From Planctomycetota bacterium (GTDB taxonomy: Bacteria > Planctomycetota > UBA8108 > SXIK01), in assembly GCA_965223265.1 (NCBI GenBank), contig OZ244999.1:7936001-8000000 (forward strand): a DNA stretch of 64,000 nucleotides, read 5' to 3'. The position numbers and the translations under genes are program-made. The notes below the pieces were generated by a model. That model was given only the letters and a program-made list of their open reading frames with translations. It searched no databases and was not told the DNA's origin. This document shows positions 1-64,000 of this stretch, piece by piece. Each line of letters starts with the position of its first letter. Position 1 is the stretch's first letter.

Positions 1-3000
1 GCCGTTCCACAGCGACTTCTCACGCAAGAGACCGGAACCGAAGTGCCGGTAGCTCGCCAGCGGTACGCTGGAGTCTTCCAAGCCCGTGACGCGGTTGAGG
101 CTGTCACGTGCCGCCGTGACGACGCGGCCGTCCGGGTAGCGAAGCCAAAGCCGTGCCCCGGTCAAGTTGTGGTGCGCCTCGACGGAGCGGTTGCCGACGA
201 GCTCCGAGACCACATTGCCAAAGGAATCGTAGGCCACCTGCACACTGGCGTCGTCGCTCTGGTCGTCCGGGTCGTTGTTGTCAAAGAAGAACGTCGGACG
301 GCCGAGCCCATCGTACTGAAATCGCTGCAGCGTCGTCCCAGAGATGCCTGCCGCGCGTTCGACTCGGCGCTCCACGACACGCCCACCAGCGTCGAAGGTG
401 TGTTCGAACCGCGTCCCGTTGCCGTCGACGATCGCTCGCACCGTGCCGTCCGCATCACGTTCGTAATCCGCGAACGAGCCGTCTTCCCAAGTCTTTCGCT
501 GGACACGCCCGGCTGCATTGTAGGTCAAATCGACACGCCGACCCGTGTCGTCGGTCCAAGCGGCAAGCCGGCCGTCGTCGTCGTATTCGTACGTTTCCTC
601 GATAAGGCCATCACGGTTGAACGGATTGGTCGTATCGAGAGACGCGCCGCCTTCGCCGTCGCGCCGCAGTTCGTGCTGCGCCAACACCGGACGACGGAGA
701 TTGTCGTAGCGAAACCGCAGTCGATTCCCAGTCGCGTTCAACTGCGCCAGCTGCACGGCGCTCAAAAGCGATTCGTGCGGCGCCAGTTCCGGATCGTTCT
801 CGACATTGAGCGATGAACCCTTGGCGTCGCTGATCAGGAGGCGATTGCCGGCTGAATCGAACCTCTGGCGCCAGACGCCGCCAGCCGGATCGACCAAGAC
901 CTTCAAGCGATTCAACTCGTCGAAGATTCGGACGATGTTTTGCGTCTCACGGAACTGCCCACTGACGTCGTAGTCAGGATCGTCAATCCCGGGAGTCGCC
1001 AGCACGTCCGGCGTCAAGAGTTCGCGAACCTCACGCACCGCATTGCCATTGGCGTCGCGTACATACGTGGTCCGGCTCACCCCGCCGCTCCGAGCTTCCT
1101 CGAGGCGGCCAGCTGCATCGTAAGCCCACTCGCTGACACCGGCGGCGGAGTCGTCCTCCCGCACGACGCGATCACTATCGTCGTACCAGAACTGCCGGCG
1201 ATGGCTTTCGGTCACCGGATTCGCCGCCAAGTCAAGAGCGCCGAACCGCCAGGCGACGGACTCCGCCACTCTGCCGCGCGCGTCGTAGCTCGACGCTCCG
1301 CGCTCGAGAAGCACGCGGCCGAAGTCGGTGGGTGCGCCGCCTGTCGCGGCGCCTGTCGGACTTTCGCCGCCGGCAGTGCCGAAGAAGAATTCATCGGTGA
1401 CATGGCCTTCTACATCGCGAGCGAAGAGATGCGTCGACCCGAGCGCATCGACCGCCGCGATGACGCGGCCAAAGCCGTCGCGCACCTCTCGCTTGCGCTC
1501 TGCTTCGCCATCGCCGTCGAGGTCGGCTGCGTCAATGGTCTCGACGACGCGACCGGCCGCGTCGCGAAGGAACGTCACCGCATCTTCCTCAGGTGAACCT
1601 ACGCCACGTGCGTGCTGAACGACAAGACCGCGTTCATCGTGAGTCCACGCGTCGTTTCGCCCGGCGGCCAGGTTCTGTAGCTCGACCAAGCGGCCAGCCC
1701 GGTTATAGCGTAGTTCCACCGTCACCGATTCCACGACTCCGTCTTCACCGCCGAAGACTTCTCGAACGATTCGTACGGGCCGACCCAGAAGGTCATACTC
1801 GGCGCTGGTCTCGAGCCAACGGTTGTCGCTGACGAGAAAGCTGACACCGGCGTCCGTGGCGCTGAAGTTCTCAAGCTGAACGAGTTCGAGGTGATCGTCG
1901 GCGTCGTAGAGGAACTGTCGACGATATCTCAGCGGCACCGGCAGACGCTCCTCGACGAGCTGGCCGAGGGCGTTGTGAACCAAGAACCGCTCGTTCCCCT
2001 GCGGATCGACAACGCGGGCTAGAAAGCCCCATACATCGTAGTCAAAACTCGTCACCAGTTCGCTCGCGTCTTCAACGATGCGACGCGCCAAGAATCCGCC
2101 GGTCGAGCCGTCAAGGTCGCCGCCTGGTGTTGTGCTACCGTCGCCCTCGGGATCGTTCTCCGGGTGGTACTCGTAGCGTAGGCTGCGGCCGTCCGCGTCC
2201 TCAGTGCGCGTCACTTGACCAAAAGCGTTGAAACGAGTCTGCCTCACAGATTCTGCACTGCTGCCGTCCGGGCGCGGCGTCGGTGGCAGAACCTCCCGCA
2301 CGATGTTGCCGTGCACCAGCACTTCACTACCGTCACCGTTGAGATCACCAAGGCCAAGGGCGACGCCAGCATGAGCCAACGCGGCAGCCATTTGCTCGTC
2401 GCTGGCGCCGGCGATCATCGCCAGCTGCGCGACGGAAGCGCCTTCCTGATAGTCCATGAAAAACGTGCGCCGAAAATCGCCGGCGACAGCACCAGCGGCA
2501 TTACCGCGTGGCGGAACAACTTCGATGGCAACGCCGTAGAGCGGATCGCGTCGGTACGTTTTCACCGCGACCGAAGGCGTTGAATCGAGGCCCAGGCTCG
2601 CTGCGCCCGGGGCCCCATGCCGTTCTTCCCGCACAAGCCCGTTCTGAGCCGAGCGCAACGGGGCACTCTCGTCGTAGGTGAAGACGACCCGCTCACCGCC
2701 CGGATCAGTGCGAGCCAAGAGAAGACCTTCGCGGCTCCACTGCCAGCGCGTCGCATAGAATGGCGGCGCCACTCCGGGAGGCGGCTGCGCGCGCGAAGGA
2801 TCCCGCGGCCGCACAGCGTCAAGCGTCGGCGATGTTATGACGCGCTCCTCGAGCGGTAGACCGGCGCCGCTCCACGTGAACTCGGTCACGAAACCCTCGT
2901 CAGTGGTGATCGTCGTCATACCCTGAGCGCCGAGAAGAAACGATTCCAGTTCAGCCGCGCTGTCGCTCTCCGCGCCAGAGGAGCCGCCACCAAAGAGTTC

Positions 3001-6000
3001 ATACGCGAACTCCACTGAACCTGAGACCGCGACACCGGAATCGTTGGTGCCGCCCCACTGCTGAGTGACGACGCGGTCGAACGCCGCCGCGCTGGGGTCG
3101 TCCTCATAGAGAACGGTCACTCGGGGTAGATCGGTGGACGACGTTTGACGCGGATCGATGATCTGCGTCAGGTTATGGTTGGATCGCTCGTCGGCAAAGC
3201 CGGTCGTATAGATGTACTCGGTGCGCTTACCGGCCGGAAAGTCGTTTCCAGATGGCGTCCCGACCACTGCCGGGCGTGTCACCGCAACCAAGTCACCACG
3301 AGAGTCGTACTCAAACACGACGCTGCGGCCAGTAAAGTCGGTGACCGATTCCACGCGTCCACGACTATCGTGCTGGTAGACGATCGTACGCCCCAGCGTG
3401 TCACGCACAGTATCGATCAAGCCGTCGCCACCACGCGCGAAGGTTAACTGGTTGCCACTACGATCGCTGATCGATTCCAAACGGCCGGCGGTCCCTGTCG
3501 CGTCCAGCGGGTGGTAGCGATAGCGTGTGCCGTCCGACAATCGTTCGACATAAAAACCTTCCGAATCGACGAAAAGTCGGGCGAATACACCGATCGGCGA
3601 CACGAAGCTGCCGCTCGAGCTGTCGAGAAGAAACTCGTCGAAGCGGCCGGCGCCGTCAGCGCGCACCACGTTGCCCGGCACAAAAGCTGAGAGCAGACGG
3701 CGATCCTCATACTCGTGCTCCCAGTTGTGACCGAGCGAAGCTTCGAAACGATGGCGACTCTCGTAGCGCCGGCGCAGTCGATACGGCAGCCCCCGACCGG
3801 GGATCTCGAGGTCGATCTCGTCGAGATAGAACTCTCCGGAGTGAGAATAGACCTGAAAACCCGCGACGTGCGAGGCGGAGCGCGCGCCGACTTCATTCCA
3901 GCCGGGCCGGGCGAATCGAAAACCACCGCTCACCGAGCCGACCTCGCCAAGGGGCGGGCCGCGGCGCGAAGCGATGTAAAAGCCGCCCGTCGACACTTGC
4001 GCAGAATCCAACAGTCGCACGGCAAGACGATCGTCGCTCACCAGACCTGGCTGCATCTCCACGAAGCCGCCGTGCGCGGCACGATACTCGAAGAGCGGCA
4101 CCAGCTCGCCGGCGCGCGCGTGGAGTTGTGGTAACGCGAGCTCGAGCCCGGTCAGCTGCACTTGCACCGGGAGGATCGAAATCGCGCCGAGCGGATGCAG
4201 CGCGTCCGACACGCGACCCGGCAAGGCGTCGAGATGCGGCGCGCTGAGCGCGATCGTCATCGCGTCGGCGCCGCCTGGGAGCGTCGCGCCGCCAGCGGCG
4301 AGCTCGAACCTCAGCCCCGGCACCGCTTCGAGGGTGGCGAGAACGTCGCGCCCCGGAAAGAGCGAGACGCTCCTGCGCCGCGGCGAATCCACTTGGCTAC
4401 GCTCGAGTGACAGCTGTCCGACCCAATTGGACCGGCCCGCAATGGTCTCGGCGCGAAACCGCGACCCGAACGTCTCGGTGGGGTCTCCGACTTCCACCAA
4501 CCCGACACCGACCGGTGCAGCGGCGATCACGAACGCGCCGTCGGTGCCGGTCGTCACTGCAAGCCCTGGTTCTCCGGGCCATCCGACTAGGCGAACGCTC
4601 ACACCGGCGTACGGCTCGCCGCGCTCGTCTGCAACGAATCCTGACAAACTGGTATCGGTGGCGGCGCCCTGAGCTACGCCACGCAGGGTGAAACGAACGG
4701 GGTCGACTCCGGCACGCGAGGCCTGAATCGTGCTCGTGGACTCCTCGCCAGATGGCACCGAGGCGCGAACCGACGCAACGCCCATGGCGTCGGTCGTGCG
4801 CACAGTGAGGCGCACGCCGTCGATCAACGCCGGGCCGTCAATCACTCGGAAAGCGATGCTCTCGTCGGCAAGCTCGCTGCCGAACCGGTCGAGCACGCGC
4901 ACACCGAAAGCCTGCGGCGCCTCACCACCGAGCGCCGCCGTCTGATGCCGGGGTCCATGCGGCACGAGCACCGTGTCTAAACTTGGAATCACCTCGATGA
5001 CGTAGGACTTGGGGCTGGCGAGGACGCCGACAGCGCGTATCTCGACGACGTGGCTGGCGGCCCCAGCACCGACGCCCGGCGAGAGCGAGACCGACGCCTC
5101 CCCGGCGCCGTCCGTGTCCACCTCGGTGCGCCGTTCACCTCCCGGGAATGAGCCATCGCCGCCGAGCACATCGAAGATGACAGGGCGCCCAACAAGCGGC
5201 GTGCCCGCGGCGCTATCGAGACGCACCGCGAGCAACTGTGGCAAAGGCGTGCCCGCATTGACGGTGCGCACCGGTGCACCCAAGAGCACGATCGCCGGGG
5301 CAGGATCGTTGCCGCGGACGACACGGAGATTCCGTGCTGTCTCGTTGCCCCGCCCGTCCGTCGCAACCAGCGCCAGATCGTTCGTACCGATGGCGAGAGG
5401 AACGTCGACGGTGAACGTGTCTCCTGCGATCGCCGCGACCACACCAGCGACCGTCAAGTCGATCGCCGCGTTCTGGCGCGGCGCGCCGCCAAGGTCCCAT
5501 ACGCGGCCCGAGATGCGAACGTTCGTCTCTTCGGTGCTGTGCCCGGAGGGTGATTCCAGAGCTGTCGATGGGGGGAAGAGTACCTCGACGCGCGGCCCGG
5601 CTGTGTCGACCACGAGTGAGCGTGATGTGTGAGCCTTGAGTGTGCCGGACTGCGCGGTCGCGACGACGTCGTGGACGCCAGCTGGAAGAGAAAGCTCCAT
5701 CTGCCAGGTGCTGCCAGTGACCTGCGCGCTCAACCCATTCACCATCACGGCACTGCCAGACGGGGTCACGCTTCCCGACATCAGAATCTGACTGGAAGCG
5801 ACGACGATCGATGGATCGCCGGACGGCGTGTCGATCGTGATCACCGGCAAGGTGTCGTCGACGTCGACCGGAATCGAAAGCTCGCCACTGTTGCCGACGG
5901 GGTCGCGAGCCACGACGAGTATCGCTTGCGGTCCCGGCGCCAGACGCACGACGGCAGAGAAGCTGCCGGCACCATCGACGGTGGCCCGCACCCCGTTGAT

Positions 6001-7104
6001 GTCGACCGTTGCCGCCAGGTCGTCGACGTCTCCAATCACGGTGACGACACCGCTGAGAAGATTCGCCCCCGCCGTCGGCTGGCTCACGGTCAAACCGGGA
6101 GGTGTCGTGTCCGGATCCGAGACGAGCGCCGGCTCGAGTGTGGGCAACGGCTCACCGGTGATCGGGTCCGTCACTTCGCCAGGTTCGACGCGGACGACCC
6201 GAACGGTCTCCACAGCGCTGCCCATGGCATTGGTCGCCTCGACGACGATGTCGCTATCGCCAAGCGCGACGTCGATGAGTGTGGAGAACGAGCCTTCGTG
6301 CGCCACGGGCGTCCCGTTGACCGTCAGCGCCGCGTCGGCGTCGGAGACGACGCCAGAGACGAGGACCATAGCCGAGGAGACTTCGGCGCCGTTGGGAGGG
6401 GAGACCACGTCGAGTAGTGGGGCTCCATCGGCGCCGGCGCGCACGCGCACCGTCACCTCAGTTTCGACGGTGCGAAAGAGCACTGACACCACCGCCTCGC
6501 CGACTCCTGTCGCGGTCAAGACTCCGAGCGCGTCGATCTGAACGACCTCCGGTTGCGTGCTCGAAAACGACACCGTCTCGAGGTCTTCCACCGGCGTCGT
6601 CGTGCCCTCGTCGTCAACCGCAACGATGCTCAAATGCAGCGTCTCGCCGACGACGTGAAAGATCACCTCACCTGGGACGACAAGAAGCTCCGCGGGAGGG
6701 TCGCGGCCGTTTTCGCACGGCAGATCAAGTAGCGGGTCGGTCGTCGGGTCGACCCCGAGCCCGGGATGCGGCGGTGGCGGCGCCGGGCTGTTGCTCACGA
6801 AGAGCCAATTGAGAAGATAAATGCCGTCGGAGATGTCGAGATTCTCCGAATCGTTCGCGTCGCACGCGTCGGAGCATGCGACCGGGTCAACGTTGCCGAC
6901 AAAGAGAAAATTGAGTAGGAAGATCGCGTCGCTGATGTCGACGTCATTACTGTCGTTGCAATCGGCACGCACGAACACTCCCTGCGCCTCGACCGTCAAA
7001 GGCGTGGCCCAAAGAGCCAGCAGCAGCGCGGCGAAGCTGAAGCGCTGCAGAAGTCTCAGCCCAACAAACTTTTTCGACGCAGCGGGGCGCGCACCCGCCG
7101 ACAC
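1..7104 (-). CDS. Giant secreted RHS/YD-repeat protein (signal peptide, dockerin-like domain, Ig-like repeats, DUF6531, YD core); 3' end lies outside the window
   Basis: No ORF-track entry exists in this minus frame, consistent with no stop before position 1. Manual translation of sampled segments gives the signal ...FSFAALLLALWATPLTVEA, the dockerin-like FVRADCNDSNDVDISDAIFLLNFLF...DACDANDSENLDISDGIYLLNWLF, Ig-like repeats, DUF6531-type SGEFYLDEIDLEIPGRGLPYRLRRRYESRHRFEASLGHNWEHEY, and YD-type DSLNRVTG at the edge. The GTG start at 7104 is a best guess; the frame stays open to about 7323. Confidence 0.88.
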   Translation of the reverse strand, partial: MSAGARPAASKKFVGLRLLQRFSFAALLLALWATPLTVEAQGVFVRADCNDSNDVDISDAIFLLNFLFVGNVDPVACSDACDANDSENLDISDGIYLLNWLFVSNSPAPPPPHPGLGVDPTTDPLLDLPCENGRDPPAELLVVPGEVIFHVVGETLHLSIVAVDDEGTTTPVEDLETVSFSSTQPEVVQIDALGVLTATGVGEAVVSVLFRTVETEVTVRVRAGADGAPLLDVVSPPNGAEVSSAMVLVSGVVSDADAALTVNGTPVAHEGSFSTLIDVALGDSDIVVEATNAMGSAVETVRVVRVEPGEVTDPITGEPLPTLEPALVSDPDTTPPGLTVSQPTAGANLLSGVVTVIGDVDDLAATVDINGVRATVDGAGSFSAVVRLAPGPQAILVVARDPVGNSGELSIPVDVDDTLPVITIDTPSGDPSIVVASSQILMSGSVTPSGSAVMVNGLSAQVTGSTWQMELSLPAGVHDVVATAQSGTLKAHTSRSLVVDTAGPRVEVLFPPSTALESPSGHSTEETNVRISGRVWDLGGAPRQNAAIDLTVAGVVAAIAGDTFTVDVPLAIGTNDLALVATDGRGNETARNLRVVRGNDPAPAIVLLGAPVRTVNAGTPLPQLLAVRLDSAAGTPLVGRPVIFDVLGGDGSFPGGERRTEVDTDGAGEASVSLSPGVGAGAASHVVEIRAVGVLASPKSYVIEVIPSLDTVLVPHGPRHQTAALGGEAPQAFGVRVLDRFGSELADESIAFRVIDGPALIDGVRLTVRTTDAMGVASVRASVPSGEESTSTIQASRAGVDPVRFTLRGVAQGAATDTSLSGFVADERGEPYAGVSVRLVGWPGEPGLAVTTGTDGAFVIAAAPVGVGLVEVGDPTETFGSRFRAETIAGRSNWVGQLSLERSQVDSPRRRSVSLFPGRDVLATLEAVPGLRFELAAGGATLPGGADAMTIALSAPHLDALPGRVSDALHPLGAISILPVQVQLTGLELALPQLHARAGELVPLFEYRAAHGGFVEMQPGLVSDDRLAVRLLDSAQVSTGGFYIASRRGPPLGEVGSVSGGFRFARPGWNEVGARSASHVAGFQVYSHSGEFYLDEIDLEIPGRGLPYRLRRRYESRHRFEASLGHNWEHEYEDRRLLSAFVPGNVVRADGAGRFDEFLLDSSSGSFVSPIGVFARLFVDSEGFYVERLSDGTRYRYHPLDATGTAGRLESISDRSGNQLTFARGGDGLIDTVRDTLGRTIVYQHDSRGRVESVTDFTGRSVVFEYDSRGDLVAVTRPAVVGTPSGNDFPAGKRTEYIYTTGFADERSNHNLTQIIDPRQTSSTDLPRVTVLYEDDPSAAAFDRVVTQQWGGTNDSGVAVSGSVEFAYELFGGGSSGAESDSAAELESFLLGAQGMTTITTDEGFVTEFTWSGAGLPLEERVITSPTLDAVRPRDPSRAQPPPGVAPPFYATRWQWSREGLLLARTDPGGERVVFTYDESAPLRSAQNGLVREERHGAPGAASLGLDSTPSVAVKTYRRDPLYGVAIEVVPPRGNAAGAVAGDFRRTFFMDYQEGASVAQLAMIAGASDEQMAAALAHAGVALGLGDLNGDGSEVLVHGNIVREVLPPTPRPDGSSAESVRQTRFNAFGQVTRTEDADGRSLRYEYHPENDPEGDGSTTPGGDLDGSTGGFLARRIVEDASELVTSFDYDVWGFLARVVDPQGNERFLVHNALGQLVEERLPVPLRYRRQFLYDADDHLELVQLENFSATDAGVSFLVSDNRWLETSAEYDLLGRPVRIVREVFGGEDGVVESVTVELRYNRAGRLVELQNLAAGRNDAWTHDERGLVVQHARGVGSPEEDAVTFLRDAAGRVVETIDAADLDGDGEAERKREVRDGFGRVIAAVDALGSTHLFARDVEGHVTDEFFFGTAGGESPTGAATGGAPTDFGRVLLERGASSYDARGRVAESVAWRFGALDLAANPVTESHRRQFWYDDSDRVVREDDSAAGVSEWAYDAAGRLEEARSGGVSRTTYVRDANGNAVREVRELLTPDVLATPGIDDPDYDVSGQFRETQNIVRIFDELNRLKVLVDPAGGVWRQRFDSAGNRLLISDAKGSSLNVENDPELAPHESLLSAVQLAQLNATGNRLRFRYDNLRRPVLAQHELRRDGEGGASLDTTNPFNRDGLIEETYEYDDDGRLAAWTDDTGRRVDLTYNAAGRVQRKTWEDGSFADYERDADGTVRAIVDGNGTRFEHTFDAGGRVVERRVERAAGISGTTLQRFQYDGLGRPTFFFDNNDPDDQSDDASVQVAYDSFGNVVSELVGNRSVEAHHNLTGARLWLRYPDGRVVTAARDSLNRVTGLEDSSVPLASYRHFGSGLLREKSLWNG

Positions 7105-7728
7105 GCAGCCGGTGATGCCAAGGCGCTCGATACTCTCCGGCGGTGCGCTCTGCGTCGCACTGCTTCGCCATGTTCGAGAGACGACGGGCTGGACCCAAAC
7201 GTTGTGCACAACTTTTCGCGGCACGCTAGCGCCCAGAGCTCTCACGGCGGCGAGAGATCCTCGACTTGAGCGCTGCGACAGACATGCCGTAAGGATCACG
7301 GCGACGTCTTTGCTCGCGTCCTGTTAAGTCAATTTGTCGACGGAGAGTGTGGGAAAGAGACGAACGACCCAAAGGCCGCCATTTTACCCGCCAGGTGCTG
7401 AAATAGCTGCTCTCACCCGCCATGCCCGGCGCGTCCTCGCGTGCGGCGCGGGGGCGCACCGGGAGCGCGCCTCGTTCGTGGACGAATCTTGTTGTCCAAG
7501 GGCTTACGCTGCCGTAGGATACGTCGTGTCGTGCAGTCCCCGACCTCTGCGTCCGGGCGGCCTAGGCGGCACCGAACGAAAAACGTACGCTCTAAGGTCA
7601 CGCGAACGGCGCCGGTACACCTGCAAAGGTGGACCTGGACGCGGGGTCACGTGCGTGTCTATGGGCGCGTCAGAAGTGAACTGAAGAAAAACAACTGCAG
7701 AAGCTGTCGACAGGACGACGGCTGCTAA

Positions 7729-7797
7729 CAGCCTGTTGAAAAAGTGCTTCGAGCCGAAAACTGGTCTCTTCGGCCGAATGACTTTTTCAACGGGCTG
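7729..7797. mobile_element. 69-bp MITE-like element with IS5/IS1182-type ends
   Basis: Terminal inverted repeats CAGCCTGTTGAAAAAGT / ACTTTTTCAACGGGCTG (16/17 match), flanked by a direct CTAA at 7725-7728 and 7798-7801. Confidence 0.75.
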
Positions 7798-8025
7798 CTA
7801 AACCGAAGAGAAGAGAACGATCGCGGCGGCCACAGCGTCGTCGCGAGAGAGGACCCAAGAGTTTGGGGAGTCGTCTGCTCCCAGCGGCACGTGCCCTCAC
7901 TGCGAGGCTCTCATCGCGAGGCGGCGCGGCAAGCTTGGCGGACGTCTATTCAGGCTACGGCGGCCGCAGCTCATGGGTAACCGCGAGCGGTAAACCGTCG
8001 TGGATGGCAAGCAAAGGGACGAGGG

Positions 8026-11000
8026 ATGGTCAAAGCGAAAGCGCGCATCGGCCTGGAGCCGAAGATCGACGGTGTTGATTGCGTCGAGCGTGTCGCACAC
8101 GGACCGAACGCGGACCTGTTTCGGGCTCGCGTCGGCCGCCGTACTGTAGCGGTCAAGCTCTTCGCCGGCGAAAACATTGACCGGGACACCCTGTCAAAGT
8201 TCGTGCGCGGAGGCGAAACGGCCGTGCGCCATCCGAATCTTCTCCCAGTCCTGGACGTCGGCGTCGATGGGCGCGGCCGGCCATTCTACACCATGCCGCT
8301 GATCTCTGGAGATCCACTCAGCGCGGTGCTGGCGGCACGCAGCGGTGAGAGGCGGACGGCGCCATCGCTTTCTCCTCTCAGCTTGACGCCCTCGCCGGCG
8401 CACATGGCTACCATCGCACGGGAAGCAGCCGCGCTGTTCGCGGATGCTCTCGACGGACTTGAGATTGCTCACGCTGCAGGCGTCGCTCATGGCCGGCTGC
8501 ACCCGGGGAACTTAATCCTCACGCCTGCCGGCCGTTTGGTGATCACAGACTTCGGCCGCGCGGCAGCCAAAAAAGGCGCGACGACGGCTGGCGACCATGC
8601 GGCGCGCGTGCTCGCTGACATCCATGCCGTCGGCGTCGCGCTCGCTCGCGTCGTCGAGGCGGAATCCACACCCGACGGCGATAGCGCCGACGAGCGTCGC
8701 GACGGGCGTGACAGACCATCCGGCACGGTGACTGCGGGCGTTCCCGACTCCCTGCTGGCATGCATCGCCAAGGCGTCGGCAACAGACCCGGAGCAGCGCT
8801 ACCACAGCGCCGCCGCATTCGCCGCTGATTTGCGGCGTTTTCTTCGTCACGAACAGCCTCTTGCCTGCTTCGAGTCCTTCGCCGCGCAGATCGACGCGGT
8901 GGACGCGTCGACCGCGGCCGAATCGCAAGAGGCTGGAAGCCGCGACGGCGCTGCTTCGACCTCATCTCCGACTGTTGCACGCCGCAACCGCCTCGCGTCG
9001 CAGCTCGCCGAGCGCGACATCGCTTTGAAACAGGATCGAAAGACGCAGAGTCGGGGAACGGAAACGGAGGCAGAAGAGAGAAACGGAGACGCTAGCGCGG
9101 CTGCTTGCGACAGCGAGCGCAGTCACGACAGACGCTCGCATGACGAACTGATGGCTCGCGAGCGCGCCGCGCTCAACGCTGAAAAAGATGAAATCCGTCG
9201 CCGGGAAGATCGCCTGCGCAAAGCTGAGGTCGACCTCGGCGCGGCGCGCGCGGCGGTGATTGAAGCGGCGAACGAGAACGACGAGCTCCGCGACGAGCTC
9301 GAGGCGGCGCGGCGCGACCTCAGTGCCACCATGGAGCAGATGGACGTCGACTCCAGGCCGGAACAGTTCGCCGCGCCAAAGCGGGTGTCATTTGAATCCG
9401 CAAGCCGTGCGCGCCGTATGCCGGAAGAGGAGAGTGGCGACGCGAGGCTCTCGAGCGAGGCGACTCTCAGCCCCTACTCGCCGGCACTGCCGTCGCCGCC
9501 ACTGCGGCGCAAACTCGCATGGTGTGGCGCGATCGCCATCCTCTTTGTTGCCGCGGCGTTTGCCGGCAAGACGTTTTCGGCGTACAAAAAAGACCGCGAC
9601 GTTGCGGCGAGCCTCGAGAGTCTACAGCTCCGTCTTGCGGCTGGTGACTTCGCATCAGCGCGGAGCAAAGCCTACGACGTGCGCGACGATCGCCTGCGCT
9701 TGCCGCTCACAGAGCTCGTGAGCGCTGCCGCGGCTTCGAAGACTCTCGAAGACGCGATGGCCTCCGTGATCGCCGAGCGGCCGGCCGATGCCGCCCTGCA
9801 CCTCCGCAACCACGAAGCGCGAGGTGCGGGTCCGTCCGCGGCCTGGGAAGACTACGCGACGCATCTCGAAAGTGTTGCTCGCGAGAGAGCTCGAGATCCG
9901 GTCGAGGTCGGCTTGGACGCGACGAGCCTCAGCCGGCGGCTCGGCGCCTTGGCGATGCTGGAGCAGGAGATTCGCTCCGGCGGCAGGCAGTCGCTCGATG
10001 CGCTTCTGGCACTCCGCGCTCTCGACACACGCCAGCCGCAGCTCTGTCGCCACGCCCTAGCAGTACTCGCACATGCGCCGACAAGTCGACCGATCGTCGA
10101 CGCCCTCGATCTCCGGTCAAACGCCCCGGCAGTACACCTCGACGCCGGAACATTCGCGGCACTCTTCACCGCGTTGGAGGCGATCGGCGACGCCGATGCC
10201 ATCGCTCTGTTTTGTTCGTGGTCACTTCACGAGGTGCGCGCGCTGGAGCGACCTGATACGCAGATTCACCTGCGACCCAATCTGTACGTGACGTCAACCA
10301 AAGTAACGGCCGAGCGCCTCCGCGAGCGTTGGGTCCGCTTCATCGCGGCCCATGATCCAGCCGAGTTGGTGCTGCGAGCAGATGAGTTGCGTGACCATCC
10401 GGAACTCTTCCCAACGGTCATCCAAGTGATCGCGGCGTCGCAAGCAGCGGATGCAGATCGGACGCTCGCTCGCATTGCTCGACTGGACCTGCGGAGCGCT
10501 GGCCAGGCTTCGCTCGAGGGACTCGCTCGACTCGGGGCGACCGATCAGCTCTTGGAGTTTGCCATGGGCGCCTACCCTGTCGCCTTTAGACTGGCAGCCA
10601 TCGACACGATCCGTCGTGGATTTCTCGGCTCCTGCTTCAACGAGATACGAGCACTTGCACTGACAAGCCCGAGCAACGATGTGCGCACGGCGGCGTTCAA
10701 TGCCCTCCGCGAACACAGCCATGCAGCAGCGGTCGAAGTGATCCCGCGGGCGATCGACGATCTCGTGCTGAGGTCCACAGCGCTTGAATGGCTCAGCAGC
10801 CTACCACAGCGGCAGAGCGTCGCGATCGCGTCCAAGCTGCTGGGTCACGACCAACGGCTGGTGCGACAAGCCGCGAGCGACGTCCTCCGAGCAGCGACGC
10901 CGTTACGGGCGGCAGCGCCGTTGGCAACCCATCTTTTCGATCGTCGCACTTGGATTCGCAACGACGCGCGGCGGATGATTCTCGACAAGGCCGATGAACT

Positions 11001-11190
11001 GAAGACGAGCCACGACCTCCTGGGCGTACCGCTGGCCGCGGGGCTGCGCATCATGGCGACGCTGGCGGACGAAGACTATGGCACAGCCGAGCGAGTGCGC
11101 GAAGCGGCGGCGATCGCGCACGACGCAAAGAGCGCCTGGATTCGCGATTTCATTCGGCGCGGCAGCGCGTGGAGCACGAGCGCGCGGTGA
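8026..11190 (+). CDS. Membrane-anchored Ser/Thr kinase-like protein (probable pseudokinase) with coiled coil, TM helix and HEAT-like repeats
   Basis: VAVK, HPNLLPVLDVG, DFG and DPEQRY motifs are present, but the catalytic loop reads HGRLHPGN. A charged coiled coil, the TM segment LAWCGAIAILFVAAAFAG and a helical-repeat C-terminus follow. Confidence 0.8.
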   Translation: MVKAKARIGLEPKIDGVDCVERVAHGPNADLFRARVGRRTVAVKLFAGENIDRDTLSKFVRGGETAVRHPNLLPVLDVGVDGRGRPFYTMPLISGDPLSAVLAARSGERRTAPSLSPLSLTPSPAHMATIAREAAALFADALDGLEIAHAAGVAHGRLHPGNLILTPAGRLVITDFGRAAAKKGATTAGDHAARVLADIHAVGVALARVVEAESTPDGDSADERRDGRDRPSGTVTAGVPDSLLACIAKASATDPEQRYHSAAAFAADLRRFLRHEQPLACFESFAAQIDAVDASTAAESQEAGSRDGAASTSSPTVARRNRLASQLAERDIALKQDRKTQSRGTETEAEERNGDASAAACDSERSHDRRSHDELMARERAALNAEKDEIRRREDRLRKAEVDLGAARAAVIEAANENDELRDELEAARRDLSATMEQMDVDSRPEQFAAPKRVSFESASRARRMPEEESGDARLSSEATLSPYSPALPSPPLRRKLAWCGAIAILFVAAAFAGKTFSAYKKDRDVAASLESLQLRLAAGDFASARSKAYDVRDDRLRLPLTELVSAAAASKTLEDAMASVIAERPADAALHLRNHEARGAGPSAAWEDYATHLESVARERARDPVEVGLDATSLSRRLGALAMLEQEIRSGGRQSLDALLALRALDTRQPQLCRHALAVLAHAPTSRPIVDALDLRSNAPAVHLDAGTFAALFTALEAIGDADAIALFCSWSLHEVRALERPDTQIHLRPNLYVTSTKVTAERLRERWVRFIAAHDPAELVLRADELRDHPELFPTVIQVIAASQAADADRTLARIARLDLRSAGQASLEGLARLGATDQLLEFAMGAYPVAFRLAAIDTIRRGFLGSCFNEIRALALTSPSNDVRTAAFNALREHSHAAAVEVIPRAIDDLVLRSTALEWLSSLPQRQSVAIASKLLGHDQRLVRQAASDVLRAATPLRAAAPLATHLFDRRTWIRNDARRMILDKADELKTSHDLLGVPLAAGLRIMATLADEDYGTAERVREAAAIAHDAKSAWIRDFIRRGSAWSTSAR

Positions 11191-11344
11191 AGCGAAGGGG
11201 ACGCCGGCGATCTCGCCAGGGGCTCGCTGGACCGCAGAGTCGAGAAGGGAAGAAGAAAGAACGGCAGCTGGACGCTATGCTATCTGGTCGCGTTAGATGC
11301 TTTTCGTCACCGTCGGGCGCACCCGCTCATTGCACGAGCTTCGT

Positions 11345-11968
11345 ATGACCAAGACCTGTACCCCGTCGAGGCTCACCTGCCTCGTACTCTTCCTCGTCGC
11401 TGCAGTCGTCGTGACCACGGTTGACCTCTGGTCGAAGCACGCTGTGTTCGAGTTTCTGCAGGTTGAGACGATCGACCCGGCTGGGCTTCCGTACGTCTCG
11501 CCGTACACGCAGACCCCATACGAGATCTGGCCAAACTTCTTCTGGCTCGAAGCCAACTACAATCACGGTGCTTTCAGCGGCTGGTTCTCCGGTCACACCC
11601 GGACGCTCGCGGTTGTTTCCGTCGTTGCACTTCTGATCATCCTCGCGGTTTTTCTCTACTCGCTGCGTCGAGGTGGGGTTCCAGAACGACTGTTTGCGCT
11701 CTCTATGGGACTCCTGTGGGGCGGCGCCGCCGGCAACCTCTACGACCGCGCCATGCTCGGGGGTGTACGCGACTGGATCCGTTGGCATGTGCGCATCGAC
11801 GGCGAGTACCCCTTAAACTCGTGGCGCATCAACCCTTGGCCGAACTTCAACGTCGCCGACGCGGCGATCTGTGTTGGTGTCGCGCTGCTCATACTTCGCG
11901 AGATTCGCGTCGCACGGCAGAAGCGCTCGCAAACTCAGTCGGCGGAGACGGAATCAAATCCTTGTTGA
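11345..11968 (+). CDS. lspA: Lipoprotein signal peptidase II
   Basis: Motifs NHGAFSG, GNLYDR, VRDWI and FNVAD with several TM helices. An alternative start lies at 11297. Confidence 0.92.
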   Translation: MTKTCTPSRLTCLVLFLVAAVVVTTVDLWSKHAVFEFLQVETIDPAGLPYVSPYTQTPYEIWPNFFWLEANYNHGAFSGWFSGHTRTLAVVSVVALLIILAVFLYSLRRGGVPERLFALSMGLLWGGAAGNLYDRAMLGGVRDWIRWHVRIDGEYPLNSWRINPWPNFNVADAAICVGVALLILREIRVARQKRSQTQSAETESNPC

Positions 11969-12008
11969 TCGGCGACCGGCATCCTCTCGAGGCGCGCGGC
12001 ACGGGAGG

Positions 12009-13142
12009 TCATTCCACCCAGTCAGCTAAGAAAACGTTCGTGTCGTGCGGCTGACGGTTGAATCTGTTGGACGCCCAAACGAGCTGTTTCCCATCGGGAG
12101 AAAACATCGGAAAGCCGTCGAAGCTCTCGTAGTAGGTGACACGCTCGAGATCGCTGCCGTCGACGTTGATGAGGTAGAGGTCGAAGTTCCGCCCCTTCGG
12201 GTCCCCCACATTCGACGCGAAGATGATCTTCTCACCGGACGGATGAAAGAAGGGGCAAAAGTTCGCCGCTCCGTTGCTGGTAACCTGAGTGACGCCGCTA
12301 CCGTCCACGTTGGCGACGAAGATCTCCAACTGACTCGGCTCTACTAGCCCCTGCTGAAGTAAACCCTGATACTTGTCGATCTCTTCTTGGGTCTTCGGTC
12401 GACTCGCTCGGTAGCAGAGCTTGGTCCCATCCGGCGAGAAAAACGCGCCGCCATCGTAACCGAGCTCGTCGGTGACTCGCCGCTGGTTGCTGCCATCGGC
12501 ATTCATGACGTAGAGCTCGAGGTCCCCGTCGCGGACCGACGTGAACACGATGAGACGACCGTCGCGCGACACCGTCGCCTCGGCGTCGTAGCCGGGCGTC
12601 GCAGTCAGACGACGGAGGTCCGATCCATCCGGATTGGCGCTGAAGACATCGTAGGACGGATAGATCGGCCAGACATATCCCTGCGTGCGCGGGGGCGGTA
12701 GCGGACACTTCTCATCACCGAGATGCGTCGACGCGTAGACGATGCGCGAATCATCCGGATAGAAGTAGGAGCACGTCGTTCGGCCCTTTCCTGTCGACAC
12801 CATACGCCGCTCCGAACCGTCGATCCGCATGGTGAAGATCTGATCGCAGCCAAGATCGCCGTGCGTCGACTGAAAGATCAGCCGCTGGCCGTCGCCGGAA
12901 AAATAGGCTTCTGCGTTCTCGCCCTCGAACGTCAGTTGGCGCAGGTTCCGCAAGCGGGTTTCACCGGCCTCGGCGGCAAGCGCCCCAGCTGAGGAGGAAG
13001 TGGACTCGAGGCTATCGCTACTGCCGCACGCGGCGAGGCCCAAACAGCCCGCGACCCACACCACCGCAGCGACCAGTCGCAGCAATTTCCGGGGATTCGA
13101 TGCCAACGATGCGACGGCGATGTTTCGAGACGAGATCGTCAT
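12009..13142 (-). CDS. TolB-like PD40/WD40 beta-propeller lipoprotein
   Basis: Lipobox LAAC; repeated FSPDG/SRDG motifs; ENAEAYFS and GRTTCSYF. Confidence 0.85.
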   Translation of the reverse strand: MTISSRNIAVASLASNPRKLLRLVAAVVWVAGCLGLAACGSSDSLESTSSSAGALAAEAGETRLRNLRQLTFEGENAEAYFSGDGQRLIFQSTHGDLGCDQIFTMRIDGSERRMVSTGKGRTTCSYFYPDDSRIVYASTHLGDEKCPLPPPRTQGYVWPIYPSYDVFSANPDGSDLRRLTATPGYDAEATVSRDGRLIVFTSVRDGDLELYVMNADGSNQRRVTDELGYDGGAFFSPDGTKLCYRASRPKTQEEIDKYQGLLQQGLVEPSQLEIFVANVDGSGVTQVTSNGAANFCPFFHPSGEKIIFASNVGDPKGRNFDLYLINVDGSDLERVTYYESFDGFPMFSPDGKQLVWASNRFNRQPHDTNVFLADWVE

Positions 13143-13825
13143 GGTGTCTCTCTTCGATCGTAGGAGGAAAGGAATTGGTGCAGCTGATTGCTGATGAAGT
13201 CGGATGTGTGACGGAGATTCTTCTCGACTTGATTCAGCGTCGATGCCTGAAGCGGCTGCTTGAAGGTCCCCACGTTTTCTATGTAGAGCGCGCGAGGATC
13301 GCGCACGTAGGACTCAACGCGCGCATTGAAATTCTCGGTGTGTTCCTTGGTGCCCGGAAACACAAGGCGAAAGCCGAACACACTCGTCGGTCGGCCGATG
13401 AGCTGCAACTGATCCGGCTCGACACGAAACACGCTCCGTGCCAAGTATTCCGTAGCACTCGGAAAGCTATTCGGCGTAGTGATCACCCGCACCTTGTTCT
13501 GCTGCACCAGGAACGCCTGAACGCCCAGCTTCTCAAGCACGACGCGCAAAACCGCAACGGCTTTTTTGGCGAACTGCTCGACGGAGATTCCGGTGTGGTC
13601 GTCCGTCATCTGGATCCGATCACCAAGGAGATTCAGATGGCTGAAACCTTCGCGGTCTTGGGACTGCGTCGCGATGCGAGCGCCCCCTTGGATGCGATTG
13701 AAATCCTCGTATCCGCACGTGCGGCACACCTCGTGATACACTTCGCGCAGCTGCTCGGCAGAGTGCACGACTGGAACGTGCAGAAACTCCGCGATCAGGC
13801 TGATCGTTCGCGGCTCGCTGAGCAA
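13139..13825 (-). CDS. Hypothetical protein translationally coupled to the TolB-like gene
   Basis: TTG start with a GAGGAG RBS, protein-like composition, and an ATGA overlap with the next gene. Confidence 0.75.
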   Translation of the reverse strand: MLSEPRTISLIAEFLHVPVVHSAEQLREVYHEVCRTCGYEDFNRIQGGARIATQSQDREGFSHLNLLGDRIQMTDDHTGISVEQFAKKAVAVLRVVLEKLGVQAFLVQQNKVRVITTPNSFPSATEYLARSVFRVEPDQLQLIGRPTSVFGFRLVFPGTKEHTENFNARVESYVRDPRALYIENVGTFKQPLQASTLNQVEKNLRHTSDFISNQLHQFLSSYDRRETP

Positions 13826-14010
13826 CGTGTGGTCTCCTCGTCTGTGGGCACAAAATCAGGGCCGTCCATCATGCTAAAGCAGCGATTCTGCCAACACATG
13901 CGCCGCGGGTAAACTCCAATTCACAAGCAAGTTAGGAAACCGGGATCGGTGCCGCACGTGAGTCGACGCGCGCCACCGGCCGACCCGAAACCGTCCATCG
14001 TGAACGCTGC

Positions 14011-16014
14011 TCACTCGAGGATCAGTCCCCAGTCCTTCAATTCGTCGCCGATATCGCTGAGACGCTTAGCGTTCTTCACGCCCTGAATGGCAATATACCT
14101 CTCACCAAGACGGTCAAAGGGCAGGTCGTGTCGTGCCAAGACCTTGGAGATGCGATCGGTACCCGACTTGGTTTGAGAGTGGAGCAGAAGCACTTTGCGG
14201 CGACGAACAATCTCGACTCCCTGAGTCCATTCGCGAAGCGAAAAGATCACGTTCGGCGGCACGACTCCGAAGGCGTGCTGCTGAAGAAAATCGCCGATGC
14301 GCTGCGATGACCAACCGGTTGCAAGGGCGCGCTTGACGCTCTCGCGACTGAGCTCGTAGCGTTTCACGTAACCCGATTCAAGACGGTCTGCGAACTGACT
14401 AACGCTCCAGTTCCATTCATCTGGAGCCTCGGGAAAGACGAGGATTTCGAAGTCGGGATTGACGATCAGCTGCGGGCCGTCCCCGAGCTCAGGTAACTGA
14501 TCGAGCTCCAGAATCGCAGCGCCGAGCCGAGAAAGCCGTAGCGAGTAAAACGCCCCGCCCCGGAAACCTACATCGACGAAGCCGACAACAGCCAAACGAT
14601 GCAGCAACCAGTAGGCGAGATCCTGACGTAGCTCACCTAGCGAGACGACGAGTTTTCGATTCGTAAAATTGTCCTGACGCACCTTCTCGTAAAGCGCACG
14701 GACATCGCCGTCCTCAAGGTCGAGGAGGTACCTGGCGATCACGCCATCGACAAGCGATTTGACGACCAACCACTGACCGACGCCGTTTCTCGCCAACTCG
14801 GCGAGGAAAATCTCTCGCAATCGACGTTGGTGAAAACTCCAACGCTCGCCAGTTTGATCGTTCACGTGGGCATCGAACACGACGCGAAGCTTCTCGGGCA
14901 GCGACTTGCCTCGCCACGCGCGGATCCTGATGTTGTCAAACGTCGGGCGTTGGCCTTCACGTTCGAGCCACCGAATCCGTTTCGCAAGCCCAACGAGAAG
15001 GGAAACCGGCGAGGTGACCAGCTCTTGGTGGTGGGCAATCGTCAACTTGGGACCGAGTCGGTCCTCGACCTTCTTGTAGACGGTGCCGGCGCGTGTGAAG
15101 ACTGCGTTTTCCGCCGCAAGCAGCGAGGGCAAACGGTCAAGATCGATAATCAGATCGACCCCGAGCGATACCTCGGAGTCGTTCTCATCGAAGGATTCGG
15201 CGGCGCGGTCGAAGCAATAGTCACAGATGAGCTCTTGGTAGATAACGACTGCCTGCTCGTCGAGATCGAGACCGTAGTTCTTGAGCGACACAAACCCTGT
15301 CGTGCCGAGCGAGCGAGACTCGAGCTCCGTGCGCCAACCGTCGTGGCAAAAGCCGCCCCCAGTGGACAACGTCCCGTCGCCGTCCAGCTCGGCTTTGCAT
15401 TGGCTCAGCGTCAAAATGCCGCCGTTGTCCAGCGCGGCCGAAGTGAGTTTGCGAAGATGCGCGTTCGGTATGGCGTCGAGTCGTTCGTTCAGTGACGCGG
15501 CGATCTCAGTCTCGTCCGCCCCGGACTCCGTTTCCGGGGCGGGCGGCGCTCGCCCGGTCCGACTGAGCATCTGCATGGGGTCGCGCTCCTCCAGTCGAAT
15601 GCTCGAGCGAAGAGTCTGCGCAAGCTCGCTCGGAATCGCGACGCGCGGCGACGAGTTTCCCGGCTGACGACGGGGCTGAACCACATAGCCGGCCGCGCGG
15701 AGCGTCTTGAGGATCGCTTCGATCTCGTAGTCCTCGAGACTGCTGACCTGGCGGTCTTGCCGCAGTTCATCGATCGACGTGCAGAAGCTGTCGCCGGCGA
15801 GCAGGAGCGCGACCAAAAAACCCTGGTGCGAGCGGCTCAGATTCTCGAACCGTTCCCTGACCAGGCACGCATCCGTCATGGCGACGAAAAGATTCTGCCG
15901 CAGTTCATCTTTACAGCTAACCAGACGATCGCTTGGGAACCAGTAAAGGTACCAGCTCTGCAGCTCGGCCTTCGTCAGATCAGCAAGCGTTTGCTTCAGG
16001 AGCGTCGCCGACAT
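14011..16014 (-). CDS. XPB-associated protein with a C-terminal Helicase_C_3 domain
   Basis: C-terminal LIVNPDFEILV...FADR...YELSRESVKRAL...VPPNV, with no Walker A motif; lies downstream of XPB. Confidence 0.75.
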   Translation of the reverse strand: MSATLLKQTLADLTKAELQSWYLYWFPSDRLVSCKDELRQNLFVAMTDACLVRERFENLSRSHQGFLVALLLAGDSFCTSIDELRQDRQVSSLEDYEIEAILKTLRAAGYVVQPRRQPGNSSPRVAIPSELAQTLRSSIRLEERDPMQMLSRTGRAPPAPETESGADETEIAASLNERLDAIPNAHLRKLTSAALDNGGILTLSQCKAELDGDGTLSTGGGFCHDGWRTELESRSLGTTGFVSLKNYGLDLDEQAVVIYQELICDYCFDRAAESFDENDSEVSLGVDLIIDLDRLPSLLAAENAVFTRAGTVYKKVEDRLGPKLTIAHHQELVTSPVSLLVGLAKRIRWLEREGQRPTFDNIRIRAWRGKSLPEKLRVVFDAHVNDQTGERWSFHQRRLREIFLAELARNGVGQWLVVKSLVDGVIARYLLDLEDGDVRALYEKVRQDNFTNRKLVVSLGELRQDLAYWLLHRLAVVGFVDVGFRGGAFYSLRLSRLGAAILELDQLPELGDGPQLIVNPDFEILVFPEAPDEWNWSVSQFADRLESGYVKRYELSRESVKRALATGWSSQRIGDFLQQHAFGVVPPNVIFSLREWTQGVEIVRRRKVLLLHSQTKSGTDRISKVLARHDLPFDRLGERYIAIQGVKNAKRLSDIGDELKDWGLILE

Positions 16015-16142
16015 CCACCAAACGTCCGCTTCGACTCAAGTTCTTTACCAATGTTGTTACCCAACAACCTACTCCCCTGCGAGACACACAGGGCTCATCA
16101 TTATCGGTCTTTCCTGCCGACTTTACGAGAGCCCCCACGCCG

Positions 16143-16151
16143 ATTTTATCA
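16143..16151 (-). promoter_or_regulatory. Extended -10 promoter element (TGaTAAAAT)
   Basis: The minus strand reads TGATAAAAT about 130 bp upstream of the ATG at 16014. Confidence 0.4.
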
Positions 16152-16374
16152 TTGACAAAGCGAGACAACGCGCTCGTGCGTGCTGCCAGTGATCACCGCG
16201 TAGTTTCGTCCACGACGGCACGAGCAAAGGCAGACAACTCCTTGGTTACGCCGTCCCTCGGTGGGCAGCAAGCAAGCAAGCGACCACTCTGACGGCTCAA
16301 AGCTGCTTCAAAAGCAACGTTGTGCACATTCGAGAGGATCTGTTCGGAGAGCGCCGGTAGCTGGCCCAACTCGG

Positions 16375-18114
16375 CTAAGCGCTGTCCTGCCGCCGACGGG
16401 TGCCTTGGTCAATGATGGTGAAAGAGTAGCCTTGTTCGGTGAGGAAACGCTGTCGCTTCTCCGCGAATTCCTGCTCCGGAGTGTCGCGCGAAACAAGCGA
16501 GTAAAACACGGCGCGTCCACCTTTGCCCTTCGGACGCAAGATGCGTCCAAGACGCTGCGCTTCTTCCTGCCGTGACCCGAACGTCCCGGACACCTGAATA
16601 GCAACGTTCGCATCCGGCAGATCGATCGCGAAGTTGCCAACCTTGCTGACGATCAACACCGGAACTTCGCGGCGACGAAAACGCGCGTAGAGCTGCTCGC
16701 GCTCCTGGTTGGACGTTTTTCCGGTGATCAACGGCGCCCCTAGGTGCCGCTGGATGGCCTTCAAATGATCTAAGTACTGGCCAAGAACGAGGACGCTGTG
16801 CTCTCGGTGCTCACCGAGGAGCTCGCGGACAACGTCGATCTTCGCCGGGTTCTCAGAAGCCGCGCGGAACTTCTCGCGCCCATTGAGATCCACGAAGCCG
16901 TCGGCGATCTTGTCGGTCAGCGGCACGCGGATTTCGACACACTCGGCGTTCGCGATCCAACCTTCTGCCTCAAGACTCTTCCACGCGATGTCGTATTTTT
17001 TGGGGCCGACCAGGCTGAAGACTTCTCCCTCACGCCCGTCCTCGCGAACCAGAGTCGCGGTGAGCCCCAAACGGCGCGTCGCCTGAATCTGCGCCGTGAA
17101 ACGAAACACTGGTGCGGGCAGAAGATGAGCTTCGTCGTATACGATGAGACCCCAATTGCGCGCCGTGAACAGCTTGTAGTGGAGCAGCTCTTTCGTGCGC
17201 CGGTCGCGGTACGTCATCATCTGGTACGTGCTGAGGGTGATCGGGCGAATCTCCTTCACCTCACCGCTGTACTCGCCGATCATGTCCTCCTCCAGGTCGG
17301 TTTTGTCCAGCAACTCCCGCTTCCATTGCCGCAGCGCGGTCGTGTTGGTCGTCAGGATCAGCGCTTGCGATCCCACCCGCTGAAGACACCCGATGGCGAC
17401 GATCGTCTTTCCTGCCCCGCAAGGCAAAACCACGACCCCACTGCCGCCCGTCGCCCTGCCGAAGTCGTAGAACGCTTCCACCGCATCGCGCTGGTACGAT
17501 CGGAGGTGGAATGGCTTGCCCCCGCGTGCGACGTCACGCAGATTCATCGCGAGTGGCGCGCCGTCGACGTACCCGGCTTGATCGTGCACCGGGAACCCAA
17601 GCTTCAACAGCGCGACTTTGATCTGACCGCGTGATTCGGGCTTGAGGGGTAGAACTACGCTGGCATCGGCTGTCAACGGACTCGAACGTTTGGCGTCGAG
17701 CAACTCGAGTGCCTGGTCGCTGAAGAACTGCCGCAGACTCTTCGCCCTGCGAATTCTCTGGAGCGCATCCTCAAGTGTTGTTTCAAGACACAGCTTGCCC
17801 TGACATGAAACAAGCCGAACTTGCCCGTACCGCGCCATCGACAGAGAAACCTCGTCTCGGACATTTCTTGGCACGGGATACTTCGAGTATGTCGTGAGAA
17901 GATCGTTCACGTCGGCCACCGCGAGCCCAGACGCAGCGGCGTTCCATAGGGAAAGAGGCGTGATCCGGTAGACGTGAACGTATCGCGGACTCTTCTCGAG
18001 CTCTGCGAAGCGAGCCAGTTTGTCGCGAACCTCCTTGAATAGCGGATGCTCCACCTCGAGGAAGACCGTCTTGTCCGGCTGCACGATCAATGGATTCTTG
18101 GAGCTTTTTTCCAT
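16375..18114 (-). CDS. Bacterial XPB/Rad25-family DNA repair helicase
   Basis: N-terminal NPLIVQPD...FAELEKSP, LPCGAGKT Walker A, DEAH, GLTAT and QRLGRILR. ATG at 18114 has a GGAG RBS. Confidence 0.92.
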   Translation of the reverse strand: MEKSSKNPLIVQPDKTVFLEVEHPLFKEVRDKLARFAELEKSPRYVHVYRITPLSLWNAAASGLAVADVNDLLTTYSKYPVPRNVRDEVSLSMARYGQVRLVSCQGKLCLETTLEDALQRIRRAKSLRQFFSDQALELLDAKRSSPLTADASVVLPLKPESRGQIKVALLKLGFPVHDQAGYVDGAPLAMNLRDVARGGKPFHLRSYQRDAVEAFYDFGRATGGSGVVVLPCGAGKTIVAIGCLQRVGSQALILTTNTTALRQWKRELLDKTDLEEDMIGEYSGEVKEIRPITLSTYQMMTYRDRRTKELLHYKLFTARNWGLIVYDEAHLLPAPVFRFTAQIQATRRLGLTATLVREDGREGEVFSLVGPKKYDIAWKSLEAEGWIANAECVEIRVPLTDKIADGFVDLNGREKFRAASENPAKIDVVRELLGEHREHSVLVLGQYLDHLKAIQRHLGAPLITGKTSNQEREQLYARFRRREVPVLIVSKVGNFAIDLPDANVAIQVSGTFGSRQEEAQRLGRILRPKGKGGRAVFYSLVSRDTPEQEFAEKRQRFLTEQGYSFTIIDQGTRRRQDSA

Positions 18115-18341
18115 GATGTCTCCCCCCGCCACTCTATTTCTACGACGTCGCGCGCGAGCCGATCGTCCGCACCCTTCACGTTCGTCGCGGTGCAGGCGGA
18201 TCAGGTCACCTGGTAGCACCTGCGGTCGAACCCGGCTCGCTTGCGACCCGCCTCGAATTTCGGGAGGGGTTCCGAACCGGCTGCGCTATGAGGCAAAACT
18301 CCCGCTTGCCACCGTCTCCCGCAACGACGATGCGCGCGTCA

Positions 18342-20957
18342 TCAATTCTCATCCTTCTCCGTGGACCCTCCCTCGTCTGGACGATCGGCAGGCTCTTCGT
18401 CGGCTGCGTTCGCTCCCGTCTCCGTTGTCGAGCTGTGCGCATCCGACGCGTTCTCAGAGCCGCCACCGTCCGTCCCTTCCCCCGTTGATTCCTCCTCTTC
18501 CTCCTCGCGTACGACCCTTTCCGCTGTTGTCAGGGTATCGCCGTCGCGGACGTTCATCAATCGGACACCCTGAGTCGCTCGACCGATGCTACGCAAGTCA
18601 CTCGCAGCCATCCGCATGAGGATGCCTTGACGCGTGATCATGACGATATCATGCTCATCGGTGACAGCCTTCAGAGCGACCACGCGACCGTTACGATCGT
18701 TGCTCTTGATGTTGATCGTACCGCCGCCATTTCGTTTCTGCAGGCGGTATTCAGTCAAGTCCGTCCGCTTGCCATAACCGTTCTCGCAGACCGTCAATAC
18801 GGTCAGCCCCTCGATCTTGGGGTCGGCAACGACCATGTCGACAACGGAATCGCTGTCTCGCAGCGAGATGCCGCCAACGCCGGCGGCAGTTCGTCCCATC
18901 GGTCGTGCGTCCGAGTGCTTGAATCGGATCGCCATGCCGTTCTTCGTGCCCAAGACAATCTCGTCTTCACCGCCGCAAATCGCAGCTCCGATCAACTCAT
19001 CTTCATCACGAATCTTGATCGCGATGATGCCGTTCTTTTTGGGGCGAGAGTACGCGGACAGAGCTGTCTTCTTAATCGTGCCCTCACGTGTCGCCATAAT
19101 AACGAACCGCTCGTCGTCAAATTCGCGCACGCACAGCTGCTGATTCACCGTTTCGCCAGGCTGCAATTCGATCAGGTTGACCAGTGATCGGCCACGCGCG
19201 GTCCGCGCCATATCCGGTAAATCGTACACCTTGAGCCAATAAACTCTGCCACGGTTCGTGAAAAACAGGATGTATGCGTGCGTCGAAGCGACGAAGAGGT
19301 CCTTGACAAAGTCACCTTCCTTGGCGGTCGAGCCGGTAATCCCTCGGCCGCCACGACCTTGACTTCTGTACACGGTCAGGGCGGTACGTTTGACGTACCC
19401 TTCCTGGGAAATGGTCACAACGACGTCTTCTTCGGTGATGAGATCCTCGATGGCGAGGTCTTCTTGCCACTCGATAATCTCCGTGCGACGCTCGTCGCCG
19501 TATGTCTTGCGAATGTCTTCGAGGTCTTCAAGGATGATTTGAAGCACTAGGTTCTCGTCGGCGAGGATCGCCCGGAAGCGCTCGATTTGCTCCTTCAGTT
19601 CCTTGAGCTCGTCTTCGAGCTTCTTCCGCTCGAGGCCAGTCAGGCGCTGCAAACGCATGTTGAGGATTTCTCGCGCTTGTATCTGCGAGAAATCAAAGCG
19701 CTGAATCAAAGCAGCTTCGGCTTCGTCGACGGTTGCCGACGATCGAATCAACTCGATGATCTCGTCGATGTGATCGAGGGCTTTAAGAAGCCCTTCGACG
19801 ATGTGTGCACGTTCCTCGGCCTTGCGGAGCTGAAAGCGAGTCCGGCGTCGAATTACTTCGATTCGATGCTTCTTGTACTCGTTCAGCATGTCCTTCAACG
19901 TCAACGTCTCGGGTCGACCGTTGACCAAGGCGATGTTGATGACGCTGTAGGTCGCCTGCAGCGAGGTGTACTTAAACAGCTGATTGACAACGACTTCTTC
20001 GTCGGCGTCTGACTTCAGTTCGATGACAAGACGGACTTTCTTGTCGCTTTCGTCTCGGACGTCGGAAATACCCTTGATGTTTCCATCCCGCAGTGCCAAC
20101 GAGATCCGTTCGATGATGTTGACCTTGTTCTCTTGGTAGGGAAGCTCAGTGAAAACAATCGAATTCTTTCGTTTCCCCTCTTCGATGTGGTACTTCGAAC
20201 GGATCTTTATGTGGCCGCGGCCGGTCTTGTAAGCCTGATGGATGCCGGAACGGCCACAGATCTGTGCACCCGTCGGAAAATCCGGCCCGGGAATGTACTG
20301 CATCAACTGTTCGACGGTGATCTCCGGGTTCTCAATCACCGCTTTGATGCCATCGCACACCTCGGTGACGTTGTGCGGCGGAATCCGCGTCGCGAGCCCG
20401 ACAGCAATCCCAGTCGATCCGTTGCAAAGCAAGTTCGGGAACCGTGCTGGCAGGATCGTCGGCTCATCGAGACGGTCATCGAACGTCCGCATCGTATCGA
20501 CCGTCTCCATGTCACAGTCCTGGAGAAGGTCGACGGTGGCGCGGGCCATTTTCGCCTCGGTATACCGCATCGCTGCCGGGGGGTCGCCGTCGACAGAACC
20601 GAAGTTGCCCTGTCCATCGACCAGCAGGTAGCGCGTGCTGAACGGCTGCGCCATACGCACCAACGTCGGATAGATCGCTGAGTCGCCGTGCGGATGGTAG
20701 TTACCCATGCACTCGCCCACGATCTTCGCGCACTTCACATACCTCGCCCGAGGCTGCAGGTTGAGGTCATCCATCGACACGAGGATCCGCCGCTGTGACG
20801 GCTTCAATCCATCCCGCACGTCGGGCAGTGCGCGGGAGATGATCACGCTCATCGCGTACGTTAGGTACGACTCTTTGAGCTCGTCCTCGATATCGTGATC
20901 GATGATTCGCTCTTGGCCGAACCCGCGATCGTCGTTGCCGTTTCCCTGATCAGCCAT
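18342..20957 (-). CDS. gyrA: DNA gyrase subunit A
   Basis: RALPDVRDGLKP, YHPHGD, AAMRYTE, the GyrA-box QGRGGRG and an acidic tail. Confidence 0.98.
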   Translation of the reverse strand: MADQGNGNDDRGFGQERIIDHDIEDELKESYLTYAMSVIISRALPDVRDGLKPSQRRILVSMDDLNLQPRARYVKCAKIVGECMGNYHPHGDSAIYPTLVRMAQPFSTRYLLVDGQGNFGSVDGDPPAAMRYTEAKMARATVDLLQDCDMETVDTMRTFDDRLDEPTILPARFPNLLCNGSTGIAVGLATRIPPHNVTEVCDGIKAVIENPEITVEQLMQYIPGPDFPTGAQICGRSGIHQAYKTGRGHIKIRSKYHIEEGKRKNSIVFTELPYQENKVNIIERISLALRDGNIKGISDVRDESDKKVRLVIELKSDADEEVVVNQLFKYTSLQATYSVINIALVNGRPETLTLKDMLNEYKKHRIEVIRRRTRFQLRKAEERAHIVEGLLKALDHIDEIIELIRSSATVDEAEAALIQRFDFSQIQAREILNMRLQRLTGLERKKLEDELKELKEQIERFRAILADENLVLQIILEDLEDIRKTYGDERRTEIIEWQEDLAIEDLITEEDVVVTISQEGYVKRTALTVYRSQGRGGRGITGSTAKEGDFVKDLFVASTHAYILFFTNRGRVYWLKVYDLPDMARTARGRSLVNLIELQPGETVNQQLCVREFDDERFVIMATREGTIKKTALSAYSRPKKNGIIAIKIRDEDELIGAAICGGEDEIVLGTKNGMAIRFKHSDARPMGRTAAGVGGISLRDSDSVVDMVVADPKIEGLTVLTVCENGYGKRTDLTEYRLQKRNGGGTINIKSNDRNGRVVALKAVTDEHDIVMITRQGILMRMAASDLRSIGRATQGVRLMNVRDGDTLTTAERVVREEEEEESTGEGTDGGGSENASDAHSSTTETGANAADEEPADRPDEGGSTEKDEN

Positions 20958-21130
20958 TTATAGAATTCTTCCATTCATTCGTTCGAGACGACTCGATGTG
21001 TCGCGAACGTTGTACCTCGAACCTTCGTTGTTCACGTTCTCCGTGCCGCGGACTGCAACGACGCACGCGACTCAAATCAATCGCGTCGCTGAGTTCCTTC
21101 GTCGCTGCCGTCGAGACACGATTCGATCTT

Positions 21131-24179
<3,049 letters not shown>

Positions 24180-24320
24180 AACTTGAATCTCTCAGAAAAT
24201 CGGCGAAGAACCCCACCACTTACTTCCACGTCGTCGACAGATCGATGTCTTCGCCGCACCGAAGACCTGAACACTGTCACCCACGCCGTCGCCCAAAAAC
24301 CCCAGCTGCGTACATTTCTT

Positions 24321-25427
24321 TCACGGCGTCAGCACTGGCATGACCATATGACGATAGTTGCCGCGACCACGAAAAGTGGCTGGCTTTTCTCCCGTCGAGA
24401 ACTCGACTCGAACCTCCTCTTCCGGTAGGCAACGAACCGCGTCAATCAGGTAATTAGGGTTGAAATGGATCTGAATCGCATCACCCTGCATTTCAACCGG
24501 CACTTCGATTTTCGAATCACCAATGTCTGCAACATTCGTCTGCAAGCGACAGACGTTGCCGTCAAAAGAAAACACGATGGATGCCGTCTCCTTGCTCGTC
24601 ATGAGACTAGCAGCTTTCACCGCGGCGAGGAGCTCACCACGTGACACCGTCACTTTCACTTTCGTGTCTTGCGCTACAATCAGGCGGTAGTCCGGAAAGT
24701 TCCCCTGGATCAACTTCGCGCTCAATCCTCCGCGCCCAAAACGCACGTGAATATCCGGCTCACGAAGTCCGATTTCGACCACCGGTTCGCCTTGCGCCAA
24801 GACCTTGAGAAGTGTGTCAACGACACGATTCGGAACAATTCCACGCACCGTGAGATCGCCCGGATTGTCGACCCGCAACCGATCGTAAGCGAGTCGCTTG
24901 CCATCCGTCGCAACCATGGTCAATTGATCGCTTTCGACCTCAAAGAAAACGCCTGTCAGCTGGTACCGCGCAGAATCATGCGAGGACGCGACCGCAACGC
25001 GACGGAGGGATTCGACAAACCCATCGCGTTCCACGCGCCAAAAGTCCTCACCCTCCGACTGTGGGAGCAAGGGAAACTCGGCTGGATCAACCCCGACGAC
25101 GCGTAGGTCATAACCGCCGGCGTGTAGACAGGCGCCAAAACCCTCGTCCTCCTTCTCCAAGCTAATCTTGCGCTCCGGCAGCTCACGGATGAGCGCTGCG
25201 AGTCGATTCGCTGGCAACGCCAGTTCGCCGCCTTCGAGTACTTCGGTGTGCTCAATGGTCACGTGCGCGCCGAGATCAAGGTCCATTGCCTCAACCTGAA
25301 GACGCTCGTCGTTGGCCCTCAGAGCGAAATTGAGCAGAATTGGCTTTGCCTTCTGACCCGGAGGGATGATTCCCAACAGCGAGTTCAGAGCTTCGGAGAG
25401 TTCGGCTCGGTCACATTGAATTTTCAT
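24321..25427 (-). CDS. dnaN: DNA polymerase III beta sliding clamp
   Basis: 368 aa; VATDGKRL, FPDY, FNPNYL and the C-terminal VMPV. Confidence 0.96.
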   Translation of the reverse strand: MKIQCDRAELSEALNSLLGIIPPGQKAKPILLNFALRANDERLQVEAMDLDLGAHVTIEHTEVLEGGELALPANRLAALIRELPERKISLEKEDEGFGACLHAGGYDLRVVGVDPAEFPLLPQSEGEDFWRVERDGFVESLRRVAVASSHDSARYQLTGVFFEVESDQLTMVATDGKRLAYDRLRVDNPGDLTVRGIVPNRVVDTLLKVLAQGEPVVEIGLREPDIHVRFGRGGLSAKLIQGNFPDYRLIVAQDTKVKVTVSRGELLAAVKAASLMTSKETASIVFSFDGNVCRLQTNVADIGDSKIEVPVEMQGDAIQIHFNPNYLIDAVRCLPEEEVRVEFSTGEKPATFRGRGNYRHMVMPVLTP

Positions 25428-25511
25428 AGGATTCTCATAACGTTCGCTGCCCGGATCGTTTCTTAGCCCCGTCCACTACCCGGTGTGCAGCGCTCGAGAC
25501 TCCACGCTCTT

Positions 25512-25886
25512 TCACTCGGCACTCTCGCTGATCGCCGCTGGCGTGATGCCGGTATCCGCAGAGTCTGTACTTTGGTTCCGCCTCAAGAGTAAGTACACGA
25601 ACTGCGCCGCCGCGAAGATCAGCACGAACGCTCCAGCAAGCGGCAACACACTCTGGCCAGTGACCGGACTGCCCCACGTCAACTCTGAAGCCAACCATGT
25701 CGTGACGTACGTCAAGAGCCACAAGAACCATACGAGGGGCGACTTCGCCGAATGAAACCAATGGCAACAAAGCAGTTGTGAACATCCCACCACCCAGAGG
25801 AGATGGAGAGGACCGTACCAGCTCTCCAGCAACTGAGCGCTGAAGAGCGCTAAGTGTGATCCGAGAAAAAGTCCGGTCACACCCAT
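25512..25886 (-). CDS. Small hypothetical membrane protein
   Basis: Three to four hydrophobic segments. The start is uncertain; the frame is open to 26033. Confidence 0.5.
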   Translation of the reverse strand: MGVTGLFLGSHLALFSAQLLESWYGPLHLLWVVGCSQLLCCHWFHSAKSPLVWFLWLLTYVTTWLASELTWGSPVTGQSVLPLAGAFVLIFAAAQFVYLLLRRNQSTDSADTGITPAAISESAE

Positions 25887-25979
25887 CCAACAAAAGATTT
25901 GGCACCGACTTAGGGAAACTGGCGTGAGCACTCCGATGCCTTTCGTAGGGGCCGCGAGAGGGGTCTGATCAGCCCCGCA

Positions 25980-26470
25980 AGAACCTAAAAAATCCAAGCC
26001 GAAATTATAGTGTTTTGGTTGTTCAAAAATCAACCAAAAAGACCTTACTTAAGATGTTATTTTGAAAAGATTTACAGAAAATTCGTTGGGCTGCAAATCG
26101 ATCGTGGAGATTGTTGTAAGTATTTTTAATATATTGAGTTATGGAGGCGCCTAAAAAGTGTGCGGATTGGTCGTGCTTTTCTTCTCTTAAGAAAGAATTC
26201 ATCTATCTGATTCGTCATCAGATTTATGAGTGCTGTCGGACACTGCTTTGGCGCCGGAAAAGATGACATAAGATTATGTGTATTATAGACTTAAGCTTAT
26301 TCAGACGATGTGGAATTCGCGTCGAGATCGACCCGCATCGGCGTCGTTTTGGTGACGGCAGTCGGAGTGCTTTCTTTGGGCGTCCCGGAGGCCGTCGAGG
26401 TGCGACGGCGTCGACGGTCCACTCGTCGCCGGTGTCGTCGAACGTCGACCGGATTTCCACATCCACCCGG
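25980..26470. other. Candidate replication origin (oriC) region
   Basis: The most AT-rich tract in the window, between dnaA and dnaN. Degenerate DnaA-box-like 9-mers at 26277-26285 (TGTGTATTA), 26309-26317 (TGTGGAATT) and 26453-26461 (ATTTCCACA). Confidence 0.65.
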
Positions 26471-26481
26471 AGCCGGCGCGG

Positions 26482-27801
26482 TCAGGTGCGCGCGGCAGCG
26501 CTGGCTCGTTTTTCAAGCGCTACCAGCAGAGCCCCGGTCTTTGCCTCCCGTGCGGCTCGTTCTTCAACGCGATGCAGCGCATAGTGAACTGTGCTGTGAT
26601 CGCGACCGCCGAACTCTCCACCGATGTCGGCGAGCGAAAGGTGAGTGAGTCGACGGGCAAGATACATAGCTACCTGGCGTGGAAAAGTCGACGCCCGCGC
26701 CTTTGAACGCGACACTAGCTGCTCGTGGTCGACGTCGAAATAGCTTTCAACCGTCTCACAAATGGCGCTGAGCATCGTCCGCTTTTCCTGGCGCACGCCG
26801 TCGAAAAGATCGTCGAGCACCGTCTTTGCTAACTCTAAAGTGACCTTGCGGCGTCGCGCTCTGGCAAGGGCCAACAACGAGTTCAGCGCACCGGTGGTTT
26901 CCGGGAAATTGCCACAGATGGTGCGCGCCATGAGGTGCGCCACTTGGCGTGGCAGATCGACCCTGCGGCGCCTGGCTTGATCGATGAGGAATCTCTCTCG
27001 CGTCGCTTCGTCGACCTCTTGAAGGTGGGTCACAAGTCCCGACTGCAGCCGAGAGCGAATGCGTCGGGGAAACCCCTCGTAGGAGCGCGGGGGTTTTAGA
27101 GTGCTTATGAGCAACCATTTGCGGTGGTCTGAAAAACACTCTAGCAGATCGAAAAGCTCACTTTGAACCCAATCAACATTCGCGATCTCATGGACGTCAT
27201 CGATCGCGAGTACATCGCAACTGTCGTAAGCGGACTGGAGGAGCGGTTTTGTCGCCTTCGAATCCAAAGCGTTGCGAATCTGGCCGGGCAAATCGGCCCC
27301 GCGCCAGTACAGCACTCGTTTCTGCTTCCCCAGATGCCAGCGGCAAAGAGCTCGCAGGAGGTGAGTTTTCCCAGTGCCGTGGCTGCCGTGAACGAGGAAG
27401 GGGCTCGACTGGCCTGCGTCTGTACAGTTGTCGAACGCGGCCAAAAAAGCGTCGTCATTGCACGGCCCGCGCACGAACGTGCTGATGGAATCCGTGGCCG
27501 AGTCACCAGGGAGGCGGGCTTGGTTCGTCCCCAGCGACGCAGGATCCAACGAATCTCCTTGGATTTCCGCGCCGTGCCGCGATCCTGCTCCACGTTGATT
27601 CGCGTAGGTCGACCAAATGCTGGGTTGACTGGCACCCCAACCGAGGATTTCGCCGTCGGTCGGAGGCTGCGCCTCCCCTGCCGGACCACCGAAGCGTTGT
27701 GAACTCACGGACCACCTGCGTCGCGAGCGACCTGGTATGACACCGATAGGCGCCGTACGAAACGGGATCAAGCTTGCGGACGCGTCCACCTCGCGATGCA
27801 A
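26482..27801 (-). CDS. dnaA: Divergent chromosomal replication initiator DnaA (start uncertain)
   Basis: GSHGTGKTHLL Walker A, IDDVH Walker B, RIRSRL, PRQVAMYL and GGRDHSTV. Confidence 0.88.
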   Translation of the reverse strand: MHREVDASASLIPFRTAPIGVIPGRSRRRWSVSSQRFGGPAGEAQPPTDGEILGWGASQPSIWSTYANQRGAGSRHGAEIQGDSLDPASLGTNQARLPGDSATDSISTFVRGPCNDDAFLAAFDNCTDAGQSSPFLVHGSHGTGKTHLLRALCRWHLGKQKRVLYWRGADLPGQIRNALDSKATKPLLQSAYDSCDVLAIDDVHEIANVDWVQSELFDLLECFSDHRKWLLISTLKPPRSYEGFPRRIRSRLQSGLVTHLQEVDEATRERFLIDQARRRRVDLPRQVAHLMARTICGNFPETTGALNSLLALARARRRKVTLELAKTVLDDLFDGVRQEKRTMLSAICETVESYFDVDHEQLVSRSKARASTFPRQVAMYLARRLTHLSLADIGGEFGGRDHSTVHYALHRVEERAAREAKTGALLVALEKRASAAART

Positions 27802-28059
27802 ACCGCAAACAAACTCAAACAGCCAAAGTGCATCGACTTGTCAGGCAGCGCCTGCAAGACCGTGCCGACTGTTTTCCCGCCATTTGATTGAGCCTTCGGG
27901 TAGAATGCGGATCGTAGCATGGGTGGGATGGATGCGTCAATACGCAACGTGTCTCCCCGTATTTCGATCCCTCCCGCCGCCCCGCCGACGATTTGGTTTC
28001 GCAGACACGACGGCTCGGTTTCTTCGTGACCGTTGTCGGCGCAAGAAAGAAAGCCAACG

Positions 28060-28524
28060 ATGCAGAATGACCCGCCGAGCCCGCGCGAAGAAACACCCGC
28101 GGGTGCTCTCTCGCCGGACGATCTTGTTCCGGTGGAGGTTTGGCGGCTCGCCGTCTCTTCCCGTGAGGGCGAAGACAGCGTCGTGATCCTCAAAGAGAGT
28201 CACGGAGAGAGTTTGCTTCCCATCGCCGTGGGCTACTGCGAAGCCATGGGGATTGACCGCGCCGTCGAGGGCCGCACCGGTCGTTTTCCGCTTCGGCCGC
28301 TCACGCATGAGCTGCTTGTGGTCCTGACAGGACGCTTGCGGGCCCGCATCGAAAGGGGCATAATCACCCGCCTCGATCAAGGAACGTTCTTTGCTGCCTT
28401 GGTCATCGGCCATGCAGGCGGCGAAGAGCACGTCGACGCGAGACCGAGCGATGTCATCGCCGCGACACTTGAAAGTGGTAGCGTTCTCTACGCCGCGCGT
28501 TCTCTGCTCGAGAGCGACGATTAA
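28060..28524 (+). CDS. Bifunctional nuclease family protein (DUF151)
   Basis: LPIAVG..EA, RPLTHEL and DARPSD motifs. Confidence 0.88.
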   Translation: MQNDPPSPREETPAGALSPDDLVPVEVWRLAVSSREGEDSVVILKESHGESLLPIAVGYCEAMGIDRAVEGRTGRFPLRPLTHELLVVLTGRLRARIERGIITRLDQGTFFAALVIGHAGGEEHVDARPSDVIAATLESGSVLYAARSLLESDD

Positions 28525-28588
28525 CAGGAACCGTGGCACACACACCCGGGGCCAAGACGTGGGACAAATTGAGCGAGACAAATGACGC

Positions 28589-28682
28589 GGAGAGGTGGCT
28601 GAGCGGTCGAAAGCGGCGGATTGCTAATCCGTTGTAGAGTGATTTAGCTCTACCCCGGGTTCGAATCCCGGCCTCTCCGCCA
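28589..28682 (+). tRNA. tRNA-Ser(GCT)
   Basis: GGAGAGG/CCTCTCC acceptor stem, GCT anticodon, long variable arm, GGTTCGAATCC and an encoded CCA. Confidence 0.96.
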
Positions 28683-28807
28683 TTTTTGTTTCGTTTTCGA
28701 AGCGTCCCGCTCGAGCATCTCTTTCGAGCACCGAGGAGTAGCTTCCCTCTGCTACTGGCGAGCGTGACTCGGCGAGGTACGCTTCTCTTGGCTACTGGCA
28801 CCAGCTG

Positions 28808-29314
28808 TCAGTCGCTCGCGCTTTCCCCAGCGCCGATGGAGGGTAGCCGTACACCGAGGATCTCGGCTTCGCAGACAACGGCGCCCGCGACGATCCCTTG
28901 CGTCAGAAACACACTGCGCGTCGGCCGCAGAACCTTTGGTTGGGCGAGAAGAAAGAGCCGATCACCTGGCCGCACAGTATCGCGAAAACGCGCTTTGTCG
29001 ATGCCACCGAAGCCGTAGAAGCCGGCACAGTCTATCGCATGGTGGGAGTAGAACGAGCACAGCTGTGCCGAGGCTTCAAGCATGAGAACCGCGGGTAATA
29101 GCGGATCTCCTGGGATGTGACCGCGTATCCAGAACTCCTCGTCGGTGACGTCGTGCAAGCCGACGATCTGCTCCCGCTCGAGGTCAAGGTGCACGATCGC
29201 GCTGAGCTGTTCGAACTCGAAACGCTGCGGATTGACCGCGCGGATTTCGGCGCGGCTAAACTGCACCTGATCGAGGTTGATGTGCTGGAGGTCGAAAAGA
29301 AGTTTGCGGGCCAT
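28808..29314 (-). CDS. FabZ/FabA-like beta-hydroxyacyl-ACP dehydratase
   Basis: NPQRFE, FWIRGHIPGDPLLP..LMLEASAQL and FRDTVRPGD. Confidence 0.88.
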   Translation of the reverse strand: MARKLLFDLQHINLDQVQFSRAEIRAVNPQRFEFEQLSAIVHLDLEREQIVGLHDVTDEEFWIRGHIPGDPLLPAVLMLEASAQLCSFYSHHAIDCAGFYGFGGIDKARFRDTVRPGDRLFLLAQPKVLRPTRSVFLTQGIVAGAVVCEAEILGVRLPSIGAGESASD

Positions 29315-29536
29315 CGCCGGATTTCTTCGCGCCTGCGAATCGTCGGATGAATGACTCGAAAGTTTAGGAAACGACTTGAATCGCTGGCAACCAAAAAGCG
29401 CATCGTCCGAAGAGCCGAACATCCGGATTCCAACGATTCCGCTTGCGAACGTTTTGACTTGTCCCGAAGATGCTTTGATACAGGCTTCGGGCGACGTCGT
29501 CATGCAGCCTTGACGTTCTGACAACTTCGGTGAACG

Positions 29537-30094
29537 ATGAAAACGACGATGGAAGATCTGCGCAGCCGATTAAAGCGAAAGCTTGGGGCGTGCATTCAAA
29601 CAGGGCGGATCACGCTCAGTTCGGGACGGGAAACAGACTTCTACTTCGACGGGCGACTCGTGGCTTTGGAGCCTGAGGGATCGACTCTCATCGCGCAACT
29701 TGTGCTTGAAGAAGCGATCGCCGCGGGAGTCGATGCGGTGGGGGGGCCGACATCTGGGTCAGACCCGATCACGTCGAGCGTCGGCGTGTTGGCGTATCAA
29801 CAGCAGGTTCCCTTGCAGCTGTTTTACGTGCGCAAAGCGTCAAAGGAGCATGGCACCCGCCGCAGCGTCGAGGGCCCTCCGCTACCGTCGGGTGCGCGCG
29901 TCGCGCTGGTCGACGATGTGCTCACCACTGGCGGGTCGCTCCTGACGGCCCGCACTGCGCTGCTCGCAGAGGCGGACGTACGCGCTGACGTCGCCATCGT
30001 TGTGGTCGATCGTGAAGAAGGCGGTCGCGAACGTCTCGCAGACAGTGGCGTCGAGGTCCGGTCGCTGTTTCGGAAGGCAGATTTTCTGCCTTGA
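29537..30094 (+). CDS. pyrE: Orotate phosphoribosyltransferase
   Basis: TLSSG...FYFD, RK..KEHG and the PRPP motif VDDVLTTGGS. Confidence 0.95.
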   Translation: MKTTMEDLRSRLKRKLGACIQTGRITLSSGRETDFYFDGRLVALEPEGSTLIAQLVLEEAIAAGVDAVGGPTSGSDPITSSVGVLAYQQQVPLQLFYVRKASKEHGTRRSVEGPPLPSGARVALVDDVLTTGGSLLTARTALLAEADVRADVAIVVVDREEGGRERLADSGVEVRSLFRKADFLP

Positions 30095-30119
30095 CGCTGT
30101 TCTCGTTGCCCCGGATAAT
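30091..30119 (+). promoter_or_regulatory. Sigma70-type promoter for tRNA-Gly
   Basis: TTGACG-17 bp-GATAAT upstream of the tRNA. Confidence 0.5.
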
Positions 30120-30160
30120 CCGACCCGCATCTCTCTCCGACGTGAGAAGAGCCTTGATCT

Positions 30161-30235
30161 GTGGGTGTAGCTCAGCGGTAGAGCACCGCGTTGCCAACGC
30201 GGATGTCGAGGGTTCAAATCCCTTCACCCACTCCA
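30161..30235 (+). tRNA. tRNA-Gly(GCC)
   Basis: GTGGGTG/CACCCAC acceptor stem, CCGCG-TTGCCAA-CGCGG anticodon arm, GGTTCAAATCC and a TCCA end. Confidence 0.95.
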
Positions 30236-30251
30236 CCGAATTCGATTCATG

Positions 30252-30285
30252 GAGCTAGGCGGCGACGCTTGGCTCTTTTTTTTTT
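30252..30285 (+). terminator. Rho-independent terminator
   Basis: GAGCTAGGCG-GCGA-CGCTTGGCTC hairpin followed by T10. Confidence 0.8.
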
Positions 30286-30323
30286 GCTCCGGACGTGCGC
30301 GTGGCGTTGCTGGTCCGCCGTGC

Positions 30324-31964
30324 TCACTCAAAAGCGAGTGGCGTTCCGTCATTCCAGAGAAGATCACGCACGACGACCACCGTCGGCGTGAACGGTGGCA
30401 GCCGGGTTGGATCGTTCAACTGGGGATCGAACTGCCAGTCCCGCTGCGGCGCGGCGTAGACGTACGGCGCTCCCCAGGGGCTCTTGGCCACCGCGCTTGC
30501 AAACAGGCGGGCGATGGACCCGCGGAGGCGCAGTGTTCTGCCGCGCCAGTCTTCGTGGAGACGAAGAAGGTTCTCGAAACGACTCGCTGGCCGTCCGCTC
30601 GCATTGACCGTCGGGACGTCACCGGTAACGATGCACATGTGGTAGCGTGTCGAGGAGGCCTGCGGGACGGCGCCAGGTAACTTCGAATCGTTCCAAGCGT
30701 TCGAGAGGAGATTCACGGCGTCGGCGATGACCGCGGCAGGTTTCGGCTGGACGACATTGAAGTCCCCTTGAATGTAGAGCGGCGCAGGCGTGACAAAGGT
30801 GAGTGGCCTTGCCAGTTCTGCGCCGTTTTTCAGGCGAAAGCCATTAGGGCGCGCCGCGGTGGCGTCGGTCCGGTGGGCGTAGATCAGCCCGTTGGCTGGC
30901 AGCCTTCCTGCCATCGTCAGCAGTTTCACGTCGACGTCGGTGAAATGAACGTAGGCGTCCTCACGCGCATCGAACAGGACCGACTCCTGCAGCGTCCCCT
31001 TGGGTAGAAGAACCTCACGCTCGTTTGCATCGAAAGCGCGACTGCCCACAAGGACGAGGTCAGCGTGTCGATGGTAGAATCCGCGCTCGCCGTTTTGCTG
31101 CAGCGCTTCAATGACCGTCCGGGCGGGCACTTCGGTGCGTCCAACGCCATGCTCGGCATCGGCGACGGTGCCCTTCCAGCGCTCGGGGGCGTCCCAGCGC
31201 CACTCGGCGCTGCGGGAGTCGTTCGCTGCGTCAAGGCTACGGTAGTGGCGCTCAACACCGGCGACGCGAACCGCGACCTCTCCCGCTCTGCCGCTGTGCG
31301 AAAGGCTGCCGGAACACTTCAGATATTCGCCGTCGACGAGGAGTGTCTCGCTTCCTCCCAAGCGTAGGTCGCCGTTAGCGTGCACTCGTCCGATGAGAGT
31401 CGAGGCGCGCGATGGTGCGATGTTGAGATCGCCGTTGCTCAAGACGCCGAATTGAAAGAGCGGCGTGCGCGCGAGCTCGATGACTCTTTCGACGGTGGCG
31501 CGGGCGCGGCTTTCCTCAACGTGGGCGGTGACGCGATATCGCTGTGAAACAACCTGCGCGCCATCGTCGCAGGTCGTTCGATCTGCAGGTCCGACCGCGG
31601 CGACCTCGTACTCGAACGATGCGCCCGCGATGAGAACGGCACCGCCGAATGGCACGGGCTCGAAATTTGGCGCCGCTTCCCGAAGGCGCTGGATCGCGGC
31701 CGCGACAACGCCTTCGGCCGCCGCGAGCGCGCGTGTGTGCTCGAGAGTTGTCCTGGCCTGCTTGCCGAGCTGATGGGTGGACGTCACGGCGGCACCGATC
31801 GCGAGCAAGACGAGAACCGAGATGACCAGCCCGAGGACCATCACCGACGCCCCGCGGCGATCGATCGCGGCACTCGCCGGGGAGCCGCGCGACGCGGTGA
31901 CGAGGCGACGCGGCCGCAGGTCGACGTGTCGGTGTCTCGGATGATGGCCGGCGATTTGGAGCAT
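30324..31964 (-). CDS. PilX/PulK-like minor pilin with a large C-terminal domain
   Basis: RRG^ASVMVLGLV hydrophobic N-helix without E5, ALAAAEGVV, GRVHANG and a C-terminal LPPFTP. The start is uncertain. Confidence 0.75.
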   Translation of the reverse strand: MLQIAGHHPRHRHVDLRPRRLVTASRGSPASAAIDRRGASVMVLGLVISVLVLLAIGAAVTSTHQLGKQARTTLEHTRALAAAEGVVAAAIQRLREAAPNFEPVPFGGAVLIAGASFEYEVAAVGPADRTTCDDGAQVVSQRYRVTAHVEESRARATVERVIELARTPLFQFGVLSNGDLNIAPSRASTLIGRVHANGDLRLGGSETLLVDGEYLKCSGSLSHSGRAGEVAVRVAGVERHYRSLDAANDSRSAEWRWDAPERWKGTVADAEHGVGRTEVPARTVIEALQQNGERGFYHRHADLVLVGSRAFDANEREVLLPKGTLQESVLFDAREDAYVHFTDVDVKLLTMAGRLPANGLIYAHRTDATAARPNGFRLKNGAELARPLTFVTPAPLYIQGDFNVVQPKPAAVIADAVNLLSNAWNDSKLPGAVPQASSTRYHMCIVTGDVPTVNASGRPASRFENLLRLHEDWRGRTLRLRGSIARLFASAVAKSPWGAPYVYAAPQRDWQFDPQLNDPTRLPPFTPTVVVVRDLLWNDGTPLAFE

Positions 31965-31976
31965 CCCGTCGTCCTT

Positions 31977-32636
31977 TCAGTTCCGCATGAAGACTGCGCC
32001 GGCCAGCCGCGGCGGGCCTTGTGATGCTGCGGAGTTGCCGCCGCTGGCGTGGAGGTCGATGGAGATCGAGATTTCTCTTGGATGGAGCGATTCGTCTTCG
32101 AGACCAGTGCGGAACTGAACGGCGTGGACACCGCGGAGAAGAGAGAGGACTTCGTCGTCGTCTCGATAGATCGAGAGGCGACGGCCGCGGAGCTCCACAG
32201 AGTAGACATTTGGGCTCCATTCGACCTCGCCTGTGATCTCGTCGATCGCGAGCCCGTTGCCGTCGCGGTCGTGCGGCAGGCAGAATTCGAGACGAGTTCC
32301 GTCGACGACGACTCGGGGGTAGGTCCTGTTGTCGCGATCCACCCGGCCCGTCTTGCGGAGAACGCGACGCAATTGGGGCGGGATAGTCGTGGTCTCCGGA
32401 AGCGAATCCGTGTCTTCGCGCGCGATGCCGATCATGGAACTCGACTCCCTGAGGACCGCGAACATGCTGCCGATGAGCGCTGAGACAATCAAAAGGGAAA
32501 CGGACGCCTCGAGAAGTGAGAAGCCGCTAACGCGCGTCGGTCCGCGACACCGCTTCGGTGCGTCAACCCAATGTGAGCCGGGGAGCCGCGGATCGCGAGG
32601 TTCGGACGGACGATTTTGTTTTCGCGGCAATTCCAT
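31977..32636 (-). CDS. Prepilin-type (PilW/PulJ-like) protein
   Basis: G^FSLLE type III signal followed by a hydrophobic helix. Confidence 0.8.
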   Translation of the reverse strand: MELPRKQNRPSEPRDPRLPGSHWVDAPKRCRGPTRVSGFSLLEASVSLLIVSALIGSMFAVLRESSSMIGIAREDTDSLPETTTIPPQLRRVLRKTGRVDRDNRTYPRVVVDGTRLEFCLPHDRDGNGLAIDEITGEVEWSPNVYSVELRGRRLSIYRDDDEVLSLLRGVHAVQFRTGLEDESLHPREISISIDLHASGGNSAASQGPPRLAGAVFMRN

Positions 32637-32651
32637 AGTGGTTCAGTCGGT

Positions 32652-33203
32652 TCAGTCAGCCTTCAGCGTCGCGATTTCGAAACGGACCTCGCCGACGTCA
32701 GAGTTTGTCCACACGACTTCGAGCGACACTTCAAGGGGCGCTGCGGTGAGGTCGCCGTAGTTGACGATCATCTCGCCACCCTCGAGTGCGGGGAGTGGGC
32801 GTGTTGAACCCTGCGGCCATCGCTCGAGAAGCTCTCGGCGCGACGAGACGCGCATCCTGGCAAGCATCCGCTGCGCCGCCGCGGTGGCGTGCTCGGTCTC
32901 GCGGTTCATGCGCGCTTGGCGCGCGATGGGAACGAGCACGAGCGTCGTCCCGAGAACCACAGAGAGTAGGATCGTGACCGTGATGGAGACTTCAAGCAGG
33001 GTCAGCCCGCGGCACCGACTGACGTACCGATCGGCGCACCGACCCGCGTGTCGACGCTGGGGCCCACGCGCATGCGGCGGCGCGTCGAGAGAAGACGAGA
33101 GAACGTCGCCGCAGTGACTCCCGACGTATTCCACCTGCCGTACCCCACGAATCCAACGACGGCCGACGTGACTGAGCATCTCGCTTGATCGCAACGCTTG
33201 CAC
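32652..33203 (-). CDS. Prepilin-type (PilV/PulI-like) protein; the true start is probably downstream
   Basis: RG^LTLLEV type III signal. Confidence 0.75.
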   Translation of the reverse strand: MQALRSSEMLSHVGRRWIRGVRQVEYVGSHCGDVLSSSLDAPPHARGPQRRHAGRCADRYVSRCRGLTLLEVSITVTILLSVVLGTTLVLVPIARQARMNRETEHATAAAQRMLARMRVSSRRELLERWPQGSTRPLPALEGGEMIVNYGDLTAAPLEVSLEVVWTNSDVGEVRFEIATLKAD

Positions 33204-33463
33204 GATTGCCTCCGTTTTCCGGACCGTCGTCCGTTTGCTGCGGTTCCTCTTCGTTCCATCGGTCGGTGCGTTTGCTCGGCTGCACCGGCATGCCGATAAA
33301 TCGTGCCGCAGCGCAGTGGCAGCCTCGAAACGGACCCGCAGCTGCGACGACAGAGCTGCGCGAACTGTGATTGCCTTGGCGGGGAACTTTCAACGTTGGA
33401 AGCGCTGACGCCCAGGTCGGACGTGGAATCGGAGCGCACGTCGGCACAGCGAGCGGCCAGATC

Positions 33464-35341
33464 TCAGTCCGCTGCCTGTGCACTTCTCGCGGCGCGCCTG
33501 GCTTCCTGGCGGCGGCGGATGTTTTCTAGTCGGTCATCGGGCGTCGCCGCGATGAGGCGCCGGGTGTAGTCCTGTCGAGGTGAGGAGTAGATAGCGTCGG
33601 ACGGGCCAGCCTCGACAATCTTGCCCTCGTTCATGACGAGCATCATGTCGGCCATGAACTTGACGACGCTGAGGTCGTGGCTGATGAAGATGTAGGTGAG
33701 GTCTCGCTTCTCTTGCAGGTCTTTGAGCAGGTTGAGAACCTGCGCCTGCACGGACACGTCCAGGGCCGACACCGATTCGTCGCAGATCACAAACTCCGGC
33801 TCGACCGCCAGTGCGCGCGCGATGCAGATGCGTTGGCGTTGGCCGCCGGAAAACTCATGCGGGTAACGTCGCAAGTGGTCGCTCTCGAGGCCGACTTCGC
33901 GCAGCAGCTGCGCGGCGCGTTCGCGCCGGTCGGCGCGTGAGGAGCCGAGGCCGTGGATCGCCATCGGCACAACGAGCGCCGTCTCGACGGTTGTGCGCGG
34001 GTTGAGGCTGCCGTAGGGGTCTTGGAAAATAATCTGCAGCCGACGTCTGAAAGCGCGCAGCCCGCGGCGCGGAAGTGCCGTTAGGTCGACGCCGTCATAG
34101 GTTACGCGACCAGCTGTCGGTTCGATGAGTCGCAAGATGGCGCGCCCGGCCGTGGTCTTGCCGCACCCCGACTCGCCGACAAGGCCGAGCGTCTGACCGC
34201 GGAAGACGTCGAACGAGACTCCGTCGACTGCGCGGACGTGTCCCACCGTGCGCAGAAAGAAGCCGCGCCGAATCGGGAAATGGACTTCGAGGTCGCGGAC
34301 GTGAAGCAGTGGCTCAGTGCCGGCGTCGATGAACGTTGCGTCCGGCGGCACCGAGTTGGCGTCGGCGTCCATCGTCTCGATCATCGGCTTGGGATGGAGC
34401 AAACGCCCGCGGCCGGTGTGAGCAAGACGCTGCAGGGTCGCGTCATCAACTTTCTTCTCGCGCACCTCGATGCGGCCGTCGACTTCGACAGTCTCCATGA
34501 AGTCCTCGACCGTCGCGAGTCGTCGGTTCTCCGAGCCGGGGTGTGGGCGACACGCCAAGAGCCCTTTGGTGTAGGGATGCTGCGGCTTTTCAAAGATGTC
34601 GAGCACAGTGCCCTGCTCGACCACCTTGCCGCGGTACATGACGGCGACGTCGTCAGCGATCTCCGCGATGACGCCCAGGTCGTGCGTGATGAAGAGGACC
34701 GCCATTTGCCGCTGGTCGCGCAGTCGCCGCATGATGTCGAGGATCTGGGCCTGGATCGTGACGTCGAGCGCCGTCGTCGGTTCGTCGGCGATGAGGAGGC
34801 TTGGGTTGCAGGAAAGGGCCATGGCGATCATGACGCGCTGCTTCTGACCGCCCGAAAGCTGGTGCGGGTAGGAGTCGACGCGCTGCTCCGGGTCGGGCAT
34901 GCCGACCTGCTGGAAGAGATCGATGGTGCGCTCGCGTGCTGCGCGCTTGGAGATGCGCTCGTGCAGCAGCACGGCCTCCATCACCTGACGTCCCACTGAG
35001 ATCACCGGGTTCAGCGAGGTCATCGGCTCTTGAAAGATCATGCTGATCTCGCCGCCGCGAATGGCGCGCAGCTCGGGCTCGGGGATCTCGAGCATGTTGC
35101 GTCCGCGGAAGAGAACGCTGCCGCCCACGACGTCCGCGTTCGATGCCAGCAGGCGCAAAAGCGAAAACGCCGTCACCGATTTCCCGGACCCCGACTCGCC
35201 GACCACCCCTAACGTGCGTCCCGGATGGATCTCGAGGGAGATGTCATCGACGGCTTTGACGACGCCTGTCTCGGTTTCGAAGTAGGTCTTGAGGCCGTTG
35301 ATTTCAACCAGCGGCGGCGCCGGCTGGGCTGCGTCTACCAT
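33464..35341 (-). CDS. Oligopeptide ABC transporter, fused double ATPase (OppD-OppF type)
   Basis: Two GESG(S/C)GK Walker A motifs plus LSGGQ and FSGGQ signatures. Confidence 0.95.
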   Translation of the reverse strand: MVDAAQPAPPLVEINGLKTYFETETGVVKAVDDISLEIHPGRTLGVVGESGSGKSVTAFSLLRLLASNADVVGGSVLFRGRNMLEIPEPELRAIRGGEISMIFQEPMTSLNPVISVGRQVMEAVLLHERISKRAARERTIDLFQQVGMPDPEQRVDSYPHQLSGGQKQRVMIAMALSCNPSLLIADEPTTALDVTIQAQILDIMRRLRDQRQMAVLFITHDLGVIAEIADDVAVMYRGKVVEQGTVLDIFEKPQHPYTKGLLACRPHPGSENRRLATVEDFMETVEVDGRIEVREKKVDDATLQRLAHTGRGRLLHPKPMIETMDADANSVPPDATFIDAGTEPLLHVRDLEVHFPIRRGFFLRTVGHVRAVDGVSFDVFRGQTLGLVGESGCGKTTAGRAILRLIEPTAGRVTYDGVDLTALPRRGLRAFRRRLQIIFQDPYGSLNPRTTVETALVVPMAIHGLGSSRADRRERAAQLLREVGLESDHLRRYPHEFSGGQRQRICIARALAVEPEFVICDESVSALDVSVQAQVLNLLKDLQEKRDLTYIFISHDLSVVKFMADMMLVMNEGKIVEAGPSDAIYSSPRQDYTRRLIAATPDDRLENIRRRQEARRAARSAQAAD

Positions 35342-35366
35342 GTGTCAGCTGCTCATCGCTTCGTCG

Positions 35367-36482
35367 TCACTTCGATCCTTCGCGCAGACGTGGATCCGTC
35401 GCTTCCTGAAGGCCCTCGCCGATGAGGTTGTAGGCCAAGACCGTCGAGAAGATGGCTAAGCCGGGAAAGAGGATCAGCCACCACATCTGCAGATTGCTGC
35501 GCCCGGCGCTGAGGACGACGCCCCAGCTCGGATTCGGCGGCGGTGTTCCGAAGCCGAGAAAGCTCAGCCCGCTTTCGATGAGAATGGCCGCAGCGATGCC
35601 AAAGGCGATCGGCACGAGAACAGGCGCCATGGCGTTCGGCAGAATCTGGCGCACCATGATGCGGACGCGACTCATCCCGAGGGCGCGCGCTGCAGTGACG
35701 TATTCCATCGTCTTGAGCTTGAGAAACTCGGCGCGCACGAGGCGAGCGATCCCGGTCCAGCTCGTCATGCCGATGACTCCCATGACATGCCAAATGCTGG
35801 GGTCCTCAACGATGGCCAGTAGAGCCAGGATGAGAACGAGCGCCGGAATGCACATGACGACTTCGATGATGCGACTGACGACGACGTCGACCGAGCCGCC
35901 GAAATAGCCGGCGATGGCGCCTAGGGTGATGCCCACGACGCTGGCAATACCCATCGACACGAATCCAACCAAGAGCGCAATGCGCGTTCCATGGACCAGC
36001 TGCGCGAAGACGTCGATGCCGGCTTGATTGGTTCCGAGTGGGTTTAGCCGGCTCGGGGCGCCCTTGTCGAGCGAAGGGTTCCCCGGCCGGTCTTCCCATT
36101 CGCCTTTGCGGACGCGGCGGTACGGGTCTTGGTAGACGAGCGGCCAGATCGCCCAGCTCTCCGGGTCTTTCTTCTCGAGGTTTTGCGGATAGATGCGGCG
36201 GAACTCGTCGCGAAAAAAGACAGGGTTTTCCCAGCGTGGGTTGAAATAACCGAGCGCCGGAAAGTAGATGGACCCTTTGTACTTACAGATCACTGGTTTG
36301 GTGCCGACGATCGCCGGAGAGAGGAGCGCGACGAGCGAGAGAAACCCGACAAAGATGAGCGACGCCATGGCGAGCTTGCGGCGCCGAAAGCGTACCCATG
36401 TCTCGGCCCAAAAGCCACGGCTGCGGGTGAACCGCGTCGTCGCGGAGTCCTTGGTCTCTAACGTCGGCGGGGGTTCGTTCAT
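35367..36482 (-). CDS. Oligopeptide ABC permease (OppC type)
   Basis: PLGT..G.DVF, the EAA loop YVTAARALG, and ESGLSFLGFG. Confidence 0.93.
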   Translation of the reverse strand: MNEPPPTLETKDSATTRFTRSRGFWAETWVRFRRRKLAMASLIFVGFLSLVALLSPAIVGTKPVICKYKGSIYFPALGYFNPRWENPVFFRDEFRRIYPQNLEKKDPESWAIWPLVYQDPYRRVRKGEWEDRPGNPSLDKGAPSRLNPLGTNQAGIDVFAQLVHGTRIALLVGFVSMGIASVVGITLGAIAGYFGGSVDVVVSRIIEVVMCIPALVLILALLAIVEDPSIWHVMGVIGMTSWTGIARLVRAEFLKLKTMEYVTAARALGMSRVRIMVRQILPNAMAPVLVPIAFGIAAAILIESGLSFLGFGTPPPNPSWGVVLSAGRSNLQMWWLILFPGLAIFSTVLAYNLIGEGLQEATDPRLREGSK

Positions 36483-36509
36483 TTCTGTGAAGGAAGCTGC
36501 CAGATATCG

Positions 36510-37502
36510 CTAAGTATAGCTAACGCGTGGGTCGACGACGCCGTAGAGCAGGTCGGCGATGAGCTGCGCCACGAGTGTCAGCATCGAAAACACCAGAGTC
36601 AGCCCCATGATTGTCGGGTAGTCGCGTCGCGTCAGCGACTCCAAAAAAAGTTGACCCATGCCCGGCCAACTGAAGATGAACTCGAGGATGATCGCGCCGC
36701 TGACAAGCGACGGCAGCGTCAAGCCGACCAGCGTCACAAATGGCACAAGGGTGTTGCGGAAGGCGTGGTGCCAGATCACCCGCGCCGGGCCAGCACCTTT
36801 GGCGCGAGCAGTACGGATGTAGTCTTGACGGATGACCTCCTCCATGTTCGCTTTGACGAAGCGTGAGAAGTAGGCGAGGCCACCGTAAGTGTAACAGACA
36901 AGCGGCAGCGCAAGGTGACGCAGTCGGTCGAACGCTTTGCCGACAAGCGAGAGCTCCTCGTAGTCCGAGCTGTAGAGTCCACCAGCGGGCAGTTGAAATC
37001 CCGTGCCCTCGAGCTTGACGTAGAAGAGGATCAACAAGAAGAGCGCCGCAACGTAGGATGGCAGAGAGTAGAGCATGTAGAGGATCACACTCAGAGCGCG
37101 CTCGTCGAAGCGTCCGCTGCGGACGGTGGCGAACAGCCCCATGGGGATGGACAGCAGGTACGTCAGAAAGAGCGACGCACCCGAGAGCAACAGCGTCGGA
37201 CCGATGTGATCGCTGATGATCTGAAGCACCGGCTGCTTGTAGGCGATCGAGTGTCCCATGTCGAGGCGCAGAAGATTTCCAAGCCAGACGAAGTAGGCTT
37301 GGTACCACGGTTTATCCAGTCCGTAGATCGCCTTTAGCCGCTCAAGATCCTCGGGACTGATCTGGCGACTGGGGTCGACCTCAGCCATGTCGAGCGTCAG
37401 CGCCGTTCCCGGCATGCTGCGGATGAGGCCGTAGATGACGAACGTGATCAGCAGGAGCGTCAGGCAGCCGATGGCGAGGCGCCGCAGAATGTAGATCAGC
37501 AT
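36510..37502 (-). CDS. Oligopeptide ABC permease (OppB type)
   Basis: YILRRL, GLDKP, DYIRTARAKG and DPRV. Confidence 0.93.
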   Translation of the reverse strand: MLIYILRRLAIGCLTLLLITFVIYGLIRSMPGTALTLDMAEVDPSRQISPEDLERLKAIYGLDKPWYQAYFVWLGNLLRLDMGHSIAYKQPVLQIISDHIGPTLLLSGASLFLTYLLSIPMGLFATVRSGRFDERALSVILYMLYSLPSYVAALFLLILFYVKLEGTGFQLPAGGLYSSDYEELSLVGKAFDRLRHLALPLVCYTYGGLAYFSRFVKANMEEVIRQDYIRTARAKGAGPARVIWHHAFRNTLVPFVTLVGLTLPSLVSGAIILEFIFSWPGMGQLFLESLTRRDYPTIMGLTLVFSMLTLVAQLIADLLYGVVDPRVSYT

Positions 37503-37577
37503 GAGGTCTTTTGCGTCACCGCCTCGGCTCGCTGCGCCGGCGCCCGGACAGGGGCGAAAGAGCGTGACTCTGAGCCG

Positions 37578-39470
37578 TCACAGGTCTTTCGGTTTCCACA
37601 GCGCCGTGTCCCCCGGACTGTAGCTGTACGGTCCGCGCGGACTGAAGTTGTAGCCACGAAGCTTCTTACTAAAGGCGAAGAAGGAGTTGCGGAAGTAGAG
37701 CCACGTGTAGGGCTGATCTTCGTAGACGATCTCGTGGATGCGGGCGTAGTGGCGTCGCCGTTTCTCGAAGTCGAACTCCTTCCGGCCGACCTTAAAGAGA
37801 CGATCGACTTCCGGATTCGAGTAGCTGCCGTAGTTGCGCTCCTTGCCGGTGCCGAAAATGTTGTCGGAGGTGTCTGGATCCGCGCCTGCACCCCACCCGG
37901 CGAAATAGGCCTGGAACTTCTTATCCAGCGTCGTCTGCATCAGCACTGCGAACTCGAGCGGCCGGATTTTGCAGACGACTCCAATCTGGTCGAGGTTCTC
38001 GCGCAGGAGGTTGCAGATCGCGATGCGATCGGGAACGTTTGACACCAAGATAGTGAACTCGAAGCGTTGGCCATCTTTGTCGCGCACCCCATCGCCGTCA
38101 CTGTCGACCCAACCAGCGGCGTCGAGGAGTTCCTCCGCCTTGTCGAGGTCTTGTGTGTACGGCGCGGGTGGATTCTCAGGCGCCCAGGGGGATGTCCTGT
38201 GGAAAATGCCGTTACAGGCTTCGTTGAGTCCGAAGCGCAAGGTCGTCAAGAGCTCCTCGTGATCGAAGGCATAGGACATCGCCTGGCGTACGCGTTTGTC
38301 TTTGAAAAACAGCGAGGCGCAGTTCCACCCGAAGTAGAAGTACGTCCACTCGAGACCGTGCGCTTTGGTGTTCTTGTCATAGAAGTCGGCGTCATTGGTC
38401 TGCGTGCGCCACTGCTCCGCCGAGAGGAGCATCTCGTCGAGATCGCCGGCTTTGGTACGGAGGAGCGCGACACTTGGATCCGTGATGACGCGAAAGGTGA
38501 CTTCTCGGAACGGCGGTTTGTCGCGGACTCGTTTGCCGTTGTGCTCGTACCAAGACGGCCGCCGGCGCAAGACGATTTCTTGACCCTTGGTGCGCTTGAC
38601 GATTTCGTACGGCCCTCCCGAGATCGGGGCGTTTTCGTATTTGACGAGATGCGGGCTGTTGGCCAGCGTCGGGTCTTCGAGGGCCGATTCAGCATAGATG
38701 TGTTTGGGGATGACGCTGAAGTTAACATTCCAGATGTTGGTCGCGAGCGCTTCTTTGTGGAAGAAGACGAGTGTGTGATCGTCGTACGCCTCGATCCACT
38801 TAATCTTGTCGGTGCCCGATCGCTGCGCGGGGACCGGGACCTCTTTGGTCATGATCAAGCGATAACTAAAAACGACGTCATGCGCCGTGATGGGCGTGCC
38901 GTCCGACCATGTCAGGTCGTCGCGCAAGATGACCTTTTCGTAGAGACCGTCGGCGCTTGCCTGCCACGAGGCGACCGTGTCTGCACTCGCGAAAGGTTTG
39001 AGCGTCCAGTCGAAGCTGAAGAGCCCGAAGTTCATGAGGCCGATCACCCAAACCTCATAGACCGAGCTCATGAGGACGGCGTTTGTCGTCTTGATGTCCT
39101 GCGGCAGGTAGCGTCGAAGCTCCGCGTCTTCGTCGACCGCCTCGGGCTGAGCAGGAAGCCTACTGAGCGCGCTCAGGATTTTGGCGTTCGCTTCGGGAGA
39201 GTCGTTCTTCAGGCGCAGCGCCTCCTCGACGGTGGCGAGTTTGGGTTCGCCGGCCTGGCGCTGGCGCAACAGCTCGATGGAGTCGAGCACCGGTCGGTCC
39301 TGCCAGGTCACCTTGGCATCGAGCTCGGCGAGCGTCGGTGGTTCGAACGGTTCGAGCATATTCCCAAGCACGACTTTCTTGGCCGCAGGTGTTGGCGTCG
39401 TCGAATCCGTGCAACCAAGCGCTAGAACGAAGAGGAAGAGAGTCGAGAGGCGAATCGTGTTCGGCTGCAT
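37578..39470 (-). CDS. Oligopeptide ABC substrate-binding lipoprotein (family 5)
   Basis: Lipobox ALGC, WSDGTPITAHDVVFS and DKRVRQAM. Confidence 0.93.
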   Translation of the reverse strand: MQPNTIRLSTLFLFVLALGCTDSTTPTPAAKKVVLGNMLEPFEPPTLAELDAKVTWQDRPVLDSIELLRQRQAGEPKLATVEEALRLKNDSPEANAKILSALSRLPAQPEAVDEDAELRRYLPQDIKTTNAVLMSSVYEVWVIGLMNFGLFSFDWTLKPFASADTVASWQASADGLYEKVILRDDLTWSDGTPITAHDVVFSYRLIMTKEVPVPAQRSGTDKIKWIEAYDDHTLVFFHKEALATNIWNVNFSVIPKHIYAESALEDPTLANSPHLVKYENAPISGGPYEIVKRTKGQEIVLRRRPSWYEHNGKRVRDKPPFREVTFRVITDPSVALLRTKAGDLDEMLLSAEQWRTQTNDADFYDKNTKAHGLEWTYFYFGWNCASLFFKDKRVRQAMSYAFDHEELLTTLRFGLNEACNGIFHRTSPWAPENPPAPYTQDLDKAEELLDAAGWVDSDGDGVRDKDGQRFEFTILVSNVPDRIAICNLLRENLDQIGVVCKIRPLEFAVLMQTTLDKKFQAYFAGWGAGADPDTSDNIFGTGKERNYGSYSNPEVDRLFKVGRKEFDFEKRRRHYARIHEIVYEDQPYTWLYFRNSFFAFSKKLRGYNFSPRGPYSYSPGDTALWKPKDL

Positions 39471-39797
39471 GTTCAAGAGCTCCAGTCGCAAAAGAGAGGA
39501 CGCGCGCCACTGGTTCGGAGCGCACGCGTCAGGTCGCGGAGCGGGAATCGAACCTCCACGATGAGAGCGAAGTCAGAGTCTATGGGACGGTTGTTGCCAA
39601 ATCAAGAAACGCCGCTCCACTCGACGAGATTCTACGTCGGTGCGCTTTCGACGACCGACAGCTCGCAACAAAGGTTGCCTGGTCTGACCCTGAGGAGCCC
39701 GCGGTTGCCGCTTGCCCGCGCCGGCGGCGTCGGGTATCAAAAACGCAGAGAAGAATCGACGCCGCAAAGAGCTTGTGACGAGAAAGGAAGTGATGAC

Positions 39798-40262
39798 ATG
39801 GCAGACGGACAGGTCAAAGGTCACGACATCGGCGTACTGCTCGTGCGTCTGGCGCTCGGGGCGATCATGATCGCGCACGGCCTCGGCAAAGTGGCGTTCG
39901 AGAGTTCGCCGGGAGTCCGCGGCTTTGCGGGGTACCTCCAGGACATGGGTCTCTCGCCGTCGGTGAGCATGTACGCCTCGATCGCCGCGATCGCGACCGA
40001 GATCGTCGGCGGCGGCCTCGTCGTCATCGGAGTGCTGTCGCGCCTGGCGAGCCTCGGTATCGCGGCGATCATGATCTTCGCGATCTTTAAGGTGCATCTG
40101 CAGCACGGGTTTTTCATTCCGCTGCGGGTCGACGAACCCGGAGATGTCAACTGGGGGATCGAGTACAACGTCGCGCTCCTCTCCATGGCGCTGCTGATTC
40201 TCCTCAGCGGCCCGGGCAAGCTGAGCCTGCTGCCGCATGGGTTTGGTCGGAAGAAGGGCTGA
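39798..40262 (+). CDS. DoxX-family membrane protein
   Basis: LLVRLALG...HG..K, E..GG, GIEY and GPGKLSL. Confidence 0.9.
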   Translation: MADGQVKGHDIGVLLVRLALGAIMIAHGLGKVAFESSPGVRGFAGYLQDMGLSPSVSMYASIAAIATEIVGGGLVVIGVLSRLASLGIAAIMIFAIFKVHLQHGFFIPLRVDEPGDVNWGIEYNVALLSMALLILLSGPGKLSLLPHGFGRKKG

Positions 40263-40364
40263 GGTCGGCGGAGAGTCGGACCTCGATTAAGGAAACGCCC
40301 ACGCAGACCGAGTCGGAAACGGCGACCGGGAAAGCGCACTGAAACAGCGCCCGCTACGATTGCA

Positions 40365-40554
40365 GCGGGGCGTAGGAGTTCCCTTAGCGGGTGAGTCCTC
40401 CGAGGAGTGCCAGCCTTCGAATCCGGCAAACTCTCCCGCTATTGGGCGCACGATAGTAGCAGGCACTCTCCGAGTGCGTCCGGTCTTCTCTCCGGCGACG
40501 GCACACAGGAGTGTGCCTGCTACGTTGGGAGACGCGCACTCCTGTCGAGCCCGC
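40365..40554 (+). ncRNA. Candidate structured RNA or leader upstream of glgC
   Basis: Nested inverted repeats (closing stem plus two long arms) immediately after a TACGAT -10-like hexamer. The strand is inferred. Confidence 0.35.
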
Positions 40555-40829
40555 AGCTGTCAAAACGATCGTAGGAGACTTCACCCAAGAACGGGCGGGG
40601 AGACTCCACTGGAAAACCCGAGCCTCTGCTTCCGCCTCTGCCTCTCCTCCCATCCGGCGGCCAGTTCCAGAAACATCCCTTCCGCCGCCACGCCTGATCC
40701 TTCAAACCCGACGCTGATCACGCCGCGCCGCGTGACGGCCGTTTTTGTCAAGAGAGGCTCCGAGAACGGTCGACACACAGAGTGTCACAGCATTCCGGAA
40801 ACCGGGGTTCCAAGGAGAACTGACCTACC

Positions 40830-42152
40830 ATGCGTTCCATCAACGTTATGATCATGATTCTGGCGGGCGGCATCGGGGAGCGCCTCTTTCCCCTGACGGC
40901 AAATCGCTGCAAGCCGGCCGTACATTTCGGCGGCAACTTCCGCATCATCGACTTCACGCTGATGAACTGCGTGCTCTCCGGCTATCGCCAGATTCATGTG
41001 TTGACGCAGTACCATGCTTCTTCGCTCAATCGCCATCGCGTCGAGCGTTGGAACTGCTTGTCGACGGAGCTTGGTGAATACATCCACCTCGTGCCGCCGA
41101 AGCTGCGCGGTGCCAGCGGTGTCTACAAGAACACGGCTGACGCGGTTTACAGGAACCTCGAGCTGATCGATCGCTGTCGTCCCGACGTCGTTCTGGCGCT
41201 TTCCGGTGATCACGTTTATCGCGCCGACTATCGCCGCTTCGTCGAGGCGCACGTTGAGCGCGATGCGGACGTCACCGTCCTCACCGGCGAGGTCGGTGCC
41301 GAGGAAGCTTCGGCGTTCGGCGTCGTTCAGTTGTCGCCGCAGGGACGCATCACGCGTTTCGTTGAAAAGCCAGACGATCCAACACCGTACGCGCTGGACG
41401 GGCGCTGCCTGATCAACCTCGGCGTTTACTGCTTTCAGACGCGGTTCCTCGTCCAAGCACTCATTGAGGACGCCAAGCGCGAAGATTCGTCGCACGACTT
41501 TGGCAAGGACGTCCTGCCACGCGCTCTCAGCCGCGGCTACATGTCGTCGTGCCCGCTCGAGGTCGTCACGCCCGACGCGACGCCGTACTGGCGCGACGTC
41601 GGCAGCATCGACTCGTATTTTCAGGCCAACATGGACCTCCTTTCCAACCCGGCCGCCTTTGAGCTGCGGGATCGGCGCTGGGCGTCCACGTCTCGGTTTC
41701 GCGAGTGGGTGCCGTCGCGCCAGACTCTCACGGCGACGATCGACGGCCGCCGCGTCCACGGCAGCAACTTGATCGCCACGGGCGTCCGTGTCGACGACGC
41801 CGAGATCGTCGACAGCGTGCTTTCGTCCGGTACGCGCATCGAAACCGGCGCACAGCTCCACAAGTGCATCCTCTTTCCGGGTGCCCACGTCGGCCGCGGC
41901 GCGCGTCTGCGCGGGGTGATCGTCGAGGAGAACGTACGCATCCCCGACGGCGTGTCCATTGGATTCGACGACGTTGCCGACGCCAGCCAATTTGTGGTTT
42001 CGCCTGGTGGCGTTGTGGTGATCTCGGAGTCCGAGGAAGCCAATCGTCGGCCGGCACCGTCACGCATCGAAGTCGAAGCGTCGGCGCACGATTTCGATGC
42101 GGTTGGCGACGACATGGACGTTGCCATCGAGTCGCGCGAGCTGCCCGTCTGA
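40830..42152 (+). CDS. glgC: Glucose-1-phosphate adenylyltransferase
   Basis: LAGGIGERLFPLT..RCKPAV, LSGDHVY, FVEKP, SHDFGKD and YWRDVG. Confidence 0.93.
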   Translation: MRSINVMIMILAGGIGERLFPLTANRCKPAVHFGGNFRIIDFTLMNCVLSGYRQIHVLTQYHASSLNRHRVERWNCLSTELGEYIHLVPPKLRGASGVYKNTADAVYRNLELIDRCRPDVVLALSGDHVYRADYRRFVEAHVERDADVTVLTGEVGAEEASAFGVVQLSPQGRITRFVEKPDDPTPYALDGRCLINLGVYCFQTRFLVQALIEDAKREDSSHDFGKDVLPRALSRGYMSSCPLEVVTPDATPYWRDVGSIDSYFQANMDLLSNPAAFELRDRRWASTSRFREWVPSRQTLTATIDGRRVHGSNLIATGVRVDDAEIVDSVLSSGTRIETGAQLHKCILFPGAHVGRGARLRGVIVEENVRIPDGVSIGFDDVADASQFVVSPGGVVVISESEEANRRPAPSRIEVEASAHDFDAVGDDMDVAIESRELPV

Positions 42153-42402
42153 GAGCTTCGAGCCTTTTCGTGAGATCGGCAGCGCCGCGGTGTGCTCGCG
42201 GAATCTCGGGCACGGTCACTCGGCAGGGCGCGTCGTAGAAAGCATTCGAGCCCGGCGCATGGATCCGCGTCGATCGGACTTCTGACCGGCACAGGTGCCC
42301 GTTGCGGTTCGGTCTTCCGTTCGCGGTTCCGTCGACGTGATGGACTCAGACAACGCGGCGGGGGCCTACCCGTGGCTCGGTCGCTGCTGTTTGTTGATTC
42401 GT

Positions 42403-44055
42403 CTATTCGTTGAGGAGCCGCTCGACGACGCGCCGGAGCGTTCGGTTGTCGAGTCCACGCGGGTCGGCGATGTAGTACCCGATGCGTCCTTGCCGATCGA
42501 TCACGACGCACGAGGCCGTCCCGACGGTTCCATGAAGCGCGCGAAAGAAGGTGTGCTTTTCTCGGTCCGGATCGTACCCAGCCGGAATGTCGAGGCCGAG
42601 CTCATCGAGCTCGTCCCGCATGTTCTGTAGCTTCTCGGCATCCGCGGCTGCATCGGGACGGCCGAGGAGGAACCCGACCATGACGAAGCGCAGGCCCTTG
42701 TCCTTGTATTCCTTGTAGAGCCGTCCGGCTTCCACGGCAAAGGGGGTGGCGGCTCTTTCGCGCGGTCGCCGAAAGAGAATGATCACGACGTTGCCGCGTT
42801 CCTCCGCCAGGCTCAGCTTTTCGTCAGTCGCCCAGTACTCGCCGAAGTCGAGATCAACCTGCGGGACTTTTCCGTGAAAGTCTTCCAAGAGCAGAATGTG
42901 ATCCAGCGTGCGAAAGTCGAGGGTGATTTTGACGACCGGATCGACCGCACCGCCGGATTGCTCCAGCTCCGCAAGGAGACTCTGCGTCTCGGCCGCGTGT
43001 TCCTCGAAGGCGGTTTTTGCACCGTCAGCATCGCCTAGCGCGTAGCGAACGTACCCGATCCAGAACTTCGCGACGTTGGCCCACTGACTGAACTGAACAC
43101 GCATGGAATCGCGCGTCGCGGTGTCGACGCGCAGTGGATATTCGACGAGGATACGCTCCATGAGCTGCTCCACTTCCTCAAGTCGCCCGGCACCGCGCAG
43201 TGCTTCGAAGAGGGAGATGTTGAACATCGCGTAATCGTCGGTATCGACATTTTCATCGATCACACCACGCAGGAGGGAGATCGCTTCTTCGTATCGCTCC
43301 AGCGCAATCAGCGATCGAGCTTGCTTGAAAAGAACGTTGTTCTTGAGACCGTGCTCAGGAAACTTCTCGAGAAAAGTCTTCGACAGCTCCAACGCGCGCA
43401 GCGAGTCACCCGCGCGCTCGGCCAATTCGAGTAGCGAGCGGACAGCGTCGGCGACGGCGGCTGGGAGGTCGCAATCGAGTCCGCGTTCAGCGTAGTGCCT
43501 GATCTGTTCAGAGTACGCCTTGATTCTCTCGGCGCGCTGCGTTGGCGTCAGTTTCTTGTTTGAGCTGGTTTCTTGGCGATAGCGATCGATGCGCCCCATG
43601 AGCATGCGACCGTAGAGGCTGGCGACCTCGCATGCGGGCTGTGAGTCCCCGCACTGCTTCAGAAACGATTCGCACAGCGACAGACAGCGAACCATGTCCG
43701 CATTGATCAAATCCGCTGGTCGCTTGAGGTCGAGGAAGACGCGCGGCACCTGCGCGCTGAGAAGTCTCATCTCCCTGAGTTCTTTGGCACAGCTTGCCGG
43801 CAGGTCGTCGTCGGCTGATGGACTCTCCGCCGGCGCATCGCCGCCCGGTGATTTCTGCGCAGCCGCCGGCTTCTCTGCGCTAGACTTCTCCGTAGCGGCG
43901 TGAGTAAGGTCTTGTGTCGCCGGTGTTGTCTCCACTTCCGGCTGCCCGTTGCCCGCATCTGAAGCGCCGCGAGTGCAGCCGAGCGCCGTGCCGAGCATCG
44001 TGGCGAAGAGCGCCACCGTCAAGAGCTGCGAAAAGACACGTCGGAAAGAGAACAT
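42403..44055 (-). CDS. Lipoprotein with TPR-like repeats and a C-terminal thioredoxin-like (TlpA-like) fold lacking CXXC
   Basis: Lipobox ALGC, helical repeats, and LSLAEERGNVVIILF...VIDRQGRI. Confidence 0.8.
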   Translation of the reverse strand: MFSFRRVFSQLLTVALFATMLGTALGCTRGASDAGNGQPEVETTPATQDLTHAATEKSSAEKPAAAQKSPGGDAPAESPSADDDLPASCAKELREMRLLSAQVPRVFLDLKRPADLINADMVRCLSLCESFLKQCGDSQPACEVASLYGRMLMGRIDRYRQETSSNKKLTPTQRAERIKAYSEQIRHYAERGLDCDLPAAVADAVRSLLELAERAGDSLRALELSKTFLEKFPEHGLKNNVLFKQARSLIALERYEEAISLLRGVIDENVDTDDYAMFNISLFEALRGAGRLEEVEQLMERILVEYPLRVDTATRDSMRVQFSQWANVAKFWIGYVRYALGDADGAKTAFEEHAAETQSLLAELEQSGGAVDPVVKITLDFRTLDHILLLEDFHGKVPQVDLDFGEYWATDEKLSLAEERGNVVIILFRRPRERAATPFAVEAGRLYKEYKDKGLRFVMVGFLLGRPDAAADAEKLQNMRDELDELGLDIPAGYDPDREKHTFFRALHGTVGTASCVVIDRQGRIGYYIADPRGLDNRTLRRVVERLLNE

Positions 44056-44059
44056 TGAA

Positions 44060-44230
44060 GTCAGATCCTCCGGCGGAAGCGATCGGTGAGAGGGGATTGA
44101 TCTTGAGGATGGTGGGCGACACGGTCGGCCGCCGGCAGCAGCCCCTACAAGGAGGGCCGTAGTTCTTGTACCGTATGCGGCAGCCCTTTCGTAGGAAAAG
44201 ACCCCTTTGATCACCCGAGCGGGAAGGGAC
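44060..44230 (-). ncRNA. Candidate 6S-like RNA or structured 5' leader
   Basis: About 170-nt irregular rod with a central bubble and GGGC...GCCCACC, directly behind a TTGCCC-16-TATCAT promoter. Confidence 0.5.
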
Positions 44231-44235
44231 CTTCG

Positions 44236-44263
44236 ATGATACGACGTCGCGCCCGCAGGGCAA
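44236..44263 (-). promoter_or_regulatory. Sigma70-type promoter
   Basis: The minus strand reads TTGCCC-16 bp-TATCAT. Confidence 0.5.
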
Positions 44264-44266
44264 GAC

Positions 44267-44282
44267 TGGCACGGGATTCGCA
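44267..44282 (+). promoter_or_regulatory. Sigma54 -24/-12 promoter candidate
   Basis: TGGCACG-GGAT-TCGCA with correct GG-N10-GC spacing, upstream of the ArnT-like gene. Confidence 0.5.
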
Positions 44283-44396
44283 CCTCCGTAGAGCGCTGGT
44301 TCGCACGATGCGACCACCGAGGCGGACCGATGCGCACGCCGACACCATATCATCTGGACGCAGAAACCTACCGGCGGCGGGCGGCCTCGTGCACCC

Positions 44397-46304
44397 GTGG
44401 CGGGCTCGGCAGGATCGGCCGACTCTCCGCCGCATCGCTGGGGGCCTCTCGTGAGCGACACCACGGGAACGCCCGACGCTGCGGACGCACCGGCCGGCGA
44501 TGCCACCGGGCGCCAGCCACCGCCGGCGCGCGACGCGACATCGAGCCGCGCAGTTTCCAGGCCATTCGTTCTTCTTGCACTTCTGGCTCTTCTTCTCTCC
44601 TGGAACGCATGGGAGCGCGACTTTTGGTCACAGGGTGAAGTCCGCGCCGCCGCGGTGACGCGCGACATGGTGCGCACGGGCAGCTGGGCTGTGCCGCAGC
44701 TGGGGGGCGAGGCGTTCCTCAAGGGGCCGCCGCTTCTCTACTGGCTCGCCGGCGGGCTGGAGTCCGTGCTCGGGGCCGATCCGCGCTGGGTTTACCGCTT
44801 GCCCGTAATCCTCGCCGCAATCCTGTCGCTTTGGCTGACGTACTGGGCCGGCGTGCGGCTCTTCACGCCTCGCGTCGGTATTCTCGCCGCTCTTGTCCTG
44901 GCGTCGAACTACTTCTTTTTTCGTTCAGCGACGTGGTTTGACGACGATTTGATGTTCGCGGCGTTTTGTCAACTCGCCCTCACGGGATGGGTTCTTCACG
45001 ATGACGCTGGCGGCGCCGGCACATGGGATGTCCTCGGTTGGCTTGGCCTGGCGGCAGCTGCACTCGTCAAGAGCCTGCCGCTGGCGGCGCTGCTCGTCGT
45101 GGGAGTCTGGAGTTTGTACCTGTTTTTCGGCGGCGGTCTTGAGGCGCTCCTGCGAGGCTACGGCGCCGTATTCCGGACGCGTGGCGCACTTCTTTTCGCG
45201 GCTCTTGTCGTTCCTTGGTACGCCTTGGTCTTGACGCGTCACAGCGCTGAGTTTTGCTCTTCGCACCTAGTGGCGGAGCACTACGCAAGGCTCGTCGGTC
45301 GCGGCGGCGACGACGGTCGTCCGGTCTATTTCTATCTTCTACAAATCGCTGTTGGGTTTCTTCCGTGGTCGCTGTTCGCGCCGGCAGGAATCCTCCACGC
45401 CAAGGACCGTCTGCGTCGGTCTGGTGAGCGTTTCGCGATCATGACGGTGCTCTTTCCGTGTGTCGTTCTCTCGATCGCGAGCGCCAAGAATGGCGGATAC
45501 GTTTTGCTCGCGTGGCCGGCGTTGTCGCTCCTCGTCGCGGCGGCGGCATTCGAGACGCGGGAACGATTCTCGCTTTGGGAAGGTTTTTTGAAGTTTCTCA
45601 GCGTGCGGGCCGCGCGCTATCTCTTGTTGGGGTTTTTCCTCGCTGCACTCGGCGTCGCCGCGCTCTTCGTCGTCGACCTTCTCGTCGCTCGCGCACTCAC
45701 AGTTGACGCCGCGGCCTGGGTCGTCGGCGCCGTCAGCGCGCTGCCGGCCGACGGTCGGGAACGTTTGGCGCTTGAGCTCGGCACAACGCGAAGCCTCATC
45801 TCGGCCCTCCTACTGGTGCTGCTCGCCGGCGCGAGCACGTTCGTCTATGCACGACGGATGAGGCGGAGCGCCGCTCGTGATGCCGCGCCAGAAGCGATGT
45901 TCGAGCTCGCCGTCGTGACGCTCTTCGTTCTTTTTCTCAGCAGTTTTTTCTACTCCGGGTTCAACACGTTCAAGTCGAGCCGCGCCTTCATGGCGCGCGT
46001 CGAGTCACGCGTCGGCGATGCTCCACTAGCGATCTACGGGCCGCCGCGCAGCAGTGTCTACTACTACCTCACGCGTCCACCCCAGCGTCTTGCTCGCGTC
46101 GGTCGCGCGGCCGATGCGGACGCGCGCCTCGAAAGGCTGCGCGAATACGTGTCGCAACCGCGCGCAGCCTTCCTCATCGGCGCGACCGCGGATGTACAGG
46201 TTCTCCAGCGCGACTATCCGTCGCTGCGCGAGCGGCTCGAGGTCGTCGATCGAGGCGCGCTTGGCTGGTCGCGCGAAGTGGTGTTGGTGTCGAATCGGCG
46301 CTGA
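44397..46304 (+). CDS. ArnT/PMT-like (GT-C fold) membrane glycosyltransferase
   Basis: E.R.A...RDM..GSW.VP, KGPPLLYWL, RPVYFY and FLPWS, with many TM helices. The start may be GTG 44451. Confidence 0.88.
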   Translation: MAGSAGSADSPPHRWGPLVSDTTGTPDAADAPAGDATGRQPPPARDATSSRAVSRPFVLLALLALLLSWNAWERDFWSQGEVRAAAVTRDMVRTGSWAVPQLGGEAFLKGPPLLYWLAGGLESVLGADPRWVYRLPVILAAILSLWLTYWAGVRLFTPRVGILAALVLASNYFFFRSATWFDDDLMFAAFCQLALTGWVLHDDAGGAGTWDVLGWLGLAAAALVKSLPLAALLVVGVWSLYLFFGGGLEALLRGYGAVFRTRGALLFAALVVPWYALVLTRHSAEFCSSHLVAEHYARLVGRGGDDGRPVYFYLLQIAVGFLPWSLFAPAGILHAKDRLRRSGERFAIMTVLFPCVVLSIASAKNGGYVLLAWPALSLLVAAAAFETRERFSLWEGFLKFLSVRAARYLLLGFFLAALGVAALFVVDLLVARALTVDAAAWVVGAVSALPADGRERLALELGTTRSLISALLLVLLAGASTFVYARRMRRSAARDAAPEAMFELAVVTLFVLFLSSFFYSGFNTFKSSRAFMARVESRVGDAPLAIYGPPRSSVYYYLTRPPQRLARVGRAADADARLERLREYVSQPRAAFLIGATADVQVLQRDYPSLRERLEVVDRGALGWSREVVLVSNRR

Positions 46305-46331
46305 GCTCCCTTGCTTGAGCGCGCGCCTTGC

Positions 46332-46584
46332 CTCGAGTTTGGCCATTTCGCGCCGGCCTGGCCGGACGAGTTTCGCGGGGGTTCCGAGGCCCTTTCGACT
46401 TTTTCGTACCCTGAGAACCCTTGTGCCCATTCAAAAACTCCTGTCCGGCCCTTCGGGGAACGCCAGGAGCGCCGATGCCTGCGTCACTCCTCCGCCACGA
46501 CCCGAGCGGGATCGCGCCCGAGTCGTTCCTTGGCCTCGACGCTCCTGGCGCTGGCAGACTCGACGCGAAATGGCCAAACTCGAG
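46332..46584. mobile_element. 253-bp MITE-like element
   Basis: Perfect 21-bp inverted repeats CTCGAGTTTGGCCATTTCGCG at 46332-46352 and 46564-46584, flanked by a direct CTTGC at 46327-46331 and 46585-46589. Confidence 0.7.
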
Positions 46585-46655
46585 CTTGCACGCGGATCCT
46601 TATCGATCGCGCCGCGCTCGCCTGCGCCGCTCGCGTTCGCAGCCGTGCGGTGACT

Positions 46656-49600
46656 TTAGGGCGCGCGGAGATCGTGCTGCAGCATGAGCTCCGCAACGTG
46701 CTCCGGTTCAACGAAAAAGAGCGTTTCGTTGTCGACGCTGTCGAGCAGTTGTGGATCCCACACCCCGCTGCGCTCCGACACGGCGACTCTCAGGCTGTCC
46801 CAGCGGCCATCTACGGCTTGCAGCGCGCGCAGTCGGTCACTGAGCTGGCTCTGCGTCGCAAGCTCGAGGTGGAGGAGGACGATCTTGCCGCCGCTCCGCT
46901 CCTGGACGGCAGGAAGGATCACGATCGGTCGAGAGTCGGTCGCGCCGTAGCCGAGGAACAGTTTTCGGCTTTGGACGCTGCCCCATTTCGTGCCGCTGAG
47001 AGGTTGCGGTTCCTCACAGCGTGAGAGGATTTTCGCCGCGCAACCTTTCTTCTCGAGCACCCGCACCGTCGAGTCGGGCGTCGGACGACCGAGCGGGTCG
47101 AGTCCCTCGACGCTATAGAGTGTCGCGCCGGCAACGCGGTGCACCACCGGTGCGAAGGCGCTGAGAAAGTGGCGGTGCGAGACGGCGATTTCCGCCGCGT
47201 CGAGACCGAGCTCGTGGTAGGCGTCCCAGAGGACACCACCGATCTGTTCTTCGCCGCGAGAGATGCCCACGGTGACGGTCTTTGCTTGATGCTTGATGGC
47301 GTCGATCGGTCGAGCCAACTCTGCGATCGCTTCGGTGAGGTGCGCGATGACCGTTGCGGGTGCGCTTTCCTCCGTCAGCGGGAACGCGTTCAGTGGCATT
47401 CGTCCCAGGAGAAACGAAATCGCTTCTACGAGGCGCGCTGCGACACCGACGTTGAGCCCGCTGTCGATCTCCCCGGCGCGGAGAGCGCGGTCGAACTCGA
47501 GCAGCTCCTGCGTCGTGTGCGGCGGCAGGGCTCGCACCAGCTGCGACGGCGACTCTTGGCCCGGGTCGCGCTCGACCGCGCTGTCGACAAGCGCAGCGCG
47601 CACGCGCTTGAGAACGTCCGCGAAAGCGTCTAAAGCCCGCGCGGCGTGGAAGCCGAACAGATGGCCCACCATTGTCGCCAGCAGGTAGCTCAGCTCGCCG
47701 CGTTCCGCGGGCACCTTGATGCAGCCCGCGGCGTAGGGGTCGTATCGCGTCTCGCCCTCATCCGTGATCACGATCGGAATCGAACAATGTGCCTTGAAGA
47801 TCGCGACCTCTTTGACAACGTCGGAAATTGTCGCCTCGGGGATGCCGCTAGCGCAGACGAGCACCAGGGGTTCGGCGGAGAGATCGATGTGCTTTTTATC
47901 TTCAAGAAAATCGGACGCTATCGACTTGTAGCAGAGCTCGCTCAGCTTGATGCGGATCTCGTCCGCAGCGATCTTCGTGGCGCCGCTACCAACCACCGCC
48001 CAGTACCGTCGTGTGACGGCGAACTCGCGTGCTAAACGTTCGATTTGGCTGCTGAGCCCCAGCGTTCGCTGCATCGCTTCGGGCAGGTTCTGGAGGCTGC
48101 GAATCTCATCGGCGATGTCGCTGGCCGGCAGCGCGCCGAGGCGATCCGCGAGAGCCAGGGCGAGCACTTGGCCGGCGACGTTTTGGGCGTAGAACGCTTT
48201 GGTCGACGCCACCGACATTTCGATGTCGCGGCCGTCCGACGTGTAGAGGACGCCGTGGGACTTGTAGACCAGGTCGGAGTTGCGGCGATTGACGATCGCG
48301 ATCACCCAGCCGCCGCGCTCGCGCACCATATCCACCGTGCGGTTCGTATCCGTCGTCGTCCCTGACTGCGAAATGGCGACGATCAGCGAGTCGGAGAGGT
48401 CGTCGTTCATGTGATGACCGGAAAGCTCCGTGGCTTTCATCGCGCAGATTTCGAAACCTGGCTCGCTGGAGCGGAGTGCCCGGCGCAGCAGATGCGCGAC
48501 CCCTTGGCCGGCGACCGCGGCCGTGCCCTGGCCGATGACCACCACCCGGCGCACGCGGCCAGTGCGCATCGCTTCGAGTAGCTCGGCAGGCACAACGTCG
48601 TCACCCACCAGGCAGCGGGCCGTGCCTCCCTGAACTTCGAACTTGCCGCGGAGAGTTTTTCGCACCGTGTCGACGGACTCGGAAATCTCTTTGCTCAGAA
48701 AGTGCGTAAACTCGCCGCGGTTGATATCGCGTGTCGTGATTTCGGCGCGCCGAAATCGATTCTCCTCGAGCGGCGCGAACCCGGCGGAGGTTGACAGCGC
48801 CAGCGTTTCTCGTGCATTCGCCTCGGCGTGGACTTTGAAGATCTCGCCTCGTGGGGAGACCTCACCTTCCGCTTTGACGTAGTCTTGAGCCATCTCGACG
48901 ACGCCGTACATTTCCGAGGCGACGACGATGGCTGAGTCCCCGACGCCGAAGAAGAGTCCTTGACCACTGCCCTTCTGTGCGAAGAAGAACTCCCCTGGCC
49001 GATCCGCCGCCATGACTCCGATGGCCATGGAGCCTTCGAACTCGTCGAACGCGCGTTCGACGGCGACGGCGAGATCGCGGCACTCATCGTAGTGATGCTT
49101 GACGACAACGGGGATGATCTTGGCGTCTGTCGTGATGTGTTCGTCGAGTCGGGTGCCATGCTTCGAGCTGTAGGCGCGCAGGAGTTCCTGATAGTTGTCG
49201 ATGTCGCCGTTGAGCACAGCGACGATTTCGCCATCGCCGCGGACCTGTCCGTTCTCGGCGAGGGTGGCGCTGTCGACCGGATGGCAGTTTGGCTCAGAGA
49301 TCACTCCGTTCGATGCCCACCTGGTGTGAGCGAGACTTTGGATATCGACGTCAGGCTGGGCGAGGGCATGCTGAAACAGCGCATCCGTCTCGATCGCTTG
49401 TCGCAGGAAGGCGACGTTGTCTCCCATGCGGCCGATTTCGCGTGCCACCTTGAATGCAAAAAGCAGTGTGCGGTCGCTTGAGTCAGGCTGGACGACCGCC
49501 CCGTGGGTGAAGCGCGTCTGCTGCGTTCGAGCCTCGAGCATGTGGCGCCATGTGTCATCGTGAGCGGGGATGTCGCAGCGGCTGTCGAGGAAACGGCCTA

Positions 49601-50183
49601 AGGCTTCCGCCGTCGGAAAATGCACGTAGATGGAAATGCCCGCGGAGTCTCTGCCGCGCACCTCGAGTCGGTCGAGCCCGGAGAGGATCAGCTGGATTTG
49701 CCAGGCGTGGCGGAGAAGGCGCTCCTGCGTGGCGGCCGGGCCTGAGCTCACGAGACGTCGGACCTCATCAAAGTGGCCGAGGCAGTCCGACAGAATCTGC
49801 CACTCGATATCGCGACAGCCGATGACGACGCGGTTGACCAATTCCCAGTCGAGCCCGGCGGGCAGATTTCCGCCGCCTGCGAGCGACTCGAAGTCGTTCG
49901 CGGCGCGGCCGAAGCGCTCTGCGCAGTCCCTCAGTTGGTCTTGCAGTGACGGACTCTGCAAAGCCGCCAGAAACCCGTCACGCTGCACCCAGCGATAGGA
50001 GGCCACGCGCGTCGCCTCCAGCTTGGCATCGAGATCCGCGCCGTTGGTGCCAGTGGGAAGGTTCTCTTTCTCGGTCGCACGCGCAGCGCTATTCAAGAAC
50101 GTATCCGCAGCGGAGAAGAATTCCTCGTTCGCGGCGTGCTGCTCGTCGCTCTTCGACGAGACGAAACCGAAGATTCCACACAT
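46656..50183 (-). CDS. Extended GlmS-like glutamine amidotransferase/SIS-domain protein (1175 aa)
   Basis: N-terminal MCGIFG, RGRDSAG, HTRWAS, NGDIDN, SQSGTT, VASTK and AKTVTVG. Confidence 0.88.
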   Translation of the reverse strand: MCGIFGFVSSKSDEQHAANEEFFSAADTFLNSAARATEKENLPTGTNGADLDAKLEATRVASYRWVQRDGFLAALQSPSLQDQLRDCAERFGRAANDFESLAGGGNLPAGLDWELVNRVVIGCRDIEWQILSDCLGHFDEVRRLVSSGPAATQERLLRHAWQIQLILSGLDRLEVRGRDSAGISIYVHFPTAEALGRFLDSRCDIPAHDDTWRHMLEARTQQTRFTHGAVVQPDSSDRTLLFAFKVAREIGRMGDNVAFLRQAIETDALFQHALAQPDVDIQSLAHTRWASNGVISEPNCHPVDSATLAENGQVRGDGEIVAVLNGDIDNYQELLRAYSSKHGTRLDEHITTDAKIIPVVVKHHYDECRDLAVAVERAFDEFEGSMAIGVMAADRPGEFFFAQKGSGQGLFFGVGDSAIVVASEMYGVVEMAQDYVKAEGEVSPRGEIFKVHAEANARETLALSTSAGFAPLEENRFRRAEITTRDINRGEFTHFLSKEISESVDTVRKTLRGKFEVQGGTARCLVGDDVVPAELLEAMRTGRVRRVVVIGQGTAAVAGQGVAHLLRRALRSSEPGFEICAMKATELSGHHMNDDLSDSLIVAISQSGTTTDTNRTVDMVRERGGWVIAIVNRRNSDLVYKSHGVLYTSDGRDIEMSVASTKAFYAQNVAGQVLALALADRLGALPASDIADEIRSLQNLPEAMQRTLGLSSQIERLAREFAVTRRYWAVVGSGATKIAADEIRIKLSELCYKSIASDFLEDKKHIDLSAEPLVLVCASGIPEATISDVVKEVAIFKAHCSIPIVITDEGETRYDPYAAGCIKVPAERGELSYLLATMVGHLFGFHAARALDAFADVLKRVRAALVDSAVERDPGQESPSQLVRALPPHTTQELLEFDRALRAGEIDSGLNVGVAARLVEAISFLLGRMPLNAFPLTEESAPATVIAHLTEAIAELARPIDAIKHQAKTVTVGISRGEEQIGGVLWDAYHELGLDAAEIAVSHRHFLSAFAPVVHRVAGATLYSVEGLDPLGRPTPDSTVRVLEKKGCAAKILSRCEEPQPLSGTKWGSVQSRKLFLGYGATDSRPIVILPAVQERSGGKIVLLHLELATQSQLSDRLRALQAVDGRWDSLRVAVSERSGVWDPQLLDSVDNETLFFVEPEHVAELMLQHDLRAP

Positions 50184-50434
50184 GTGTTGCTAGACTCCCG
50201 GAGCAGACTTTATCCTCGCCTCTCTCGTCGCGGGTGGCTCAGACGCTAGGAGGCAGTTGGTTCGAAACGCGAGTTTCCGCCGATTTGGGGACGACCTGTT
50301 GGTACGTGCCGCATCCGCGTGGTACCTCAGGCCCTCTACTGGTCAATCGGCGTTCCGTCTCGTGGATATGTGGAGATCTTTTTCTCGAAAGGGTGACTCA
50401 CCGCCGGTGCACCGCTGAGGACCTTGCGTTTCCT

Positions 50435-51670
50435 TCATTTGGCGCTGGCGTCCGGACTGGCGGTGGCGTCTACGCCGCCGCGAAAGTCGATCAGTTCCGG
50501 AAAAGCGTTCGAGTCGAGGAGGGCGGTCGAATCTTTGGCACCTTTGAGAAAACGATCAAAAAACGCAATGCTGTAAGCGTTGATAACATCTTTAGCGTTC
50601 TTCGGCTTGGTGAAGTGCACTTCTCCTTTGTCGCTTTTCTCAACGCCGATCCCGTCTCCGAAGTTCGGGTTGATGGCTGCCATCTCGGTGAAGGAATAGT
50701 GTCCGCCTTCCCGCAGCGAGAGGAAGAAGCGCGGACCTGTCGCGGTGTTGTAGTACTGAGTCGACGCAGCGTTGCCGAACGGGCCGACCGTTCGATCGAG
50801 CCCGCCAACCATGACGAACACTGGAATCGTTGGCGGCGGGCCGACGGCCAGTGTCATCGCCAGGGACGCCTTCACGCGTGCGTCGTTCGGTAGCAGCTCA
50901 CAAACGGTCATGCCACCGAACGAGTGTCCGAGAACGCCGATGGCCTCGACGTCTACGGAATCATGCAGCCACTCTGCGCGCTCACGAGACCGCCGCAGGA
51001 GTTGATCGACCACAAACTTCACGTCCTGCGGTCGATCCAATCTCGAGCGCTGTCGGCCTTCCCCGTTGTACGGAAGATAGCGATCCTGAAGCACGGTTAC
51101 GCCGCAGTTGCCTGAATGATCGGGAGCCGCGACGATGTAGCCGTGGCTGGCGAGATGTTCGACTTGGAAGGTGTTCTGGTGGCGAAAACCACCGTTTCCG
51201 TGCGAGAAAACAAGAAGTGGATAACGCCCGGCTCGTCGGCGCGCGTCGCGGACCGCCGTGCAGACGAAACGTTTGTTCACTTCTTCGAGCTCGCCCTGGA
51301 ACCGCTTGACGATCTCGCGCGCTGCCTGCTCGTGACCGCGGAAGTAGTCCGTGAACTTGTTTGTCTCCGCGCCGTCGGCAACGATGGCGGGGTACCAGAT
51401 TTCTGTGACCAGCGTGCGGTGTCCACCTGTGTACGGGTCTTGGCGTCGAGTGTCGACCAGCTCGATCGTGCGCACGCCGACCGCGTAGGGTCCGGGCTTC
51501 GCCGCCTCGCCCAGCACACTGGCTGCCACAGGTGACGCAGCCGGGGGCGATTCGGCTTTCGGTTTATCCGGTGCCGCCTCCAAAACCGAGCAGACTGAGT
51601 TGGCTAGTACGAAAAGCAGTAACATCGAGGCGATCAATAGCGCCGGTGGTTGCGAGTCGTGAGGGCTCAT
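50435..51670 (-). CDS. Secreted alpha/beta hydrolase (PAF-acetylhydrolase-like)
   Basis: Signal-like N-terminus, FSHGNGG, LASHGY and the nucleophile elbow GHSFG. Confidence 0.88.
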   Translation of the reverse strand: MSPHDSQPPALLIASMLLLFVLANSVCSVLEAAPDKPKAESPPAASPVAASVLGEAAKPGPYAVGVRTIELVDTRRQDPYTGGHRTLVTEIWYPAIVADGAETNKFTDYFRGHEQAAREIVKRFQGELEEVNKRFVCTAVRDARRRAGRYPLLVFSHGNGGFRHQNTFQVEHLASHGYIVAAPDHSGNCGVTVLQDRYLPYNGEGRQRSRLDRPQDVKFVVDQLLRRSRERAEWLHDSVDVEAIGVLGHSFGGMTVCELLPNDARVKASLAMTLAVGPPPTIPVFVMVGGLDRTVGPFGNAASTQYYNTATGPRFFLSLREGGHYSFTEMAAINPNFGDGIGVEKSDKGEVHFTKPKNAKDVINAYSIAFFDRFLKGAKDSTALLDSNAFPELIDFRGGVDATASPDASAK

Positions 51671-52725
51671 GTCGCTTCTTCCTTTTGCTGGCCGTCTCGT
51701 GAGACGCGAAGCACGAGGCGCCCGAGGACGCCTCCGCCGCGTAGTCGTTCGTGCGCGGTGTTGACTTCTTCGAGCGGCAGGACATCGGTGACGACCGACC
51801 GGATCTTGCCGGCGGCGGCGAGGTCAACGGCACGCTTGAGATCGCGCTTCGGCCCGCACCGCGAGCCGATGAGTTCGAGCTCGTTTTGGGCCAGCCGTTT
51901 GCCACTCAAGGAGTATTCGTCGGACGTGTAGCCGACCACTACCAGGCGGCCTCCGACCTGGAGCGAATCCACCGCGGCGCTGAGCGTGTCGCTCGTGCCG
52001 ACGATATCCAGCACGCACCTTGCGCCGGCGTCGCTTGTCAGGCGGCGGACCGCGGCCGCGACGTCTTCGGCGCCGGCGTCGATCGCTTCGTCGGCGCCAA
52101 GGGCGAGCGCGTGCGCCGATTTGGCGATGCCCTTTTCCACCGCGATAACGCGGGCGCCGGCTAGCTTAGCGAACTGCACCGCGAAGGAGCCGACGCCTCC
52201 AACGCCGATGACGACGACCGTTTCACCGAGTTTGATCCGCGCGCGGTCCACAGCGTGGAACGCTGTGATCCCGGCATCGCAAAGAACGGCCGCGTCTTCC
52301 CACGAGATGGTGTCAGGAAGGCGTACCAGCTGGCGCGCCGGAACGCACAAATACTCGGCATAGGCTCCTTGCCATCCCTTAACACCGACAACACCGTCCA
52401 GCTCGGGGCACAGTTGCTCGCGCTCGCTGCGGTAGTACGGGCTCTCAGGCGGCACCAAGAAGATGTACGGAATGACTCGATCACCCTCCGTGAACTCGAG
52501 CACATGATCGCCGACGGCCGCGACCACACCCGCAGGCTCGTGCCCCATGATGAATGGCAATCGCGGCGTGTATCCGAAGCCTTTGAGGAGTTTTAAGTCG
52601 GTTCCGTCGACACCGCACGCCATCACGCGCACGAGCACCTCATCCGCGCCAGGCGTTGGTGTCGGCACCTCCTCGATCGAGAGAGGTTGATCGAACTTGC
52701 GAAGAATTGCAGCTTTCAAGGTCAC
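51667..52725 (-). CDS. Zinc-binding (MDR) alcohol dehydrogenase
   Basis: GHE motif and the Rossmann motif GVGGVG. Confidence 0.9.
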   Translation of the reverse strand: MTLKAAILRKFDQPLSIEEVPTPTPGADEVLVRVMACGVDGTDLKLLKGFGYTPRLPFIMGHEPAGVVAAVGDHVLEFTEGDRVIPYIFLVPPESPYYRSEREQLCPELDGVVGVKGWQGAYAEYLCVPARQLVRLPDTISWEDAAVLCDAGITAFHAVDRARIKLGETVVVIGVGGVGSFAVQFAKLAGARVIAVEKGIAKSAHALALGADEAIDAGAEDVAAAVRRLTSDAGARCVLDIVGTSDTLSAAVDSLQVGGRLVVVGYTSDEYSLSGKRLAQNELELIGSRCGPKRDLKRAVDLAAAGKIRSVVTDVLPLEEVNTAHERLRGGGVLGRLVLRVSRDGQQKEEAT

Positions 52726-52856
52726 GTTCCCGTACGGCGACCGGAGGGTTCGAATACTACGGTCGTCATCCTACCCGCCCACCCCGGGTCGATTCGATCA
52801 AGTTCACCCGCTTCGAGCTGCGCACCTGTCGCATAACGCCGAGCGCCGGCGCGAGA

Positions 52857-54224
52857 TCAATCCGATTCTCGATCCTGCGGCACGCCGCCGAGCTGCACCT
52901 TGATCTTTAGCGACTCATCGCCGCGTTTGACGTCGAGAATCACCTCGGTCCCGGGATACAGCGGCCCGAAGTAAGCCTGCAGCTCGCCGAACGACCGGAC
53001 GTGCATGCCGGAGAGACCGTGGATGACATCGTTCGGCTGGATTCCCGAGAGTGAAGCTGGTCCGCCCGGCTCGACGTTCGAGATGCGAACACCCGCCTCC
53101 GGTTGATCGTCCGAGTCGACGACGACTCCCAGCCACGGGTGATCGCTTTCAAAAAGCGCCGCGATGATTTCGATGCTGCGATCGCCGCGCTCGATTCGCA
53201 CCGGGATTTTTGTGCCGGCCGGATAGGTCCCCAGGACTCCGAGGTAACGATTGCGCGTGGTCACCTTCTCGCCTGCGATCCGGATGATGCGATCGCCGGC
53301 GACGAACCCGAAGCGCTCCGCGGCCGACCCGGCGGTGACCTTGACGATCGGCAGACCGTGGCGCTGGTTCGTTCGACGCATACCCACGCGCAGTCCATTG
53401 ATCTTACCGTGACGTACGAGACCACCTCCCGCACGTTTCAGAGGTTCTAAGAAGCGCTGCACTTGGTTGCTGGGGATGGCGTAACCGATTCCTGAATTGA
53501 TCCCGACGCCGTACGGGTTCTCGATTTTGCCGTTGATGCCGACGACCTTGCCGTCGAGGGTCAACAGGGGCCCGCCAGAGTTTCCAGGATTGACAGCAGC
53601 GTCGACCTGGATCGCGTCGGTGTACGCTTCGGAGTAGCGATGCAGCGCGCTGACGATTCCCGTCGAAGCTGCCGGTTCGTAGTCGGGCGGCGACTCCGGC
53701 AGAAAGAGTTCGCGTGAGCCGACAAGAAACGGATCGCCAAGCGCGATGACGCGATCGCCAACCTCGAGGGCGTCGGAGTCGCCGAACTCAAGTGCTGGGA
53801 CTCCGGGTTCACCGTCCAGTTTGAGCAGCGCGAGGTCGCCGCCGGGGAAGTGTCCGACGACGGTCGCCTGCATCTCACGACCACCTCGCAGTTGAACTTC
53901 GACCCGACCCACGAGGACGTTCGGATCTCCTTGCGAGACGACGTGCTCGTTCGTGAGAACGTAGCCCTCTTCCGAGATCACAAAACCGGAACCGCCCTGA
54001 ATGAAGACGAAGCTCTTCGCGGCGCGCTCGATCGTGGCGCGCATCTCCTCTTCTAGGCGACGCAGATCGCCCAGGTCGCCGATTTTCTGATCGCGCTCGA
54101 CCTCCACCGCTTGCAAGCATACGGTTGGTGGCGCGAGACAAGCCGGCGCCAGCAGCGCGGCGGCGTGCAACACCGCTACCCAGTAGCTCGCGGCGCGGCT
54201 TCGGATCGTGGTCGGCGGCGTCAC
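52857..54224 (-). CDS. HtrA/S1C serine protease with two PDZ domains (intact triad)
   Basis: TNEHVV, DLALLK and GNSGGP. Confidence 0.9.
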   Translation of the reverse strand: MTPPTTIRSRAASYWVAVLHAAALLAPACLAPPTVCLQAVEVERDQKIGDLGDLRRLEEEMRATIERAAKSFVFIQGGSGFVISEEGYVLTNEHVVSQGDPNVLVGRVEVQLRGGREMQATVVGHFPGGDLALLKLDGEPGVPALEFGDSDALEVGDRVIALGDPFLVGSRELFLPESPPDYEPAASTGIVSALHRYSEAYTDAIQVDAAVNPGNSGGPLLTLDGKVVGINGKIENPYGVGINSGIGYAIPSNQVQRFLEPLKRAGGGLVRHGKINGLRVGMRRTNQRHGLPIVKVTAGSAAERFGFVAGDRIIRIAGEKVTTRNRYLGVLGTYPAGTKIPVRIERGDRSIEIIAALFESDHPWLGVVVDSDDQPEAGVRISNVEPGGPASLSGIQPNDVIHGLSGMHVRSFGELQAYFGPLYPGTEVILDVKRGDESLKIKVQLGGVPQDRESD

Positions 54225-55249
54225 GGTTTCTCTCCTAAGGCGATTTCCAGCTCGAGGATTTTTTCCTGTCGCTTCACCTTGACCTGCACGACGTCGCCCA
54301 CTTCGTGGGCTAGGACCAGTGCTTTCAGATGGTAGAAGTCCCTCACCGCCTCGCCGTTGATTTCGAGAAGGATGTCATCGGCGATGACGCCAGCCTTTGC
54401 CGCCGCACCGCCTTCGACGACCCGCCCGACGTGCGAGCCCTCCGGGACCTCCTTGCCGATCGAGATGACGCCGAGCATAGGGGGTTTGATGTTCTTTCCT
54501 TCGCGCAAGCGCGGCAGAATCCGCCGCAAAGTCTTCACGGTCGTACCGAATCCGACGCCGGAGTTGATGCCCCATTGGGGTTGGTGATGACCGACAAAGC
54601 AAGCGATGCCGACGAGCCGCCCCTCCAGGTCGATCAACGGTCCGCCGACGTTTCCGTAGTTGAGCTTGGCGTCGGTCTGGAACGCTCGGCCAGCGTTGCG
54701 CCCGAGCGCGCTCACGATGCCTCGCGTCACGGTGGTGCTGCGGGGATCCGGCGAGCGGCCGACCGCGAACACGATTTGTCCGGCCCCGAGACCCTTGGAG
54801 TCGCGCCATGGTTCGAACGACGTGGGCTCTTGCGCGTCGCCCGGCAGCTGTTTCGCTCGCAACAGCGCGACATCGTCCTGTGCACTCACGGCCAGCACCT
54901 CGGCGCTCGAGGTTTCGCCGCTTGCGAACGTCACACTGAGAGACTCGAGCTCTCCGACGACGTTGTAGAAACTCGTCAGGATGTGCCCGCCACCATCGAT
55001 GATGAAGCCGGTGACCGGGCCGTCGGGTCGGCGAAAGTAAGACCGTGCCTCGCCGCCGCCGAGAACCTCGCCGATGCGCGCGGCGGGCAGATCGGTGCCC
55101 TCCCTTCGCTCGATCTGAATCGAAACGACCCGCTGCTCGACGCCGGCCAGAAGCTCAGCGACGCTGGTCGGGGCATCAATGGGAGTACCGAAAGTCGGGT
55201 GCAGTGGGAGTAGAACCCCGACTAGGGTGAGCGTCAGTATCTTCCCCAA
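54221..55249 (-). CDS. HtrA-like pseudoprotease with one PDZ domain
   Basis: LTSFYNV lacks the catalytic His and GNVGGP lacks the catalytic Ser. Confidence 0.85.
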   Translation of the reverse strand: MGKILTLTLVGVLLPLHPTFGTPIDAPTSVAELLAGVEQRVVSIQIERREGTDLPAARIGEVLGGGEARSYFRRPDGPVTGFIIDGGGHILTSFYNVVGELESLSVTFASGETSSAEVLAVSAQDDVALLRAKQLPGDAQEPTSFEPWRDSKGLGAGQIVFAVGRSPDPRSTTVTRGIVSALGRNAGRAFQTDAKLNYGNVGGPLIDLEGRLVGIACFVGHHQPQWGINSGVGFGTTVKTLRRILPRLREGKNIKPPMLGVISIGKEVPEGSHVGRVVEGGAAAKAGVIADDILLEINGEAVRDFYHLKALVLAHEVGDVVQVKVKRQEKILELEIALGEKP

Positions 55250-56331
55250 AGTTGAATCTCCATGCTGCGCTCTTCTTCGTTCCGTTTCAGCTTGAGCGTC
55301 AGTTTGTCTCCAGGTTTCTTGCCGCCGAAGATTGTGCGGAACTCCTGCGTCGACGTGACTCTTCGATCGTCCGCCTGCTGGATCACGTCGCCTGGCTCAA
55401 GCCCGGCGCGCGATGCAGGACTGTCCGGAACAATCCTAGTGACTCTGACGCCGAGTTTTTCCTCGGCCGCCAGCTCGACCCCTAGATAGCTCAGTGAGTC
55501 GTTTTTGCTCTCCTGATCAAACCTCTTGTCGCCGCTGGCAGCCAGTAGGCTTGGCTTGAGGATGTCGACCGGCACCGCAGCTGCCAGCCAACGGTTCGGT
55601 GAGTAGTTGAGAGTGATCACGCCGAGCAGCTCGCCGCGTGCGCTCACCAAGGGTCCACCGTCCATGCCGTTGTTGACTGGAGCGCTCGTTTCGATGACAC
55701 GGCCGATGTACGTCGACTCTCCTTGCGTCTCGCGAAGGGAGAAGAGACCGCTGATGACTCCCGCCGACATGGCAGCCTGGTCGTCCTTTTGAATGCACTC
55801 GAACGCGTTGCCGAGGGTGTAGACCGGCGCGCCGAGAGCGATGGCGGTGGAATTCCCCAAGCTGAGGTAAGGCAGGTCGCCGCCGCCTTCTCCGGAGCGC
55901 TCGACTCGCAGCAAGGAGAACTCAGTTGCCGATTTGGTTTCGATCAGTTTGGCGCTGACGACTTGTCCACCTTGTAGATAGACGCGAATGCGGCGCGCCT
56001 TTCCGGGGACCACGGTTGTCGAGGTGAGGACCAGGCCCTCTGGTGACACAACCGTTCCAGTGCCGAAGAAAGAGAACTCAGAGCCGCCTGTCCCCGGGGC
56101 GCGGCAGGTGACACCGACGACTGCTGGCGACACATAGGCGTAAACTCGCACGGCCGGCGAACGCTCCGCGGCCGGGAGAGCGTCACGAGCATGGACTATG
56201 ACGGCGAGAACGAGCGCGGCGAGCACGTGGAGCCGCCGGCGCCGGCGAGAGATCAGCGTTTGGCGAGCGATCTTGATGGCGCACTGTCCTTTCTTGCGTC
56301 GCGACTGCCGCAGCGCGAGGTGCGCATTCAT
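55234..56331 (-). CDS. HtrA-like pseudoprotease with one PDZ domain
   Basis: LTSTTVV lacks His, EFSLLR replaces the Asp, and GMDGGP lacks Ser. The start is uncertain. Confidence 0.85.
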   Translation of the reverse strand: MNAHLALRQSRRKKGQCAIKIARQTLISRRRRRLHVLAALVLAVIVHARDALPAAERSPAVRVYAYVSPAVVGVTCRAPGTGGSEFSFFGTGTVVSPEGLVLTSTTVVPGKARRIRVYLQGGQVVSAKLIETKSATEFSLLRVERSGEGGGDLPYLSLGNSTAIALGAPVYTLGNAFECIQKDDQAAMSAGVISGLFSLRETQGESTYIGRVIETSAPVNNGMDGGPLVSARGELLGVITLNYSPNRWLAAAVPVDILKPSLLAASGDKRFDQESKNDSLSYLGVELAAEEKLGVRVTRIVPDSPASRAGLEPGDVIQQADDRRVTSTQEFRTIFGGKKPGDKLTLKLKRNEEERSMEIQLWGRY

Positions 56332-56662
56332 CCTGAAGTCTGATGGCTTCGGCGTCAACCAGACAGGGGCCGGCGGCCTCGGCTATCTCGCAGCTCGATG
56401 GGGGTCCACATGCACGGTGAGCGGCGACAGTGCGCTGTGTTGGGGGCGATCATCGGTCGGATGATTTCGATCCGAACCGACGCCGCGAGGGGGTTTGGAC
56501 CCCTGTCGAAGCTGGTAGGCTGGAAGGTCGTCGCGAAGACGCGCGCCGTCACGACATCGGCGACGCACAGGCGACGACATTAACCGGATGTGGGACGGCC
56601 GATTTTTCCGTGTGATCGGGCGTCCTTCGCCCCACTTGGTGCAGCGGTGTGCGATCGCGAGG

Positions 56663-56678
56663 TGGCACGGCGATTGCA
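56663..56678 (+). promoter_or_regulatory. Consensus sigma54 promoter
   Basis: TGGCACG-GCGA-TTGCA is an exact -24/-12 consensus match in an intergenic region. Confidence 0.75.
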
Positions 56679-57448
56679 GACTCAACGGCAGCGTTAGCTT
56701 TCGACCGACATTCTGATCCGCTGAGCCACTGGGGCCTGGCGGAACGGCCCAAGCCGCGGGCGGGAATCGGGCCACTTGTTCTCGTCCGTGGCGTCTACCG
56801 ATTCGTGATACCCAGACCATGCGTGAAACCGCGAAACGCGCCGGCGACCTGAAACCCGCCGATCCGTCGCCCGTCCGCGAGGCCGATGGTAAGGACGCTG
56901 TGCAGCCGGATCTCGAGCCGCAGGAGCCTGAGGCCCCGAGTCTCAAACCGCAAGACCTCGAGCCTGAAAACGAGAGAGAATCGGCGTTGCCGACGACGCG
57001 GCGAGCGCGTTCATCCGGTCAACCTCGGCGACCCGCAGGATGATCTTCTCGCCACGAACCTTCGGCTTCGGGCTGTCTGCGTGCCTGCGGAGCATTTGCG
57101 AGCGCACTCGCCGGAACTCGTTCGATCGGTTCGACGTAACCGACAACGGACCCGAGTCGGCCCTCGGCAATTTGTCCCTCGAGGCCGTACGTTCGCGCAA
57201 GGGATCCGAAGCAGCCACCCTTTTAGGATGTTATTCATCCGAAAATATCTGCCACTAAGATGCAGAATATCCGAACCGGCGCGTCTCGCACTCGGAAACG
57301 GTCCGCTGAGCGTATGGCCCCGAAGTTGCATATTTCGCGACGCTTCGGGCGAGACCCAGCGGTCGCGCAGGGACGGCGATAACGGAGTCGACGGCGGTGG
57401 CGACGCAGCGCGAGGCTCTTCCGGAGTTCGTCGTAGGAGGACGAAGAT

Positions 57449-58219
57449 ATGCGGCGCCTTGTATCAATTACGCACTTCCCGTGTCTCGTCATGCTTCTTT
57501 GGGTCGTCGGCGTCACGCCGACGTCGAGCGCCGAGGACGCGCCGGCGACCGCGACGATAAAGAACGATCCTTACTGCGTGGTCCAGATCGGCAGCGACGC
57601 AGTCGAGATCGTCCGCAAGTCGGAGCTTCCCGCGCTCAAGAAGAAGGTGGCGGAGGCGAACAAGCAGGCGCTGAAAGCCTACTCGGAAGCCCGGAAAGCA
57701 GCGAAACGAGCGAAAGAGAAATTCTCCGCGGCGAGGCCTCGAGCGAAGAAGGTGAAGGTACTCTCGGCGTCACTTAAGACCGAGTCGGAGGCGAAAAAGC
57801 TCCGCGATGCGACCCTCGCGAAGGTCAATGGATACGTGGTCGTTCTGGCTGGTCTCGAGCTCCACGTCCTGCGAAAGTCAGAGGTCTTCGATCTCAAGAA
57901 GGACCTCAAGCAGCGAGACGACGACGCGGTCGCGTCGTACAAATCCGCGCAGGCCGCCGCGAAGCAGAGTGGTGAGAAGTTCAAGCGGAAGAAGCCGACC
58001 CAAACGAGGGTGAAAGTCCTGGCTTCGGGTTTCCGGACAGAAACCGACGCGGCGCGTAAGGCCGAGGCGCTGCTCGAGAAGAACAGGAAGCTCAAACCCT
58101 CCGAGGGCCTCGAGCGCGTTCTCGAGTCCGACGGCGACCGTGCGGACAGTCGCGAAGAGGGCGAGGAGGATCAAGACGAAGAGGATGAAGAAACCTCGCC
58201 TGGAGAGAACGGTGAGTAG
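57449..58219 (+). CDS. Lys/Ala-rich hypothetical exported protein with a duplicated domain and an acidic tail
   Basis: GGAGG RBS, signal-like N-terminus, two internal repeats of about 80 aa and an E/D-rich C-terminus. Confidence 0.8.
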   Translation: MRRLVSITHFPCLVMLLWVVGVTPTSSAEDAPATATIKNDPYCVVQIGSDAVEIVRKSELPALKKKVAEANKQALKAYSEARKAAKRAKEKFSAARPRAKKVKVLSASLKTESEAKKLRDATLAKVNGYVVVLAGLELHVLRKSEVFDLKKDLKQRDDDAVASYKSAQAAAKQSGEKFKRKKPTQTRVKVLASGFRTETDAARKAEALLEKNRKLKPSEGLERVLESDGDRADSREEGEEDQDEEDEETSPGENGE

Positions 58220-58282
58220 CCTCGAGCGACGAGGCGTCGGCCGTCGAATTCTCCGGCTCTCCAGTGAGTTCATAGTGGCTCG

Positions 58283-59119
58283 ATGAGCACCACTTCTTCA
58301 CCAGCTCCAGCGATGTTCACTGACGCAGGTGCTGAACCCCTCGTCGCGGTGGCGCTCCACGACGGTCATCAAGTGCGCGACGCGCTCGTCGAGCACCTCG
58401 CGGTCCACGCTGCGGCGCGCTTTCGGGAGGAGGATCCGTTCACGCGGGAATGGACGACCGTTGCCTCTACGCGCATCGTGGGTCTTCGATCCCGTTTCGA
58501 AGTGGACCTCAACCGTCCGCGAGACAAGGCCGTGTACCTGACGCCCGAAGCGTCGTGGGGGCTTCGGGTGTGGAGCAGGGAGTGCCCGTCGGACGAGGTG
58601 GAACAGTCGCTCGCCCAGTATGACGAGTTCTACAGGAGAGCTGGCGAGCTCTTTACCGCGATGGCGTCGATTCACGACCGTTTCGTCGTCTTCGACCTCC
58701 ACTCCTACAATCACCGTCGGAACGGCTTCGACGCGCTTCCCGCGCCAGCGAACGAGCACCCCGAAGTCAATCTCGGCACGGCGACGATGGACCGCGAGTT
58801 ATGGGCTCCTGTGGTCGATCGCTTCGTCGCGGAGCTGCGCTCCCGGCCGTTCATGGGCAGGCGAATCGATGTTCGCGAGAACGTCAAGTTTTTCGGTGGA
58901 CACTTCGCCCGATGGGCGCACGAGAATTTCGCCGAAAGCGCATGCGTCCTCTCTATTGAATTCAAAAAGATGTTCATGGACGAGTGGACCGGTGAACCCT
59001 ATCCTGACCACATTGAAGCGGCACGCGACGCGCTCGCCCGCGCCATCCCCGGAGTACTCCAGGAACTCGACCGAATTGACGCATCGCGAGCGCCAGGGAC
59101 TTCCCACTACAACGGTTGA
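58283..59119 (+). CDS. N-formylglutamate amidohydrolase family protein
   Basis: ALHDGH, EEDPFT, SRFEVDLNR and DLHSY. Confidence 0.9.
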   Translation: MSTTSSPAPAMFTDAGAEPLVAVALHDGHQVRDALVEHLAVHAAARFREEDPFTREWTTVASTRIVGLRSRFEVDLNRPRDKAVYLTPEASWGLRVWSRECPSDEVEQSLAQYDEFYRRAGELFTAMASIHDRFVVFDLHSYNHRRNGFDALPAPANEHPEVNLGTATMDRELWAPVVDRFVAELRSRPFMGRRIDVRENVKFFGGHFARWAHENFAESACVLSIEFKKMFMDEWTGEPYPDHIEAARDALARAIPGVLQELDRIDASRAPGTSHYNG

Positions 59120-60998
59120 CGGGGCCATCGAGACGATCCGCTCCGGCCTGGCGAACGGCGTTCCCGTGCGCTGTCGTCTTCCTGAAAAGGGCGTGCTCGT
59201 CATCGATCGACCGCTTCCTTTCCTCGTCGTGCACCGAGTGCCACCGGCGAATGACGATCGAGGAACGGATCGGCTGATTCGATCGGAGGCGTCGTACCTC
59301 GTTGCCCCCGGAGACCGCTCGCACCATCGGTGGGTGTCTCGCCTCGTCCGAGAGGTCGTGCGAGAGCTCGCATCACAATTCGACGGGTGTCTCCTCGTCG
59401 AGCTGTGGTCAGATCCGACGGGCGATGCGTCTTCCAACGCATCGAAAGATCTCCCCCTGGAATTCCAGATCAAGGTCGCCTCCTCCCTCGCCCGGAATCG
59501 CGAAACGTGGTCGGTGCTCGAGCAAGCGTTCGGCAAAATTCGCGTCCTGCAGAGGCGAGCGATCGTGACGACCTCGGCAACCGCTCGCATCACTTCTGGG
59601 AAGTGCGCACCGCTCCTCACTGCGCGCCAGGCGGCGGATCTCTCGTGTACGGTCGCGGGAGTGGTCGTGCCGCCCGTCTACCGCGCGCCGGGCACCGATG
59701 AAGTCTACCCCCTCGTCCTGCGGACGCTTCGTCGCCAGCTTTCGCGCGCTCTGAAGCGCGGCTTTCATCAGTTCTGCCACGAGTCGACGCGCACGGCACC
59801 CGCGAGCTTCCTCGCTCTGGGTCGCCGTGGATTTCTGCGCGCTGTCGTCGACGTCGACGAACAAGTCGCGAAAGTGAGCGACTCTTTCGATTTCCTCCTC
59901 AGCGTCACCCCGGTCGATGTGAACGCGGTGTGGCGCAAGTTCGATCGAGAGCATTTCGAGGTCGAGCCGAAGTTTACCTATCGCCCGCTCTCGCAAGATC
60001 CGGTGCGCCTCAAGCGAAAGCTGTTCGAGATTCCGACCGAACGGATAGAAGACCCTGTTCTCGAGGGGATCTACCGAGAGAAACAACTCGAGCTTGACCG
60101 AAAGCTGACAATGCTCCTTGAGAGGTCGACGTCGAAGTTCCTCTACAGCAGCATTCAACTCTTCGAGGCGCCGAGCCCGGAGCTGGTCCTGCTGGCGCAG
60201 GAGATCCTGCGGTCGATTCCTCCCAAGAGCCGCGATGAGAACAAACGAGAATCCCTCGAAGCCGAGCCCTTTGCTGCTGCGGCGCGAAAGGAGATCGATC
60301 AATACCGGAGCCGAGTGCCCGAAATGAGCTCGAAGGTCGAGGTCCGCCCCGACCTCGCCTCGACGATCATGGTCTCGAAAGGAAACCTGCTCATCGGCGG
60401 AAGCGCGCGAGTGCCGGTTTCGCGGGTCGCGGCCCTGCTCCAACACGAAGTTGGCACCCACGTTGTGACCTACATCAACGGAAAGGCCCAACCGCTCCGT
60501 ATGTTCTACGGAGGTTTCGTCGGATACGACGAGCTCCAGGAAGGGCTCGCCGTTCTCGCCGAGTACCTCGTCGGTGGAATGAGTCGGCCGCGACTCAGAA
60601 CGCTCGCCGCTCGCGTCGTTGCTGGACACTACCTGGTCGATGGTGCCTCGTTTGTTGAGGCGTTTCGAGCGTTGAACCACGAACACCGCATCCCGCAGCG
60701 ACAATCGTTCGACATCGCGGTACGAATGTACCGCGGCGGGGGCTTCCTCAAGGACATCGTCTACTTGCGCGGATTTCAGAGCGTGCTCGAGTACATTACG
60801 AGCGGCGGGGACCTCGAACCTTTGTTCGTCGGCAAGATCGCACTGCGCCACCTGCCGGTAGTTCGAGAGCTGCAGCTCCGAGGAGTCTTGCGAGAGACGC
60901 CGCTTCGACCCAGTTTTTTGGATCTTCCACAGGCCGATAAGAGACTCGGGCGCCTCCGCTCGAGCGGCTCGGTGCTCGACCTTATCCAGACGATTTGA
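59076..60998 (+). CDS. DUF1704 / QEGLA-motif metallopeptidase (MATCAP-like)
   Basis: HEVGTH (HExxxH), QEGLA and GGFLKD..YLRG. The start is placed at TTG 59076; the ORF-track start overlaps the upstream gene. Confidence 0.88.
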   Translation: MTHRERQGLPTTTVDGAIETIRSGLANGVPVRCRLPEKGVLVIDRPLPFLVVHRVPPANDDRGTDRLIRSEASYLVAPGDRSHHRWVSRLVREVVRELASQFDGCLLVELWSDPTGDASSNASKDLPLEFQIKVASSLARNRETWSVLEQAFGKIRVLQRRAIVTTSATARITSGKCAPLLTARQAADLSCTVAGVVVPPVYRAPGTDEVYPLVLRTLRRQLSRALKRGFHQFCHESTRTAPASFLALGRRGFLRAVVDVDEQVAKVSDSFDFLLSVTPVDVNAVWRKFDREHFEVEPKFTYRPLSQDPVRLKRKLFEIPTERIEDPVLEGIYREKQLELDRKLTMLLERSTSKFLYSSIQLFEAPSPELVLLAQEILRSIPPKSRDENKRESLEAEPFAAAARKEIDQYRSRVPEMSSKVEVRPDLASTIMVSKGNLLIGGSARVPVSRVAALLQHEVGTHVVTYINGKAQPLRMFYGGFVGYDELQEGLAVLAEYLVGGMSRPRLRTLAARVVAGHYLVDGASFVEAFRALNHEHRIPQRQSFDIAVRMYRGGGFLKDIVYLRGFQSVLEYITSGGDLEPLFVGKIALRHLPVVRELQLRGVLRETPLRPSFLDLPQADKRLGRLRSSGSVLDLIQTI

Positions 60999-61050
60999 CG
61001 ACGATGATAGCCACGACGAAGCCACCGACAGAGACGAAAGTGAGAGAACT

Positions 61051-62094
61051 TTGCGCATAGGATTCTTCATCAACGACATCTCTACGGAGCAGACGACCTA
61101 CACGACGACACGGTTGGCCTTGGCAGCCACGAATCGGGGCCACGAGGTCTGGTATATCGGCGCGAGCGACTTTGCCTACGACCCCGATGATTTCCTTAAG
61201 GCTCGCGCTCGGTCCGTACCGCGAAGCAAGTACGCGACGACTGACGTGTATCTCAAGGATCTTCGAGGTCCGAAGGGAGTAGAGGAGCGCATCACGGTGG
61301 ACGATCTGGACGTCCTGCTCCTCCGCAACGACCCGTCCACCGATGCCGTGAGTCGCCCCTGGGCACAAAACGTTGGAATTATCTTCGGCCAGTTCGCCAT
61401 GCGCCGCGGCGTCATCGTACTGAACCATCCCGCGACGCTCGCTCTCGCTATGAACAAGATGTATTTCCAGCTTTTCCCCGAGGAGGTACGACCCACGACG
61501 CTAGTGACGAAGGATCGTCGGGAGATTACCGCGTTCGCCAAGGAGTACGGCAAGGTCGTCCTGAAGCCGCTTCAGGGGTCCGGTGGAGCGAACGTGTTCC
61601 TCGTTCGGCCCGAGGATATCCCGAACCTGAATCAGATGATCGACTCGGTCTCGCGCGACGGATACGTCATCGCTCAGGAGTACCTCGCGGCGGCCGAGCA
61701 CGGCGACACGAGGCTTTTCATGATGAACGGTCGGCCCCTCCGCTACCGGGGACGCTACGCGGCCTTTCGGCGATTGCGTTCCGAAGGAGACATGCGCTCG
61801 AACATCCACGCCGGGGGGACCAAGGCGAAGGCAGAGATCGACGACACCGTATTGAACATCGCGGAGATCGTTCGGCCGAAGCTCGTCGCCGACGGGATGT
61901 TTCTCGTTGGGCTCGACATCGTGGGGGAAAAGCTGATGGAGATCAATGTGTTCAGCCCGGGGGGGCTCGGGAGCGCGCAGAAGTTCGAGAATGTCAAGTT
62001 CACCGGAGCAGTGATCGATTCGCTCGAGCGCAAGGTCCAGTACGCGCGGTTCTACAAGCGACAATTCAACAACGACGAGATGGCGACACTTTGA
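61051..62094 (+). CDS. Glutathione synthetase-like (GshB/RimK-related) ATP-grasp ligase
   Basis: LLRNDP, VLKPLQGSGG, QEYL, GDTR, RSNIHAGG, GLDIVG and EINVFSPGG. Confidence 0.9.
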   Translation: MRIGFFINDISTEQTTYTTTRLALAATNRGHEVWYIGASDFAYDPDDFLKARARSVPRSKYATTDVYLKDLRGPKGVEERITVDDLDVLLLRNDPSTDAVSRPWAQNVGIIFGQFAMRRGVIVLNHPATLALAMNKMYFQLFPEEVRPTTLVTKDRREITAFAKEYGKVVLKPLQGSGGANVFLVRPEDIPNLNQMIDSVSRDGYVIAQEYLAAAEHGDTRLFMMNGRPLRYRGRYAAFRRLRSEGDMRSNIHAGGTKAKAEIDDTVLNIAEIVRPKLVADGMFLVGLDIVGEKLMEINVFSPGGLGSAQKFENVKFTGAVIDSLERKVQYARFYKRQFNNDEMATL

Positions 62095-62341
62095 TCGGCA
62101 CTGTTGGTCCAGCTGCCGACCAAAGCGCGAAGACACCGCACGCGCGTATGGGATTTCGAACGTGTTGCGGCCAAGGATCCGAGCAGTCATCGAGGTCCCG
62201 AAAGTGCCGAAGGGGCTGCTTCGTACACCCTCGAGGCCGACCGTTTTTCTGTCGGGGGAAATCACAGCTTGATGATGGGTTCCATCCGAAATAGACCATG
62301 TACTTCCGCATGCAGTGGAATTCACGGTCAGGAGCCCTCTG

Positions 62342-63781
62342 ATGCTGATTCGCGCCTACTTGGCTGCCCGTAGAGCAGAAGACCGCAAGCGATTGCGTGC
62401 ATTGCTACGTGCCGAATCGGATGTAAGTCTGCAGTCGATGAGATCGAAGTCGCCCGTCTGGGAGAGGCTGATCGCGCAAAGGGTCGACCTATTGGTCGTC
62501 GACCTGCGCCTCGTTCCAGAGCCGGTCGAGAACAGCCTCGCGACTTTGGCGGATCTACCGGACGCACCGGGCGTCGTCGTGTTGTCGTCGAACGAGGAGT
62601 CGGAGCTTCACGCTCGTCTCCTCGCGGCCGGCTGCCTTGCCGTGCTGGATACTTCGCTCGAGGATACGCTCCTGAAGGACGCCCTCACGACCTTGATCGA
62701 ACGTCTTCGCGGCGAAGCGAACGCCGCGCTCACCCCGCCGCAACTCGACGAGCAGCCGCGACTGAGTGATTTCGTCTCGGAGAGCCCGGCGATGGTGGCG
62801 TTTCTGCAGGTGGTCCGTCGTGTGGTGGCCGCCGATGCCACACTTCTACTCATCGGAGAAACCGGTGTGGGAAAGGAGCGCCTCGCTCAGGCGATGCATG
62901 CCGAAAGTCCGAGATCCGCCGGCCCGTTCGTCGCTGTGAATTGCGGGGCCATTCCCGAGGCGCTTCTCGAGAGCGAGCTTTTCGGGCACGAGGAGGGCGC
63001 GTTCACTGGGGCGACACGCACCCGCCGCGGTTGGTTCGAGCTGGCGCATCGTGGAACGGTGTTCCTCGATGAGATTGGCGAGATGCCGCTCCATTTGCAA
63101 GTGAAGCTCCTCCGAGTCCTTCAGACGCGGGAAGTTGTGCCAGTGGGGTCGGAGAAGTCCATCAAGGTCGATGTCCGGGTCATGGCAGCGACGAACCAAG
63201 ACCTCGAACGCGGAGTGAAGGAAAAGAACTTTCGCGCCGACCTTTTCTACCGCCTGAGCGTCGTGACGCTTGAGATTCCCGCCCTTCGCGATCGAAAAGA
63301 CGACATCCGCACGCTCGCACAGAGGTATGTCGAGTACTTTCAGTCGCGCTTCGCGACGGGTGTCCAGGGGCTCTCCGATGAGGCGATGTGCGACCTCGAG
63401 GAATACGACTGGCCCGGAAATGTGAGAGAACTCGTCAATGTCATCGAGCGTGCGATGCTTCTTTGTCCCGGGACGCGCATCACTCCCGAGTATCTTCCTG
63501 ACGGCATTCGGTCGAGGAAGACGGCGATCGGGAATCAAGAACTGGTCGCTGCGAGCGTCGTCGTCCCGCTGCCGAAGAATTGGAAGAAGCGTCCGTACCG
63601 AGAGGTTCGGAAAGAGGTCATGCGCTCACTCGAGCGAGTTTACTTCTCGGCGCTGCTCGAGGAGACGGCCGGGTGTATCGGGAAGACTGCCGAGCGCGCC
63701 GGTATGAATCCTCGAAACCTTTTTGAAAAGCTGAAGAACTGCGGGCTTCGGAAAGAAGAGTTTCGAACCTCAACACGCTGA
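62342..63781 (+). CDS. Sigma54-dependent enhancer-binding protein (NtrC family) with a receiver-like domain
   Basis: GETGVGKE, GAFTGA, FLDEIGE, WPGNVREL and a C-terminal HTH. Confidence 0.95.
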   Translation: MLIRAYLAARRAEDRKRLRALLRAESDVSLQSMRSKSPVWERLIAQRVDLLVVDLRLVPEPVENSLATLADLPDAPGVVVLSSNEESELHARLLAAGCLAVLDTSLEDTLLKDALTTLIERLRGEANAALTPPQLDEQPRLSDFVSESPAMVAFLQVVRRVVAADATLLLIGETGVGKERLAQAMHAESPRSAGPFVAVNCGAIPEALLESELFGHEEGAFTGATRTRRGWFELAHRGTVFLDEIGEMPLHLQVKLLRVLQTREVVPVGSEKSIKVDVRVMAATNQDLERGVKEKNFRADLFYRLSVVTLEIPALRDRKDDIRTLAQRYVEYFQSRFATGVQGLSDEAMCDLEEYDWPGNVRELVNVIERAMLLCPGTRITPEYLPDGIRSRKTAIGNQELVAASVVVPLPKNWKKRPYREVRKEVMRSLERVYFSALLEETAGCIGKTAERAGMNPRNLFEKLKNCGLRKEEFRTSTR

Positions 63782-64000
63782 CGGCGCTGTTCCGGGACGA
63801 CTCGGATCTCGGAGCTCCGAAGCTCGAGTCTGTCGGTGTCCGCCATCTTGACGCGACGTCTCACATGGCGAACTGCGACGTGAGCGTGCCGCCGGCCGAA
63901 CATGGTTGCGTGCAGCGCCCAAGGACGACAGAATCCTTTCAGTAGTGTGTTGACGCCGTCTGAAGCCCCGTCAGGAGCCTCACGTGAACACGAAAGCAAG

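Follow-up and report, generated by a model that had tools for sequence, protein, structure and literature searches.

HtrA proteases with degenerate or unlike subunits

HtrA proteases are central to protein quality control in the envelope and in organelles, and they work as homotrimers with allosteric activation between the subunits. This inter-subunit regulation is hard to dissect because each mutation appears three times per trimer. In ClpP/ClpR and other protease rings that mix active and inactive members, the inactive paralogues are indispensable structural components. This is the same principle as that proposed here for a triad of HtrA-like genes, but the two have no relation in fold, symmetry or energy dependence, and the comparison is an analogy only. 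Among HtrA-like proteins, MamO is a degenerate member that lies beside the active MamE and is needed for MamE proteolysis, and the pseudoprotease copies are reported to have arisen repeatedly and been retained by selection (PMC4794232). In plant DEG7 a single chain contains multiple HtrA protease domains, one of which is degenerate and specialised for assembly (PMC3194040). Arabidopsis Deg5 and Deg8 form a natural 1:1 hetero-oligomer (PMC4877387) and both possess catalytic triads (PMC3640471). Engineered HtrA2 mixed trimers with inactive protomers are reported to reveal crosstalk between subunits (bioRxiv 10.1101/2021.10.04.462974). In the literature searched, with subscription journals outside its scope, no description of a Planctomycetota triad like the present one was found, and a query on bacterial HtrA proteins with two protease domains likewise returned nothing on this system.

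The gene triad and its catalytic positions

The ORF list of the window, that is, the whole stretch of 64,000 nucleotides that was analysed, includes three overlapping genes that run in one direction on the minus strand:

55234..56331, minus strand: gene A, HtrA-like pseudoprotease with one PDZ domain and putative export (ORF, Pfam, triad columns)
54221..55249, minus strand: gene B, HtrA-like pseudoprotease with one PDZ domain and putative export (ORF, Pfam, triad columns)
52857..54224, minus strand: gene C, HtrA protease with an intact triad, two PDZ domains and putative export (ORF, Pfam, DegP alignment)
55234..55249, minus strand: A/B junction, a 16-nt overlap (sequence read)
54221..54224, minus strand: B/C junction, a GTGA start/stop overlap (sequence read)

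The preliminary description of three tandem trypsin-PDZ genes with overlapping stop and start codons is borne out by the ORF list, the junction reads and Pfam. It had placed the start of gene A at 56331, where an ATG is present (365 aa), but a TTG at 56358 (374 aa) is a second candidate and the start is therefore ambiguous. Gene B (342 aa) starts with a TTG that sits 16 nt inside the 3′ end of A and is preceded by GGAG at a distance of about 8 nt, and gene C (455 aa) starts with a GTG that overlaps the TGA of B and has AGGAGA upstream. Basic-then-hydrophobic N-terminal segments, reported earlier as export-like, are visible by eye in the translations of all three genes.

In Pfam, Trypsin_2 matches A, B and C with E-values of 2.4e-21, 3.1e-23 and 1e-31 (77, 84 and 111 bits, all passing the cut-off of 27.6), together with PDZ-type matches (PDZ_2, PDZ_6, PDZ) that include PDZ_2 in protein A at 1.5e-17 and two stretches in C. 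No Pfam domain beyond Trypsin_2 and PDZ, and no transporter domain, is found in A or B. All three proteins fall below the curated NCBIfam cut-off of every named HtrA type; the top match is TIGR02037, which has a cut-off of 416 bits and scores A at 131, B at 159 and C at 251, and the equivalog models for DegP, DegQ, DegS, HhoA/HhoB/HtrA and MucD-like proteins score all three far under their cut-offs.

The triad columns of A, B and C were assigned by aligning the proteins with C and with DegP structures. Protein C aligns residue by residue to DegP (residues 74-444, E 8e-42) and has the triad H94/D130/S216 (TNEH, GGDLA, GNSGG), with His, Asp and Ser invariant in 25 orthologues; the earlier account of the third gene as active-type with two PDZ stretches is upheld. 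The corresponding positions are Thr106/Glu137/Asp224 in A (LTSTT, TEFSL, GMDGG; 365-aa numbering) and Tyr95/Asp126/Val201 in B (TSFYN, DDVAL, GNVGG). The loss of the catalytic His and Ser from both proteins, as first described, is thus confirmed, with the refinement that A has additionally lost the Asp, where it has Glu, and that B keeps it. The His-Asp-Ser triad of the S1C family is present in C and absent from A and B, which are, judged from their sequences, homologues of the HtrA family and not its enzymes.

Like the HtrA/DegP/DegQ/DegS homotrimers (MEROPS S1C), the three proteins combine a trypsin-like domain with one or more following PDZ domains and a putative export signal; unlike those systems of identical active subunits, only one of the three co-inherited subunits carries the triad. 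As in MamO/MamE, a degenerate HtrA-like protein adjoins an active one, but MamO has a TauE transporter domain, a di-histidine metal site and a tie to the magnetosome island, whereas the present locus encodes two unlike dead subunits that lack additional domains and that, in relatives, are naturally fused to the active partner. The NCBIfam MamO model, whose cut-off is 800 bits, scores A at 36 and B at 24, and of the MamO-type features the degenerate triad alone is present, with neither the TauE fusion nor the magnetosome island. The fused relatives resemble DEG7 and fungal Nma111-type proteins in having several HtrA protease domains, some of them degenerate. DEG7, however, is a eukaryotic protein with four PDZ domains and two protease domains, of which the active one comes first, and it trimerises via degenerate domains, whereas the window has three separate genes and in the fused relatives two dead domains precede the active one, accompanied by zero to three PDZ domains; the one-chain arrangement of an active then a degenerate domain with four PDZ domains is absent. 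Deg5/Deg8 is likewise a natural HtrA hetero-oligomer, that of the triad being a prediction only, but it is described as built from homotrimers and has no dead subunit, while here a pair of catalytically competent HtrAs is lacking, as A and B are without the triad. The engineered HtrA2 heterotrimers are artificial and derive from one gene, in contrast to the genome-encoded asymmetry of the triad.

Conservation, fixed dead sites and natural fusions

The 80 Planctomycetota loci collected through a B motif show the module in two forms, as separate genes in the order A, B, C (27/80) and as a fused A-B gene for a two-protease-domain protein followed by C (53/80). In the separate-gene loci, A lies upstream in 24/27 and C downstream in 26/27, the three misses and the single miss being at contig ends, and C follows the AB fusion gene in at least 50 of the 53 fused loci. 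The A-to-B spacing is -16 to +25 nt in 20/24 orthologous loci, and the AB fusion gene and C share an identical 4-nt overlap in 30/50 fused-type loci. Conservation of the triad and of its dead-site pattern across genomes, which the preliminary description had named as a check, is found over the 80 loci, and each dead copy forms a conserved family of its own.

The missing residues follow a fixed pattern. In 6/6 A homologues the triad positions hold Thr/Ser/Ala, then Glu, then Asp/Glu; the Asp at the Ser position is retained in nearly all A-family members examined, and the invariant residues particular to family A include the Glu of an ETxA motif. The B family has His in 0/84 proteins, with Tyr, Phe or Trp in its place, and retains Asp in 82/84 and Ser in only 7/84. 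A and B each occur once in the genome, which has three or more HtrA-like ORFs retaining His and Ser besides those of the triad. In a tree of 160 protease domains against 16 generic HtrAs, monophyly is recovered for each of the families A, B and C (support 1.0, 0.99 and 0.96), and the fused-type members form one clade within each; node support of 0.36-0.91 gives no decided order of fusion and fission, whether split-first or fused-first. The dN/dS values are 0.10-0.28 for A, 0.15-0.22 for B and 0.14-0.21 for C in 10 close pairs (dS 0.11-0.31) that derive from only 5 related loci, distant pairs being saturated and ignored. Purifying selection on the dead copies is equal to that on C, and the proposed check for decay by dN/dS came out in favour of their maintenance. 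It is accordingly very hard to credit that A and B are decaying tandem duplicates, i.e., recent inactive paralogues heading to loss, a reading whose sole point is the missing catalytic residues: it is contradicted by the dead sites with invariant residues specific to each family, by the synteny, by the dN/dS values shared with C, by the monophyly of each family across many Planctomycetota lineages, and by reading frames that are intact in every locus examined.

The fusions preserve the identity of the domains. The A-B fusion proteins are about 670-790 aa long, with two Trypsin_2 stretches and one PDZ in 6/6 tested with Pfam. In 45/45 complete fusions the A model is best for domain 1 (median 174 bits vs 46 and 53) and the B model is best for the remainder (224 vs 90 and 95), and domain 1 has Asp at the Ser position without exception. 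Among the best 150 protein-library matches to the A profile, nine have three Trypsin_2 stretches, and seven of these are collinear A-B-C homologues (27-45% identity over 600-800 aa) in which the successive domains fit the A, B and C models best, in that order, in 7/7. Planctomycetota genomes contain two of these seven as unbroken ORFs (loci L084 and L085, A6 profile), and a motif check found TNYH[VI] in the third domain of two A-B-C fusions. A search of 401 genomes with the triple fusion P0213 at 1e-70 gave no match, nor did metagenome scans with P0213 and with P0317.

The distribution of the triad is patchy. The A profile matches 9/9 sampled genomes of the window's order at 1e-89 or better, and 0/14 other genomes of the same class reach 1e-42. 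In a census of the phylum, 383/401 genomes match at E 1e-30, a level at which the profile, which included PDZ columns, also recovers generic HtrAs (1e-30 to 1e-50). By hand count, about 94/401 genomes have a best E-value of 1e-53 or lower, and a prevalence figure is withheld because the census has no clean cut-off; the whole-library count of 14464 at 1e-30 is likewise unspecific and includes generic HtrAs.

These arrangements bear on whether A and B bind C at all. They could be co-regulated periplasmic binding proteins or chaperones, perhaps binding a ligand or metal like MamO, that work in the pathway of C but form no stable complex with it. MamO offers a precedent, as it is reported to promote MamE-dependent proteolysis although no physical interaction between the two was detected (PMC4794232), and the distinctive conserved acidic site in A would suit such a role, as would the one genome where a phosphomannose isomerase gene comes after the A-B gene and the C-family gene is unlinked. 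This explanation is nevertheless improbable, since proteins that do not associate physically would hardly be expected to occur as covalent A-B fusions in at least 45 loci and as collinear A-B-C chains in 7 protein clusters, and the absence of any transporter or other extra domain from A and B also speaks against it.

Candidate assembly of A, B and C

Co-inheritance of the triad and its fusion in relatives suggest that the three proteins assemble into one machine whose only active site is that of C, and the best explanation, which we consider probable, is an obligate asymmetric periplasmic HtrA heterotrimer. The preliminary description had proposed a 1:1:1 heteromeric HtrA whose dead subunits might be substrate receptors, regulators or chaperones; the gene order A-B-C, the fusions, the equal selection and the complex prediction support the 1:1:1 assembly in part. 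When the protease domains of A, B and C were predicted as a complex with C as the scored partner, the ipSAE was 0.88 (runs 0.86, 0.88 and 0.90) against 0.20 for the best of three controls, a mark met by 116/157 solved complexes and 2/215 mismatched pairs, although the score may only mirror likeness to solved HtrA homotrimers through model memory. Contact agreement between runs is at least 73% and the partner pLDDT at least 82. C contacts both A and B in the predicted complex, and the N-terminal segments are among the contact sites, as in the trimer core of HtrA homotrimers. The multimer prediction suggested earlier is favourable for the heterotrimer, which is what it covered, and its score does not weigh hetero- against homotrimers.

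The natural fusions were also modelled as single chains. AlphaFold2 gives a mean pLDDT of 87.8 and a pTM of 0.79 for an A-B fusion, and 74.4 and 0.77 for an A-B-C chain with only 7 alignment rows. These values suggest a defined packing between the domains of the models, and a trimer-like geometry of the fused proteins may be read from the pTM alone. The A-B-C chains are 625-655 aa long, with low-confidence linkers of fewer than 20 residues in the AlphaFold2 model. The best Foldseek matches of the A-B fusion model are Deg1, DegS, DegQ, DegP and MucD, and these matches are single-chain HtrAs only.

A different architecture would be layered, with A, B and C each forming homotrimers by like-with-like contacts of their protease domains and the rings then stacking or associating, so that the dead rings would serve a fully active C3 ring as its scaffold or as a chaperone chamber. 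In DEG7 the trimer core is reported to be made by the degenerate protease domain (PMC3194040), and Deg5/Deg8 are described as 1:1 hetero-oligomers made out of homotrimers (PMC4877387). The gene order and co-inheritance fit layering too, as do the fusions, because fusion needs only presence in the same complex; with these precedents the fusions are therefore compatible also with stacked homotrimeric rings. Such layering is unlikely, however, given that the predicted complex places C against A and B via the canonical interface (with the trimer bias of that score), that the pTM values of the A-B and A-B-C models suggest intramolecular packing of unlike domains, and that the short linkers of the A-B-C chains would be tight for three rings.

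In the asymmetric heterotrimer, A, B and C would be three subunits of one periplasmic HtrA trimer, present 1:1:1, and each would contribute one protease domain to a canonical trimer core. The sole catalytic site would lie in C, beside two different, permanently inactive protease domains. By analogy with inter-subunit activation in HtrA, the dead subunits may provide trans-acting loops and PDZ or peptide-binding surfaces, and these surfaces may capture substrates or signals and thereby gate the single active site of C. The acidic pair in the former active site of A, i.e., the Glu of ETxA and the Asp in place of Ser, could form a pocket that would bind a ligand or a basic residue, and the aromatic C-terminus of A (WGRF, WGRY or PVY) would dock into the PDZ domain of a partner. 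The more general proposition, to which we give an even chance, is that Planctomycetota have a genome-encoded and obligately asymmetric HtrA, a pseudo-threefold trimer of three anciently diverged domain types in which the dead domains are sensor or receptor modules gating one site. This enzyme would consist of one catalytic and two differently degenerated domain types, carried on three, two or one chain depending on the lineage.

If correct, the triad would provide the first HtrA heterotrimer from nature and a clear bacterial addition to the small set of pseudoenzymes kept as obligate subunits. Its three non-equivalent protomers would separate the catalytic from the structural and allosteric functions of HtrA subunits, and the single-chain A-B-C proteins would be a ready-made system for dissecting inter-subunit allostery, with protomers altered singly. 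A widespread Planctomycetota gene set, so far annotated generically as "S1C family serine protease", would also gain a role.

The neighbours of the triad in the window are a hydrolase, a dehydrogenase and an amidotransferase, the first two being:

50435..51670, minus strand: secreted PAF-acetylhydrolase-like alpha/beta hydrolase, 411 aa, GHSFGG, a possible but uncertain fourth operon member
51667..52725: Zn-dependent alcohol dehydrogenase gene, between the hydrolase gene and C

A promoter scan at the locus gave 0 sites, a terminator scan gave 6 sites against 6.4 expected, Rfam had no match in 50000-58500, and Pfam matched neither of the two ORFs in the 1.1-kb stretch that precedes A. A search for sequencing runs yielded 4 DNA sets, all of one study, and no RNA set. 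The hydrolase matches PAF-AH_p_II in Pfam at E 1.7e-17, and a homologue directly follows C in 13/27 separate-gene loci, often with a 4-nt overlap.

The HtrA-like genes and their active sites

The three tandem HtrA-like genes A, B and C are consecutive open reading frames, all on the minus strand in the ORF listing of the window:

55234..56358, minus strand, A; 374 aa from a TTG start, or 365 aa if begun at ATG 56331
54221..55249, minus strand, B; 342 aa, TTG start
52857..54224, minus strand, C; 455 aa, GTG start

The start of B overlaps the end of A by 16 nt, downstream of a GGAG motif, and the TGA of B and the GTG of C overlap as GTGA, with AGGAGA preceding the start of C. All three proteins match Pfam Trypsin_2 (E 2.4e-21, 3.1e-23 and 1.1e-31 for A, B and C) and PDZ models, with two PDZ stretches in C, and none reaches the curated NCBIfam cut-off on any HtrA model. 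DegP structures align to C over residues 74-444 (E 8e-42), and C retains the catalytic triad as His94 (TNEH), Asp130 and Ser216 (GNSGG); the columns aligned to these are Thr/Glu/Asp in A and Tyr/Asp/Val in B. The N-terminus of each protein, read by eye from the translations, is basic and then hydrophobic. The preliminary description of tandem trypsin-PDZ genes with overlapping stop and start codons, the catalytic His and Ser missing from A and B and the triad present in C is borne out, with the correction that A has lost the Asp too (to Glu); its start of A at the ATG is ambiguous with the TTG at 56358. The genome containing the window encodes nine Trypsin_2 ORFs, including a single A, a single B and at least three others with His and Ser, and on the C model C itself reaches 558 bits vs 156 and 98 for the paralogues.

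A and B are conserved families, not wrecks. A homologue search returned only six close relatives of A (34-49% identity) and about 80 clusters of B relatives, those named being all Planctomycetota. The triad columns are Thr/Ser/Ala, Glu and Asp/Glu in all six A relatives, and among 84 B-family proteins none carries the His, which is replaced by Tyr (61), Phe (21) or Trp (2), while the Asp is retained in 82 and the Ser in 7. Family-specific invariant residues are present in both, in A including the Glu of an ETxA motif in place of the QTDA of ordinary HtrAs. Ten close pairs drawn from five loci (dS 0.11-0.31, saturated distant pairs being left out) gave Nei-Gojobori dN/dS values of 0.10-0.28 for A, 0.15-0.22 for B and 0.14-0.21 for C. 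Selection is equal on the three genes, and the dead sites are fixed. That A and B are decaying copies is contradicted by these fixed patterns, by the family invariants and by dN/dS matching that of C.

Gene order and fusion across Planctomycetota

A B-family motif scanned against prokaryote genomes, one for each species, gave 100 confirmed stretches, of which the best 80 define loci L001-L080; nearly all of their titles name Planctomycetota, with Chitinophagaceae in one and nothing beyond 'bacterium' or 'uncultured bacterium' in three. Locus ORFs were called by a first-start rule and triad columns read with the family HMM. The 27 separate-gene loci (L001-L027) encode an A-like, a B-like and then a His/Asp/Ser gene on one strand, with A found in 24 (the three without it begin at contig ends) and C in 26 (the sole miss is at a contig end). 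The A-to-B distance is -16 to +25 nt in 20 of 24 loci and the B-to-C distance -38 to +19 nt in 22 of 26.

In L028-L080 the B-like domain lies inside a protein of about 670-790 aa, and Pfam assigns two Trypsin_2 stretches and a single PDZ to all six tested. In each of 45 complete fusions, domain 1 is matched best by the A model (median 174 bits vs 46 with the B and 53 with the C model) and the remainder by the B model (224 vs 90 and 95). Asp occupies the Ser position of domain 1 without exception, within a G-S-D-G-G-P motif. An active His/Asp/Ser gene lies downstream in at least 50 of the 53 loci, and under the first-start rule 30 of 50 overlap by exactly 4 nt; one exception is L080, in which phosphomannose isomerase follows the fusion and a gene of the C family (405 bits) is located at another place in the genome.

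An A-domain profile was also run against 1.84 billion representative proteins, and the best 150 matches, all of at least 272 bits, contain one protease domain in 75 cases, two in 64, three in 9 and none in 2. Pfam confirms three Trypsin_2 stretches in all nine three-domain proteins, seven of which are mutually collinear (27-45% identity over 600-800 aa), with best scores in the order A, B, C and a third domain retaining His, Asp and Ser in every one. The 'Y' at the His column in two of them was dismissed as a one-column alignment offset, the TNYH motif being present. The eighth, P0242 (1071 aa), has the permuted order C-A-B and three PDZ stretches, and the order in the ninth is ambiguous. Two of the seven occur as uninterrupted ORFs, in 2 of 401 sampled genomes, both of them Planctomycetota: the 655-aa ORF of L084 is identical to library protein P0350 and the 954-aa ORF of L085 to P0288. 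The same three domain types thus exist as three, two or one chain. A further locus, L086 (G197:C52:33363-36236), matches the triple-fusion profile over its full length, interrupted by one TAG and one TAA, and is likeliest a candidate set of three abutting genes in one frame.

In a FastTree phylogeny (LG+gamma) of 160 protease domains, A, B and C are each monophyletic relative to 16 generic HtrAs (support 1.0, 0.99 and 0.96), and fused-type members form one subclade within each clade (support 1.0), as expected under co-inheritance. The nodes bearing on fusion-first vs fission-first have support of 0.36-0.91. A, B and C are co-encoded, overlapping, co-inherited and sometimes covalently joined. 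Several Planctomycetota genomes (G320, G125, G375, G388, G335, G245) have two or three strong A-type matches; the module can therefore be duplicated.

Predicted assembly of A, B and C

Inter-subunit activation is established in HtrA trimers, and mixed trimers engineered from HtrA2 are reported to show crosstalk between subunits (bioRxiv 10.1101/2021.10.04.462974). The proposal of a 1:1:1 heteromeric HtrA, made in the preliminary description, is probable, with good support from comparative evidence (co-inheritance, fusions and selection). A, B and C would assemble as a trimer with one active site, in which the dead protomers, by analogy, may contribute PDZ domains, loops acting in trans and a remodelled pocket, which could sense or hold substrate and gate C. 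For the three protease domains modelled as one complex, with C taken as the scored partner, the ipSAE was 0.88 (runs 0.86, 0.88 and 0.90; best of three controls 0.20). Among 157 solved complexes 116 attained that mark, as did 2 of 215 mismatched pairs. The score makes no hetero- vs homotrimer comparison and may indicate likeness rather than specific binding, as HtrA homotrimers are already solved. The runs agree on at least 73% of contacts (partner pLDDT at least 82), and C is predicted to contact both A and B, partly via N-terminal segments.

Monomer models of a natural A-B fusion (mean pLDDT 87.8, pTM 0.79, structured helical connector) and of the natural A-B-C chain P0317 (74.4 and 0.77, from only seven alignment rows, with short low-confidence linkers) suggest a trimer-like geometry in the fused chains. 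A Foldseek search with the A-B fusion model returned single-chain HtrA matches only. Pseudoprotease HtrAs are already known in MamO and the second domain of DEG7, and HtrA hetero-oligomers in Deg5/Deg8. An arrangement of stacked homotrimeric rings is possible but less likely, with precedents in DEG7, which trimerises through its degenerate protease domain (PMC3194040), and in Deg5/Deg8, hetero-oligomers described as built from homotrimers (PMC4877387). Still less probable are pseudoenzymes that help without binding, in the style of MamO and MamE, for which no interaction is reported to have been detected (PMC4794232); such helpers are a poor fit with covalent fusions. In full-text literature searches covering few subscription journals, no description was found of a trimer of two different dead subunits and one active subunit, or of this Planctomycetota gene set or its fusion series.

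The end of A provides a lead:

55237..55248, minus strand, C-terminus of A; orthologues in L001-L015, L019-L021 and L027

Of 25 separate A proteins, 15 terminate in WGRF, WGRY, WGRL, WGKF or RGRF and 4 in [KR]PVY, and the aromatic C-termini are missing where A is fused to B. Aromatic C-termini are of the kind bound by PDZ domains, as in DegS activators, and those of A resemble them, a likeness offered as a lead and not a claim.

Neighbouring genes

46656..50183, minus strand, glutamine-amidotransferase and SIS protein, 1175 aa, far longer than ordinary GlmS
50435..51670, minus strand, PAF-acetylhydrolase-like secreted alpha/beta hydrolase (GHSFGG)
51667..52725, Zn-dependent alcohol dehydrogenase, between C and the hydrolase
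57449..58219, plus strand, Lys/Glu-rich 256-aa protein, divergent from A

The stretch that separates A from the divergent gene (56332..57448, about 1.1 kb) has no Pfam-matching ORF, Rfam family or sigma-70-like promoter, and the A-upstream region of related loci has no conserved ORF. The 256-aa protein starts with a signal-like segment, contains two internal halves that resemble each other, and has no Pfam match. In L003, L006, L008 and L011 an extra trypsin-like His/Asp/Ser gene (TNHHLV, PGSSGG), without counterpart in the window, lies on the same strand about 4 kb downstream of C. The amidotransferase/SIS protein is kept downstream of the module in six loci. In 13 of the 27 separate-gene loci (L002, L006, L007, L013, L015 and eight more) the gene immediately after C is a hydrolase homologue, often overlapping C by 4 nt; the hydrolase may belong to the operon as a fourth member or be a client. 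Fused-type loci share divergently transcribed upstream genes (L036 3589..4854, minus strand, and neighbours), namely a 421-aa protein without Pfam match in 34 loci, a xylose-isomerase-like TIM barrel, a GFO/IDH/MocA oxidoreductase and an S26 signal peptidase (14 loci).
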